A DNA stretch of 64,000 bases from the NCBI GenBank assembly GCA_026025075.1, contig JAPEUI010000003.1, positions 186,001 through 250,000 on the forward strand. The letters are read 5' to 3'. Below the pieces are notes generated by a model. It was not told where the DNA came from, ran no database searches, and saw only the letters and a list, made by a program, of their open reading frames with translations. Shown here piece by piece: positions 1 through 64,000 of this stretch (positions are counted from its first letter, which is position 1; the number at the start of each line of letters is the position of its first letter). The DNA is from Vezdaea acicularis (Eukaryota). Both the position numbers and the translations under genes were made by a program.

Positions 1-723
1 GCATCTTAAATGTGAGATAAAGCGGGGAGGCCTTGGAATGTAGCACCATGAACCGACCTCAGAAGTAAGTGACATGGCCTGAAGGACTGACTCGGAGGTC
101 TATGGCGGTGAGGAGTATGTTGTGCAAAGAGAGAAGGAAACCTGCATCCTGAGATAAGCCCACCCGATATGAAGGCTTACTTAAGATCATCAGCCATTCA
201 GAGAGGCCTAATACAAAGTGAAGAAACGCAAAAGCCGTAAACAGCTTCTCAAGCAATGAAATTATTTTCTTGTAGACACCTCAAATGCTGCATACAAGGC
301 GTTGTCAATCTGATACCGAATCTCGGCTGGGCGGGTAGCCGTGTTATCCTTAGATACCTTGATGCGGCCCTCCGTCCGACACAGGCACATGGAACCAGGG
401 GTTGAGCATCTGATTTTATTTGAGGTGGTGTAACAACCAGGTTGAGTCTTAGCAGATAAGACTCCAAAGCAGCAAGCGCTGCCTTCTCATATGAACAGCG
501 CTAGCACGCACATAAAAGCTGCCACACGCCCACTAGCTTGAGTGTAGAACGAGTCCGCATATAGCCATGTTTAGAATCTTACCATCATTTGCCTGAGGAC
601 ATTCCAAATGTTTAAAGCATGGAAGGACAGCACGCTCGCACGCTCATGCCGTCATATAAAAGTCATCCTGTTCCGCAAAATAAGAATGCACCCAACCCTG
701 AAGCTAGCAGCAGAACAGTCGAT

Positions 724-2954
724 CTAATAGCTCCCTATAACAGGATCAGTATCTTGAATTTTAGCTTTTGGAGAGACGGGTTGCACACTTCCAAAGAGAC
801 ACCAGCTCTCGGCTCCCTTCTGACAACCGGGTACCATGCATTTCTTGCCTTCCGCGATTTTGGCTGGCTGCTCAAAAGGAATGCACAGACTTTTGGCACC
901 CATACTCGGGGCTCTCTCATCCTGTGGATTGTCATCTTCGCCTTCTTGCCTTCTCGCGCTAAGCTCTTTCACCTTGTCTTCGCAGTCTTCCGTCAGACAA
1001 TGCTCTATCAGACAGACATTCTTAGCGTTCAGTGCTGGCACAAAGTCCTTCCAGTTAGTGATTTGGATAACGTGGGATTTGAATACGTTGTCTGCTTTCG
1101 TATACATGTCCTTCTGAATAGTTTCAAGAAGTTTCGGAACGTCTTCCTCAAGATCTACGATCTGTATCTTGGTCTTTTCGCCTGTATCACGACGTGCTGT
1201 TGTGACAAAACCACCTTTGGCTTCACCTGGACCAAATTCAAGACGAAGGGGTACCCCTTTAAGCTCCCAGTTGTTAAATTTCCATGCGGGAGTATAATTA
1301 TCAGTGAGGTCTATTACAACGCGGACTCCTGCAGAAAGAAGCGTTTGCTCGATCTTGACAATGTGCGCGTAAAGCAGTTCCCGATCTGTATCTGCGGTCT
1401 TAGCATTGATGCCGACGGGGATGACAACAACCTGGTACTCTGCAACACGTGGAGGGTGCACGAGGCCTTGTTTATCGCCATGAATCATGATCATCACTCC
1501 AATAACGCGCGTGCTGAGACCCCAAGAGTTTTGCCAGACATTGATCGGGGGCTTCTTCACCTCTCCAGATTTTGTCGAGGGATCTTCAACCTTAATGTCG
1601 AACATCTTGCTGAAATGTTGGCCAAGGCAATGGCTTGTAGCTCCTTGGATGCCTCGACCTGTATGAGGGATATAACCTTCAACTGTAGTGGTGTAGAGTC
1701 CGCCAGGGAACTTCTCTTTCTCCGTTTTGCGACCACGGATGACGGGAACTGCTAAGAGTTGTTCATATACGCCTGCGTAGTATTCGAGGACTTGCAAGAC
1801 CTCTTTGTCTGTTTCAGCTTTGGTCAAGAATGCCGTATGACCTTCCTGCCACAAAAACTCCCGAGTTCGAAGGAAGGGCATAGGGTGTTTGAACTCCCAT
1901 CTAACTACGCTGCACCATTGGTTAAGTCGATAAGGAAGGTCCCTGTGAGAACGAATCTTCTTGGAAAAGTGCGGATATATAATTGTTTCCGAGGTTGGTC
2001 TGATGGCTATTGGTTCGTCGAGATCAGTATTGCCAGCCTTTGTAACCCAAGCAACCTCAGGGGCAAACCCTTCGATATGATCTTTCTCTAGCTGAAGAGC
2101 TTTGTTTGATACAAACATTGGAAAATAACAGTTCTTCACACCTATCATTTTAATGTTGCTATTCAAATAGTCTTGGATCTTTTCCCAGATGCTATAAGAT
2201 GCGGGGAGATAGACGTAACATCCACTAACGTCGTAATAATCGATCATCTCGCCCTTGGTTAGGACTTGTTGATACCACCCCGGGAAATCGATGTCTTTGT
2301 CAACGTCTATCCCTATCAGGGCTGCTCCTTCTATTTTTGCGTCCTTTTTGGGGCCTTTGATGGCTGTTTTGGTGGCCTGCGGTGCCGTAACAGGAGCAGC
2401 AGCTGCGTCGACCTTAAAATCATGTTGAACAACTTTCACCCCTGTTTTCTCTAGATGGCTTTCTATATCTGCTGCCGTCATGAAGATAGTCTTAGCCGAG
2501 TCCGAGGGGTGAATTGCTATTGGGTTCTTCTCGTTTATAAGGTTCTGGTCTAAGACTACCTGGATATTCGAGGCATTGACACTGGTAATTGAGAGAGGAG
2601 ATACATCTTGTGGTTTGACACCGAGCGCAGTCTCAATTGCATCTGCGGCAGCTGCTCGGGCCTCCTTAGCTCCAATGGCTTTTGCGCATAAATTTGCTGG
2701 TGTTTGTGTAGATTCAAGGGCCACTACAACTATCAGGATTGCAGTTTGTGATTTTGGGGTTTCTAAAAGATTAATTCGTATCAGCGGTGCGGGGTAGACA
2801 ATTGGTGGGGTATGAACTGACTTGGTTTTAGAACCAACGTTTTTGATAGTACACTTGAAGTAGGAACTTCTTTTGGCATCTCTGCCAGTACCTTGGACCA
2901 TTCCTTGTTATCTGCGACGGCAGCGTGGGCAATAGCCCCGTTGCCAGCGGACAT
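724..2954 (-). CDS. Cytoplasmic prolyl-tRNA synthetase with an N-terminal YbaK-like (editing-type) domain
   Basis: Class IIa ProRS motifs (IAIRPTSET, RWEFKHPMPFLRTREFLWQEGHT, QGATSHCLGQHFS, WQNSWGLSTR) and C-terminus ...CLFG|RSY*. ATG at 2954, intron 2821-2763 (GTCAGT...TTTAG) and a short last intron before the final codons. Confidence 0.95.
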
Positions 2955-3102
2955 TGTAACCAGATCTGGGATGGCAAGTAAGCACTATTTCTGTAGAAAT
3001 TACCTCAATTGAACGTAGGAGGCTGAAGCATACAGCAGGTCTTCGATCTATCTGACTCGAATTTCCAAGTTTAGCGGCGCAGGGTCATGTTCTGGCTAAG
3101 TC

Positions 3103-3109
3103 TGAGTCA
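3103..3109. promoter_or_regulatory. Gcn4/CpcA-type TGA(C/G)TCA element upstream of ProRS
   Basis: Perfect TGAGTCA about 150 bp upstream of the ProRS ATG, with a second TGACTC at 3053. Aminoacyl-tRNA synthetases are established cross-pathway-control targets. Confidence 0.5.
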
Positions 3110-3400
3110 AAATGCACCCTTTGAGTGTGAAGCTGGTAATGTCCGCTAAGGCAAACCGGTTGACCAATCAGAACTGCCGAGATTTCGCAAGCTCTCGGGA
3201 TGATCTCTGCAACGTCACTGAGACCCTCTTTTTCACTTCTACCTATCCACCAACAAAGTCTTTAAGACCCGCAAAGAAACCCCCCTCGACGTGTACTGCT
3301 GAAAGAGCAATCTCAACTCTTCAGCCTCGCTCTCGACTGACCCAGAAATCCGCCTGGCTCAGTCATATCGATCCCTTTAAAGTTCTCCCTACGCGATTTT

Positions 3401-6400
3401 ATGCAATCCGGACCGCACGAAATCTATCAAGACAACTCACCAACAGAAGCCTCCCAAGAAAACTCCTTACCACTTAACCATGGATTCCTTCATCATGAGC
3501 AACAACACCCGCCAACCTCTTCTCTCGAGGGCCGGGATGACTCAGAATCGCTTCGCAGCAGAGCTGGTATCTTGGACTCTTCGTCCAGGGCGTCGGAACT
3601 TCCTACAGAACAATCGATGCCCAGGATGAGCCGGGACGAACTGCTATTAGAAAATGAAGAAACTTCTAGTAACGAACCGAAAGTAGTGGCTAATCAAGAA
3701 TTGTCACTTGTCACGCAGACTGCGCTTGCCAGCACCAGCATCTCCCCTATTTTAGCGATTCCTAATGGTCAGTTCTGTTTCTTCATATGTCTGGCTAGAA
3801 GGGTTTGCTAACATCAATATCCTTCAGAGATCCTGATTCACATACTATCTCATCTTCCGGCACAATCACTATCAATAGTCGCACTCGTTTCTCGAAGGTT
3901 TCATAGTCTCGTCACGACTCCGCATGCCTGGAGGCTTGCGTTTTCCCGATTCTTCCCTGGAGCAGATGTATTGGTTCCATATGGAGGGACGAAAGGGAAG
4001 CTACCCAAAATCAGCGGGGAATCCGGAGACGACATAATTAATTCTGCGCGCCGGGCATTTACGCGACTTACTGCCTTAGCATCATGGAGAAGCGAATATA
4101 TTCTAAGGACTCGGCTCCTAGGATCACTGGCTCGTGGAAAACCAGGTAACCATATTGGCACTAATTCATTTCGACATGCTTCCGGACAATCGTCAAATGC
4201 GACTGTTACGTATAATTCGTCACTCCTAAGCACTATCAGCCACCTACACGCAAATTTCGGAGATGGCCTAAAGAGAAAAGCACTTCAGTTCATTCATGGA
4301 TCTGATCATGTGGGTAAAGCCTCCATTAGTGATCCAACTATCGGTAAGATTGATAATTGGGGCTCTTCGGATCCTCAGGCATTCTTTCATTTCTCCGATC
4401 GCTTTCCTAACGTTGCTGAATGGGGTCTGCACCCTGGCAATGTCATCGGCGTGCCGAACTCGATGGATGTGAGCCAGCCGTATGGTATGGTCTATGCCGA
4501 GGGCTCACCAGGAGGAATGGTTTATTACAGATCCACGGAAGAGAAACGGGGCCGTTTCTTGGCGGCCTCGAGCGGCCTCTCTGATGTAACAGCGGGGATA
4601 CCGAGGATTCAAGCCCCCAACGAGAGTATATGCGCTATATGGATTGCCAAATCTTCAGCGATCCCTGTTCAGACAGGAGGTCTCATCGGAATTCTCTCAG
4701 GCTCTTCCTCAGGGATTCTTACCAGCTATACTTTAGGTACCGATGGTTCTCGCGATCAGCGTTTCCCGAGGGGTGAGATGACGGCTCGCTGGGCTCTAAG
4801 TCCTGGGGTTCCCATCATAGCTATCGTGGCAGACGACTTGTTCAGTTCAAAGCGTCGAACGCGCGGACGAATCTGGGTTGTTGTACTCAATGCGTTGGGC
4901 GAAGTCTTTTGCCTTACCAATGTTCCTGAGCGAGCTAAGTCTGATCGTGCTGCAGCTTTGGATCAGCGAGAATTGGAACGAATTGCATGGGACACCGGGA
5001 GGACTGTTACATGGAACTTGGTTGAGCCTACACGACGTATCGCAAAGCCTGACCCGTATCATGAAGCAACCATCGATGGAAGCTACTCGCCCAGGTCATC
5101 ATCTAACACCACTGGTCTTAGCACGGAACAGATCATTGCAGAAACGGACGAGATAGAAGCCTTCCTCTCGAAACGACCGAGGCACTTCCAGGCTGTGTGT
5201 CAAGCGTGGGACATGAGACGGAAAATTGAAGTTGACTTCGCTGCAGGCGATGTCACTGACCCAGAAGAATCCTTTGTACTGATTTCAGCTGGCCACGACA
5301 AGAATAATCCACCAGATGTCAAGAGATTCACTAGAACTCGATTCGAACAGATGAATGCTCCAGATCTCAGTAGTTCTCAAGCCAATCTCTCAACGCTAAC
5401 ATCTCAGCCGTCAATTTTTGGCGGAAAGGCGACCCATATGACAATGACTATCAATGAACAAAGTATGCCCTCAAAGCCGGAGCCGTCAACAATTGGGAGC
5501 AGACAGGTCAGCCTCCACCTCCAAGAGGTATGGACAGCTTCAGATTTCAGCATTAAGCCATACAAGAATATCAAGCTTACGGCCATCGCCCTCGATATGT
5601 CAACGTACGCGTTGATGTCTCTCCCGGGTGATCCGCTACTGAAAATGAACGGGATTTCAGCAGCATCATCACCAATTGCTAGCCCTTCACCGCAAGCTGC
5701 TGACCATACACTCCCAACTGACATCCCCGGACAATGTGCACGGTACATTGCCATCGGAACGAACACTGGAGTCGTCTTTGTATGGAATATACGAGCTCCT
5801 CGTACTTCAGGGCTTGATATTGTCGACACAATTACTCCACTTCGAGTGATTCATACAGAGTCACCCTGCATTAGTTGTCTCGCAATATCTGCGCTGTACC
5901 TTGTCCATGGTGGTAGTGACGGTCTTGTCCAAGCTTGGGACCCGCTGGCATCTACTCAACAACCGCTACGTACTCTACACAGCCGTTTCTCCGGCCGCGC
6001 ACGCCGCAGATTGATTCAAGCCCAAGGATCCGCTCAGGGTATTGGTGTCAATATGTTTGGTGCTGGTGTTATTGCCCTCGATCCTGACCCAACAAAGTTA
6101 AGAGGAGTTGTCTCTCTTGGCACACAGCTACGATTCTGGTCTTACAGCTCGGTAACGGCAGATCAATATACTAGTCGCAAGCGCAAGCTTCGACGTAGTC
6201 CCCGAAGCAGTAATGGTAATGCTAGCCGCTTCACTACTTCTAGTAGAGCTGCATTGAAAGACTATATTGCCAATGAACAGTCTGAGCTTCGTAGTGAACA
6301 GAAGAAAAAGAAGCAAGAAGAGGCTCGCCTGCATGGGCGCTTCGGTGTTGGGTTGCTCGGAGACCAAGCTAGCGAAGAAGATGTTCTAGCCTATGCTCTT

Positions 6401-6844
6401 CTACTTAGTGAAGAGACTTTTAACGAGCACGAAGAGCGTCGAAGGAGCGGAAGTGACGGTAGTGATACTGTCACGCCTGAACCAAGCGTGGTTGGTAGCT
6501 CATCTTCATCAATCCCGGAAGGTCCTGAGCTTGATGACGAAGGTGTTGCTGAAGCTCTCCGCCTCTCATTGCAAGAATCCAACGCTTCTTTGCCACTAGC
6601 CTCGACCAGTTACGACGTTCCGATCAGATATGTCAAGCCGAAACGGCAGTCTTCTCGCTCTCCGCCAAGGGCAGCTGCCGTAAAGAGTGATGTTGATCCG
6701 ATTGAGACCGATCTTGACTTCGCACTTCGATTAAGTCTAGCTGAAGAGAGAAGTCGAGTTGAGGCTGGTGGAGAGACAGAAGATTATCCAGCGCTCTCTG
6801 CAGGTAGTCTTGAGGGTAAGGGAAAGACCAAAAGCTTCGAGTAG
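3401..6844 (+). CDS. F-box / WD40-like protein with C-terminal UIM repeats (Pof10/Ufo1-like)
   Basis: F-box ILAIPN|EILIHILSHLP...VALVSRRFHSLV spans intron 3768-3827. WD-like segments (IAIGTNTGVVFVWNI, LVHGGSDGLVQAWD). Three UIM-like helices (EEDVLAYALLLSEE, EGVAEALRLSLQE, ETDLDFALRLSLAEE). Confidence 0.85.
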
Positions 6845-7066
6845 GTTCGCAAGCTTCGATGTTCTTCCACAATTCTTCTTCTCATGGCCTTCAAATGGCT
6901 TTAATAATTAGTTGCATGCATTTCTTCCTGTTTCCTATCGCCTCTAAATCTAACTTTCTCAAATGGTCTGTTTAGGCCTTTAATCAAACACTTCCTCTCA
7001 GAACAAAGACGTAGTTGATCAACTCGCAGAACTAATAACATGAAGTGAACATCATCTAATTTACCC

Positions 7067-8261
7067 CTATGCAGCATGTCTGACAACCACTTCACCGCTC
7101 TCCATCCCAAAATATGCCGCAACAGGCTTCTGCCCACCGCCCTCGTCACCCGCCGCAGCGACCTCTTCCCCATTCTGTCCCCAGAATAGACCTATCTCTA
7201 CCACACCCACCATGCTCTTCAGCTTTTGCGCCAGCGCACCAACTTCCCACTTGCCATCACTACCATTTCCCTTCTCTTTACCTGCCTCCAAATCGGAAGC
7301 TATCAGCAAGGCCGGGAAAGGAGCGTCAACGATGAAGTTCCCATTATCCGTGACGATGGGCCCTGCTTTCGCGCTGCCCCCTAACCGTAGGAACGGCATT
7401 GATGACCCCAATGTTCGTAAGTTACGCAATACAGTTGGGGCACTTGGGGGGACTATCTCGATAGGAATCGTCGGCCACTTTGTAAGTAGCCGGGGTTGAT
7501 ATTTCCTGAAATCTGCGCACCGTCCACACATCAACATCACTTCTGCTACCACCATAGATCCCATGATTCGAGTAGGGCAACGTACCAGCAACGCACACAA
7601 ACTTCCTCGCGCTCGTCGCAACCAGCTTCTCCTGGAAGAGACACGCCCCACCCCCCTTAATACAGTTTAGATCCTCATCCACTTCATCCGCCCCATCAAA
7701 CGCCACATCCAGCATGACCCTCTCCCCTTTAAGTCCCAATCCCTGCTTCCCCGTCGCCACCTCCAAATGATCTTCACCCTCTTTCCTGCCCAGCTCGCCA
7801 TGCGGGACCAGACTATCGATCGCGCCAAGCGGCAGCCCCGCCTCGACGATCAGCTCGCGCGACTGGAACCCTGTGGGCACGAAGACGATCTTAGAGGTCA
7901 CGGCGGGCCCGAAGGCAGCGATTGCCTGCACGACATAGACCACGGTACTGCCGGACCCGATGCCGACATAGGTGTAGTGTGGGGAGAAGTGGTCGGCGAC
8001 GGCCCGCTGGGCGGCGAGCTGCTTGGCGGCTTCAATGGGGGAGAGCTTTTTGGAGGGGAGCGGGATTTGGGGGTGGACTGTTGTGGTCATCGTGCGCGCT
8101 TCTGAGGCATATGAAGATCGCGGTAAGACGCTATATGTGTTTTGAAGTGGTAGAAGTGAAGTTCTGTATGAAGGACTGGCTGGGGTGGCGCGACTGAGGC
8201 TATTGTAGTGTCGTAAGTGGTGTGCAGCACGGACGAGACGGGCACGTGGAAAAGAGCGCAT
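7067..8261 (-). CDS. RKI1: Ribose-5-phosphate isomerase A
   Basis: Motifs [25 protein letters not shown] and [10 protein letters not shown]. Intron 7585-7513 joins CVA|DFRK. Alternative start ATG at 8090. Confidence 0.95.
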
Positions 8262-8588
8262 ACAAAGCCAGGTTCGCTGCGAAACTAGTCGATTGAAGAC
8301 GAGGGATGCTTGATCAAGTAAATATAGGCGTTCGGGCGGCGGATATGTTCGGAGGCATCCTCCCGGCGGTAGGGGACGGATCTCGTTGAGGGTCTGGCGG
8401 GTGATGACGGGGGTGGTGGGGCGCTGGGATGACGGAGGAGCGCAGAAATCTTATCTGATCTGATCTCGGTTCCTGGCAGGTTCATCCTTGCCATGCACAA
8501 CACCTCTCCAAGCTTCATCAGACGTTTGAAAGCTGCATAAGATCTCATTCAAAATCGACTTATAGCTCCGGAGATTATTCCTTCAGCC

Positions 8589-9331
8589 ATGGCAGAAGAT
8601 GAAGGTCTCGATGCCCTCGAGGCTCTCGAATCCGAAGCCAAAGAGTTTGACAAAGTACATTCCTCTCGCCCCTCTACTGTAGAGAAAGATACTAAAAGCT
8701 GTGGCAGGACGCAGAAATCGATCGCATCCTCAAAGCCTTCCGCCTAGACGCCTACGCCGTCCTCGATCTCCAACCCGGCGTGCCCCCCTCCGACATCAAA
8801 AACACCTATCGACGCAAATCGCTGCTAATCCATCCGGACAAGACGAGAAACCCCAGCGCGCCGGACGCCTTCGACCGCCTCAAGAAAGCCGTAACGGAGC
8901 TGCAGGACGAAGCGATGCGCGCACGTCTCGACGAATCGATTGCTGATGCGCGCATGCTGCTGATGCGGGAGCGGAAGCTGACGGTCGATAGCGAGGAGGT
9001 GAAGAGCGACGAGTTCCGGCGCGCGTGGCGGGAGAAGACGAAGGTCGTGCTGGTCGACAACGAGGCCAGGCGGCGCAGGCAGGTGAAGGCGCAGATGCAG
9101 GAGGAGGGAAGGGAAAAGCGGAAGGAGGAGGAAGAGCTGGATACGCGGAAGCGGAAACGGGAGCAGGAGCAGAGGTGGGAGGAGAGCAGAGAAGAGCGCA
9201 TCAGCAGCTGGAGGGACTTTGCGGGGAAGGCGAAGGTGAAGGAGGCGCCGACAAATGGGGAAGCAGTGGGGAAGCTGGCTGGGGCGGGAGAGAAGAAAAA
9301 GAAGAAGAAGAAGCTGAAGGTTTTGGGATGA
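8589..9331 (+). CDS. J-domain protein, DNAJC8/Spf31-like
   Basis: MAEDEGLDALEALESEAKEFDK|DAEIDRILKAFRLDAYAVLDL...YRRKSLLIHPDK, plus WEESREERISSWRDF and a KKKKLKVLG end. One intron at about 8655-8707. Confidence 0.9.
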
Positions 9332-9737
9332 GAGTCTCGCATTGATGGAGCTTCTGAGGATTTACGGTATGGGCATTGGGCCTCAACAGCGTCAATTTGG
9401 ACGGCGTTTTTTAGAGCTTTCCAAGGTAGAAACTTCCTTATTCCCCGGAGTCATCCAAGCTCGAGCATGGAACTGGAAGAACGTGCATCAGTACCTTCAA
9501 CGCAGTAAGTCACCGCGACGTGCGTCGCACTCGTTTCTCTTCATCTTCTATGTGCGCGAAACAGGATTTCCAAGCATGAGAAATCCCATCTGTTATCTAT
9601 CTGCGCTGTCTGCATCCTCAAAGATGCAGACAGTTCGACATGCTTTGCATGTCAGACGTCAAAAAATCCACCGAAGAGGGCGAAGAGAGGGGGGCGTCGT
9701 TGCGGTCTATATAATTTTGTCTAGACCGACACCTTTC

Positions 9738-9984
9738 AGTTTTCAGGCACCGTGGTCCTAGTGGGTAAGGGGGACAGCAGACTGGGATCACAGTGTAGCT
9801 ACCGTGACTGGGTAGGGTCGAGGATACGTGTGGGCACAGCGTGGTGCGTTAGCACAATGTTCAAGACAGCTCAAGTCACGGTACGTCACTGCGGCTTTCG
9901 AGCTTAGGTGAACTGCAGCCCACTACGGGGCTGTGAGTAACCTTGATTTCCTAGCTGGCCAACCTGAAAGCTACTTTCTTTTTT
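9738..9984 (+). ncRNA. Putative RNA polymerase III-transcribed structured ncRNA of unknown family (~235 nt)
   Basis: TATATAA at 9708-9714 (-30), A-box-like TGGTCCTAGTGG at 9753, B-box-like GTTCAAGAC at 9859 and GGTTCGAGTC at 10145. A 10-bp terminal helix 9738-9747/9963-9972 is followed immediately by TTTCTTTTTT. Several nested helices and a UUCG hairpin are present. Confidence 0.6.
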
Positions 9985-10350
9985 GGGTGTTAGCTGGTTG
10001 GGTCGATCTATCGCTGTCTTTTTGTTGCTGTCGAGACCGAAGAGGTACCTGCTGGGTGCACACAGGTACATGGGCAGAATGTGTTCAACCTATCGTGAGG
10101 ACGAAGCTCAATGCGGAAATTCATGGGCTCGGCACAGAGGTCGAGGTTCGAGTCGTGTTCCGGGCCATATTTAACTTGAGCGAACTTCTTGCACTGACAA
10201 ATCCAAGCTATCATAATTATTTGCTAGTACGGCTCTGACACAAGGAGACCTTTTCTGAGAACTCGCTCGCAGGGCTAAGACTCCTCAAGCTCCATTCGAC
10301 CCACCCGTTATACGCTCGCTCATGGCCAAACGCTCTAAAATCACCAGCCA

Positions 10351-10737
10351 TTATTTACTATAGCTCTTCCCGTTCGGCGCCGTATAGGTGCTTGAGCCTT
10401 TCCCACTGTTGGAGTAGGTGCTCCCATCGGAGTTTGAATAGTAGTAGGAGCCATTACTTAACAGTCACTCGTGGTCAGTTTAGATGTTTTTTTAGGGGTT
10501 CTAGTTCGCTATATGAACGGAATGGCGTACCTGTTGGAATAGTGGTAAGCCGGCTGCCCCGAGCCATAGTCGCGGCTGCAATAGTGGTTGCCCTGTTGCT
10601 CTTATTAGTTCTACTGTAGTTAAAATGGTACGCTAAGAGCGCACCTGTGAGTTTGTGCCTGAGCCTGTCACAGTATAGGAGGAGCCATTGCCGGAGCTCT
10701 TGGAGCCCGAGTTAGAGCTGGAATTGTTGGAGCTCAT
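10351..10737 (-). CDS. Small (86 aa) Ser/Gly/Asn/Tyr-rich conserved fungal protein of unknown function
   Basis: Exons 10737-10645, 10592-10531 and 10456-10351 splice in frame through GT..AG introns, giving MSSNNSSSNSG...YTVTGSGTNSQ|GNHYCSRDYGSGQPAYHYSNS|NGSYYYSNSDGSTYSNSGKGSSTYTAPNGKSYSK*. Confidence 0.85.
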
Positions 10738-11874
10738 GCTTGGGTTTGAGAATTGGTCTTTGAAAGGTTTGAGAAGCTTGAATGGCTTGTGCGTATACTC
10801 AATGATCTTAAATTTAAGAGAAAGCAACACGATTGAAGCAGAGGAGGTTCTCCGATACTCGCGTACAAGTAGAAGCTATCCCCCAATCCAACTTAACACC
10901 TGCCAATCCCCGGCAAGAACCCCCCAATGAAACTCCCCGCCTCGTGAACCACCAAAGCAAGCTCATTATCTCCACCCCACCCCTCAGCGCAGCTCCTCCA
11001 TCCCCAAGCATCGCGCCAGCTTCTAGACCCCCTGCACGATGATCTGTCATCCACGAGGCCTTGGCAGCGCGCTTGTGCCATACACCCCACCCGCGCTTGA
11101 GCCAATCGAGGTCCCTGCGGCGCACGCGAGGAACCCGCAGCCGCGCCAAGTTAATTCCCCGATAACACGGGAGAGCCGGGGGTGCGGTTGTTGATAGGGT
11201 GTTGATGGTGCCAGCGGATGAACCGGCGAGGAGGGGGAGGAAAGTGGAGGTCTAGGCGCGCGGTCGGGAGGGAGGAGGAGGAGAGGCGCTTCCGCGGAGA
11301 GGGACGAGTTCATGTCTGGCGATTTCAGAAAACGCGCGGTTTCTACATATTCGATTCCACTTGTCGTGGTAACTGTTTTTTTCTACCTCGTGGGTTAGAA
11401 GCTGAAGATTTACAATGTCCACCTCCATATTCCCCCACCCCGACCCTCCTAATCCGTTATTATCCCCCCCAGTAATGTTAACCATCCGTCCAGCCATATA
11501 CGCTATGCCACGAAAAAACCACACAGAAAGCCGCCCACAGTAGGAAACTGGGGATATCAAGAAAGGCGCACACGAATACAGAAGCCAGCCAGTGCATCGC
11601 AAAGCTTGTAAAAAGCGCGCGGCATATGTATGAGAAGCCGCCCCAAATGAAAACTCCCGTTTTTTTCCGACGATCCATCCTTTGTTACTTACCCGTCTTC
11701 GTATTTCCTATCCGTCTTTAATATGTATAGACTTAGGCATTTGCTTTGCGGCTAAGTCCCTCTTGTTCGTTTCCTTTCCCTCTGAACGCCATAATGTCCG
11801 AGAAATCTGCCACTTATGGTATGCGCGTATTATCCGGCGCGCATTTCCTTCTCGCCAGTCTACGTTCTCTGACT

Positions 11875-13985
11875 TCACTCCAAGACCTCTTTCAGGTCCA
11901 CTTTCGCGCGTTTTCGTCTGCCTCTATTTCCTTCGTGCTCTTCCTTTCCCTCCTCGCCACCAGCATCGGCACCCGTATCTCCCTCACTTCTCCGTCTTCT
12001 TCGTGGTGTAACCGAGGGAGGCTTCGTAAAGGAGCTTTCCCGTATGGGAGGAAGCTGCAAACTCTCCACACCTGGTCCCTGGCTCATACTATTGTAGGGA
12101 GTTCGTGGTGTTCTCGATTGTGATAGTGACGGGCTCGGATGAGTATATGTTGTTATTGGGGAAGCTGCTGAAGCGCCTGAGTAATTAGCAATGGCAGGGA
12201 AATAACCAGGGTCGTATTGTTGCGAGTTTCTTGGAGAAACCCTCTCATCCCTTGCCGCGTAGCTAACAGGTTGGGATGTGGAGTAGTAAGGAGACGGCGG
12301 AGCGGATGAGTGAGCGCTTGTGGGGTGCGAAGAGCGCCGTTGTTCATACGAAGGAGACGGGCCGATCCTCATATGATATGGTGGAAACATGTGTGGGTGA
12401 TTTTCACGGCTATAAGGCGGAGGGATTGATCTCGTTTGAAGAGCGGGATGATTCGCTGGCCAAAGCGTGATCACGGCGAATATCAAAGCTGCTTTCGCGA
12501 GCTTGATCTGGCATGGAATGGTTGAGAAATGCCGAGGGGTACCGAAGCTTACTGTCTCGAAACGGTCATCCGCATATCCATGTGTTATTGTTGCGTAATC
12601 ACCCTCCTGGATGTCCTGGATCACTTTCTGAGGGTCTCGATCTTCAAATATCGGAGGAAGCCACGCGGACTCTCGAGTCTCCCGCTCCATCTGAATCTGC
12701 TGTTGCATCAAGGAGATTTTTGGCACGTCTGTTGGTATCACCAGATCTTCTAACCGTTGACCATGGATTTTGTTGACAGCTACAGGAATAGCACTGTGAA
12801 AAGCCTGTGATGCTTTCACGACAATAAATTCCGGTACTGTCAGGAAAGCGACAGGAGGTGCTTCTCTGTATCCTTGATTTGGCGGGGGCGGCTGGAAGCC
12901 AGTTTTCGTCCCTATTCGTCCTTGTTGGCTACTCACACCTGGTGGTGTCTGAATGAAACCCTGCGCGAATGATTGTGGCTCGGCTTGCGGCCTCCCAACA
13001 CGTTCATACGGTGCACGAAGCATTGGATCGGGTCTTGCCGTTGTGGTCGGAGAAAGCTGAGGCGACATTAACGGGGGTGGCATAGTAGTTTGAGATGGTT
13101 GGAACGCAGGGCTTCCATTTCTGCGACCTTCTCTATCTTCTCGAAGTCGCGGCCTGCCTCGTTTCTTGTGTTCGACATCGATACAAGAACTCTAAAATTA
13201 TTGGTCAGCAAAGCTATTTGGTATCGAATAGCTTTCTTCTCTTACCTGCTTGTTAGACTTGATACACCTTTCACAAGGACGTTGAGCTATAGAGTCGTTC
13301 GTGTAAGCCAATGGTTTGAGCGAATGAAAAGACTCAGCTTACTTTCGCATCGAAGATGTGCCTTTTTGCAGTTGATGCAAGCAGAGGCGGTATGCGCTTT
13401 TGTTCGGCGCTGAGTCCGAGAAGAAGAGTACGATGCCGGCACCGACTCTGTCGATCTTGCTCCTTGTGCAGTCGCATGAAGTGACGAGGTGCGGGGTGGT
13501 ATTGGTGGGGGATAGGAAGGAAAGACACTTCGCTGCAAAGGGTGCGCCTGCGCCTGCTCTTGTGTCTGCGTCCTTCGAAAGTCCAACGCCGGGCCGGCAG
13601 GATATCCTTGCGGCCGTTGACCACTCCCATCGACTACTTCAGGCTCGGGTATTCGAGATATTTCCCGACCTGCTAAAACTGTGGATGACGATGGTGGTGG
13701 TGGTTGTCGTTTTTGTTGTTCTTTATTCTGATCTGGTGAATGGGGCCGTTTATCTGGAGGCGGAGGAGAGCCTGACATAGGAGGAGAAGGATAATTAGCC
13801 CCCAGGGCAGCCTTTCCCTCCCAGCCCCAACCCGATTTCAGATTCAACGAGAACTTCGTTAGGTTAGAGTTGAACCTATGTTTTCCGAAAGATCGAAGAG
13901 GAGAATAGTCGTGGTGTTGTAATGTCCCTTGCATGGGGATTGATTGTAGGTTTAAGATTTGTGAAGGGGTTCGGCGTAAGAGCAT
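11875..13985 (-). CDS. Zn(II)2Cys6 transcription factor
   Basis: Binuclear cluster rebuilt across introns 13342-13287 and 13245-13192: ACINCKKAHLRCETQRPCERCIKSNKQSSCIDVEHKKRGRPRLR. It continues in frame into ORF 11875-13083. The start codon is uncertain. Confidence 0.85.
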
Positions 13986-15590
13986 TCATGGGTCCTGCAA
14001 AGGGTACTATGGCCACGACGAGGGAACAAGGGGCTGATCGAGGTGTATCCAATTCAAAGCGATTGTCTCATAATCTGATAGGCGACAGGCAGACAAGGAC
14101 TTTCGCTAGATGATTAGGACGCTGAATGGTCCTGGTCTTGGGTCAGCTTTTATAGTCCTAGGTGATTATGGCCCGAGTGACGGCCAGCGGTCTACTCGAG
14201 AAGCAAAATAGCGGCAGACAGTGGACTTTGAGATGTCTATGGCATGACGACCTTGGCGCATATACAAAAAAACAATCTCGATCTCACCTGTCACCGATTC
14301 CGAGCTTACGCGCGCTTTGGGATATTTCTAGTCTCGGCCTCCTGCCAGTACCCGTTCGCTTTGTACCAGGGATACTAGAGGCTCCTTGCCTACTCTAAAG
14401 GGTGCCGAGAGTCGATTGATTTGTCGAAATGTTCCGGTTGTGTGAAGGGCAAGACAAGGCGTTCGAAGAAGGTCGCGGGTGCCGGAAGTTTGACGGGTAT
14501 AAGTCGCGCCAGGCCTCATCGATTGGCGTCAGGGCATTAGACTATGGACGAGGACGTCCCTGGGAGGAGCCGGCATTGACGCACATATTTGCCCGTTCAA
14601 GTGGAGATCAGACGGTCGCTAAATATGAGATATCTGCACTGCAGGATCTGGTGATCCTTGTTTACACATGCGGTGCCCAGCTCCGTCTTCCCTGCTGAAG
14701 TCAGAGGACGCTTCGAGAATGCGTGTACCGGTACATGGAGCAGACCGAAAGGTACGGTGGCCAATATGATGACGAAGATCACGCCCCTTGGGGCATCGGC
14801 GCCTTTCCGGGGAACAGGGAGGGGAGGGCGTCGGGAGACGCATTATTGAGATATGCTCCGCACGGGAGGACGCCGACTCGCCAGAGGCCAGAGAGTGGTT
14901 CATGTTGGCCATGGGAGCTACCGTATCGGCACGCGTCAGAGATTGAGACGAGACCGAGACAAAGAGGCAAAAAGGCAAAAAAGGGTGTTGTGAGGTTGCG
15001 CCGCCGGAAGCCAGTGCGTCCCAGGGGAATCCGGACGAGGAAGGGATGGCGGATGGCGAATGGCGAATGGCGAGTGGTGGACAGAAGGGAAAGTGCAACA
15101 ATGGGGGTGGACTGTTATGTTGATGGGGTGTCGTGCTCTGGCATGGGTGAGGGTCGGCCGGCGGTCGTCCGTCGTCGAATCCCAAGCCCCGCTGGCCTCT
15201 CAAAGCCTTCTGGTCCTCCCTTCGATAAGTTGACAGGCGGGTGCCGATCCATCAATAACCTGGATGAGCTGAAAGGGTAAATGTGTGGATGGACCAATAA
15301 TTGCGCGGCCTTTGATTAACCTTCTGCTGCGAGTGCACGACGACCCGCTAGGATCTTTCGAGTCGTCGCCATTAGGCCCGGCCGTTTGCTGGGCATGCCG
15401 AACAGTGGAGATCGACCGAAAGCGTCATCTCCTTCCGCCGGGGCTGATTCCACCAATCCGGAGTTGCTCGAGGGTGGCGTTGTTTGACAGGGCAAGTGAC
15501 CGTGGAGCTCTCAGAAAAGCCTTAGTGCGGTAGACGAAGCCTCTTCTGCAATCGGTGCCCCTCGCTGGGCGTCCGGAGCGTGCCCTCTGT

Positions 15591-15610
15591 TACCCTACCC
15601 TACCCTACCC
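15591..15610 (+). repeat. (TACCC)4 microsatellite
   Basis: taccctaccctaccctaccc is visible directly in the sequence. Confidence 0.8.
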
Positions 15611-18414
15611 GCATGAGTAATCACCCCCTCCTGCCCCTCCTGGCGTTCTCATCTGGCCTGGCCTGCCAGCTTGCGCGTTCCACGACCCTTTTGCGATGCT
15701 TCATCATGCGCCTGTACCACACGTAGCTGAACGCTCGCAAAAGCCCCATCGCGCTCGCGTATGAAGCGCTTGTCTGCGGATAATCCAAAGAGGCACTCCG
15801 AACAGACGCCAATTAGGACTGACAAATAGTCTCAGCTCCAATAGTTACTCCAATAGTCTAGCCGGGGGCCCGCCCCCTTCTACATGCTTGTCAGTTACCG
15901 GTACGGGCAAGGTACTACCACGATTGTCACCATCCTCAATGGTAGATCCGCTACCATCGCGACAGGCTGGCGGCTGCCTTTCCGTGCCGTGTCGCCTGTG
16001 GGATCGTGCCGGATTTCTTTTTCTCTCGATTAAATCGATAACCTTCTTTCCCACGCAGGGTAGAAAGTCATGTCAATCACATTCCCGCGGCGACTATCGA
16101 AAGGGAACCTCGCGAGTCTTTCAATATTCGAGCAACACTGAGCAACACTAGGAAGATTTTGGGTGCGATAGCTTCGATTACCGTCGCACAATCGACAAGA
16201 TGCACGTCTCGGGAAGGCCGCAATCCAGATCGAAAGACTAACTCAATCGTCATTGCGGATCGCTTGCCCGTGTCTGACGCGCATAAAGGCTTGTCAGAGG
16301 TGATGCAGGGCGTCGGCGAGGAGAAATCCCCTAGAGAATCCCCTCATCTGAAACTTTCGTGACCTCTGCGCTGGTGATCGGTTACAGGGGCACACGATCA
16401 CCATTCTCGATGCATACGCGCTCTCGTGGTCCATGCAATGCAGTGCACGAGGATCCTACCGGAAGCAGAGTTGTGGGGTGGCGACGTCTAGATCTCTATC
16501 GTGGAGCCAGCCGCAGCTCGGACCCTTCGAAGAAGATGGGCAGGGAGGGACGCGAATCGTGTTCAAAGATCTCCAGAAGGGCTGAAGAAACAGTCCTCGA
16601 GGAGGGAAGAGCATTAGGCTGGTGAAGGCGAGAAGCAAAGATTATACCGCAAGTCTAGTCCCATCACAGGGTTGAGAATAGACGCATATGCACTACCTTC
16701 AGGTGCGGCATCGAAAAGATGAGGCTGCCCGTCCGAAGAAGTTGCAGAACCTCCTCATTCATGGTTCAGGTACAACTACTGCATCGATGGTTCGCCGGGT
16801 CAAAGCAGCAGTCGCTAACCGCTGTTGAGCGAATTGAGTGAACTACGGGCCTTAGCTTTTTGACTTGCCCCACCGGCTCTGATGTTTGTCGCAGAATTGC
16901 AATCGAGATTCTCCGATGAGGCGCAACTGTGGCTAATAGAAAAGAGAACTGCGCATACACCGGACGTTGCAGCTGAGCAGGAAGATGAGGCGCAGTTTGG
17001 TCGTCGCAATCACCAAGGACGAGAACGGCGTCTTGGCGCGGAACCCTTCAGCTTGCGAGTTTGTCGCCATCAGGTCTGGCGCGGTCTAGGCCTGGCCTGT
17101 AGCCGGTGGAGACATCAACATCATCAGACTGACTAGATTCTTCAACCTCGACGTTATCTTAAGTGTACGCGTTCTTTGAATTATCTTATGACTCCGTAAG
17201 GTAGCGGCCGGCTGAAGAGAGACAAACAATTCTGCGTGGCGAATCCGAGGAGCTTGTGGCGTCGTGACTGTTGATCTTCGCATCGACCTGAAAGGAGTTG
17301 CAAGCGCGGAAAGGAGACTCCTTTAGGTGAAAGAGCAGCGAGCTGAGGGGAAGGTCGTAACTGAGATCTCCAAAAGCTTCGCTTGAGGTAATCGTGACTT
17401 ATGTAATCTTCAGGAGCGACAGTGATTGGGGAAGCTCGATCAGTGCAGTTTGACGCGAATCATCCCGTCTGATCTTCTATACGGGATAGTACTTCCCCTC
17501 ATCCGCATATTGATCGCCGCTGATCGTCGATCATATCACCATGGTTCCACCGTTACTCTAAGCATCATAGTGCATGAGGGCATAGAACTCTCCGAAAAGA
17601 ATCACCAGAAGTTTCTTTCCACATATGCTACCTCGAACGCCTCATTTTTCCATGAGCGGAGGATTGAGAAGCCTCGTCTCGATGCTTCCGTTGCCACATA
17701 GCACGGAAGAAGATGATCCCGGTTGCAGACTACGCTCGATGCTAGCCCAAACAATGGTGGATTGGCGTGATCTCATCAGCGCCAAGATCTTCGATAGCAA
17801 CTACATTTTCAAGATGCATCGTGATCGCGGCCGAGAGGGTTTGGCGTTGAGCCAGAGCCTGGTAGTACTTGTGATGAGAATTCCGCGGATTTCCTCTTGA
17901 CCTTCGCGAGATTAGGCTGAAGCCGATACGCGGACTATTCAAACACAACAACTGCAGTATTATAGAGTAGAGTTCCGTAGAGCACTCTCTTTCAAAGTTG
18001 AAGATATGAAAATGGCTGCATATTCTATGCTAAGTTAATCTTGGTTGAAATCTCCGTCTTCCTTGAATATTCAAATCTCCGAACTTGAAAGTCTCCGATC
18101 TGTTCGGTTAGTAGTGGAGGGAGCGCCCATGGCTTCCGCTTCCCGAGTTCATCTACCTTCTCCGGTCATCCGAAGCAAGGTGGTCGAGCTTGCAGGGATC
18201 AAACCCTTTCCGGTGTTTCGGGCAAACCTTGGGCCCCTGCGGATGAGGAGCGACCTTGTGCATGCAGCAAAGCGAATCCGATGGCGCATATCCCATTCAC
18301 GACATTGCTCTCAAGTGACACACACGGCGATGAGCTTGTATGCACAGATGCCGTTCCCCGCACCGGACGTTTCCGATGAGGTAAAACTGCGACTATTTTC
18401 GATTTACTTCCGTG

Positions 18415-21399
18415 CTAAAGTTGACTTTCTATTCCTGCTACATGATGATTTCCCCTCCACCTTTTCTCCGGCCAGACGTATGTCATGGCTTCCCAAATGT
18501 GTCTATCAGAGTTGATGTTAGTGAGAGACCGGCATAATACATACGCAATCGTGAGGATTCTTACTTGACGGGGATGATCTTTAGTCCATCCTTCCCTATT
18601 ACTTCAGAGGGTAGATCCTTCAGATCTCTTTCGTTTGCTGCGGGTATTATTACAGTGCGAACACGAGCACGTAGAGCGCCTATGACAATGTGTTAGGATA
18701 ATTTCAAAACGCCCTTTGGTCATACTGCACTCACCGATTAACTTTTCCTTAATACCTCCTACCGCCAATACCTTTCCCCTTAAACTGATTTCTCCGGTCA
18801 TGGCGAGCGTAGAAGGCACAGCATTCCCAGAGAATAACGATATCAAGGCAATCGTATGAGCAAGCCCAGCGGATGGGCCATCCTTCGGAATCGCGCCAGC
18901 TGGACAATGCACGTGAATGTTGCGTTTCACCATGATATCTGCCGTAGGGTCTTCTGTTAGACCTAAATCGTAAGAATGAGCCTTGACCCATGAGAGTGCA
19001 ACCTCAACACTCTCCTTGAGGACGTCACCGAGCTTCCCGGTAAGTTGGACTCGACCACGACCTGGCATATCCACTATCTCGATGAACAAGATGCCACCAT
19101 TTCCACCGGTACTATAGGCAACTAGCCCAGTGACCAGCCCAGGGCGAGCGGTTTTCTCGGCAAGCTCCTCCTCAAACTTTTCGACTCCTAGTATTCGTTC
19201 TAGATCTTCTAATGATACCTGGGCATTGTACTGCTCTATGGCTGAAGCGTCTTTAGCCTCAGAATACTCTACAGCCTTTGCCCGACAGACCGACCCAATT
19301 TCGCGTTCTAGATTTCGAACGCCAGCTTCGCGAGTGTAAGAGTTGATGATCTGATCAATGACTTCATCCTTAAATCGGACATCGTTACTGCCAAGCCCGT
19401 TCGTAAGTATTTGCTTTGGTATTAGATGGCGGGTAGCAATGTGTCTCTTCTCAAGGGTGGTATATCCGGACAATGAAATAGTCTCCATCCTATCTAGCAG
19501 CGGAGGTGGTATAGTGTCAAGGCTATTGGCAGTAGCGATGAATAGCACAGTGCTGAGATCGATGGGAATATTGACGTAATGGTCAGTGAAGGTACAATTC
19601 TGTTCTGGATCGAGAACTTCAAGCATGGCTGCTGAAGGGTCGCCGTGGAAACTTGAAGTACCCACTTTGTCGATCTCGTCGAGAAGAAAGACAGGATTAG
19701 CAACTCCTACCTTCTTCAGGCCGTTAACAATCAGCCCTGGCATCGCAGCTACATATGTCTTGCGATGGCCCCGGATCTCAGCTTCATCGCGAACACCTCC
19801 CAGAGAGATGCGGTGGAATTTCCTCCCCAGAGCAGTGGCGACCGACTTTGCGAGACTAGTTTTTCCAGTGCCAGGAGGTCCAACTAGTAGCAGAATTGGG
19901 GATTTGTCGACCATCCTTTTGCTCTTCAGAAGCTGCAACTTCACCTCACTGGTATCAGAATCTTTTACCTCGTGGTCATCTGTACTATCCTTAGAGGAGC
20001 TGGCATCCTTATTCGAGAGCTTTTCGATCTTCATGTCTAGCTCACTGTTTATAGAGTGCTTCAATTTAAGGACCGCTAGATACTCTAGTAGCCGCTTTTT
20101 CACCTTCTCCAATCCGTAATGGTCGTCATCAAGCTGTTTTCTTGCACGAGAAAGGGTTTCTAAGCCAAGTCTATCCTCGGACATCCGAGACCAGGGTATT
20201 TCAGCTAATGTTTCCAAGTAGTTCCGACAAACTTGGTACTCTAGCTGAGCCGGGTTCATCTTGGTTAGGCGCTTCAACTCTTTATCTGCTACCTTTTGAG
20301 CTTCAGCAGACATCTTTGCGTCCTCCAGCCGTTTCCTTAATTCCATCAGCTCGTCGGCTTCCTCTTCATTGTCTTGGCCAGAGCCGGGCGGAAATGTGGG
20401 TAGCTGTCCAGTCCCGAAACTCAAAAGATTACGTCGAGTGATATCACGTTGCGAATTACCATTCTTGTTCTTTTCCGCGCGATCTGGTAAGCTCATGATA
20501 GAGATCGACGTGACCTTCATGTTTCCATTGATCGTTTCCATCTGCTTGGATAAGATCTCTATAATCTTTTCCAGGCGCTCTTGGAGATCCCATGTAGCAA
20601 GTACTTCCAATTTATCTTCAACTGAGGCGTCCACTATATTGGTCATGAAATCCCCAAGAAGGCTGGCCTCCTCTACAGTTTTCTTTTCAATATATATTTC
20701 GAGACGTCTCAACAACAACGGAGAAGGCTTTCGGGGTAATAAAGACGACACCTTGAGGAATGCAAGGAATTCTTGTGACTGCTGCTTTAGACGCGCAAAC
20801 AGCTCTTGAATTGCCGGATCCTGTGTAAAATGCACTGCATTCTATGTCAGTATTTGGATAAATTAGCTGTAGATGTGAATGTATACCATCTTCAATATGA
20901 TGCCGAACCTCTGCCTCCATGTATGGCTTGTCGTTACGAATCTTCCCAAGTTTGAATCGACTTATGCCCTCAATTACTGTTGTATTCCCTCGTTAGAGAT
21001 TGCCTCAATAACTTCGGACGGAAACTTACGAAATGAAAGTTCCCCTGTGCCTCGGCCTTGCACACCAAGTATTTTTGCAACGCAACCGTAGTTGAACAAT
21101 TCATCTCTCGTAATCGTCGTCGGATCCAACGATGGCCTTTCATTTCTAGAGCGAGGGTCGCCCTTGCTCTTAAGGACCCTTTGGCCATTTTGACTTAGTT
21201 GTGGCGAACGCATAGGCACGCATCCTAAGAGTGATGCTGAAGACCGAGCTTCTCGTATACCCTTTGTCAAGCTGTGGGCTAATATTAATTGTGCATCAGA
21301 ACGGTGCTGTATTGGTAATCTGGCTATCATTCCAGGTAGGAGTACTGGTGTAGCATCGTCTACCAAGGGTAGAATGGGTAAGCTAGTAGGAATATCCAT
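18415..21399 (-). CDS. Peroxisomal Lon protease (LONP2/Pln-type)
   Basis: Lon N-domain start (LPILPL...VLLPG), AAA+ GPPGTGKTS and LLDEIDK, catalytic PKDGPSAG and GGIKEK. The spliced last exon ends ...VAGIESQL* (PTS1-like). Several introns. Confidence 0.92.
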
Positions 21400-21734
21400 G
21401 CTCTGAAGTGAAGCTCTCGTGAGCTAGAAATGAGCAAGATACAGGCTTTCGGGCTGATGCGGGGAGAAGAAGTGGAGTTTCAAATAGAGCTTGATGCTGA
21501 ACTGGGACGCTGAATCGTGTTAATGTAAGATATTAGTTCTATAGAAATGTACATGTTGTTCGCATCATCCATCCAGCTTCCTACATTTGCCGAGGCATAC
21601 CCCAATGGAGCGAGCTAGGCCCCATCCGTCCATTAAGGTGATTGAATAGGCCATGTATCCAGAAGTCACGACAAATACGTGACTAGAACGTGTATTCTCA
21701 ACTAAGTTTATTGCTATACAGTTCCTACAACCAT

Positions 21735-24587
21735 TCATGCTTTCCGCCTTTTTGAGGGTCTGGCGTTTTTATCCCTACGCTTAGCCTTCACGTTTCTCTG
21801 CTTCCTCACATCATCAACGCCTCGTAACTCCTTCTTACTCTTACTTTCTGCGAATTTTCCAACTCGGTTTGCTCTTGCCTCCTCTACCCTTTTCTTTCTG
21901 ATGTGATAGTCATCACGGAACCGATCCGCTTCTTTTGGTGCTTTCTCCTCTCGATGTCTGAACATCCGTCCCGAGCCCCCTTGGCCCAAGTGAGAAGATG
22001 GCTTTTCCAACTCTCCTACTCTTTGCATGCGATTTATCTTATTCGACTTCCGCCATGCATCAAATCTGCCGCTCCTGAAAGATGCTGCGATCTTTTGACC
22101 GCTTTCTCCTTTAATCATTCTTGCACCTTTTGAGCCATCCTCATCATTGGCTCGTGAGACGTATTTCTTCTGCTGTTTATCCCACCGTAACCCCCGAGCG
22201 CGACTGGGCTCTCCTATGGACCCGGCTCCCTCATCGTTGGTGAGATCCATGACTGCACCTCGAGCAGCCTCAACAAAATTAGAGTTCTGCCTTGCTGTGT
22301 TGTATGAGCCAGAGTGGACCCCGTAGCCACGATCTTCAGCTGCATTCGTCGAAGTTGGCGCGTACGACATGAAGTGTTCAGAGTCTTTCCAGTAGTCCTT
22401 TGCTGATCCACGATTTCTTGTATTTGACTGTGAAAAGGTAACTTCAAGTTCCTCGTCGGAAGCTGAATCCATATTAGCAGCATCATACGTATCATCCGCA
22501 GCGGCGGCGCTATATTCTCTTTCCGTGTCTGTGATATGGGTATCGGTGTTCTGAGGAGACATCGCAGTTTCGATAGTCTGTGTCTCTAATCTTTTTGCTT
22601 TGCGTGTCAATATATCTTTCCTTCTCTCTCTCATAATCTCGGCCGCTTCGCTACTGTTCCCTCCCCGCTTCCCAATCTCGAACACAGTCTCTAGTGGACG
22701 AAACCCACTAATACGAGCCAACATATCTGTGCGCGCAGTCTCGGCCCCGTCCGTATCGGCATTGAAAAGCGGATGTAATTGCAGCCATGCGTTGGAAGCT
22801 GTGATATCCTTCGCTCGTTTCGCACTTTCGCTGGATGCCGAGTTTCGTGTCCTTAGGTAAAGCTTTTCACCCTTTGCAGCTACAGACCTGAGAGCAGCTA
22901 GATCAACGTCCTCCTCTAGTATTTTCTTTACCCATTCGCAGCTAGTCTCAACGCGATCTCTCCCTAGGCTACCAACGGTAACATCTTTTGAGAAGTCAAC
23001 GTTACTCCCAGCTGTTGATCCTAAAGTAAGGCTTTTCCCCAAGAAGAGTTGCAAATCTAACAGGTATGGCGCGTCAGCATCTCTGACAAAGCTGTAGCTC
23101 CAGCCCTGCTTTCCTGCTCGAGCAGTCCTACCCACTCTGTGAACAAATATTTTGGGCTGAGCTGGGAAATCATAGTTGATGACGTTAGCCAGAATTGGAA
23201 TATCAATACCACGAGCAGCAACGTCCGTCACAACGAGAATGTTCGTTATTCCGCTACGAAAATCTTGAACTTGCATCTTCCTCGCCGTCTGATCTAAGGA
23301 GCCATACGCGTGACTGACTGCGAATCCAGCAGCTCTAAGTAATGAAGCTAAGTATTCCACATGATGCTTCGTTGCCGTAAAGACAATGGTCGAGTGTTCA
23401 GTAGGCGATTTACTTGCACTTGGTGTTTCTGCTCCCCGCTTTCTTTTCTTGGCCTTTACGTCGCCTGTTGCTCTTGCTTGTGCACCTTCTGGGGCCCCCG
23501 TTGGCATCTTGATGACGTCGAAAAGGACGTGAAGCAGAGCACCTTCTTTTTCTTCAGTCTTGACGGTGAAATAGGCACTTTGTAAGTCAGGTGATATCTT
23601 GCTCTCAGTGTCCAGGCGCACTAGTCTCGGATCCTGTAGTCCAGCTCTTGCGAACTCGACCAATGACTTCGGCAGCGTTGCCGAGAATAAAAGCGTTTGC
23701 CTTGATGACGGCAATGCGTGAATGATCTCTCTCAGCTGAGCCGCAAACCCCATTTCAAAGAGTCGATCCGCCTCATCAAATACAACATAACTCATGGAAG
23801 ATAGATCGAGGGACATTTCCACTTGAAGATGTAAAAATCGACCTGGTGTTGCAATCAAAATATCAGGATTTGTGTCCATGAATCCAAACTGCTCTTCCAG
23901 GCTATCGCCACCAACAAGGAGAACGCATTTCAAATCTGTACCTCGACCAAGCTCTTTGACTACCTTCAGTGTCTGCAACGCCAATTCCCGAGAAGGCGAT
24001 AATATCAGGCTACGCGCCCCCACCTTGGCACTATGCGTCTTCAGCTTCTCAATGAGCGGCACGACGAAAGCAGCTGTCTTCCCCGATCCGGTTCTGGCCA
24101 TCCCAACGACATCCTGGCCGTCCAACACTAACGGAATTGTCTTGCGCTGGATTGGGGTTGGGACCGTAAAGCCTTTGCGAGTGATTGCTTTCAGAAGATT
24201 TGCATTTAGGCCTGGTTCCAATTAGCACTCAACAGAACGTATTGACAATTATAGAAAGAACATGTGCCAACCCATAGCCTGAAACCCCCCGCCCTTCTTA
24301 ACAGTCCTGCCTTTCAGAGTAGATGCTTTCCGATTTGAAGCTGCCTGAATGGCAGTAATGAAGTCCTTATCGTCACTGCCATAACCATCTGCCGCATCGT
24401 CCAGAGCTAGCCCGTCTCCAACTTCAAGATCTCCATGTTGTACTAGTGAACGAGATCCGGATGTAGGGCCTCCTCCCACCCTAGCTTCAGATACGTCCGA
24501 GTCGTCGTCGTCATTGTCATTGAAGAGAGCCCCAGTTATGTCAACATCATTTTCAGACTGATTCTGGGCAGTTACTTGATAAGGCAT
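21735..24587 (-). CDS. DBP10: DEAD-box RNA helicase Dbp10 (60S biogenesis)
   Basis: [12 protein letters not shown] start of the Q-motif, [15 protein letters not shown] and HRVGRTAR. Dbp10-type C-terminus ([27 protein letters not shown]). One intron near 24212-24270. Confidence 0.95.
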
Positions 24588-24702
24588 ATCCAGACTTACC
24601 TAGGACCCTTTTGTGCGATTTCTCCAAAATCGCAATTCGAACCAGACTTTCTTGATAGAATATCGCTTACCGTGCGGAACAAGCCGATTCGATGCCAATG
24701 CT

Positions 24703-24708
24703 ACGCGT
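24703..24708. promoter_or_regulatory. MCB element (ACGCGT) upstream of RFA2
   Basis: Exact MluI site about 105 bp upstream of the RFA2 ATG, plus TTCGCGTC near 24728. RPA genes are established MBF targets in fungi. Confidence 0.5.
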
Positions 24709-24812
24709 AAAGAGGGAAACACGGAATTCGCGTCTCCCGAATTTACTCCAAAATCATTCACCGCCATACAGATTGCTGTCGTCAGCGCTGCATTGATTCT
24801 AACCTAAGAAAA

Positions 24813-25857
24813 ATGAGTATGTGCCGTTCTCACACCCAATATACTGTTTTAACTAATATTCCTAGCTTATGACTACAATAACCAGTACCAAACGTCGTAT
24901 GGGGCGCAAGGTGGGGCAGGCGGCGGGGGCTTCATGGGCGGATCCCAAGGCGGCGGAAGTCAGGAGAGCCCATCGAAGGTTCGTCAAAGCGCCTCCTCCT
25001 GTCAAACCACACCAACTGACACCATCAGGTCTGGGGAAAAGATACGCTGAGGCCAGTCACAATCAAGCAGATACTAGAGGCCCAACAACCACACCCCGAA
25101 GCCGACTTTAAGATTGACGGGACGGAAATAACACAAGTATGCTCTGTCCCCCACGTCAAGGCAGCAAGGCGTGATCAACCTTCGGACGCTAATCTTGTCT
25201 GCGCAATAGATAACATTCATCGGCCAAGTCCGCAACATCTCCGCCCAAACCACCAACACGACGTACAAGCTCGACGACGGCACAGGCCTCATCGATGTGA
25301 AGCAATGGCGGGATCAGGACGCCTCCTCCATGGACGCCGACTTCCCCACCGCATCCAAAAAACCGAAAATCGAAGAGAACGGCTATGTGCGCGTCTTCGG
25401 GCAGCTGAAGGCCTTCAACGAGAACCGCCACGTGGGCGCCCGCATCATCCGCCCGATCACGGACTTCAACGAAATCTCCTTCCACTTCCTCGAAGCGACG
25501 TCCGTGCACCTATATTTCACGCGAGGGCCCCCAGAGCAGCAGCAGCAACAACAACAGCAAGGTGGCGCGCCTGGTGTAGGGCAGGGGCAGCAGGAAGGGG
25601 CTCCGTACGGCCAGCAAGGCTCAGAAGCATACGGCGCGGGTAGAACGACAACCATTCTCCTATCGCCTGGCGCAAAGAGGGTCCATCAGTTCCTGGCGTC
25701 AGCGCCGCAGAGCAACGAAGGGCTGCAATGCGATTTCATCGCCGCGCAGCTGGGGATGCAGATTGCAGACGTGCAGAAGGCGGGGGATGAGTTGCTAGCA
25801 AACGGCGTCATTTTTACCACCGTCGATGACTTTAATTGGGCGCTTATGGAGTTCTGA
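24813..25857 (+). CDS. RFA2: Replication protein A 32-kDa subunit
   Basis: 4-nt first coding exon (ATGA|GTATGT), Gly-rich N-terminus, OB fold (LRPVTIKQ, ITFIGQVRNI, YKLDDGTG, YVRVFGQLK), poly-Q linker and winged-helix end (GVIFTTVDD). Three introns. Confidence 0.93.
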
Positions 25858-26009
25858 TTCGCATTTTCCTATCAGGGGGTAATGGCGCATGGTTTGGTAC
25901 ATGTTCTTGCGCGGGAATGGAGCTTCAGCTGTGGGAGAGTCATCTATCCGTCTCTATCTCACGCCATCATCAGGACAGCCTGCTGTTCCGTACTAAACTG
26001 AACTGGACA

Positions 26010-26659
26010 TCATCGAGCTTGCCGTGCATTCGTCGACAAGAACAGCACGCACGCCGCCACAATCACAGCCGCGACAACCGTAAACACCTATACGCACTCA
26101 TTAGCCCCATTCCCCAAACCCTCTTTCCCTCCCTATCCCCCCTTCCCAAACAAACCCCCCAGAGAAAAGTACTTACAACCTGCGTCTTCCACCCACTCTG
26201 GACCATCGCCCTCCTCTCACCATACCTCTGCACCGTCCTGACATACCCCGCGACCCCACTCCCCAAACAGGCCAGCGCCAACGCCCCAAAGACCAAACCG
26301 ACCGGATACGCCGTCTTGCGCTCGACTTTCGTCGGCTCGTTCTTGATGTGGAAGGAGATGACGATGGCGACGGCGACGATGGCCATGTAGAGCGAGAGGC
26401 GCAGCCAGCTGAGGAAGGTGCGCTCGTTGGCGCAGTGGTCGCGGGCGTCGGAGTCGGCGTTGGGGAAGAGGAGGGGGCCTAGGAAGGGGGGGGCGAGGAA
26501 GAGCGGGCCCGTTTCGTGGCTATGAGGGAGGGGTTAGTTTGGGGGGGTGGTGAGGGGAGGATGGGAGGGGAGGTACTGGGTTACGAAGACAGGGCGGGCG
26601 CGGATTAGGTTGTAGATTGGGTTGTAGGTGTTGCTTAGGTCGTCGTCGGCGGTGCTCAT
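26010..26659 (-). CDS. DUF202 (VTC1-like) small membrane protein
   Basis: GPLLFPNADSDARDHCANERTFLSWLRL motif followed by three hydrophobic segments. Two introns. Ends ...LSTNARQAR*. Confidence 0.85.
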
Positions 26660-27793
26660 TATGTCGGTGGTTGAGGTGGTGGTGGTCTTGGTGGGGGTGG
26701 TATATCGCGGCGGGGAAAGAGGAGCTATTGATGAGGCGGGAGGCGGGGCTACATGTATCAATTGCAATACGTTGTAGGCTTCGAAGAAAGAAATTGATCG
26801 AGGAAAAGCTTAATTTGAGTATTTGAGAATTAAGGTCGGCTTGGAATTGAAGAGGTTATTGCAGAGTGCGGGACCGCCCATTATGACATCGGCGGAAATC
26901 AAACGTGATGGACGGGTCTTGCCGAGCGAGTACAAAACTCTATCACGCAATTGGGTAGACGTCACAAACGAGTATCGTGCAGCTCAAATGTAGCTGACTT
27001 CCAATATCATATGCTAACTACAGCTCTATGCCGTCTTATAGGGGTATTATATACAACCGCATTATGTACACCATGAGGGTTTTCCTCTCCCCACCGCCTA
27101 GCTAACGGGATCTGATGAATCGCAAGCGCTCTAGCTGAAGAACCAGAAGCGCCGATTCCAGCAAATGCCATATTACTCGTCCATGCTCCTGCTCGCCTAG
27201 CAAAGCAACACCTCGAAAAGAAAAAGGGAGAAAGGTGGGTTGAAGCTATTCAATGCTGCGCTGCGCTGCCCTGCTACTCAAAATGAGATTAAAAGAAAGC
27301 CGACCGCGCTCTAGTGGCGGGTGTAGAAGATTGGGTATCGAAGAGGTGCGGGGAGGCAAGCGTGGAGTCTATAGTAGGAAATTTGGTATGTCGAGCCACG
27401 TAGCGGGCCATGTGTTAGGTGAGTTGATATTGGATTCGAAGTCCAGTTCTTGGAACGTATAATTGAGAAGAAGATGTATTCCGTCCCACAAGTAAGTCTA
27501 TGCATTAAAATGCATTAAGAAAATCAAAAGGGTATATGATGAGCACTGTAGGCCCAATGCTTGATAAGTTGACCGCCGAGGGACCCGATGCCAGAGCTTC
27601 GCCATAGTTTTGAGGGTGTTTAAGTGGGTAAATGGTAGAGCAGAAGATTAAGGTGACCTCATGCTCGCGCAGCGCAGGACAATAGAGAAACAGGAAACCA
27701 ACAACGCCGCGCCAGGTCATGCATTGCAAATCGCAAGCGCTAGAGAATCGTCGTGAGGGCGTTATCGCTGAATAAACGGATCGAGGCCTGGCA

Positions 27794-29790
27794 CTATGGT
27801 CCAGCTTGAGGTGCGGTGGAGGAGCCGGTCTCTGTAGACCCGTCTCCTTCTATTGTCTTCTTCCAGTGCTCAGGCAAGCATACGCAGACGAGAGGGAAAG
27901 CCTTTATCTCGCCCGGTGGAGGTGGAGACGAGGTCCGTCTGCCTGCTGAGGCATTTGAAACGCCGCTGTCGCGCTGGACCTTCCTCTTGACGTCCCAGTC
28001 CTCCGCTCTTTCAGTTAAACGAACACCGGTCGCCCATCCGTCATCCCATATACCAACAACCTTGAGCATATCGCCTCGCTCTAGCTCGAATTCGTCACCC
28101 GCTCGCGGCTGATATGCCCATAAGACGGATACCTTGTCGTTTGGATGAATCTCGTCTTGAGAATAGTAGTCTTTGAAGAAAGGAAGCTGCTCAGATTGCT
28201 GGCTAGCCATCCCTTGAGGCGAAGAGTAGTCCCCGCCACTGCCAGACTGTGGGGACTGACTATCTGGATCTGCGCCTGCTAAAACCGATCCGCTAGAAAG
28301 GGATCCATTCCGGATCCCAGCAGGGGGTGCACCAAGTCTTCCACCGAGGCGTGAGTCAGGGCTCGTGCCGTAGCCATCAGAGGACGAATTGTCCCCATGT
28401 CTCTGCCGAGCACCAGCAATGCCTCCTGCAGCCGCACCAGCTGCAGCTCCAGTGGCTAGTTCTGTGCCCCGTGGAGGTGAGTTACCTGATGTGCCTTCGA
28501 GGGCAGACATTCGTGCAATGCGCCCCCCTGGTAGGACTTCATATCCTTGCTGTGGAGGTCCGGTGCCGGATACTGGGTTGAAAGCCATGCCATTACCACT
28601 CTTCCGAACAGGCGTTGGTTGATTAAAGATGCTACCACTCTGGCTTCCTCTTCTTCTCCGGATGAAGATGCATAGGAAGACAATAAGGCCTAGCAACAAA
28701 GCGGCACCGAGCACGGATCCAACTACGATACCAGCTATCGCACCACCAGAAAGTCCACCGCCTCCCTTTCCTCCTGCGGCACTACTTGTTGCGGCAGCAG
28801 CGCTAGCGGTGCCCGAAGATGATGAGGAGCTGGAAGTTGAAAGAGCCAGGGGCGGCAGTGCTGACGTTGCTGGTATATGTATCGAATCGCAGCGAGTGAC
28901 GTTCGAATGGTAGCAACAGGAGTCGGTCGCGTTCGGAGAGCTTTTAGCACAGTACATGCATAGGCCGATAAGATTGTTCGCAAAGCCACAATCGTTTGGC
29001 TCGTTTGATGCGGCTTCGATGCAGTTGCCGCTCAGGGAGTTTGCAGGTAATGAGCAAACCGTAAAATCGGCTCTGATTTGATCGACCGCATTGCGACCCG
29101 GACTGGAACAAGTAGTGTTCATAGATATGATCGTCTGCTCGCTAATAGCTTGCTGGGCCTTTAGAGAAATCAGCAAGTGCATAGGAAGGGATTCGTGGAT
29201 GAACGTACGCATGATTCCGCGCAGAGCGGGCGCGAGTTTGCCTCGGAAAGCGAACACGGCTGCTTTGAATTCTGAACAATCGCATTACAAATTACACTCT
29301 TAGTATATCTAGCGTAGTAGTCGGTCGTATTGGAAAGGTTGACGTTTGGACACCCGAGAAGGTTCTGATACCTAAGGAGATGATTAACCCTCCCTCCTCT
29401 GAAGGCAGATCAGAGTTCTTACTTCTCTTGAGTATAAGTCGTCGAAATGTATTGCTCTAGTTGTTTGTCGAAATCCTGTCTACTTGAAACGAATTGAAGA
29501 AAAGGGCTGTCAACTCTGTCAGTCTCATTCGTCTTCAAACTCGCGAACGTTCGGGGGACGGAAAGCCCTTACTAAAGCGATTGGACACTCCCCGAAGTCG
29601 AGACTGAAGCATTAGTGAAGGCCGGACAAGACGTTGATCCCGCAAGTGAGACACAATTCTGTGCCATTGCGACCGGCGCGGCCGATACCAGTATCGAGAG
29701 CACAATGGCCTTAGATGTGAAGTAGGCCGACCGCGACTTCCGCTTTGACGGTGCACGTTGACCGTGCGATGATCCTCGCACTGAGTCCAT
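27794..29790 (-). CDS. Single-pass membrane protein with Cys-rich ectodomain and cytoplasmic SH3 domain
   Basis: Signal-like segment (AIVLSILVSAAPVAMA), Cys-rich exons, TM segment (GAIAGIVVGSVLGAALLLGLIVFLCIFI-RRRR) and SH3 (VLWAYQPRAGDEFELERGDMLKVVGIWDDGW). Three introns. Confidence 0.88.
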
Positions 29791-31577
29791 GGGAAATGTC
29801 GAGCATACAACTTCTTGCCTCGGATGCCCCTGTTCCCGGCCCCTTACCGCGAGCATTCCGTCTGCATGTTGAATGTGCTTTTGTCGTGCTTCGCTGCAGC
29901 TCCTTGACTCCTCCGCCTTCAACATCGTCCTCGGGTCGAGTATCCTTAGCACCTGCTCATTCACCACGGCGATGGGGGGCAATTGATGCAAAAGAGAGGA
30001 TGCAGATGGACCGTGCGTATGCAACAAGGGATCGGAAACCCACCCAAGAAGAAGACCTGGGATACGGCCTCCACAGAATGAAGTGTAACGAGCGTAGGTG
30101 AAGGTGCAGGAACACGTCGAGTCTGCGAGGGTTAAGAGAGAGGAGGGCGAAGGATGAAGAAGGTAGGCGGTCCAGGCACTAAGCGAGCAAGAGAGCCCTG
30201 GCTCTTTGGAGGCACGAGCACTGGCACTGGAGGAGCGATGAGCACAGTGCGACCGCAACAAGAAGCTACCGAGCACGCCTCCACGGCTCTCATGGCATTT
30301 GTGGACTAATGCCACTGAGGGTCCCGTTTTAGCTAATTGACTGGCCCTGGCTTGCTGCAGCCCAAAGTTCAGATCTTCAGTCCGAGCCACTCGCGTTCTG
30401 TCCAACCATTGCCTATCGGAAAATACCTTTGCCGACGCGTTGAGCGCTACAATCGACATGTTTACTTGCGATCGCGATAGCTTCCCAACTCCAGCTTCGT
30501 GGAGCGAGTCCATTGTGAGATCTTGCTTCTCTCTCACGGGAGAAGAATTGACCGTCTTCGACACCAGCACCCGCTATCCTCAGCGCGCGGGTTGCCTGCC
30601 CTCCGGTGCCCTCGTCCGTTTCCACCGAATGTTCCCTGTTCGGGCGTAGTGCAGCCATTGGGGAGATTAAGCCGTGGACGCGATCCAGAAAATCTCGAAA
30701 TCTCACCAGTGATTGATGACCAAGGCGAGACATGGGGCCAATTGGCGCTCGCCTTTTGCTGAATTACTCCCCTTCTCCTCAGACATATGAGCATGACCTG
30801 AGATCCTGAAACTTGATCAGCTGAACCGACTCTATGGTTACAAGTGCCCACTGCTCCTGCAAACGCGCGGTATCAACATGATGGAGAAGCTCGGCGGAAG
30901 CTTCGTTGAATCGCACGCAAGTAAGTAGGACGGCGGCGAGTCCAATCTCCATCGCTTGGAACTGTCGGCCAAGATGTGATTCAATGCGCAGGACGGGTGC
31001 AGCGCATTGCAGCTGCAGCGATAGTGCCTGTCCTGTCTCTCGTTGCGACGCGTTTGGATTGGCCCTCGGTTTGCTGAATCAACAGAGGGACGAACCATCA
31101 TCGAGCGCACAATGCGAGGGAGCATATCAAGCCAGCTTGAGAGAGAGAAAAGGAACTTCTTTGAGGTCCAAATTGAACATTGCAAGAAGGCTCGCAAGCT
31201 GCAGAGAATCCTCTGGGGCGCGCGCAAGAGAAGATACTGTCCTCGCCTGCACCAAAACAGAAGAAATTAAAATGCGACGCCAAGACTCGGAAATGAATGG
31301 TCCGGGATGTCGGTCCCGTTCCTGACCTAAGCTGCATGGCGTATAGCGTGGCCGTGTGGAAACCCTAAACGAGACGAACCCCAGCCGTAACGCCAACGAG
31401 ATCAGGTTGAGATCTTCACCTGAGAGCAAAGTGTCGGAATCTATTCTTAGGCGAGATACCGTATGGAGGATATGTGATGATGTTCGTACCAAGATATCCC
31501 ATCTTCCAGACGACGGCGGCCGAACATACGCCGCCCAATGTCTACTCAAACAGCCGGTTGATTGATGATGAAAGTCC

Positions 31578-33788
31578 TTAGCAGGTCCAAACCCCAACCA
31601 TCCCGTCCTTCCTGCCCTCCGTTAGATAGCCATCCTTTATCCGTACACGCTCAACCGTTGCCGGGGTCGTGCCATCTTCTTCGGCCGTCACGCCGGCCCC
31701 ACAATCCCAATGTCGACCATCCGTTTTATCGTAGATCTTAGCAACGTCCTCGCCCGCAGCGCTGACGATCCGTCGGGTGTCAAACTGCATGCTGGTGATG
31801 GGGTTTTCGTGGGCGTAGGCATCATAGATAGAACCCGTTCGGAGATCCCAAATCTATTCCAAAGGTTAGCTGTGACTACCCAGTAGATGGGCCCTCGTTG
31901 GGAAACCTACCCGGATGCTTCGGTCCAGGCTTCCAGTCACCAGATGCACATCATCGAATTGAAGGCAAGAGACTGGGCCTGTATGGCCTACGAGGCTGCG
32001 GTGTACCTGTCCACTCCTGAGATCCCAAAGTCGTACCATCCCGTCAGCGGTGCCGCAGGCCAGAGCAGCGTCGAAGCATTGTAGCGCGCCAACAAAGTCT
32101 GCCGACGCATCTGGAAGACGCCCGGTCTGCCGCCACTGCCCATCGTTCGAATTCATTGTTGACGAAGCTTGAGCAGCTGCCCAAAGCACATCTAGCGTTT
32201 GAACGCATCGGCCGGTTTGAAGATCCCATTGGCGTAGGGTCTTGTCTGCCGATCCCGAGACGAGGGTGTCGCCTCTGAAGTGCAGAGCTGTGACTTCGTC
32301 CACGTGAGCCTCAAGAGAGAACAGCGGACAGTCTTGCATGCTTGATGCTGGTGGAGCTGGTGGTAGGTCATCTGGGTTCTCGAACCCCAGATGGTCTTCC
32401 TCCACTTCTTCACCATCCTTGTTGATGCGGTTGCCAGTGCCCTGCGGATTATACTCCGCGCGGCTTAAATCCCATAGTCGAATGGACGCATCCATAGATC
32501 CAGTTGCTACGAGGTTGTCCTCTACTTGAAGACACCTGACCGAGGCTACGAAGAATTAGTAACACCCGGGGGCACGAAAAGGCTATTGACGTACCGTGGT
32601 GGCCTTCTAACATGCCCATACACCTTCCAGCGTTGAGGTCCCACACTCTTACTGTATCGTCCAAAGCAGCTGTGACCATTGTGCCAAAAGGAAAATCAAA
32701 ATCCAACGCCGTGATCATATCGTTATGTGCCTGGATCTCCCGTATATTCGAGCCTGGTTCAAAATGTTCATGGCGTATTGGTATCGATTTTCGTCGCATG
32801 ATCTTAGGCCTTCTCGATCTGGGAGAGGGTATTTTTTCATAGATAGACTCCGACATGAAAGACGCATTCATCGCTTGCGACTCCGAGAGTGTGGTGTCCG
32901 AGTCGCCGTCAGCTTTAGAGGTGGGCGACGATTGAGAGACGTCTGCTGTATCATCAATCTCGTCTTGTAGGTCATCAATCTTGTTGGTGACCGCGACCAC
33001 TAGCAGCTTGTTAGCATATCCCTGAAGCGGTACCCTTAATCTACTAACAGTCATGCTCAATCAGGGCTTCATCCTCTTCAAAATCTGCTAACCTGTCAAG
33101 CACGATCTTGCGCATGATGTTCATGTTGGCGATCTTAGTGTCTATCTCTCTTATCTCTGCGCTGGCCATATTTTTCCGGACGCTAAGCATCTCCAGTCGG
33201 TGATTTAGGTGCTCTTTCTCACTCCTAAGTTGCCCAATCTTGGGCATTCCCTCCTTATCGCTATCCGCTTCTTCCAGTAACTTTTGACCTCGTGATTGTC
33301 TCCTTCGGTGCCCTTTCCTATATTCGAGATGTGTCTCTGGCAACGTCGCCTGGAATCCCTGAAATAAGGAATACACATTATCATCCTCGGGGATGTTTTG
33401 AAGGAGCTCGTCGGGTAGATATGTGACAGCCCTGTATTGTATTTCGGAAGTCGAAAGCTTGGATCGAACAAGCTCAGTAGGGGATGAATTTGCAAACGAA
33501 AACACCTTCCGCTGCAGACCGGGTCTACGTATCCCCCTGTGCAGATTACTCATTGCATTTTGATAATGATTTGGCGCAGCTGGATCTCCGAGAGGGCCAA
33601 TCAGATGTCCCGCTGTGGTCGTGACTTTGCGACCAAAGGCTTCTAGATTACGTGTCTATATATATCAGTCTTACAGAATCACAGGCAGGAGGGAAGATAC
33701 AGACTGAGAGCGCGCCACTAAGGACCGTATCCTCATCCGGTGTTGACATATCGAGAGGGCCTTCGTCATAACCCGGAGGATCCTCCAT
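31578..33788 (-). CDS. MDV1: Mitochondrial fission WD40 adaptor Mdv1/Caf4
   Basis: N-terminal Fis1-binding region (SLFQGFQAT), coiled coil ([13 protein letters not shown]), WD40 repeats ([46 protein letters not shown]). Multiple introns. Confidence 0.92.
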
Positions 33789-34045
33789 ACGTCATCCGGT
33801 AAGCCTGAGGGTACTTTAGAAAATATTGTATCTCTGACGAATTGTGAAGTCACGGCCCGCACTCAATGTATTGCAGAAGTTTGTCATGTGGCGGCTATTA
33901 TACAGTCTTCGAAATGTCATGGCTTTTGACGAGGATCAGCCACCGCCGAGGTTGTCTTGCAGCGGGAGCTTTGCTCGGCTAAACATTTTCTCGAGTTATA
34001 CAATGCGCCCAACGACCTTTTGGACCAGGCACCGAATGATACAAG

Positions 34046-35036
34046 ATGGGCAAGCGAAAGCAGTCAAAGGATATAGAGGCGCCTGATAACAATGAAGGCG
34101 AAGGTGTAGACGAAGAAATGGAGGATAGTAGCGATGACGAGGTATAATGCGTGCTATGGGCTCTACATATGAAGATCGCTGAACATACCCGGCATTTAGG
34201 ATGCGGATACATTGAATGTCGACTTTGAGCTTTTTGATCCACAGCCCGAGCATGACTTCCATGGACTTAAAATTCTATTGCGACAATTACTAGGCAATGA
34301 CGCACAACTCTTTAATCTTTCGGCTTTGGTAGAACTCGTTCTATCGCAGCCCACAATAGGTTCCACAGTCAAGGTGGAGAGCAATGAAACAGATCCCTTC
34401 GCGTTCCTCACAGTACTAAATATGCAAGAGCATCGGGTAGGACAGGGAGTGACTTATATTTGTGCCTATGGTTCTGACTCCTTTTAGAATCACTCAGTCA
34501 TTAAGGACTTGAATTCTTACGTGACCAAGCAGGGCTCTAGTAACGCCCAACTCTCGAAAATACCTAGTTTCATCAATAGCAATGCGTCTTCACAGGTTGG
34601 CCTCATTCTGGCTGAGCGTCTCGTGAACATCCCTACCGAGATAGTTCCGCCGATGTACACAATGCTTGTAGAAGAGGTTGAATGGGCAGTTAAGGACAAG
34701 GAGCCATATGAATTCTCGCACTATCTCATCCTATCAAGAACATACATCGAGATTGACTCTGTTCTAGATCAAGAGGACCATCGCCCTCAGAAAAAGTCCA
34801 AGAAGGGTAAAGCTAGCAAGGAAGTATTTTACTTTCACCCAGAAGACGAAGTATTCCACCAGTACGCCATCGCACATGGTAGCTTTGAATACACGAACAA
34901 GGATGCCGAAGGTGCATCAGACAGCAGACGAGCATTTCAAGACTCTGGTATTCAGCCTCAAGGGCATATGATTTTGTTGGAGGCTAGCAAGTTCAAAGAA
35001 GCCATTGAGGCAGTCCGTCGCTTTGCCAGCCCCTAA
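34046..35036 (+). CDS. BCP1: Bcp1/BCCIP ribosome biogenesis protein
   Basis: MGKRKQ start, LNVDFELFDPQPEHDFHGLKILLRQL, ERLVNIPTEIVPPMY and FHPEDE. Two introns. Confidence 0.92.
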
Positions 35037-35099
35037 GTAAATAGGGGCAGAGCCTCAATGCTCCAGAATTGACTCATCAATCCTCTAACTACGGAATGT

Positions 35100-36013
35100 C
35101 TAAGAAGAGGTCATGGAGTATGATGTGTCAACTAGCCGTTGCATAAGGTACTCAACCTCCACCTCTTTGGTAAGTGGGATAACCAAATCCTTGCTTTAAG
35201 TTAGCTACTGAATGTCTTAAAAGCTATAAGATAATAGCGAACCTTGTACATAGCGACCACCGCGTCTGCATCTATCTTTGCAGGACCCTCAGCTCCAATG
35301 CTTGGGTCATGGCCATAGGTTTTAGCCTTCAACTTCAGTCTCTCAAGGACCTTCTTTTCCACCTTTTCATCTGTGATCGCAGCATCGATACCTTCACGAT
35401 CTTCCGCACGGATAAGCTTGACGAAAACATCTGTCTCCTTTTGAAACTTCGCCTCCGCGACGAATTTCCCGAAATGCACTCGCCTTGATAAAGCTTGTAA
35501 GCATAAGACATCGCATGTTGCAGCCGAGCCATAATTCTCTTGCGCTTCACCTCGATCTTCGTGACCGTACTGGACACATGCTGCCGGTAGAAACTTCTCA
35601 ATGTAGCTGTTTTTCAACTTCTCATTGAAATTTACATCATTGGGGTGTAGGATCTTCGGATAGTTCAAGGCTTTGAGAATTGGCTTTTGGAGAGCTTCAG
35701 GGAAGAAAGGGTACTCGTCTGGTGATTCGTAGCGGCGGACTAGCGATTGCAAACGCTCTTGTTCACGTAGCATCCAATCAAATAAACTGAGTTTACTCCC
35801 TGGGATATCTATGGCTTCCGGAATGTAAATGGTTCTATTCAGAGGAAACTGAAACCTCTCAATCAAGTGAAACGTAATTGTATCCTCGAGCCGACTTAGT
35901 CCTTAATTAGTCATGTACCTCCAACGTATAAATAAGCCTTACATGAGCTGGAAGCGAATATTAGATAGGTCGAGAGCCTTTGAAGGATCTGAGAGGTCTA
36001 TCGCAGTATCCAT
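35100..36013 (-). CDS. ARO7: Chorismate mutase (AroQ, eukaryotic type)
   Basis: MDTAIDLSDPSKALDLSNIRFQLI|RLEDTITFHLIER, RRYESPDEYPFF, LQALSRRVHFGKFVAEAKF and TKEVEVEYLMQRL. Two introns. Confidence 0.95.
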
Positions 36014-36454
36014 GATCGAGAGGTTATTCTCAAATTGGACTACGTGGTGAGAAAGGTATGCTGACGGAATGGCAAATTCTGGCGTGGTTTATATGGATGC
36101 ATCCGCACGCGTCCGCGAATGCGACAGCACTTACAGTCCAGCATTCACTGCCTGCGAGTCAAAAAATAATACCTGCAAGCCGATCCCAGATTGTTGATGC
36201 GCTTGATCGGTTCTCAGATCTCTAGGATTGCCACTAGATTTTCTCGTGTTGCTATGCTTCATTGATTGCCCTTATCATACTTTCTTCACAAGGAAGAGAA
36301 AATAACGTCTGTGCGTGTTTTCGTAGATTCCTTCCACAAATTTCGGCCATTAGCCGTTGGTCCCTTTAGGTATATATCAACGCACACTTTCGAATAGTGA
36401 AGATCTATTAGCTTTCTTCGTTTCATCTCTAATTTTCAGCGAACAAACTTCAGA

Positions 36455-38083
36455 ATGGATGCCAAAGAAGCCGTCGCAGAGATCCCCCATAATGCGTTCG
36501 ACACGATACTGGTCCTTGATTTCGGGTCACAATACTCCCATCTCATAACCAGACGTTTGCGTGACCTTAATATTTACTCGGAGATGTTACCGTGCACCCA
36601 GGCCATCTCCGAGCTCTCTTGGAAGCCAAAGGGCGTAATCCTTTCCGGCGGACCGTACTCTGTTTACGCTAAGGACGCCCCCCACGCAGATTTGGCAATC
36701 TACGGCCTAGGGGTGCCAATATTAGGCATATGCTACGGAATGCAAGAGATAGCTTGGAGTAATGGCAAGAACGTGCTTGCTGGTGAGAAGAGGGAGTATG
36801 GCCATGCTACACTTCGAGTAGAGAGGCATGCAGGGAAGGGAGCGCACGTCGATCGACTATTCAAAGGGCTCGAGGACGATATGGAGGTGTGGATGTCTCA
36901 TGGGGACAAACTGTCCCATCTTCCTGAATCGTTTCATACTATTGCGACAACATCAAATGCACCTTTCGCTGGTATATCTCATGACACCCTCCCCCTTTTC
37001 GGTATACAGTTCCACCCCGAAGTCACACATACCCCGAAGGGAAAGAAGGTGCTCGAGAACTTCGCAGTCGGCATCTGTCAAGCAAAGCAAAACTGGACCA
37101 TGGATGAGTTTGTTGTCAAGGAGATTGCCAGGATACGAGCATTAGTCGGTGAGAAAGGACAGGTAATTGGAGCCGTAAGCGGAGGTGTCGACTCTACCGT
37201 AGCTGCAAGGTTGATGAAAGAAGCAATTGGTGACAGATTCCACGCTGTGCTAGTCGACAACGGTGTTCTGCGTTTGAACGAATGCGAGACGGTACATAAA
37301 ACCTTGACCGAGCATCTTGGGATCAATCTCATAGTCGTCGACGCAGGCGAACGCTTTCTTGGGCTCCTGAAAGGCGTTACTGACCCGGAGAAGAAACGCA
37401 AAATAATTGGCAATACCTTCATCGAGATCTTTCAGGAGACCGCAAAGTCCATGGCAGCCGCTGCCGCGGGAACTCCAGGTGAAGGTGATATTGAATGGCT
37501 GTTGCAAGGAACGCTGTACCCAGACGTAATCGAGAGTATCTCGTTTAAGGGACCAAGCCAGACGATAAAGACGCATCATAATGTTGGAGGCCTCCTAGAA
37601 GGGATGCATCTCAAACTCATCGAGCCACTCCGGGAATTATTCAAGGACGAGGTCCGAGCCGTAGGCACTACCTTGGGTATCCAGGAAGATCTCGTCTGGC
37701 GACATCCATTCCCAGGGTGTGGTATAGCCATTCGGATTCTTGGCGAGGTCACACCGGATCAGGTACGTATAGCTCGTCAAGCGGATCATATCTTCATTGA
37801 GGAGATAAGAGCTGTGCCAGGGCTATATAGGAAGATTAGCCAAGCATTTGCAGCATTGTTCCCAGTAAGGGCGGTTGGTGTAATGGGAGATCAAAGAGTG
37901 CACGAGCAGGTGATTGCGCTCAGGGCTGTAGAAACCTCAGACTTCATGACCGCGGACTGGTATCCTTTCGATGGAGAATTTCTGAAAAAGGTAAGCCGGC
38001 GAATTGTCAATGAAGTAAACGGCGTCTGTAGAGTCGTATATGACATCACAAGTAAGCCTCCTGGAACAATCGAAATGGAATAA
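36455..38083 (+). CDS. GUA1: GMP synthase (glutamine-hydrolysing)
   Basis: Intronless 542-aa ORF with [27 protein letters not shown] and [11 protein letters not shown]. Confidence 0.97.
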
Positions 38084-38381
38084 GAAAGACAGGGTTACTC
38101 AAATTAGGCGTTTTGACGGCGTGGGCGCACCATAAATTTGATTGCACGTGAAGCGATCACTTAGAAATCACTAAATGCAAATACAATGGATTAGAGGTTG
38201 CTTCCATTCACGGTACTCAAGATTGGTCAGTAAACACAGATCTTCTGTCAGAAGCGCTTGTAAAGGTTATATATGCCCGCCGATAGGGGCAAAAGTTCCA
38301 TTAGATATCATTCACGACATGTTCTAACCGCTGTAAGCATGAAAAGCCGGGAACAAGTCTGCCACGCTTAGGGCGCGTGTG

Positions 38382-40232
38382 TCATTTCTTCATGATGCGT
38401 AACAATGACGGGATCCTCGCCGCTTTGCTTAGCCCAACTCTTAATGGTACTTTTCCCGCATTTTTTGATATCTTCTCGCAACTTTCAAAGCCGGTGGGGC
38501 TAACGGAAGGCGCTGCAGACGCTTCTGTCAGGTTTGGCAAGGGCCTTGAGCTTTGTTGGTTGGGAAGCTTGTCCTCATCTTCTCGACATTTTTGCGGAGA
38601 TGGAGAATTCGATCGCCTTGCAGGGAATGCGTTTTGATCGATTTCCTGTAAAATCTTATCACATAATGGAGAGCTTGTTACCTGGGTGTCCGTTTTGGCT
38701 TGTTTTGGATTTTGTTTATGACAATTCTCTTTAGCCTCCTGCTCGGACTCTTTACTCGCTTCTGTACCTGCTTTGGCACTTGGCCTTATGCCTTGCTTCA
38801 CATCTGACTTTGGAGGGCGGCCCCTCTTGCGCTTTAGCTTTGTGGAGGGCTCAAAACCTGCTTCTGCATCCTCCACAACTTCGAAGTCAATAGCTCGACT
38901 TTGCTCCTTGTTGACTGATTGGTTGATGTAATCATTGTCATCCTTAGTATTTGTATAGGACTTGTCACTAGCGGCCACGATTTTCTGACGAGATTCACCC
39001 CTCGCGCTTGATGCTACCCTTTTCCTAGTAACCTCTGTAGGAGTTGATATTGAAAAATCTAGCTCATTGTCTAGTGCATCTCGAGTACTTTCGGCAAAAA
39101 TCTCGATTTTAGCCTTTTTGCTTCTCAATTTTCCCTGGCTTGATATGGGTGTTTTCGAGCGATCTGATGGTGAAGAGTGAAGATTGATAGGCTCGTATTG
39201 CTTTTTCTGACTATCCGTGAGGGATGTGATCGACTTGGTCAAATCTACCGCAAAGCCGTCCTTTGCGGAGAGGAGGTCTGTAATGGCAGGCTCTTCCAAC
39301 GCTCGTACTTTCCCCTTCTTGATCTTAAGGGTCTTCTTTGGCTTTCCTAGCATCTCGAACGAACCATCCTCTTTTGAGCGTCTAGTTCTCCGCTTGGCGC
39401 ACATATCTTCTCCCTTGCGTATCTTTGATCTGCTGCCTGGCTCCCAAACGTCTGAGTCGGAAGGGTCCTCCTGGACAGTAACTTGCTCTACAGGGGGGTT
39501 AATGAGCCCAGTGGCAAGGCTAGGAATAGGTGGCTTATAACCTTGGGACAGTCTAGGGCTTCCTTTCTCATAACATTTCTCAGGTGCCAAGCCTCTATTT
39601 CCTTTTAAAGCATGTCTAGTCTTTACAACTCTCGCTGTATCGCGGCTTTCGGGTCCAATACTAGAGGGACTAGATGTGATGTGCCAGATGTCTCCATTTG
39701 CGCTTGGGCCGTGGAACTGAGACGGCGATTCTGGCGTCAGGCTCTCCCTGGGTTGTGCAATATTACCTGACAGACTCTGTGGAAGTCCAAGCGATGCATT
39801 ATCACCTATGGCATTCTTTAGAGCAATTCCAGGCTGAGTGTGTCCCGTACTTCGAATTTGAGATAATATTTCCGGGTCATCACTTGAGAGCTTCCGTCTT
39901 TTCGCGTGGGGTTGTGTAGGAGAAGTTGTTCGGTGGCTGAGTGGGCGTGTCTTAGTATTATGTCCGTTTGGCGTTGGTTCAATTGGCGAATTGGACGCGC
40001 CGTGAATACTTTCTTTCGGATGTTCTGGAAAGATGTGAGCATCTGGATTTCCACATGCGATTTGGTGGTAATCACCAAGAGGTGAATGGTTCGATTGACG
40101 CAAAGGGCTGGCGTCGCGAAATTGAGCTTGAAAGGAACCGGTGCTTCCAGGCCAGGGATCGACGATTATCTCGTCCCCAATCTCCATATCATCCGAATCA
40201 TCCGAGTCATCAATGACCCGTTGTGTTGCCAT
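38382..40232 (-). CDS. Disordered AT-hook-containing protein of unknown function
   Basis: 616-aa ORF with AT-hook KRKRGRPPK and a basic C-terminal motif LRVGLSKAARIPSLLRIMKK of a type I recall from fungal hypothetical proteins. Confidence 0.75.
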   Translation of the reverse strand: MATQRVIDDSDDSDDMEIGDEIIVDPWPGSTGSFQAQFRDASPLRQSNHSPLGDYHQIACGNPDAHIFPEHPKESIHGASNSPIEPTPNGHNTKTRPLSHRTTSPTQPHAKRRKLSSDDPEILSQIRSTGHTQPGIALKNAIGDNASLGLPQSLSGNIAQPRESLTPESPSQFHGPSANGDIWHITSSPSSIGPESRDTARVVKTRHALKGNRGLAPEKCYEKGSPRLSQGYKPPIPSLATGLINPPVEQVTVQEDPSDSDVWEPGSRSKIRKGEDMCAKRRTRRSKEDGSFEMLGKPKKTLKIKKGKVRALEEPAITDLLSAKDGFAVDLTKSITSLTDSQKKQYEPINLHSSPSDRSKTPISSQGKLRSKKAKIEIFAESTRDALDNELDFSISTPTEVTRKRVASSARGESRQKIVAASDKSYTNTKDDNDYINQSVNKEQSRAIDFEVVEDAEAGFEPSTKLKRKRGRPPKSDVKQGIRPSAKAGTEASKESEQEAKENCHKQNPKQAKTDTQVTSSPLCDKILQEIDQNAFPARRSNSPSPQKCREDEDKLPNQQSSRPLPNLTEASAAPSVSPTGFESCEKISKNAGKVPLRVGLSKAARIPSLLRIMKK

Positions 40233-40944
40233 TGTCCTAAAGAATGCATGGCGTTTGTGTATTGTAAACCTTGGGCATGTAACGAGTTTAAAGTATGAAG
40301 CAAAACCGAGAAACCTTCCTGACGGGTGGCAGACGTGACGAGAAAAATCTCAGTCACGCGCTTTTCCGAGTTTAGGCGTGACTCCCAGTTTTTTCGCGGG
40401 TAGTACGACGCCTCGTCACCGCAAGCATGCATAAAACGAGGTCATCTGTAAAGTGATTTCTTCTCCTATGGCAATACTATTCCTGTAGAAATAATGATAC
40501 TGCAATATAGTTCTTTCATTACGGTTTTTCTGCTTATGCCGACAGTAAATTACGAGACTGGAAGTAATGTTATAGCCAGAGTTGTATTGTACTATATACT
40601 GCTTGTGTCCATGTCAGGTCGGTTTGTACCTTTCTTTGATACATAGTAGGTACCAGTCAATCCACGACTACACTAATTAGCTCATGTCTGTAATCACGCT
40701 CGAGTACTTCATGCGCGTTCACAGCGACCTAGTGATTTAATGGTGTGTCCAACTTAGCTCCAGGCAGTCCTTCGTCTGGTGCGTTGCATCGATTCACCCT
40801 TGAGGTGTACTGTAAGGAGGACCATCCTCGCACCTGAGAATATGCTCGCGATACTATGTTATCACTTAGTACACTTGCACCATATTGGTGAAGCTATTTC
40901 GCAATGCCTTTATTCAAGTTGATCTAGCCCATATCTCAGAAGTT

Positions 40945-43900
40945 TCAATCAATCGTGGGGACTGACATCACCCCCCGACCAAAGAACTCGCTGATAGTGC
41001 CAAACCGGTCATTTGATCGTGCTACAGCATCTTGGAATAGATCATGCCTGTCAGCGGTTTCATCCTGGGCTTTTCTCAAAGCTCGAATTGTGGTGTTTTG
41101 ATCAGAACAACTTGGACATTCCAGATGGTCATCGACTTGATTAAGACATCGCTGGTGGAAAGAGTGTTTGCAGAGGAAATGAACCGTAGGTAAATCCAGC
41201 GTGCCTCCACAGGACGAGCAACGCGTTGCTTGGAAGACTGCCGGCTTACTTCCAAGTTCTTCGAGCTCTTTTCGCTTAGTCGCAGTCTCCGTGCGATAGC
41301 TTGTCATTAGACGGCGATTGTTCGCGATCTCTTTCCTTTCTCGCTCAATAGTGTCGGACAGGTATTTCTTCACCATTCCCATTGTTGCAACGGCATTTGT
41401 GCTCAACGTCTGTATGACTTGTAGTGGAGCCATCAGGTCTTGTTCCTCAATTATTTTCAGGACAGCATCGAGCTCATCGCCGGCTTCCTCAAGTATTTTT
41501 GGACTTGATGTGAAGTAGGCTAGTGCGGCTGGGTACAGTTGTGGTTCTATAGTTCCATATTTCTTAAGGGCCTTAATAGCCCCTGCAGTGTCGTAGGCCG
41601 AAGTATATGAGCGGAAGATGTCAAAGACCATGCCTTGTTTTTCTCTGACAAGTATGGTGCCATCTCGAAAGCCTGAGAGATGTGAGAGCAAGAGGACGTT
41701 GGAAGTGTCGATAGGTATCTGGGACGATTTAGTACATTATGTCTTGACGGCTGATCTAGATACTCACATTGTTATTCTCCACTAGGCCTTTAGCCTTTCG
41801 CTCCCATTCCCCCTTCTCGTCGCCTTTCTTTCCTTTCGCACTAGAAAGATACATCTCAAACAGAGTAGTGTAAAGGTCAATCCTATCACCTTCCTCAAGG
41901 CTCTCTTCTCTCAAACAAGCTTCGAGGAAGGTAATGAACTCCCCTGGGTGATCAACGAAAGCCGAAAACGCAGTTCTAGGTTTCGGCACTTTGTAGATGG
42001 GTGAATTGGCGTCATTAGCATTTTCTGGCAGCTGCATTTGTTTTGTAATATTTTGTTGATTGCCTGGTGTGCTGGGAGTCTGGTTCGAGGAAGCACTCAT
42101 ATAAGGGAGAGGTATGAAGGCTGCCAAGTTCTGCATCGCTCCTGACGCTCCACCATGTTGCGTTGGCGCCTCTGGTAAGACGACGTCTACTTTTGGCCTA
42201 TATCTCCCAGTGTAGTAGACGATAAAAAGTTGCGTAGCTTGCTCCGAGCAATGTTCCAGTAGCACCCTTGCATATCTCATCAGGTTGTGGTAAGTCTGCT
42301 CCGAGGTTAGCATAAGCAGTCAAGCAGGAAGTGGGCATTTCATACAGCATCGGCGTCAAGACGCCAAACGTAGTCCAAAGCCTCTGCGTATTGTTTGGAG
42401 TCTTCGACCAAAATATCCACCACAAGGTCATGTTCCCCATGCTTTGTGGCAAGGTATGCAGCTTGTGCGTAGTACCCACCTTGTCTACACATGGATATTG
42501 CCGTATCGAGATCGAATTTAAGGTCGCCGGGGTCTTTAATAAACTTCTCCAGTTTATCGATGTCTTTTAATTTTGCATAGCAATTTAGAAGTAAGGTCGT
42601 ATGATCTACAGTCGCCTTGTGGTGATTATGTAGCTCTTCCAGATACTCAATGAGATTGTGGATTCGCTGGGTATCAAGAAACTTCAAGGGAACAGATAGT
42701 TAGCAGCACACTAAGATAGTATTTGGAAATAAGATCATTACTTTTCGGATGACCTGGGACGGTTCGGTGTTATCAATAGCTTTGAGATACTGCTGCATTG
42801 CCCCATCGTAATCGCCTTTCTGGTATAGGTGATCGCCATAACGCCGGAAAATGGAGTTTAGTTGCAAAAGGTCCACACGAGCCTTTTGGGCAAGATTGAT
42901 TGCAAGGACGTATAAGTTACGCTGATAAAGTATCTCCAGCTTCTGGGCCAGTGGTTTCTCGCGATAGCGATTGAGCTACCATCGTCAATAAGTGTCCGAT
43001 AAATAAAGGACTTTAGGCATACCTTGCCATTCATTGTAAGGACAAATAAGTCGCCCCACTCAACAAATATTTCCTTTACTTCTGAGATTAACGATTCTGA
43101 ATGGGCCAAATATTTCAAGTCGGTATCGAAGATGGTAAGTCTCGATGTGTTAAAGATGTTATCCGCCCCCCCAGCGCCGAACCTCTTAATCGAATTTAGC
43201 GTCATAGAATCCCCTGTCTCCGGTGGTGATACTATAGTCAAATAGTCCTTGTATGTGCGTATGAGCTTCTTAGGTCCCTCGTAGGCGAAGCATGGGCCTC
43301 TTCCATTTGGACCATAGTAATAGATCGCGTCGTCGCGGACCACAATTACGTCTCCAGTTTTTTTATCTACCGTCATACAGCCAACGGCACACCCAGATTC
43401 TTCAAGGATACGGGCCGGCTGGCCTTGGCCTTTCCCCGATAAAACCAAGGTCAAGATTCTATTTGTAGTGGCAAGGTAAAGGGTTGTAGAACGCCCCCCC
43501 CGGAATTCCACACCCGTAATCGGCTCGTTTGATTCAAATACAGTCCGCTGTTTTGCGCCTCTGTCGTGGATTAAGTCACCTCTAATAACGGTGACCCCTC
43601 CATTCGCGAAGCCCACTGCGAGTTGTGATAGATCATCGAGTGCAGCGAAAGCCGAGATCTAGCTACCATAAGTCATGGTCAATCCTAGCTCAAGCTTTGG
43701 GGAAACCTACAGGAAATTGCTTTTTACTATTGTGTACTGACAAGGTCGACTGACACTGAGGAATACCGGTTTTCTTCTCCGTCTTATCCAAAGCCCAGAC
43801 TTTTAATACTGGCTCATTAGAGAGATCTTCCTAGACATTATAAGCTTCCAGGCCTAGACCTTTATGAATACACATACAGCTATAGTGACGAGTAGTGAAG

Positions 43901-44240
43901 TTCTTTCGACTTGCTTCATGTGGGTAATCGACCCAGCCTCATACGCCTTGAAGGACCTCACAACCTTGAATGAGCGAGACAAGATTTTGACCATTCCGTT
44001 AAAGCTTCCGAGGAAGATGTTATCTGAGCCGGAACAGATATAACTAACATCATTATCCTGATACATTTAGCATGCGGCTAGAAAGCTCTGCAGATATGGT
44101 CACCTCAAAGGCGGACACATGCTCGGCGTCATGCGCGGGCTTAATTGGCGTAACGTCGAAAAAGTTGAATGTTTTCCACTGCATAAATTAGATGCAAACC
44201 TTAGAGCCTCGTAGCAAAGACATACTGAAGCTAGAGCCAT
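40945..44240 (-). CDS. VPS11: HOPS/CORVET subunit Vps11
   Basis: MALAS|WKTFNFFDV start, GFANGGVTVIRGDLIHDRG, KFLDTQRIHNLIEYLEELH, and C-terminal RING CSSCGGTLDLPTVHFLCKHSFHQRC. Multiple introns. Confidence 0.95.
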
Positions 44241-44699
44241 TCTGCAGGATGTGAGACGGGCTTCGTAAAGCACCAGTCCAAGCCTGAGCGTAAGAGCTAA
44301 AACAGCTACAGTTTATTCCGCAAGGACGAAACACTCCCTGCTCTTCCCAGGAATGTTTGCCTAGGGTATCATTGTGAATACATTTTCTGAAACTCCGACA
44401 ATCCAGAGAGCTTCAGATGAGACACCGAAGTGCGCCAGCTTTTCTGTAGTTGATCACAGCTACATTCCCGGGCAAATGTTCCGGGAGCGACGTTCGGCAA
44501 TTTACACCTTTCCCGAGCTTTTGCTAAACGGAACATACAAAACTATATACTACAGAAAAGCCTACATGTGCCTGAGCTTCTAGTGACTCTATATCATTTA
44601 TTAAATAAATAAGAATTTTAGTCGGAAGAACAGCTTCCTGATTAAGGCAAAATCACCTGAGCAAGTCTTTACCCCGCCTCCGGAGGCTCTGCCCTTACA

Positions 44700-47298
44700 A
44701 TGCCTGCTACAACCAGTAAGCCAGCCGCCCCTCTCCCGTCGCTTTGCCCTTTCACCTTACTGACACCTTGCAGTTCCCTCAACAATCCGCATTCTCATAG
44801 CAACAGACAGTCATGTCGGCTTCTGCGAACTCGATCCAATTCGCGGTTCTGACTCTGAAGTATCATTCGATGAAGTCATGCAGCTAGCCAAAAAGGAAGA
44901 TGTCGATATGGTTCTGCTGGCTGGAGACCTATTCCATGACAACAAGCCGAGTAGAAAGGCAATGAATGCTGTTATGCGGAGCCTGAGGAGGAATTGTCTT
45001 GGAGAGAAACCTGTCGAATTGGAGATGTTGGGAGACGCGACGGATGTGTTTAGTGGGTATGTATTCGTATATGTATGAAAGGGATGGCGGAATCCTAGCA
45101 AGGGCTCGAGCGTAAGACAGAGCTAACAATGTATATGCTCAGGGCGTTCAACCACGTGAATTATGAAGATCCTGATATCAACGTGGCAATTCCGGTTTTT
45201 TCTATACATGGAAATCATGATGATCCATCAGGGGTACGCCAAGCTACCATGACTAACTAATGATAGATTTAGTTAGGCTAAAATGCTTCAGGAAGGCCAC
45301 CTCTGTGCTCTTGACATCCTACAGACTTCTGGACTGATCAATTACTACGGAAGAACCCCTGAATCAGATAACATTGCAATCAAACCTGTGCTGTTACAGA
45401 AGGGGCACACGAAGCTAGCGCTCTATGGTATGAGCAATGTCAGGGATGAGCGACTCTTCCGGACATTTAGAGATGGCAAGGTTAAGTTCTTCAGGCCGAG
45501 TACACAACAGAAGGATTGGTTCAATCTTATGTCCGTGCATCAGAACCAGTAAGTCACTCTTGAATTGAGACAAGAATCTTTGTAACTAAGGGGTTGGAGT
45601 CATGCATATACAGAGACAGGTTACCTACCAGAGAATTTTCTCCCAGAATTCATGGATCTTGTAGTCTGGGGACACGAACATGAGTGCTTGATTGATCCAA
45701 AACTGAACCCAGAAATGGGCTTTTACGTTATGCAGCCAGGATCATCTGTAGCGACCTCTTTGTGCCCTGGCGAAGCTGTCCCAAAGCACGTTGCGATCCT
45801 ATCTGTGACTGGAAAAGAGTTCAAGATTGACACACGACGTCTGAAGACTGTTAGGCCGTTTGTCATGAAGGAGATCATTTTGAATGACATACCTAAAATG
45901 AAGGCTTTGTCCAAAAAGCACGATAATCGTAGTCAAGTCACGCAATACCTCACGGACATAGTCAACGATTTAATAAAGGAAGCTACTGAGGAATGGAAGG
46001 AGGTCCAAGGCCCCTCTGGAGAGGATGAAGAGAGAGAGGTGCCACTTCCCTTAGTCAGGTTACGAGTAGAGTATTCTGCTCCTGATGGGGGTAGGTATGA
46101 CTGTGAGAACCCTCAAAGGTTTTCGAACCGATTCGTAGGGAAGGTAGCGAATGTAAACGATGTCGTCCAGTTTTATCGGAAAAAAGCTACTGCCACTCGT
46201 AAGAACTACTCAACCCTATCTATAGGAGCAAGGCTGATCTTCCAAAGGTCGGACCAAAGACGGCGGCGAGATGCCTGCAGAAGGAGCCCTTGCCCAGGTG
46301 ACTCTTGACAACGTGAGAGTGGAGAGGCTCGTACGAGAATTTCTCATGGCACAATCACTCACTATCTTGCCTCAGAACTCATTTGGCGACGCTGTAAGCC
46401 AGTTCGTAGACAAGGATGATAAGCACGCCATGGAGCAATTCGTAAATGAAAGCCTTAAGAATCAGATGGAGAACCTCATGAACATAGACCATTCTAACGA
46501 AGAAAAGCTGGCCGAGGCAATGGACAGTTATCGGTCGAAACTGGAGGAGCTCTTTGCGGCAGGGCATCTGAAGTTGAATGTAATGCCAATCTAATACTTA
46601 GATTATGTCTGAAGAACGCTAATTAGAAGCAGAAGAAGCGAAAGCTGAAGCCAAAGCCAGATAACTGGGACACGGACCTGGACGGGGAGTGGGGCGATGA
46701 GCCGGGCGCCCTCTTCCTCCCTGACGAAGATGAGGGCATCTCCGGTGGAGAAGAGGAAAATACCTCCCTACCTTCTACCACGCCGGCTCCACCCGCCCCA
46801 CGTGGCCGAGGTTCTGCCAACACAACCGTCAAAAAGAAAGCTCCTGCGAAGAAAGCCGCTCCAATCAAAACCAGCCGAGTCAAAAAGACTACAGCCCCCC
46901 CACCAGAAGACAACGACGACAATAATCACGATGTGATCATGTTGGACGATGAGGAAGAAGAAGAGGTCTCACCGATCAAGCCAGCTCAAGGGGGCAAAAA
47001 AGCACACCCTCCTCGAGCAGCTCCTAACAAGCGAGCACCCCCGCGCGCAGCAGCCGCAGTAGGGGCAGGTCATTCTAAGCTTAATCTCTCACAGCCCGCT
47101 ACCTCACAAACGAACGGCACAGCTAAAAACGCACTCGAGCTAGTAAGTCTTTGTCCTAAGCCCATCCTAAACCTCTTTCATTTTATTCTCGCTTACGGCG
47201 CATGTACCTTTTTTTAGAGCGAAGACGAGATCTCAGATGATGACGATGCGTTTGAACCTGCTCCCATACTGTCCACACGGGCTAGCAGAAGGCGATGA
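44700..47298 (+). CDS. MRE11: Double-strand break repair nuclease Mre11
   Basis: [43 protein letters not shown] and [16 protein letters not shown]. Multiple introns. Ends ...STRASRRR*. Confidence 0.96.
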
Positions 47299-47333
47299 TC
47301 GTGGTGGAGAGGGTATTTGTGTACTATAGAGCC

Positions 47334-47580
47334 GTTCGTGTAATATAGCGGCGTTCATACAATGTAGCGACGTTCGTATAATATAGCGGCGTTCATGTAA
47401 TGAAGCGATGTTCGTATAATGTAGCGACGTTCATATAATGTAGCGACGTTCGTATAATATAGCGGCGTTCATGTAATGAAGCGATGTTCGTATAACATAG
47501 CGGTGTTCATATAATGTAGCGACGTTCGTATAATATAGCGGCGTTCATATAATGTAGCAGCGTTCGTATACCGTAGCGTT
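47334..47580 (+). repeat. Minisatellite: 13 tandem copies of a 19-bp unit (GTTCRTATAATRTAGCGRC)
   Basis: Units start every 19 bp from 47334 to 47562. The last copy is degenerate. Confidence 0.95.
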
Positions 47581-48390
47581 AGCAAAAACCTGGCAGGGGC
47601 GGCTAGCACAAAGAGGAATGATACAAAGAACAATCCCCATGAGAATTGTGACCCGACTTTCCCTCAAGTCAATTCCTCGGCTCTTTCAGGTACCTTGATG
47701 GATTTCCCTTACTTTCCGCAAGCTTCCATATAGTTTTCAAACAGCCCACCTTGTCTACCCATCCGCACAGCCCCACATGCATCTCCATTTGGTATAGCTC
47801 AAAGCAAAATTTTCTCGTCATCCCCCTCTTTGCTGCTATTTCAGCGCTAAGCCTCCCTGTCAGACAGCCTTTTTTAATTTCCCGCGCGGATAGGCGGTTC
47901 GCGCGTGCCAATAAGAAGTTGCAAACGCCTTTCCCGCGCTAAACGCCGAGGTATTTTTGACCAGGGTATGTTTCAAATACTGCGGAGATAGCAAACAAAG
48001 TTGGGGCTCGGCGGGAGAGATTGCATCGAGCTATTCCTAATCGGGACATGTCATAGGCGCCGTAGCCAAAGAGGTGTATACAAGCCGTCCCGAAGCTAAA
48101 GAGATAGGTACCTGAGGAAGTACCGACGAGGATGGTAGACATGGAGAGAGCTACAGGCAAGTTGATTATATGGGATTCGCCCGCGTTAATGAGAGAAAGA
48201 ATCTAGGAGGAAGTATGTTTAATGGGCAGGAGTTGACATAGCCATTTGGAAGTGATGAGAAATATAATCGGCGGTCGCCGGTGATAATGTGGCTGCTGAA
48301 ATGAGAGAGAAACCGTCTTTTGAGGGTGGTACCCGCCTCTCGCCCAATCCGGGCGACAGGGGGGGTGGGGGCCAGCCGCTCCTCCCGTAG

Positions 48391-48398
48391 TATAAATA
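48391..48398 (+). promoter_or_regulatory. TATA box of the downstream orphan gene
   Basis: TATAAATA is followed by a CT-rich tract and a probable 5'-UTR intron at about 48508-48576. Confidence 0.55.
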
Positions 48399-48813
48399 GT
48401 AAGCCTCCTCCACTTTCTCTTCTTCTTCTTTCTTCCTTCTTTATATTATTTTATAGTACAGATAGAAGCCCTTGTGGCTTCTATCGCCACTGTTCCTGCG
48501 TCGGGAGGTACGATACCTCCTTCCTTATTCAGTATTGGGCTTGCCAATACTGAATTCTCATCTTTCTTTATCGCAGAGATAGAAGTGACGTTCAATCCAC
48601 TTCTATCTCACTTCATTTCCCTCTGATTTTCATCACTTTGTATCTTCTTTATAAGATACAAACACCTACAGCCACCTCACTTCCACTTCATTCCTCCTCA
48701 CATTTCCTCGCATTTCCTTGAATTTCCTCGCTCTTCCTCGCTCTCCTTTGCTGTGCCTTGCTGTCTCTCACCCTTCTTCGCTCCTCGTTGCATTTTCTCA
48801 AGTCCATACCGCA

Positions 48814-51800
48814 ATGGCCACTCTCTCCACTGCTCTCACTAGTCCGCATAATACTTATTCAATTACTGACCTTCTAGATATAGGCTCCTCGCTCCTAATT
48901 CAATCTTCAACAACCAATAACGCTCGTATCCGTGCCATCGACCAACTTAAAGGCAAGTCTCGTCGTTTGAGCTTCTTCCTGGGAAAGCTTAAATACGTAC
49001 AGAGAGCTTCATCTCTCAAAGCAAGAGCTTTTCGTCTTGCTCTCAAGAGTGAGCATCTTTATTCGTGTATTATTGTTGTCCTAGACCATTGTTTTGCTGC
49101 TCCGTCCTGTCTACACTCTTGTTGCTCACCGCTGTCTTTCTATCCCCTTACGCCCTTTGCATTCTATTTTCACAAGTCTCTAGTCGGTTCTTAATTCCGT
49201 CCACTTTGTGGATATACTTGCTGATAAGGCGTTGTTCCCTAGACTTGCCGGTACATCTAGCCAAGTCCAGGCATGGTGACCTTGTCGAGACTTCCACCTC
49301 TTCATCAACTATTTGTCATACTTCCTCCTCAGTCGTTCCGTTTGTTCCGTGTCCAAGTTTAGCTCATTCAGAGCGTAAAGTAAGTTCAACCCCTGCTCTT
49401 GTATCCTATGGCAAGTGTTAACCTGACCAAGGTCTTGTCCGATCGCAACAATAACTCCAGTCCACTTCCTATTGTATGCTTAGAGCCAATAGGAGCAGGG
49501 GTCAAAGACCATAGAGTGAGTAGACGCATCTGCGTATCCTGCCGCAAACTCTAACCCTAGTCAGGACTTGTTAGAGCGTAGCAGCAAGACCGTTTCCTTT
49601 TGCCTTGATACGTCAAGCATAAGTCCTGTTGACTTAGTTCATAACGTAAGTAAACAAGCATCCACGAAGCACATCAAAAAACTAACCAGAACCAGAATTT
49701 GTCAGATACCGCTCTCCGTACACTCTCCAACCAGCTTGTTAATAACGCCACATCAAGTATCTCAAAATTCTCATCAATCATTAGAGCCGACGAGAAGTTT
49801 AAGAAGTTTCTCGACGATCACCGTTCTCCACCAAACAAGCGTGTTACTGCAGGCGGTAAAATAATAGACGATCCGCAACCTCGAAGCTTTACGAAGCTAT
49901 ATAAAACAGTTGCGAGGAATACTTTCATGATGTCGGGGCCTCCAAATTTCCTTCCTGGTGGACAGCCAACTAAGTGGATGACTCCGTTCGGCACCCAACA
50001 ACAGCCAATAGACCTTGATGGCGATCTTGGTCCCATTTTGCCACTGATGGATAATCGTGGCTATACATCTTACACCGGACTAGAGCAAGGTGGAATCATT
50101 GGCTATGGTCAGGCAGCACAGCCAATGTTCCAGACTCCAATGCGACAGGCGGTAACTCTGCGAAAGGACAATGAAATGGATCCCATATATGCTGAAGATC
50201 TTGGTGCTACCAAGCAAGCAACCATGGGGCCCTCCCCAATTAATCCGAATGCCGAGCCGTTTATCCCTAAATCTACTGTTGCGAAAAGGAATTTTGAAGA
50301 TACGGATGATATCATAACGTCATCTTCAAACAAGAGGCTGGTCAGAACTGTTATCAAAACTGAAGCAAAGAAATCGGAGTTCAAAGACTTGCAGCTAGCA
50401 GTGCTAGACGAAAAGATAAACATTGACGGACTCTTGTTCACTCAACTCATCACAGAAGCTCTCAACGAAAACAATAAGGCGCGTGATAGTACGTACCCTC
50501 TCCAGAGCCTTGAAAACCCTGTTACTAATGGATACTTATAGCAGTCAATGGGTCAGTGAGCAGTGAGGAGGATTGCACAGGTCTCCGTAGTCTCTGCCGT
50601 TGCTTTGCTTGGCGTCTGCGTGATCTGGATCGTCAGATGAGTCTATCTCGTAACATCATCGGACGAGATATTAGCAAAGAAGCCATGTACGACGAACAAC
50701 TGGTATTCAACATTCTACAGAAGTTGAAGGAGCCAGCTGCCGAGGGATTTCTTCCGTTCTCCAACGCAACTAATACAAACCTAGATAGCCATGCCGTTGT
50801 CGGTAGGCAGCAGACTAGGGCTGTCGATCATGATGAGAACGCGTTGGTGATAAGTAGTTCTTCGCTTTCACCAGCGGCGTACACTGTACCCAAGTCAGCC
50901 AAAGGAAAAGGCAAAATGAAGGCCAACGATATGTAAGTTGCTTCCTTCTCCCACTCTTTCCATTATATGAGACTGAGCATACTCTTGGAGTTCCAGAGAA
51001 ATGAACAGCAGTAGTGCATTCCCACTCAACGCGGAAAACGCCATATTCTACAACAAATATGGCATGGCAATGAAAGAAATGCTTGTCCTGATGTTCGCTG
51101 ACCACGTAAAAGATATCGCAGAAGTCAATGTTCGTCCATGGGGCAGGTCGGTAGGTGTTATGCCGGGAACAATTCGCGGAGCACATAATCTACTGTAAGT
51201 CCTCTCATCGTGAGCTGTTATCCTCCATGCACTTTAGCTGATACCCTCTAACAGAATGAGCGAATATCCGCTTGAGCTTGATGAGATCGTCACAAGCCTC
51301 GCTAAGTCACCAAAATTCATGGTCAACGCAAAGGCCTGGTACGATAAATACCAAGGGGAAATCGCCGAAAGCTTTGTCAAGCAAATGGGCAAAATCTTAG
51401 CAGTAGAATGGACAAAGATGTCGCTTGCTTTCACAGCAAAAGATGGCATGAGCAACAAGGGCAGCCATTCCAGATCTCTGTCAAAAGAGGCTGTGTACGG
51501 AACAATTGCACCGATGCGCCTGAGCTCACCGGAACCCCGCAACAATCCAGCTCCTTTCAATCTCAGTCAAGTCGCGAGAGCCACAGACCCAGAGCATGAT
51601 ATAATGGCAGCGAATAACCCAGAAAATTATCATGCGGCACTAGGCTTGCCTTACCCAGAAGGTAGAGCCATGGAGCCAGCGCACGATATCATGGCGGCGA
51701 ACAATCCAGAAAACTATCTTGCGGCACTAGGCTTCCATCACCTGAAAGATAGAGCCACGACTCCAGAGTACGATATAATGGCAGCCAATAATCCAGAAAA

Positions 51801-52557
51801 CTATCATGCTGCGCTAGGCTCGCGTAACGCGGGAGATAGAGAAATTTTACCAGTCATGGAGCCGAAGATTCTTTCGCAGCCCTTCCACCAGCAGACGGGA
51901 GCAATGCCGATTCAGGCGCGGCAACCAACTGTCCAGGTTGCTCCTATGGGGCAAATGGAATACGGACATCAAAAAGATGCTGTTGGGCGAGCAGGATCCC
52001 ATCGCCGTACCGTTTTGCAGCCAATGAGCAATCGAAAGACGCGTGACAATCAAGGATGGTCAGAAAACTACCCAGTCCCACAATATAATCGCAGATTGTC
52101 CGGTCGTAAAGTGGATTTGCCCGGCTTTCCTGTTGGGCAGGATTATCTCGCACCAGCTCCTCGGAACTATGGTGAAGTGCCAGTCTTCCGTACCTATATG
52201 GAGCGAGATGAAATGCTGCCTCCCAGCAGTATACAAGTTAGCGGACGCGTTTATCCGCCAACTCCGCAGTGGGCTCCTGCAACTCGCCCTACGAATCCCC
52301 GAGCTGTTTCTCCTCTTCCGTCTGGCTTGAATTCTGTCTTTGCTGCGCCAGCACAGTCTCGGCCTTCTCGAAGAGGTTTATATCCACCTGGAGTCATACC
52401 GGATTCGCATCTCCCTGTCAATAGTCTTCTCCCAGCTATGGCACAATCGGCTCCGTCCTCCTACCCAGCCTATCAGCCCGACCCAACACATCGAGTTGCG
52501 TTTCCCTATGCAAACTCGACAGAGCAGTTCACTGACCAATACTACATCCCACATTGA
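48814..52557 (+). CDS. 8-exon ~1040-aa largely disordered protein with YXXXXLL, RVTAGG and PAM2-like motifs
   Basis: Exons 48814-48952, 49243-49379, 49432-49515, 49565-49645, 49696-50488, 50542-50932, 50997-51194 and 51255-52557 join with consistent phase (3126 nt). The first intron needs a GC donor. Confidence 0.7.
51577..51837 (+). repeat. Coding tandem repeat, 3 x 87 bp (29 aa)
   Basis: RATDPEHDIMAANNPENYHAALGLPYPEG / RAMEPAHDIMAANNPENYLAALGFHHLKD / RATTPEYDIMAANNPENYHAALGSRNAGD. Confidence 0.95.
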
Positions 52558-54310
52558 TTCTCTGACCAAGCTCGCATGCAGCGAATGGATTGGCTTCGAG
52601 GGCGCGAATCTCGTCCGCGTGGGGTTTAGGAATTTTCTCTCGTCGTCAGTTTCTTGACCTATGACTTCTAGGAATTCCTCTTTATCATGTTTCCCTCAAG
52701 AACTCCAAAAATGACGCCCAGGGCAGGATTGGAGGTGAGTTTGTTCGGTCTGCACTTCGGATTTCTCTTGCTCGCATTTCATCATCTTCAGAGGTGATGA
52801 CACTGGCTCTATTACTTGCTCTTGCTAGAACTTATCGCGCGACTCGGTGGATGATTACTTGGCAGTCAGTAAGCTGCTGGCGTTGCTAGATCCCTCTTTG
52901 CAATGATGTCCATCGTCTTGTGTTTCCTTCTAATAGCTTTTTCATTCTTGTCAAAGCGGAAATAGTTTATAGGACACTTGACGTTGGTAGACATCAATTA
53001 TGTATCAGTAGCACAGGATCGTAGCAATATGATTTCTCAACCTTTCTGAGCTCTGGAAACTCGTGAGACAGCGGCATCCTACTAGTAGCAACAGAATATA
53101 TTACAACACTTTCATCAAAGAGAATGAAGAGATCATGAAACAAAGACTGATGTGGAAATATACATCAAGCTGGGCTTGACGTAGGCGTTTCTCTACACTG
53201 CAGCGATACTAAAAGATCTGAGTTGTCCATTCACAGTCCACGCGCCTTGAGCTTACCACAGAACCTTCACTGAGGTCAGCGTGTCTAGATGTTGATCACC
53301 CATGGATCGGCCGTGACTCGGAGGGCGGTTGGTAGTATGATGGGGGCCGAGAACTTTGAGCGGAGGGCAAAACTCGAGCTTTAACGTTGAAACTGTCCCA
53401 TCGTCGTCATTGCGGATACCTGCGGAGAAGGTACCCGTTCACGAGTCTTTGGACACCCAAACCCAAGACTACGCAAGGGAAAGGGGATGCATCCACTATA
53501 AATTCCATGCCTACCCATAAGGCCACAATAGGCAATCAAGCAATGAAACGGCGCCTTCGAGACGCAAGCTACTGAGGCCCTTCGGCAGCACCGCGCGGAG
53601 ATAGTGGCAAGGGAATCGGCACTATTCCCGAACTGGAGATTCCTGCTTTGAAACCCCCCACTGCCTCTCCTCACGGTATTGGATGAGAAAACACTCGCAA
53701 GGCGGTGACATCTCGGAAAATAGAAGATACTTTCGTATCGGCACACGTTCCAAGCATTTGTGCACCTCTTAAATCCAAATTTATTGCCTAGTACTTGCGT
53801 GATCACGTTTTGACGGGCCTAGAATCGAAGCCGTTCCGGAATCGAGTCCCCACTTCGCACCTGCAGCAGCCAAGGGTGCGGCTGTTAGTTTCTAAGCATT
53901 GCTTGGCTGAGCCTAGAATGCCTCCCTGAACCTCAACTCTGGCCTTGACATTCGACCATTTGCAGCCTTAAATCGTACGGATTGTCAGAGTGCAATCACT
54001 ATCGAGGGCACGCTGGTCTTGTCCTCCTATGACGCAAACCTCTAGTCTGCAACGTTGCTGACAATTTCATCCCGAGGCGATGGTAGAATAACCCTCACTC
54101 TCCTCACCTACCATCTCAGTATTCCGAAGGGATTTTACCCCTCTAGTAAGTTCGTGCATCGAACCCTCCAAGGGACTTTGCGAGAAACACGAAAATCCCC
54201 TGGGCTCGCCAGCGAGCCACTGACCGATGACCCTTGCAGCATCCCGTCCTACTAGTACTTTCCTCAATTCGTTCTTCTCTTGTCCTATCAACACATAAGC
54301 TCCTGCGCCT

Positions 54311-56517
54311 ATGCCCACGACGGCAGCCTACATGACTGCTATAATGCCGTCACCTTCGTCCTCTTCTACCAACCTCCCGTCGGAGAAGAGGAACTTTTCT
54401 GGGTTCTCCATGTCCTCCAACAAGAGTTCGAATGGCAGCAGCAGTCCGTTTCCCCAGAAGCTCAAAAACTTTTTTCGAATCAACAGTTCAAGCAACAATG
54501 ACAGCAATAAGGGCGATCGTAGCCCTACCAAACTGGACACAAAATCAACATCAAAGTCCAGCTTTAGGCAATCACGATTTCTGGGAAACATCACCAGGAA
54601 TCGTTCAACAACGGTAGCTAGCGAGGGTAATCCTCTAGATGAGGCAATGTCCCCAACTGCACACGCCAATCCATACTTTGCTCACCAAGGGCCTCCAGTA
54701 CTACGGCATCACAACAATGACAGTGTCCCTCCATCGCCTCCTGATACACCAGGTACTATACCTACAATCGAGGCTACATCGGGGGCCAACGACCAAGCCA
54801 CAATCGCCGGCAAGGAGGAGATAGCTAGGAAGCTAAGACGAGTAGCATCAGCTCCAAATGCACAAGGCCTGTTTGCTGGAGATAAAGACGGGGAAAGACC
54901 CGCAACGGCAGAACTTGGAAAAGAGCCCTTGGTTACACACAGCAATGGCTCGACGCTAAGTATGGTCGAGGATTCTAGCGGTCATCTTATGCCAATTCCG
55001 ACGTCTGCAGCTGGTCTATCTCCCGGCAAGATACGGAACTCGATAGCATTCCGACGTACATATAGCTCAAACTCGATCAAAGTTAGAAATGTTGAGGTTG
55101 GACCTGGTAGTTTCGACAAGATCAAACTCATTGGGAAAGGAGACGTAGGAAAGGTATACCTGGTTCGAGAGAAGAAATCGAGCAGGCTATACGCCATGAA
55201 AGGTAATCATCAACTGGATAGCGCATTAGATGCACAGTTGACATTGCATAGTTCTTAGCAAGAAGGAGATGATCAAGCGAAATAAGATCAAGCGTGCCCT
55301 TGCAGAGCAAGAGATATTGGCTACTAGCAATCATCCCTTCATTGTCACACTATACCACTCCTTCCAGTCCGAGGACCATCTTTACCTCTGCATGGAGTAT
55401 TGTAGCGGCGGAGAGTTTTTCAGAGGTAAACCACGCCATTTCTTCCCAATTGAAGTCAACAGACTAACAGGTCAAAGCGCTTCAAACCAGACCTGGCAAA
55501 TGCATACCAGAAGATGACGCTAGGTTCTACGCTGCCGAAGTCACAGCTGCGTTGGAATATCTACACTTGATGGGTTTCATATATCGAGATCTCAAACCGG
55601 AGAGTAGGTCAACTGCTGCACCATGCGCGGGCTGGTCTGACCGATCTAGATATCCTACTACATCAATCTGGACATATTATGTTATCAGACTTTGATCTGT
55701 CGAAGCAATCAGACCCTGGCGGCGCACCAACCATGATCCTGGGCCGCGGCGGTGCATCTGCGACTTCGCTACCGACTATCGATACGAAGTCATGCATCGC
55801 AAACTTCCGGACTAACTCCTTCGTCGGCACCGAAGAGTATATCGCCCCAGAAGTCATCAAGGGCAATGGCCATACCAGCGCGGTAGATTGGTGGACGCTA
55901 GGGATCCTAATGTACGAGATGCTATTCGGAACCACTCCCTTCAAGGGCAAGAACCGAAACGCTACCTTTGCGAATATATTACGAGACGAAGTCCCCTTCC
56001 CAGATAACAATGGTGCGCCGCAAGTCTCTAAGTAAGATATCCTTCTCTCTTAGTCCTACCCTCGCCTTGCCCTGTCTAACCAATTCTCCGCAGCCTCTGC
56101 AAGCAAGTCATCCGCAAACTCCTCATCAAAGACGAAGGACGTCGCCTCGGCTCCCGCGCTGGTGCCTCCGATGTCAAGAACCACCCCTTCTTCCGCACAA
56201 CCCAATGGGCTTTACTCCGCCACTCCAAACCTCCCATGATCCCTCACCAAGGCCGTGCGATCGACACTGTCAATTTCCGCAACGTCAAAGAAAGCGAGAG
56301 TGTGGATATCTCAGCTGCCAGAGCGAAAGGCGTCCCACTTGATTCAGGGCTCGCGACGCCAGGTGGAGAAGTAGTGGATCCATTTGAAGACTTTAACAGC
56401 GTCACACTGCATCATGACGAGGATGAACGGCATCAGGAGCGTTTAAAAGAGCTGCAGCTAGTCGAGAGCACGAATAGAGAACGTGCGAACTCCGAGAAGA
56501 AGGGGAGCAAGCGGTGA
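54311..56517 (+). CDS. nrc-2: AGC Ser/Thr kinase of the Nrc-2/Fpk1/Kin82 family
   Basis: [45 protein letters not shown] and [15 protein letters not shown]. Four introns. Confidence 0.93.
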
Positions 56518-57447
56518 AAGTGCTTTGGAAGGAAGTAACGACGTCACGGCCACAAGAAAATTCTACTCTGCGGGAAAAGACGACTGCTTTTCTCCAAATT
56601 CGCTTCGTTCGCCGCTCACTCGTTGAGAAGGGTTATGCATTAGTGGGGTTAGGTGCGTTAGTTGGTGGACTGCTGTTTCCTTGCTGCCTTGACTTCTTCT
56701 TTGATGGCATGGGTATGGCATCTTTTCTTGTTGCTGCTGCAACTGCTCCGGCTACTGTCACATATTACTACCCACTACTAGCTTCATGGAGGGAAGAGTC
56801 GTTTGGGTCCCACGAGACATAGGTTCGGCGTCGAGACGGGCTGCCTGCTGTAATTTGTGAGATAGCACGAACTCATTCCACTGACAAAGATGGGATTCTG
56901 TGCTGTGAATAATGCGATCGCGCTTTTCTCTGATGGCTTTACTGTGGGCTGAGCTACGTCATGCTTTGCTCGGGGTTTCAACTGTTGTTGGCGAGGGAAG
57001 GGTTGGTTATTGTTGACGATCAAGATAGGCACTTGGAGCTTGGGCCTATTTAGTCGACTGTAGAACCAGATGCGATCTACAATTTCCGTAGGAGGAACGG
57101 GCATTGGATCAGCCAAGCATCGCATAGACCACCTTGCGCTTCGGGCGTCAGACGCGTCCGGTTCCAGCACGGTGCGCGATTTGATGTCATGTCTAGGCCC
57201 CGACTGGGCATCTCCTGTGTACCATAGCTATCTGTCTAGCCCATTGTTGGCTCCTTCTAACCATTCGAAGGTTAAGACACACATTTAGCGCTCCCTTTGA
57301 GCTTCGCAGCCTCAGGTACCTCATCCTTTGGGGAAGGAAGAGTCATTAGTCTCATCCGCCATACCCCATGGTGTTATAACCGTGCTCTACGCTCCCCCCT
57401 CTATCCTCTTCTTTGGGCCTCTTTCTCTCGTCACACGGGCAGTCGCC

Positions 57448-58221
57448 ATGCTCGCCACCATCGCCCTAACCCTCCTCATATCAAGGTTCATCCCTCCCGC
57501 CCACGCCATCTGGGAAGTCACCTGCAGACCCGCGCCCTCCCCCTTCGAGCGAGCATTGCAATACCTCCTACCTGAACACACATTGCCCTGGGATAACGAA
57601 GTCAGTCCGGAGCAGCTCTGCATCGGGTACGCAACGAGCAGTCTGCCGGACGTTAGCCGGCGCGTGACCGCGACGCTGCTCGCCGCACACCCGAATGCTG
57701 GCTGTGACTGCCACCCCGCGGGTAGTTGGCGGGCTGGCGCCGGGAGCGCACTCCGCTGTTTGTGGCGTCACGAGCCGCTCATCTCTTCCGGGGTTCCCTG
57801 GGATTTCACCATGTCCGAGGTGGTAACGGAGTTCTGCATGCGTGTGTGCGTGTGCACGCGATATGACGAGGAAGACAGCCATCAAGAGGGAGAGTGGGAG
57901 ATAGACGCAGAGACTGCGGCACAGATCCTGAGGGATATGGCGAGGGGGGGGAGTGGTAGTCTTACGACTGGAACGACGATCACTGATGAGGTTCCAAAGG
58001 CAAGGGGAATGGGGAGGACCAGGAGCGGGCAGCTGTTCAGGCCTCAGAACAGGGATACGTCACAAGACAGAGGGAGTTTTGTGGTGGGGAAGGATGGGTT
58101 TAAGCCAAAAGCCTTTGCACTGGAGGGACTGAATGGTAGGAGAGAGAGGCTTACGCGTTTTCCGGATCCTGTTGGTTTTGCGGCATCAGGTCTGAGGGCG
58201 AGCTCTTGGTCGAATAAGTAG
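57448..58221 (+). CDS. Putative secreted Cys-rich protein (257 aa), orphan
   Basis: GCCATG start, signal-peptide-like MLATIALTLLISRFIPPAHA, 8 Cys confined to the N-terminal ~135 aa, uninterrupted ORF. Confidence 0.6.
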   Translation: MLATIALTLLISRFIPPAHAIWEVTCRPAPSPFERALQYLLPEHTLPWDNEVSPEQLCIGYATSSLPDVSRRVTATLLAAHPNAGCDCHPAGSWRAGAGSALRCLWRHEPLISSGVPWDFTMSEVVTEFCMRVCVCTRYDEEDSHQEGEWEIDAETAAQILRDMARGGSGSLTTGTTITDEVPKARGMGRTRSGQLFRPQNRDTSQDRGSFVVGKDGFKPKAFALEGLNGRRERLTRFPDPVGFAASGLRASSWSNK

Positions 58222-58772
58222 TCTCATTCTCCACACAAGAGGAAGGAATAAGTAGAAAAGGCTAGGCTTAGCTAGCTACCTAATGTAAAAGCTATGCGCG
58301 AAAAGAAGAAAGGAGTAGCTCATTTGCGACGAGGAATGAGCTTGAGCAATACTCTTCAAAGGATGAATTTGTAGACCTCCGCTATCTGAGACAGGGGACC
58401 GGTGTAATCCGTAAATCCAAACAGCCAACTTCATGTAGCACAGGGCCTCTGAGCAATTGGTATAATTCTCTGCACCATCACAAGATAAATTGCGAAGATG
58501 AACCGTCCTTCGTCCCAGCTTGGGATTCTAGCGCTACCAGTCATTTCCCCACAGTCATTGGTCCATTATGCGATATGCATTAGCGCGTTAGCGCGTCAAC
58601 ATGCCTGCAACTCTCATAGGGCTCACCCATCAGGGCTTTCAAGATACGCGTCTCCAATCGTCTCTATCTTGAAAAGCGTTCACAACCCGTGCAAGGCCTT
58701 TTCCAAGGTTACACATGAGGCCTGACTTTTGTGCTCACGGTACCCTTTCCAAATAAAGTTGACCTTTGCACA

Positions 58773-59192
58773 ATGAGCACCCCACCAGCCGCAGCCGCCG
58801 CCGTATCGGCGCCCGCCCCACCCGCAGGAGCGCAATCGCTCTCTCCACTCGAATCGGAGATCTTGTCCGAGTACTCCCGGCTGCTGGAGAACTTCAATCG
58901 CGTACGCTACCTTTCCTCCCACGTGCCTACTCATTACCTTCCTAACTCTCCTTGCGGGCGATACTAATGGGTCCCGGTCAAACAACAGATGTCTAGTCAG
59001 CTGAACTCCCTAGCCGGCGCACCAACTGCGGAGGTGCTTGACGGATTGCGATTACTTGAGCGGAAGACAAGCCTGGTCTTTACGCTGCTGAAAGCGAGCG
59101 TGTATAGCATTGTATTGCAGCAGGAGGTGTTCACTGGGGAGGGAAAGGGGGATGGAAGGGAGCAGAGTGCTGAGGGTAGTGAGGGTCGGTGA
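58773..59192 (+). CDS. DAD3: DASH/Dam1 complex subunit Dad3
   Basis: LSPLESEILSEYSRLLENFNR|MSSQL...EVLDGLRLLERKTSLVFTLLKASVYSIVLQQ. Intron 58902-58988. Confidence 0.93.
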
Positions 59193-59334
59193 ACCCTTTG
59201 TACGGATATCCCTGGAACAAAGGTCTGAGATTAGGCGCAGGGGTTTTGGGACGGGCATCGGATGGCTTCGGGATACCAGCGGAAAATATGTTACAAGATA
59301 TGTACAGGTTATGGTATTGTGATGTTTGTACAGC

Positions 59335-60610
59335 CTACGAAACCATTCCTCCATAATACACCTTTCGTACGTCTACGAACTTCTTGCCTCGCGCAATAGC
59401 AATTTGTTCTGGATCTCGTTGGGTGTGTAAAGCCTGGATTGTGGCTTTACATACGTTCATCGGGTTGCGCGATCGTCTAACTCGCGCTGCTAGATCTGAT
59501 ATGCCAGCTGCACGACAGATCTCGAAGATATAATGCTGGCATCGGAGACCAAAGCCTAGATAGTGTCAGTGGATGAATTTGTACCACTCGGTTGTTCGAC
59601 TCACCAGGCGGCCTGTTCATCAGGCTAACTTGTGCTGCTGCGACCTTGCCATCGACATCACCGAATATCGTCCGCCGCTCATACCTCCTGACAGGCTTCA
59701 TATTCTTAATCGCGTTATTTCTAGCCATCAGTAAGGCATCGTTAGACTCAAAGCTCTTGCCTTCCCCAAGCCCCACCATCCCATCTCCATTTCCTGCTAC
59801 AGCGAGACAGTATATCGAGGGGATCTTGCCCAAGCGTGTCTGATTGACTACTCGGTGCCTAACGAGTGTCTTCACTCGGAAGTCCCTGATCCCCTTGAGT
59901 GTATACCCAGTGTCGAGCAGCATGCGCTTCGTCCCTTCATCCGGCTCTTCATCGCCTGGTCGACCGCGCCGGGCCAGCGCACGTATCCGCTTCCGCTTGA
60001 CTTCCGGGTCATCGTCTGTGTAATTTGGGATTTCAGCCGCAAGAGAGCTGCGCGGGTTCGCCTCCGCGTTGGGGTCGCCAACAGTGGTTGTGGTATTGTT
60101 GAAGAACTTCAGCCAGTCCACGGCATTCACGCCGTCAGGATGCCCTTCTGCGAAATCGAGCAGATCTTGCGCAATCTCGTCATCATTCTTCATGCGGAGC
60201 TTAGGATCCGGAGGCTGTACCGGACCTCGTACGGGAAAATCAGCTATAGGTTGTATCTTTGAAAGATCATCGAGGTACGGCAATCTCCACGGGTCTTGCC
60301 GCATGCGCCCTTGCCGAACTACGTCCTTAAGGTCGATGGCTGATTCACCGATTTCAATAGCTGCGAGTTGCTCAGGGGTGTACTTCTGAGCAAGCAGCTT
60401 TTTCTCTTCTTCTGTGTAGGGTTTTAGTACTGATGTATCGATAGCCTCCTCGGCCTTTATCTCGGAGGCTTTCACATTGGGAAATGCAGGTTTTCGGTTT
60501 GATGCTGGGGAGGAAGTTTTGGAATGGAAGAACCGCGGCCGATGGTGCAGCCGTGAAACAGGGAACAAAACGAGTTGGAAAGCCCTCCTTGGTTGTCTGC
60601 GAACACTCAT
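59335..60610 (-). CDS. MRPS5: Mitochondrial small-subunit ribosomal protein uS5m
   Basis: Presequence-like start, RVVNQTRLGK, AVAGNGDGMVGLGEGKS, RRYERRTIFG and PPG|FGLRCQ. Ends RKVYYGGMVS*. Confidence 0.92.
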
Positions 60611-60800
60611 AGTGGCGTACCTTCCCTCTCGTAGCAGAGGTGGCCGCAATGGAAGGTAGCTTGTAGGAAAGAGGTGTTCGGACGGTCAGGGATTTTCGGT
60701 TGCAGTCGCGATACACGCGAGAGCAAAATTTAAGCTTTCAAGCCTCAATTTGGTCCAGGGGAGCTCACTTCGCAAGCAGTATGGGCTTTTTAGGAAATCG

Positions 60801-62786
60801 ATGGTACTTCCGCCAGCAATACCATTGCGCGCTTTCACATGCCCAGCCTTGACAACATTTGGAATATGGGCTTTGTGGTCACGAACTAAAGGGTCTATAG
60901 CGCGGCAACCTTCCTTTCGGAACTCTATCATGGAGACCACACTGCCGGCGTCAGCTACACATAATCCGCCAGCCGCACCAAGGAAACGACATTTGCAAGA
61001 CCAGAACAGTCTCCAAAGCCCCAAGAAAGCAAAAACCAAGCAGAAAGCCACCACGTCTGGTGATGCCGATGATGTTCTGTTAAAGGATGTCCAAGATCTT
61101 CTTGCGCGCAAATCTTTAGCGGAAAAGCCAGCAGAGCATCTTTTCAAACCCGAGAACCCTACAAAAGATGAAGGTCTCGTCAAGGCTGGGGAGTCCGAAG
61201 CGATCGTCAAGACTAGAGAGTCAACCAGGGCAGAGAACAGGCGGAATATAGAAGTCTCAGAAGTGCTTCCAGATCTGTTTTCCGAGCTTGATTTGACCGT
61301 AGATCAGCTCTCCTCCACGGGAGATGGTTTGGCATATTCATCGGATAGCCACCATTGCTTCGTTGTTCCTTTCACTACTCCTGGTGACATAGTTCGTGCG
61401 AAAGTCTTCAGGCATTTTAAGCAACATTCATACTCCCTTACGGACTTTTTACATGTTATAAAACCATCTCCAATCCGAGATGACTCTCTGGTCAGATGCA
61501 AATATTTCCAGATGTGTTCTGGCTGTCAGTTGCAGATGATGCCTTACGAAGACCAGCTCTCCCACAAGAAGATGATAATAGAGAAAGCGTACAGGAATTT
61601 CTCTGGCTTACCTCCTGGACTTATACCCCCAGTTCAGGAAACCATTGGTTCGCCTCTTCAATATGGATACCGAACGAAGCTGACACCGCATTTTGACGGG
61701 CCTCCTGGATCACGAAGCAGGAAAGATCGTCGGACTGGCGCACCTCGAAAGGGCTTTGAAGAAATGCCACCAATCGGTTTCAATCAGAAAGGGACGCGTA
61801 AAGTATTGGATATAGAGGAGTGCCCTATCGCAACCCAAGTAGTACAGATGGGGCTGGCGAGAGAAAGGCAACGCGTTGCTGAAAACCTTGGAAACTACAA
61901 GAAAGGTGCTACTATCCTGCTGCGGGAAAGTACTGAGAGGTTTTACCGGGCACGCGGAGCAGATTCAAGTGATTATGCACGAGATGGTGATGAAATATTG
62001 GAGGAAATCCAAGGTGACCTGCCAAAAGACACACCCCTCATCGAAGAAGCTTTCAGGGACGCCGAGCATGAAGGCTACAGTAAGAAGTGGTGTATTACAG
62101 ACAACAATGCAGATGCAGTCGAGCATGTTGGGTGGCACACGACAGGCGCCAGTTCAGATGCTTCGAAGCACACAGGGACCTACAAGTTCGTCAGCACCGC
62201 CGGATCCTTTTTCCAGAACAACAACTCAATACTTCCTCTCTTCACCCAGTACATACGGGATCACATTTCTTCTGTTCAGTGGAATTGGGAAGCATCTGAC
62301 GTAAAATATCTAATTGATGCCTATTCAGGCTCTGGTCTCTTCACGATTACGCTATCGGGTAACTTCAAGTCCAGCACTGGGATAGATATTTCTTCTGCAT
62401 CTATTGAATCCGCTCTCAAAAATGCCAAGCTTAACCGCCTAGATCCAGAGCGTGTCAAATTCATCGCCGCAGATGCTATAGCTTTGTTCGAAAGCGTGGA
62501 CTATCCTCCGGACCAGACTGCTGTTGTGCTAGATCCACCACGGAAGGGCTGTGATGAGAGCTTCTTAAAACAGCTGTTGAAGTTCGGGCCAAAGCGAATT
62601 GTCTACGTCAGTTGCAATGTGCACACACAAGCAAGAGACGTAGGCGTGTTAGTCGGGGGCTCACAGGAAGGCATCGCATATGAGATAAAGAGTTTACAAG
62701 GCTTCGACTTCTTTCCCCAAACGGGCCACGTGGAAGGGGTTGCAATATTGGAAAAGAAGGGTCCCAAAGCGGCAGAAGTAACTTGA
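60801..62786 (+). CDS. TRM2: tRNA (uracil-54-C5)-methyltransferase
   Basis: TRAM domain (LSSTGDGLA), CKYFQMCSGCQLQ, YGYRTKLTPHFD, FFQNNNSIL, DAYSGSGLF, DPPRKGC, YVSCN and FDFFPQTGHVE. Start is at 60801 or 60930. Confidence 0.95.
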   Translation: MVLPPAIPLRAFTCPALTTFGIWALWSRTKGSIARQPSFRNSIMETTLPASATHNPPAAPRKRHLQDQNSLQSPKKAKTKQKATTSGDADDVLLKDVQDLLARKSLAEKPAEHLFKPENPTKDEGLVKAGESEAIVKTRESTRAENRRNIEVSEVLPDLFSELDLTVDQLSSTGDGLAYSSDSHHCFVVPFTTPGDIVRAKVFRHFKQHSYSLTDFLHVIKPSPIRDDSLVRCKYFQMCSGCQLQMMPYEDQLSHKKMIIEKAYRNFSGLPPGLIPPVQETIGSPLQYGYRTKLTPHFDGPPGSRSRKDRRTGAPRKGFEEMPPIGFNQKGTRKVLDIEECPIATQVVQMGLARERQRVAENLGNYKKGATILLRESTERFYRARGADSSDYARDGDEILEEIQGDLPKDTPLIEEAFRDAEHEGYSKKWCITDNNADAVEHVGWHTTGASSDASKHTGTYKFVSTAGSFFQNNNSILPLFTQYIRDHISSVQWNWEASDVKYLIDAYSGSGLFTITLSGNFKSSTGIDISSASIESALKNAKLNRLDPERVKFIAADAIALFESVDYPPDQTAVVLDPPRKGCDESFLKQLLKFGPKRIVYVSCNVHTQARDVGVLVGGSQEGIAYEIKSLQGFDFFPQTGHVEGVAILEKKGPKAAEVT

Positions 62787-62937
62787 ATAGATTCAGTCGT
62801 GCCCTTGTATTCAGATCTTACCCCTATAAGCAGCGCTAGCTCACCATGCGTGCTACAAAGGGGTTGCCAGATGTCGAGCTCGCGTAAACCCAGTGGGCCG
62901 TTCACATCAAGGCAAAGCAAGATAGTGTTAGGCGCCA

Positions 62938-64000
62938 TCACGTGCTCCCAGGCCCTCCTAACAAAGCAAACCTCCTCACAATACTTGGCCCAATCTCATC
63001 GTACTCCGCTTTCGTGTGGCAATAGCTCCTGAACTCAGGCGTCCGGCCCAGAAGACTACCACCGAACCATGGTCCATGCCTTTGTCGCTTATGCGTAATA
63101 ACTTGTACTTCTAAACCACCCGATTTAGCACCGCCGCTTTTCAGCTCAGAAGCCCGAATACGAGCATCAACAAGATGTTTGATGTCTCTCTGCAACCGCC
63201 GTCCAAAATCTTTATATAAAGTTGAGCCGCCGGATAGGACAATGTTCTTGTAGAGACCTCTCCTTACATCGATTGGCGATGATTGTATGACACCGTCCAC
63301 AATAGTCGGGAGAGGGGTTAGGAAATCGGAGGAATAAATCTCTGGGTTGAAAAAGATCTCTGGTGCGAGAAAACGCTCATAGCCAACATCGACATTGACG
63401 GTACGCCCATTAGGATATTTTACTTCACATTTGCTGAAACGCTCGGGCTCTCGGTCGAACCGTCGGAATTCGGACACCATGTCAGGGCAAACATAGCAGT
63501 ACTCTTCTTTAATACGCTGAGCAGTTGCCAAACTGCTATCTGGCTCCCCTCTGTCTCGAAGTAATGACTGAACGAACTGGGTGATGTTCCGGCCTGCAAT
63601 TGGAATTGATTTTATTGATGACCCGATAACGTAGCCCTCTGCTACTGGTATGACGTGAGTGACACCATCACCAGAGTCAATGACAGTCCCTGTTAGTGAT
63701 CGGTCTAATACTTTCGAAGATGTCCATGAAGCAGCGAGAGCAAGCACAGCTTGAACCGCTATATAAAGACCTGCGCAATTGAAAGATTCAAACATAATTT
63801 CTGCGGTGTTTTCACGATTTTCGGGTGGATTAAGAGGCTAGAATGTGTCAGTAAGTGTGCAAAAACGTAGGCGGTGTAGCATACTGGCTCTGTCAGAAGA
63901 AAGTAGTGATTTTCTGGCTCGACACGCAGATACTTAAAGATGGAATTTGACCAAAATCGTTCCATTTGGTCCTAACAGAGTCAGCCCAAGGCATCATCAA
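62938..64000 (-). CDS. ARP3: Actin-related protein 3 (5' part lies outside the window)
   Basis: [55 protein letters not shown] and [16 protein letters not shown]. Confidence 0.96.

Follow-up and report, generated by a model that had tools for sequence, protein, structure and literature searches.

We describe a short intergenic element in a 64-kb window of ascomycete DNA (the window being the whole stretch analysed; positions count from its first letter) that is probably a real, lineage-restricted orphan RNA gene. The explanation we prefer, with about even confidence, is an autonomous small-RNA gene, likely transcribed by RNA polymerase III (Pol III), whose product would be a scaffold RNA of about 240 nt. 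The observations behind it are a folding signal on one strand, the placement of a TATA box and a T-run around the element, the lack of an Rfam match, and a relative that carries compensatory changes. An earlier note on this DNA had proposed a stand-alone RNA gene outside the standard families. That proposal is borne out by the bracketing signals, by the empty Rfam and tRNA searches, and by a conserved 5' part with compensation elsewhere in the element, whereas the detailed junction drawn in the same note is not. The whole window was scanned for signals and Rfam families, and the coordinates of the features are collected in Table 1.

Table 1. Features of the candidate RNA gene and neighbouring open reading frames (ORFs) in the 64-kb window
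Feature	Positions	Strand	Basis or remark
Prolyl-tRNA synthetase ORF	724-2907	-	Pfam domains
Ribose-5-phosphate isomerase fragment	7422-8450	-	neighbouring ORF
DnaJ-domain ORF	8696-9331	+	neighbouring ORF
TATATAA box	9708-9714	+	first base 30 nt upstream of first paired base 9738
Proposed transcribed region, about 240 nt	9738-9984	+	predicted start from TATA distance, end inside T-run
Terminal helix, 5' strand	9738-9747	+	pairs with 9963-9972
Conserved 5' segment	9741-9798	+	in relative, a single substitution, at 9758, and loss of one base at 9754
Long hairpin	9791-9891	+	fold; basal part 9791-9809/9874-9891, distal part 9799-9871
UUCG-capped mini-hairpin	9893-9904	+	covariation in relative
Third hairpin	9906-9943	+	basal stem 9906-9909/9940-9943, apical stem 9915-9921/9928-9934
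Terminal helix, 3' strand	9963-9972	+	minimum free energy (MFE) fold and pair probabilities
Oligo-T terminator candidate TTTCTTTTTT (T3CT6)	9975-9984	+	starts 3 nt past terminal helix

The element lies about 400 nt downstream of the stop codon of the DnaJ ORF, in an intergenic stretch that no long ORF crosses. The prolyl-tRNA synthetase (ProRS) encoded in the same window is 100% identical to a protein that NCBI assigns to a metagenome-assembled genome of Vezdaea acicularis, which points to a Vezdaea-type ascomycete. The matches that follow, in Geoglossum umbratile and Vezdaea aestivalis, are 69% identical and mark the host lineage as isolated. This isolation accounts for the outcome of a metagenome scan with a 19-letter pattern taken from the conserved 5' segment, in which all four loci recovered were chance matches, alike in the pattern alone. 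DNA of the window recurs in moss and soil metagenome runs, consistent with a moss-dwelling fungus. Among the 120 listed ProRS relatives, 19, mostly from lichen-fungus genomes, carry the source name 'ribose-phosphate pyrophosphokinase 1', which looks like a propagated annotation error. Elsewhere in the window, about 12 overlapping copies of a 19-nt period form a tandem array at 47284-47606, and three tandem 87-nt repeats (80% identical, their length a multiple of three) occupy 51577-51841 inside the long ORF 51238-52557, where they probably encode a repeated 29-residue protein segment.

The folding signal of the element is real, strand-specific and moderate. On the + strand, positions 9738-9984 fold at -97.6 kcal/mol (z = -3.21), a stability reached by one of 200 dinucleotide shuffles; on the - strand z is -1.06, and 21 of 200 shuffles fold equally well. 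The stretch thus falls below its shuffles on the + strand only, in agreement with the strand chosen in the earlier note. A sliding scan of 235-nt segments taken every 100 nt across 9038-10772 (32 segment-strand tests) placed the lowest energy at 9738-9972 (-96.9 kcal/mol; z -3.2 on the + strand and -1.4 on the - strand). Two segments upstream reached z of about -3.4, driven by an unrelated 11-bp palindrome at 9606-9633.

All sequence strings quoted in the earlier note were found where it had placed them, and its outer architecture largely agrees with the computed fold. The terminal helix, ten base pairs with one G-U, is part of the MFE fold with pair probabilities of 0.72-1.0. The hairpin of about 100 nt also holds, with its CAGTG/CACTG pairing, the perfect 10-bp helix 9800-9809/9874-9883 (probability 0.95-0.98 for nine pairs and 0.5 for the tenth) and the GCAC/GTGC cap. 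In the third hairpin, which had been drawn as a side hairpin, the apical stem reaches probabilities of 0.94-1.0 and the basal stem 0.67-0.87. The UUCG hairpin (9894-9896/9901-9903) is disfavoured in this sequence taken alone (probability 0.04) and gains its support from the comparison with a relative described below.

The four inner helices proposed between these parts (9753-9761/9951-9961, 9766-9770/9941-9945, 9777-9780/9913-9916 and a CTGG/TTAG pairing) fared differently. The best fold that keeps them has -79.7 kcal/mol, against -96.9 kcal/mol for the MFE fold, and the pairs of the helix 9753-9761/9951-9961 have probabilities of at most 0.01 and two uncompensated changes in the relative. In the folding model these helices are possible pairings that are not favoured, and the multi-helix junction built from them finds no support. 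The MFE fold of the window's own sequence instead turns the 5' segment into a local hairpin, 9752-9762/9781-9791, with probabilities of 0.84-0.99. In the relative, a G deleted at 9754 and a C>G change at 9758, which also disrupt the helix 9753-9761/9951-9961, weaken this hairpin without compensation. RNAalifold, given both sequences, replaced it by a long-range helix, 9772-9790/9944-9960, that would close a four-way junction with the long, UUCG and third hairpins, joined by linkers of 0-1 nt. Imposed on the window's sequence, the RNAalifold model has -90.9 kcal/mol and is therefore 6 kcal/mol dearer than the MFE fold, and the relative carries no changes in the long-range helix that could test its pairing. 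On the two sequences compared, both pairings of the 5' segment are candidates.

The signals that flank the element were evaluated against their frequency in the window. TATATAA occurs at eight sites on the two strands together; the looser TATAWAW has 16 sites on the + strand, among which the box listed in Table 1 stands alone in the interval 9000-11000. It stands at the distance of about 25-30 nt before the start that is found in Pol III genes with an upstream TATA box. On the other side, TTTCTTTTTT has this single match in the whole window (0.22 expected by chance), while runs of at least six T number 13 on the + strand. The T-run that the earlier note saw after the 3' helix is present, just past the terminal helix as an oligo-T terminator would be, though not directly adjacent as had been stated, since AC intervenes. 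For each of the two signals, the chance of landing in its own slot of 11 to 15 nt is about 0.003. Their placement around the terminal helix, together with the size of the unit, leads us to read the element as a Pol III gene with an upstream TATA box, a layout shared by fungal 5S, U6 and 7SL genes. From the TATA distance, transcription would start at A9738 or G9739.

Internal promoter elements were considered and rejected. An A box at 9754-9764 (TRGYNNAGTGG) would need two mismatches or a one-base insertion; at up to one mismatch the window has 39 A-box matches (38.7 expected from shuffles), none of them at that place. A B box at 9815-9825 would need three mismatches to GGTTCGANNCC; at up to two mismatches there are 165 matches in the window (169.7 expected), again none at that place. 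The putative B-box stretch falls within 9815-9829, the longest change-free run of the hypervariable part in the relative. Yeast U6 has a downstream B box, and a one-mismatch B-box match, GGTTCGAGTCG, lies at 10145-10155, some 160 nt past the terminator, but matches of this kind are no more frequent in the window than chance predicts. The GG-T-GGGTCGA string of the long hairpin recurs at 9996-10006, just downstream of the T-run.

For comparison we used a single close relative, 'organism B' of run X9, which is about 90% identical in the flank and is known from short contigs, four of them on this region at a likeness of at least 80%, and one of these may be a paralogue. Runs X5, X6 and X7 were left out, as their short contigs are 97-99% alike and probably come from the same species. 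A 7.4-kb contig of the relative aligns to the flank 9500-9643 with 14 differences in 144 nt, carries 81 unalignable letters in place of the 83 nt at 9644-9726, and resumes at 9727-9754, which places the element at the same locus in the relative. The listed differences in 9500-9643 have no three-base periodicity, and a coding reading of this flank was rejected. The palindrome mentioned above is a perfect inverted repeat about 100 nt upstream of the RNA (arms 9606-9616 and 9623-9633, 6-nt loop; z about -3.4 on both strands). Among the 11 listed of the 14 flank differences, three (9606, 9607 and 9609) fall in one of its arms and none in the other, and the repeat looks not conserved.

Two short contigs of the relative cover the body of the element to 9963, one (record 7) with 23 differences and six gaps and the other (record 9) with 31 differences and four gaps. 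Regional counts were taken from record 9 alone, with 29 of its 31 differences listed. Among these, one lies in the 44 nt at 9755-9798, 21 substitutions and four indels lie in the 73 nt at 9799-9871, and seven lie in the 92 nt at 9872-9963. At the level of this sequence comparison, the 5' segment and the 3' domain are kept better than the non-coding flank 9500-9643. The contrast runs through the long hairpin itself, with a conserved basal part, a hypervariable distal part, and the change-free island 9815-9829 within the latter. A 31-mer over 9741-9772 stands as a separate contig in the relative with a depth of 30.5, about 2.5 times that of the single-copy flank (12), while the two body contigs have depths of 8.2 and 3.3. 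The extra depth suggests further copies that would share just the 5' head.

Covariation is concentrated in the UUCG mini-hairpin, the one part of the element that it supports. Position 9894 changes together with 9903 (G-C to A-U) and 9896 together with 9901 (U-A to C-G), both compensatory. Of the seven changes that the relative has in its 3' part, these two pairs account for four, and they fall in a stem that the earlier note had predicted beforehand; all nine pairs of the 3' part that were set a priori remain standard pairs. When seven substitutions were placed randomly in 9872-9963, 16 of 200,000 trials produced at least two double changes of the compensatory kind. In the third hairpin, a C>T change at 9931 turns G-C into G-U, and one at 9913 likewise leaves a G-U pair.

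Compensation in the long hairpin was considered as well and was not upheld. The hairpin has nearly the same energy in both organisms (-41.6 kcal/mol in the relative and -43.1 kcal/mol in the window). With the same mutational load at random places, 11 of 1000 variants were as stable as the relative (three of 500 in a separate run with 22 substitutions); when random letters were put at the observed places, 149 of 1000 were, which is not significant. The stability in the relative thus comes mostly from where the changes fall: they avoid the strong basal helices, and specific compensation is not demonstrated. One pair, 9813/9869, switches from U-G to G-U, and several others break.

The third hairpin holds a further recognizable feature. 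Its internal loop sets GAA (9910-9912) opposite AGTA (9936-9939), with U9909-A9940 and C9913-G9935 as the closing pairs. PMC1865062 gives AGUA/GAA as the classical sequence of the sarcin-ricin (loop E) module, and in the element the two strands are flanked by Watson-Crick pairs on both sides. All seven loop letters are unchanged in the relative, where the change of the closing C9913 to U keeps a wobble pair. We therefore regard the loop as a candidate sarcin-ricin/loop E module, a fit at the level of its letters that was found post hoc. The AGUA strand is the 3' strand here, whereas the arm of eukaryotic 5S rRNA has it on the 5' side, and the Rfam 5S model has no match in the element.

Several observations bear on an unlikely alternative, in which the element is a short non-autonomous mobile element (a MITE-like foldback, or a SINE whose head resembles a small RNA) or has been domesticated from one. 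SINEs combine a head from a small-RNA gene with a tail from a LINE, as described in PMC7245038. The element shares with them its shortness, a possibly tRNA-like 5' head (its 5' part can be read by eye as loosely like the acceptor and D-arm half of a tRNA) and, from the 31-mer depth, hints that the relative has further copies. Unlike a SINE, it has no LINE-derived, A-rich or simple-repeat tail, as the terminal helix is followed by the T-run; it has no second copy within the window, and it occupies the same position beside the same flank in both organisms. Its ends do form a 10-bp inverted repeat, but as DNA this repeat has a mismatch where the RNA pairs G with U. The only flanking repeats, neither of them a clear target-site duplication, are CTTTC (9733-9737 and again 9974-9978), a pair shifted by one base, and a 28-nt direct repeat with imperfect copies (9702-9729 and 10013-10040, 71% identical) of a kind that often arises by chance; together they may be chance or a trace of insertion or duplication. 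The upstream copy of the 28-nt repeat contains the TATA box. Finally, the compensatory changes and the folding on one strand point to selection on an RNA.

That the element has no function, its good folding being a chance property of an intergenic stretch beside a fortuitous TATA box and T-run, we consider quite unlikely. The folding z-score is indeed not extreme among the 32 tests of the scan, where other segments go lower; the comparison rests on one relative, and the place-preserving control for the long hairpin was not significant. Chance would nevertheless have to produce two signals that jointly bracket the terminal helix, the two compensatory double changes, and a 5' segment whose conservation far exceeds that of the neighbouring 83 nt, which cannot be aligned in the relative.

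Known RNA families were searched at several thresholds. Rfam 15 gave no match at the gathering score in the whole 64 kb and none, not even a weak or partial one, in 9730-9990 at E<=10 with the laxest filters. In 9600-10100 at E<=10 there was nothing in the RNA part and a single match, at chance level, at 9613-9642 (Zeta-pan, E 2.6), over the upstream palindrome. These searches included the models for tRNA, 5S rRNA, spliceosomal snRNAs, U3, C/D and H/ACA RNAs, SRP, RNase P/MRP, Y and vault RNAs and the Afu_ families, none of which matched at either threshold. ARAGORN found no tRNA genes in the window, and the statement of the earlier note that the element matches no standard fungal ncRNA is upheld by both programs. 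Inspection by eye for consensus features of known RNAs revealed no Sm site, C/D or H/ACA boxes or telomerase template in the element, no P4-type CR-I/CR-V strands of RNase P/MRP and no helix-8 GNAR/AGCA motif of SRP; the single AGCA (9851-9854) is changed at three of four places in the relative, and the apical loop is changed too. A BLAST search against plasmid sequences, a collection of little relevance to fungi, gave no match, and a 12-letter string of the RNA searched in the literature gave a single unrelated one.

It is accordingly very doubtful that the element is a divergent known RNA (an SRP, RNase P or MRP RNA that escapes the Rfam models in a long-branch lineage) or a published motif outside Rfam. 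The isolation of the lineage speaks for a missed homologue; against it stand the empty searches at lax thresholds, the missing diagnostic strands, and an order of helices that presumably does not fit the layouts of SRP, P or MRP RNA. Among published motifs, none of the 15 motif headings of the fungal screen of Li and Breaker 2017 (PMC5640933) names a stand-alone Pol III-type RNA. A table in Gao, Jones and Rivas 2021 lists, without a description in the text, an 'intergenic structure 2' that is found only in Pezizomycotina, mostly single-copy, with 144 nt and 24 covarying pairs (PMC8216456). Compared by description alone, it and our element are both stand-alone, intergenic and structured, but 'intergenic structure 2', which was outside Rfam when published, is listed at 144 nt and the element has about 240 nt.

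A last alternative is a Pol III-made precursor of microRNA-like RNAs, with the hairpin of about 100 nt cut by Dicer. The main milRNAs of Neurospora require Pol III, and pri-milR-1 is intergenic and about 170 nt long; milR-1 depends on a TATA-like element and has no A and B boxes, and a T stretch lies downstream of all four of the loci milR-1 to milR-4, according to PMC3547838. Compared by description, the element shares with these Neurospora crassa loci (Yang et al. 2013, PMC3547838) the intergenic position, a length below 250 nt, an upstream TATA-like sequence, a T stretch and a long hairpin. Although milR-1-like signals thus flank a hairpin whose basal 20 bp or so are conserved in the relative, this origin is very unlikely, since the terminal helix that joins the ends and the two further conserved hairpins, which the Neurospora loci do not have, are needless for a Dicer substrate and the covariation with the best support is found elsewhere than in the long hairpin.

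We therefore return to the small-RNA gene as the preferred explanation. In this model, the TATA box at -30 would set the start and the T-run would end the transcript, giving a product whose two ends pair in the 10-bp helix and leave a short oligo-U tail. The RNA would serve as a stable protein-binding (RNP) scaffold, with the near-invariant 5' segment and the 3' domain, that is, the UUCG mini-hairpin and the hairpin with the sarcin-ricin-type loop, as recognition surfaces and the long hairpin as a variable arm. Transcription, the polymerase, the tail, protein binding and a cellular role are what we infer from the observations above. Y RNAs, vault RNAs and 7SL are small RNAs with paired ends that act as protein scaffolds. 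The element resembles them in its size class, in paired ends followed by a (predicted) oligo-U tail, and in conserved ends around a variable middle, but it has no Rfam match to any of them. Ascomycetes are not known to have vault or Ro proteins. A possible Y-RNA relationship through the string UGGUCC, which recalls the Ro-binding stem, was rejected, as the string is lost in the relative through the 9754 deletion and the 9758 substitution. Y RNAs, vault RNAs and 7SL are listed among Pol III products in PMC12193147.

A broader reading is that the element belongs to an undescribed family of structured Pol III RNAs in lichen-related ascomycetes (Vezdaea and allies). Its members, encoded by a small set of genes, would share an invariant 5' head, a junction of four helices, the UUCG mini-hairpin and a sarcin-ricin-type protein-binding loop, and would serve as a fungal counterpart of Y, vault or 7SL-type scaffolds. 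We put this forward tentatively, as a possibility somewhat short of probable. A class common to Pezizomycotina, as suggested in the earlier note, is unproven, the element being seen in one close relative. If real, the RNA would form an orphan family, as nothing catalogued matches it; small structured Pol III RNAs as a kind are already known.

The finding would be an ordinary one if the element turned out to be mobile or to be processed into milRNAs. The host lineage is poorly studied, with few genomes and no laboratory culture, and the practical impact would therefore stay modest as long as no tractable relative is known to have the RNA. To our knowledge, few Pol III products are known in filamentous fungi beyond tRNA, 5S, U6, 7SL, RNase P RNA and the Neurospora milRNA precursors. 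If our reading is true, a further conserved, structured Pol III RNA would extend this short list and would imply a new RNA-protein complex.
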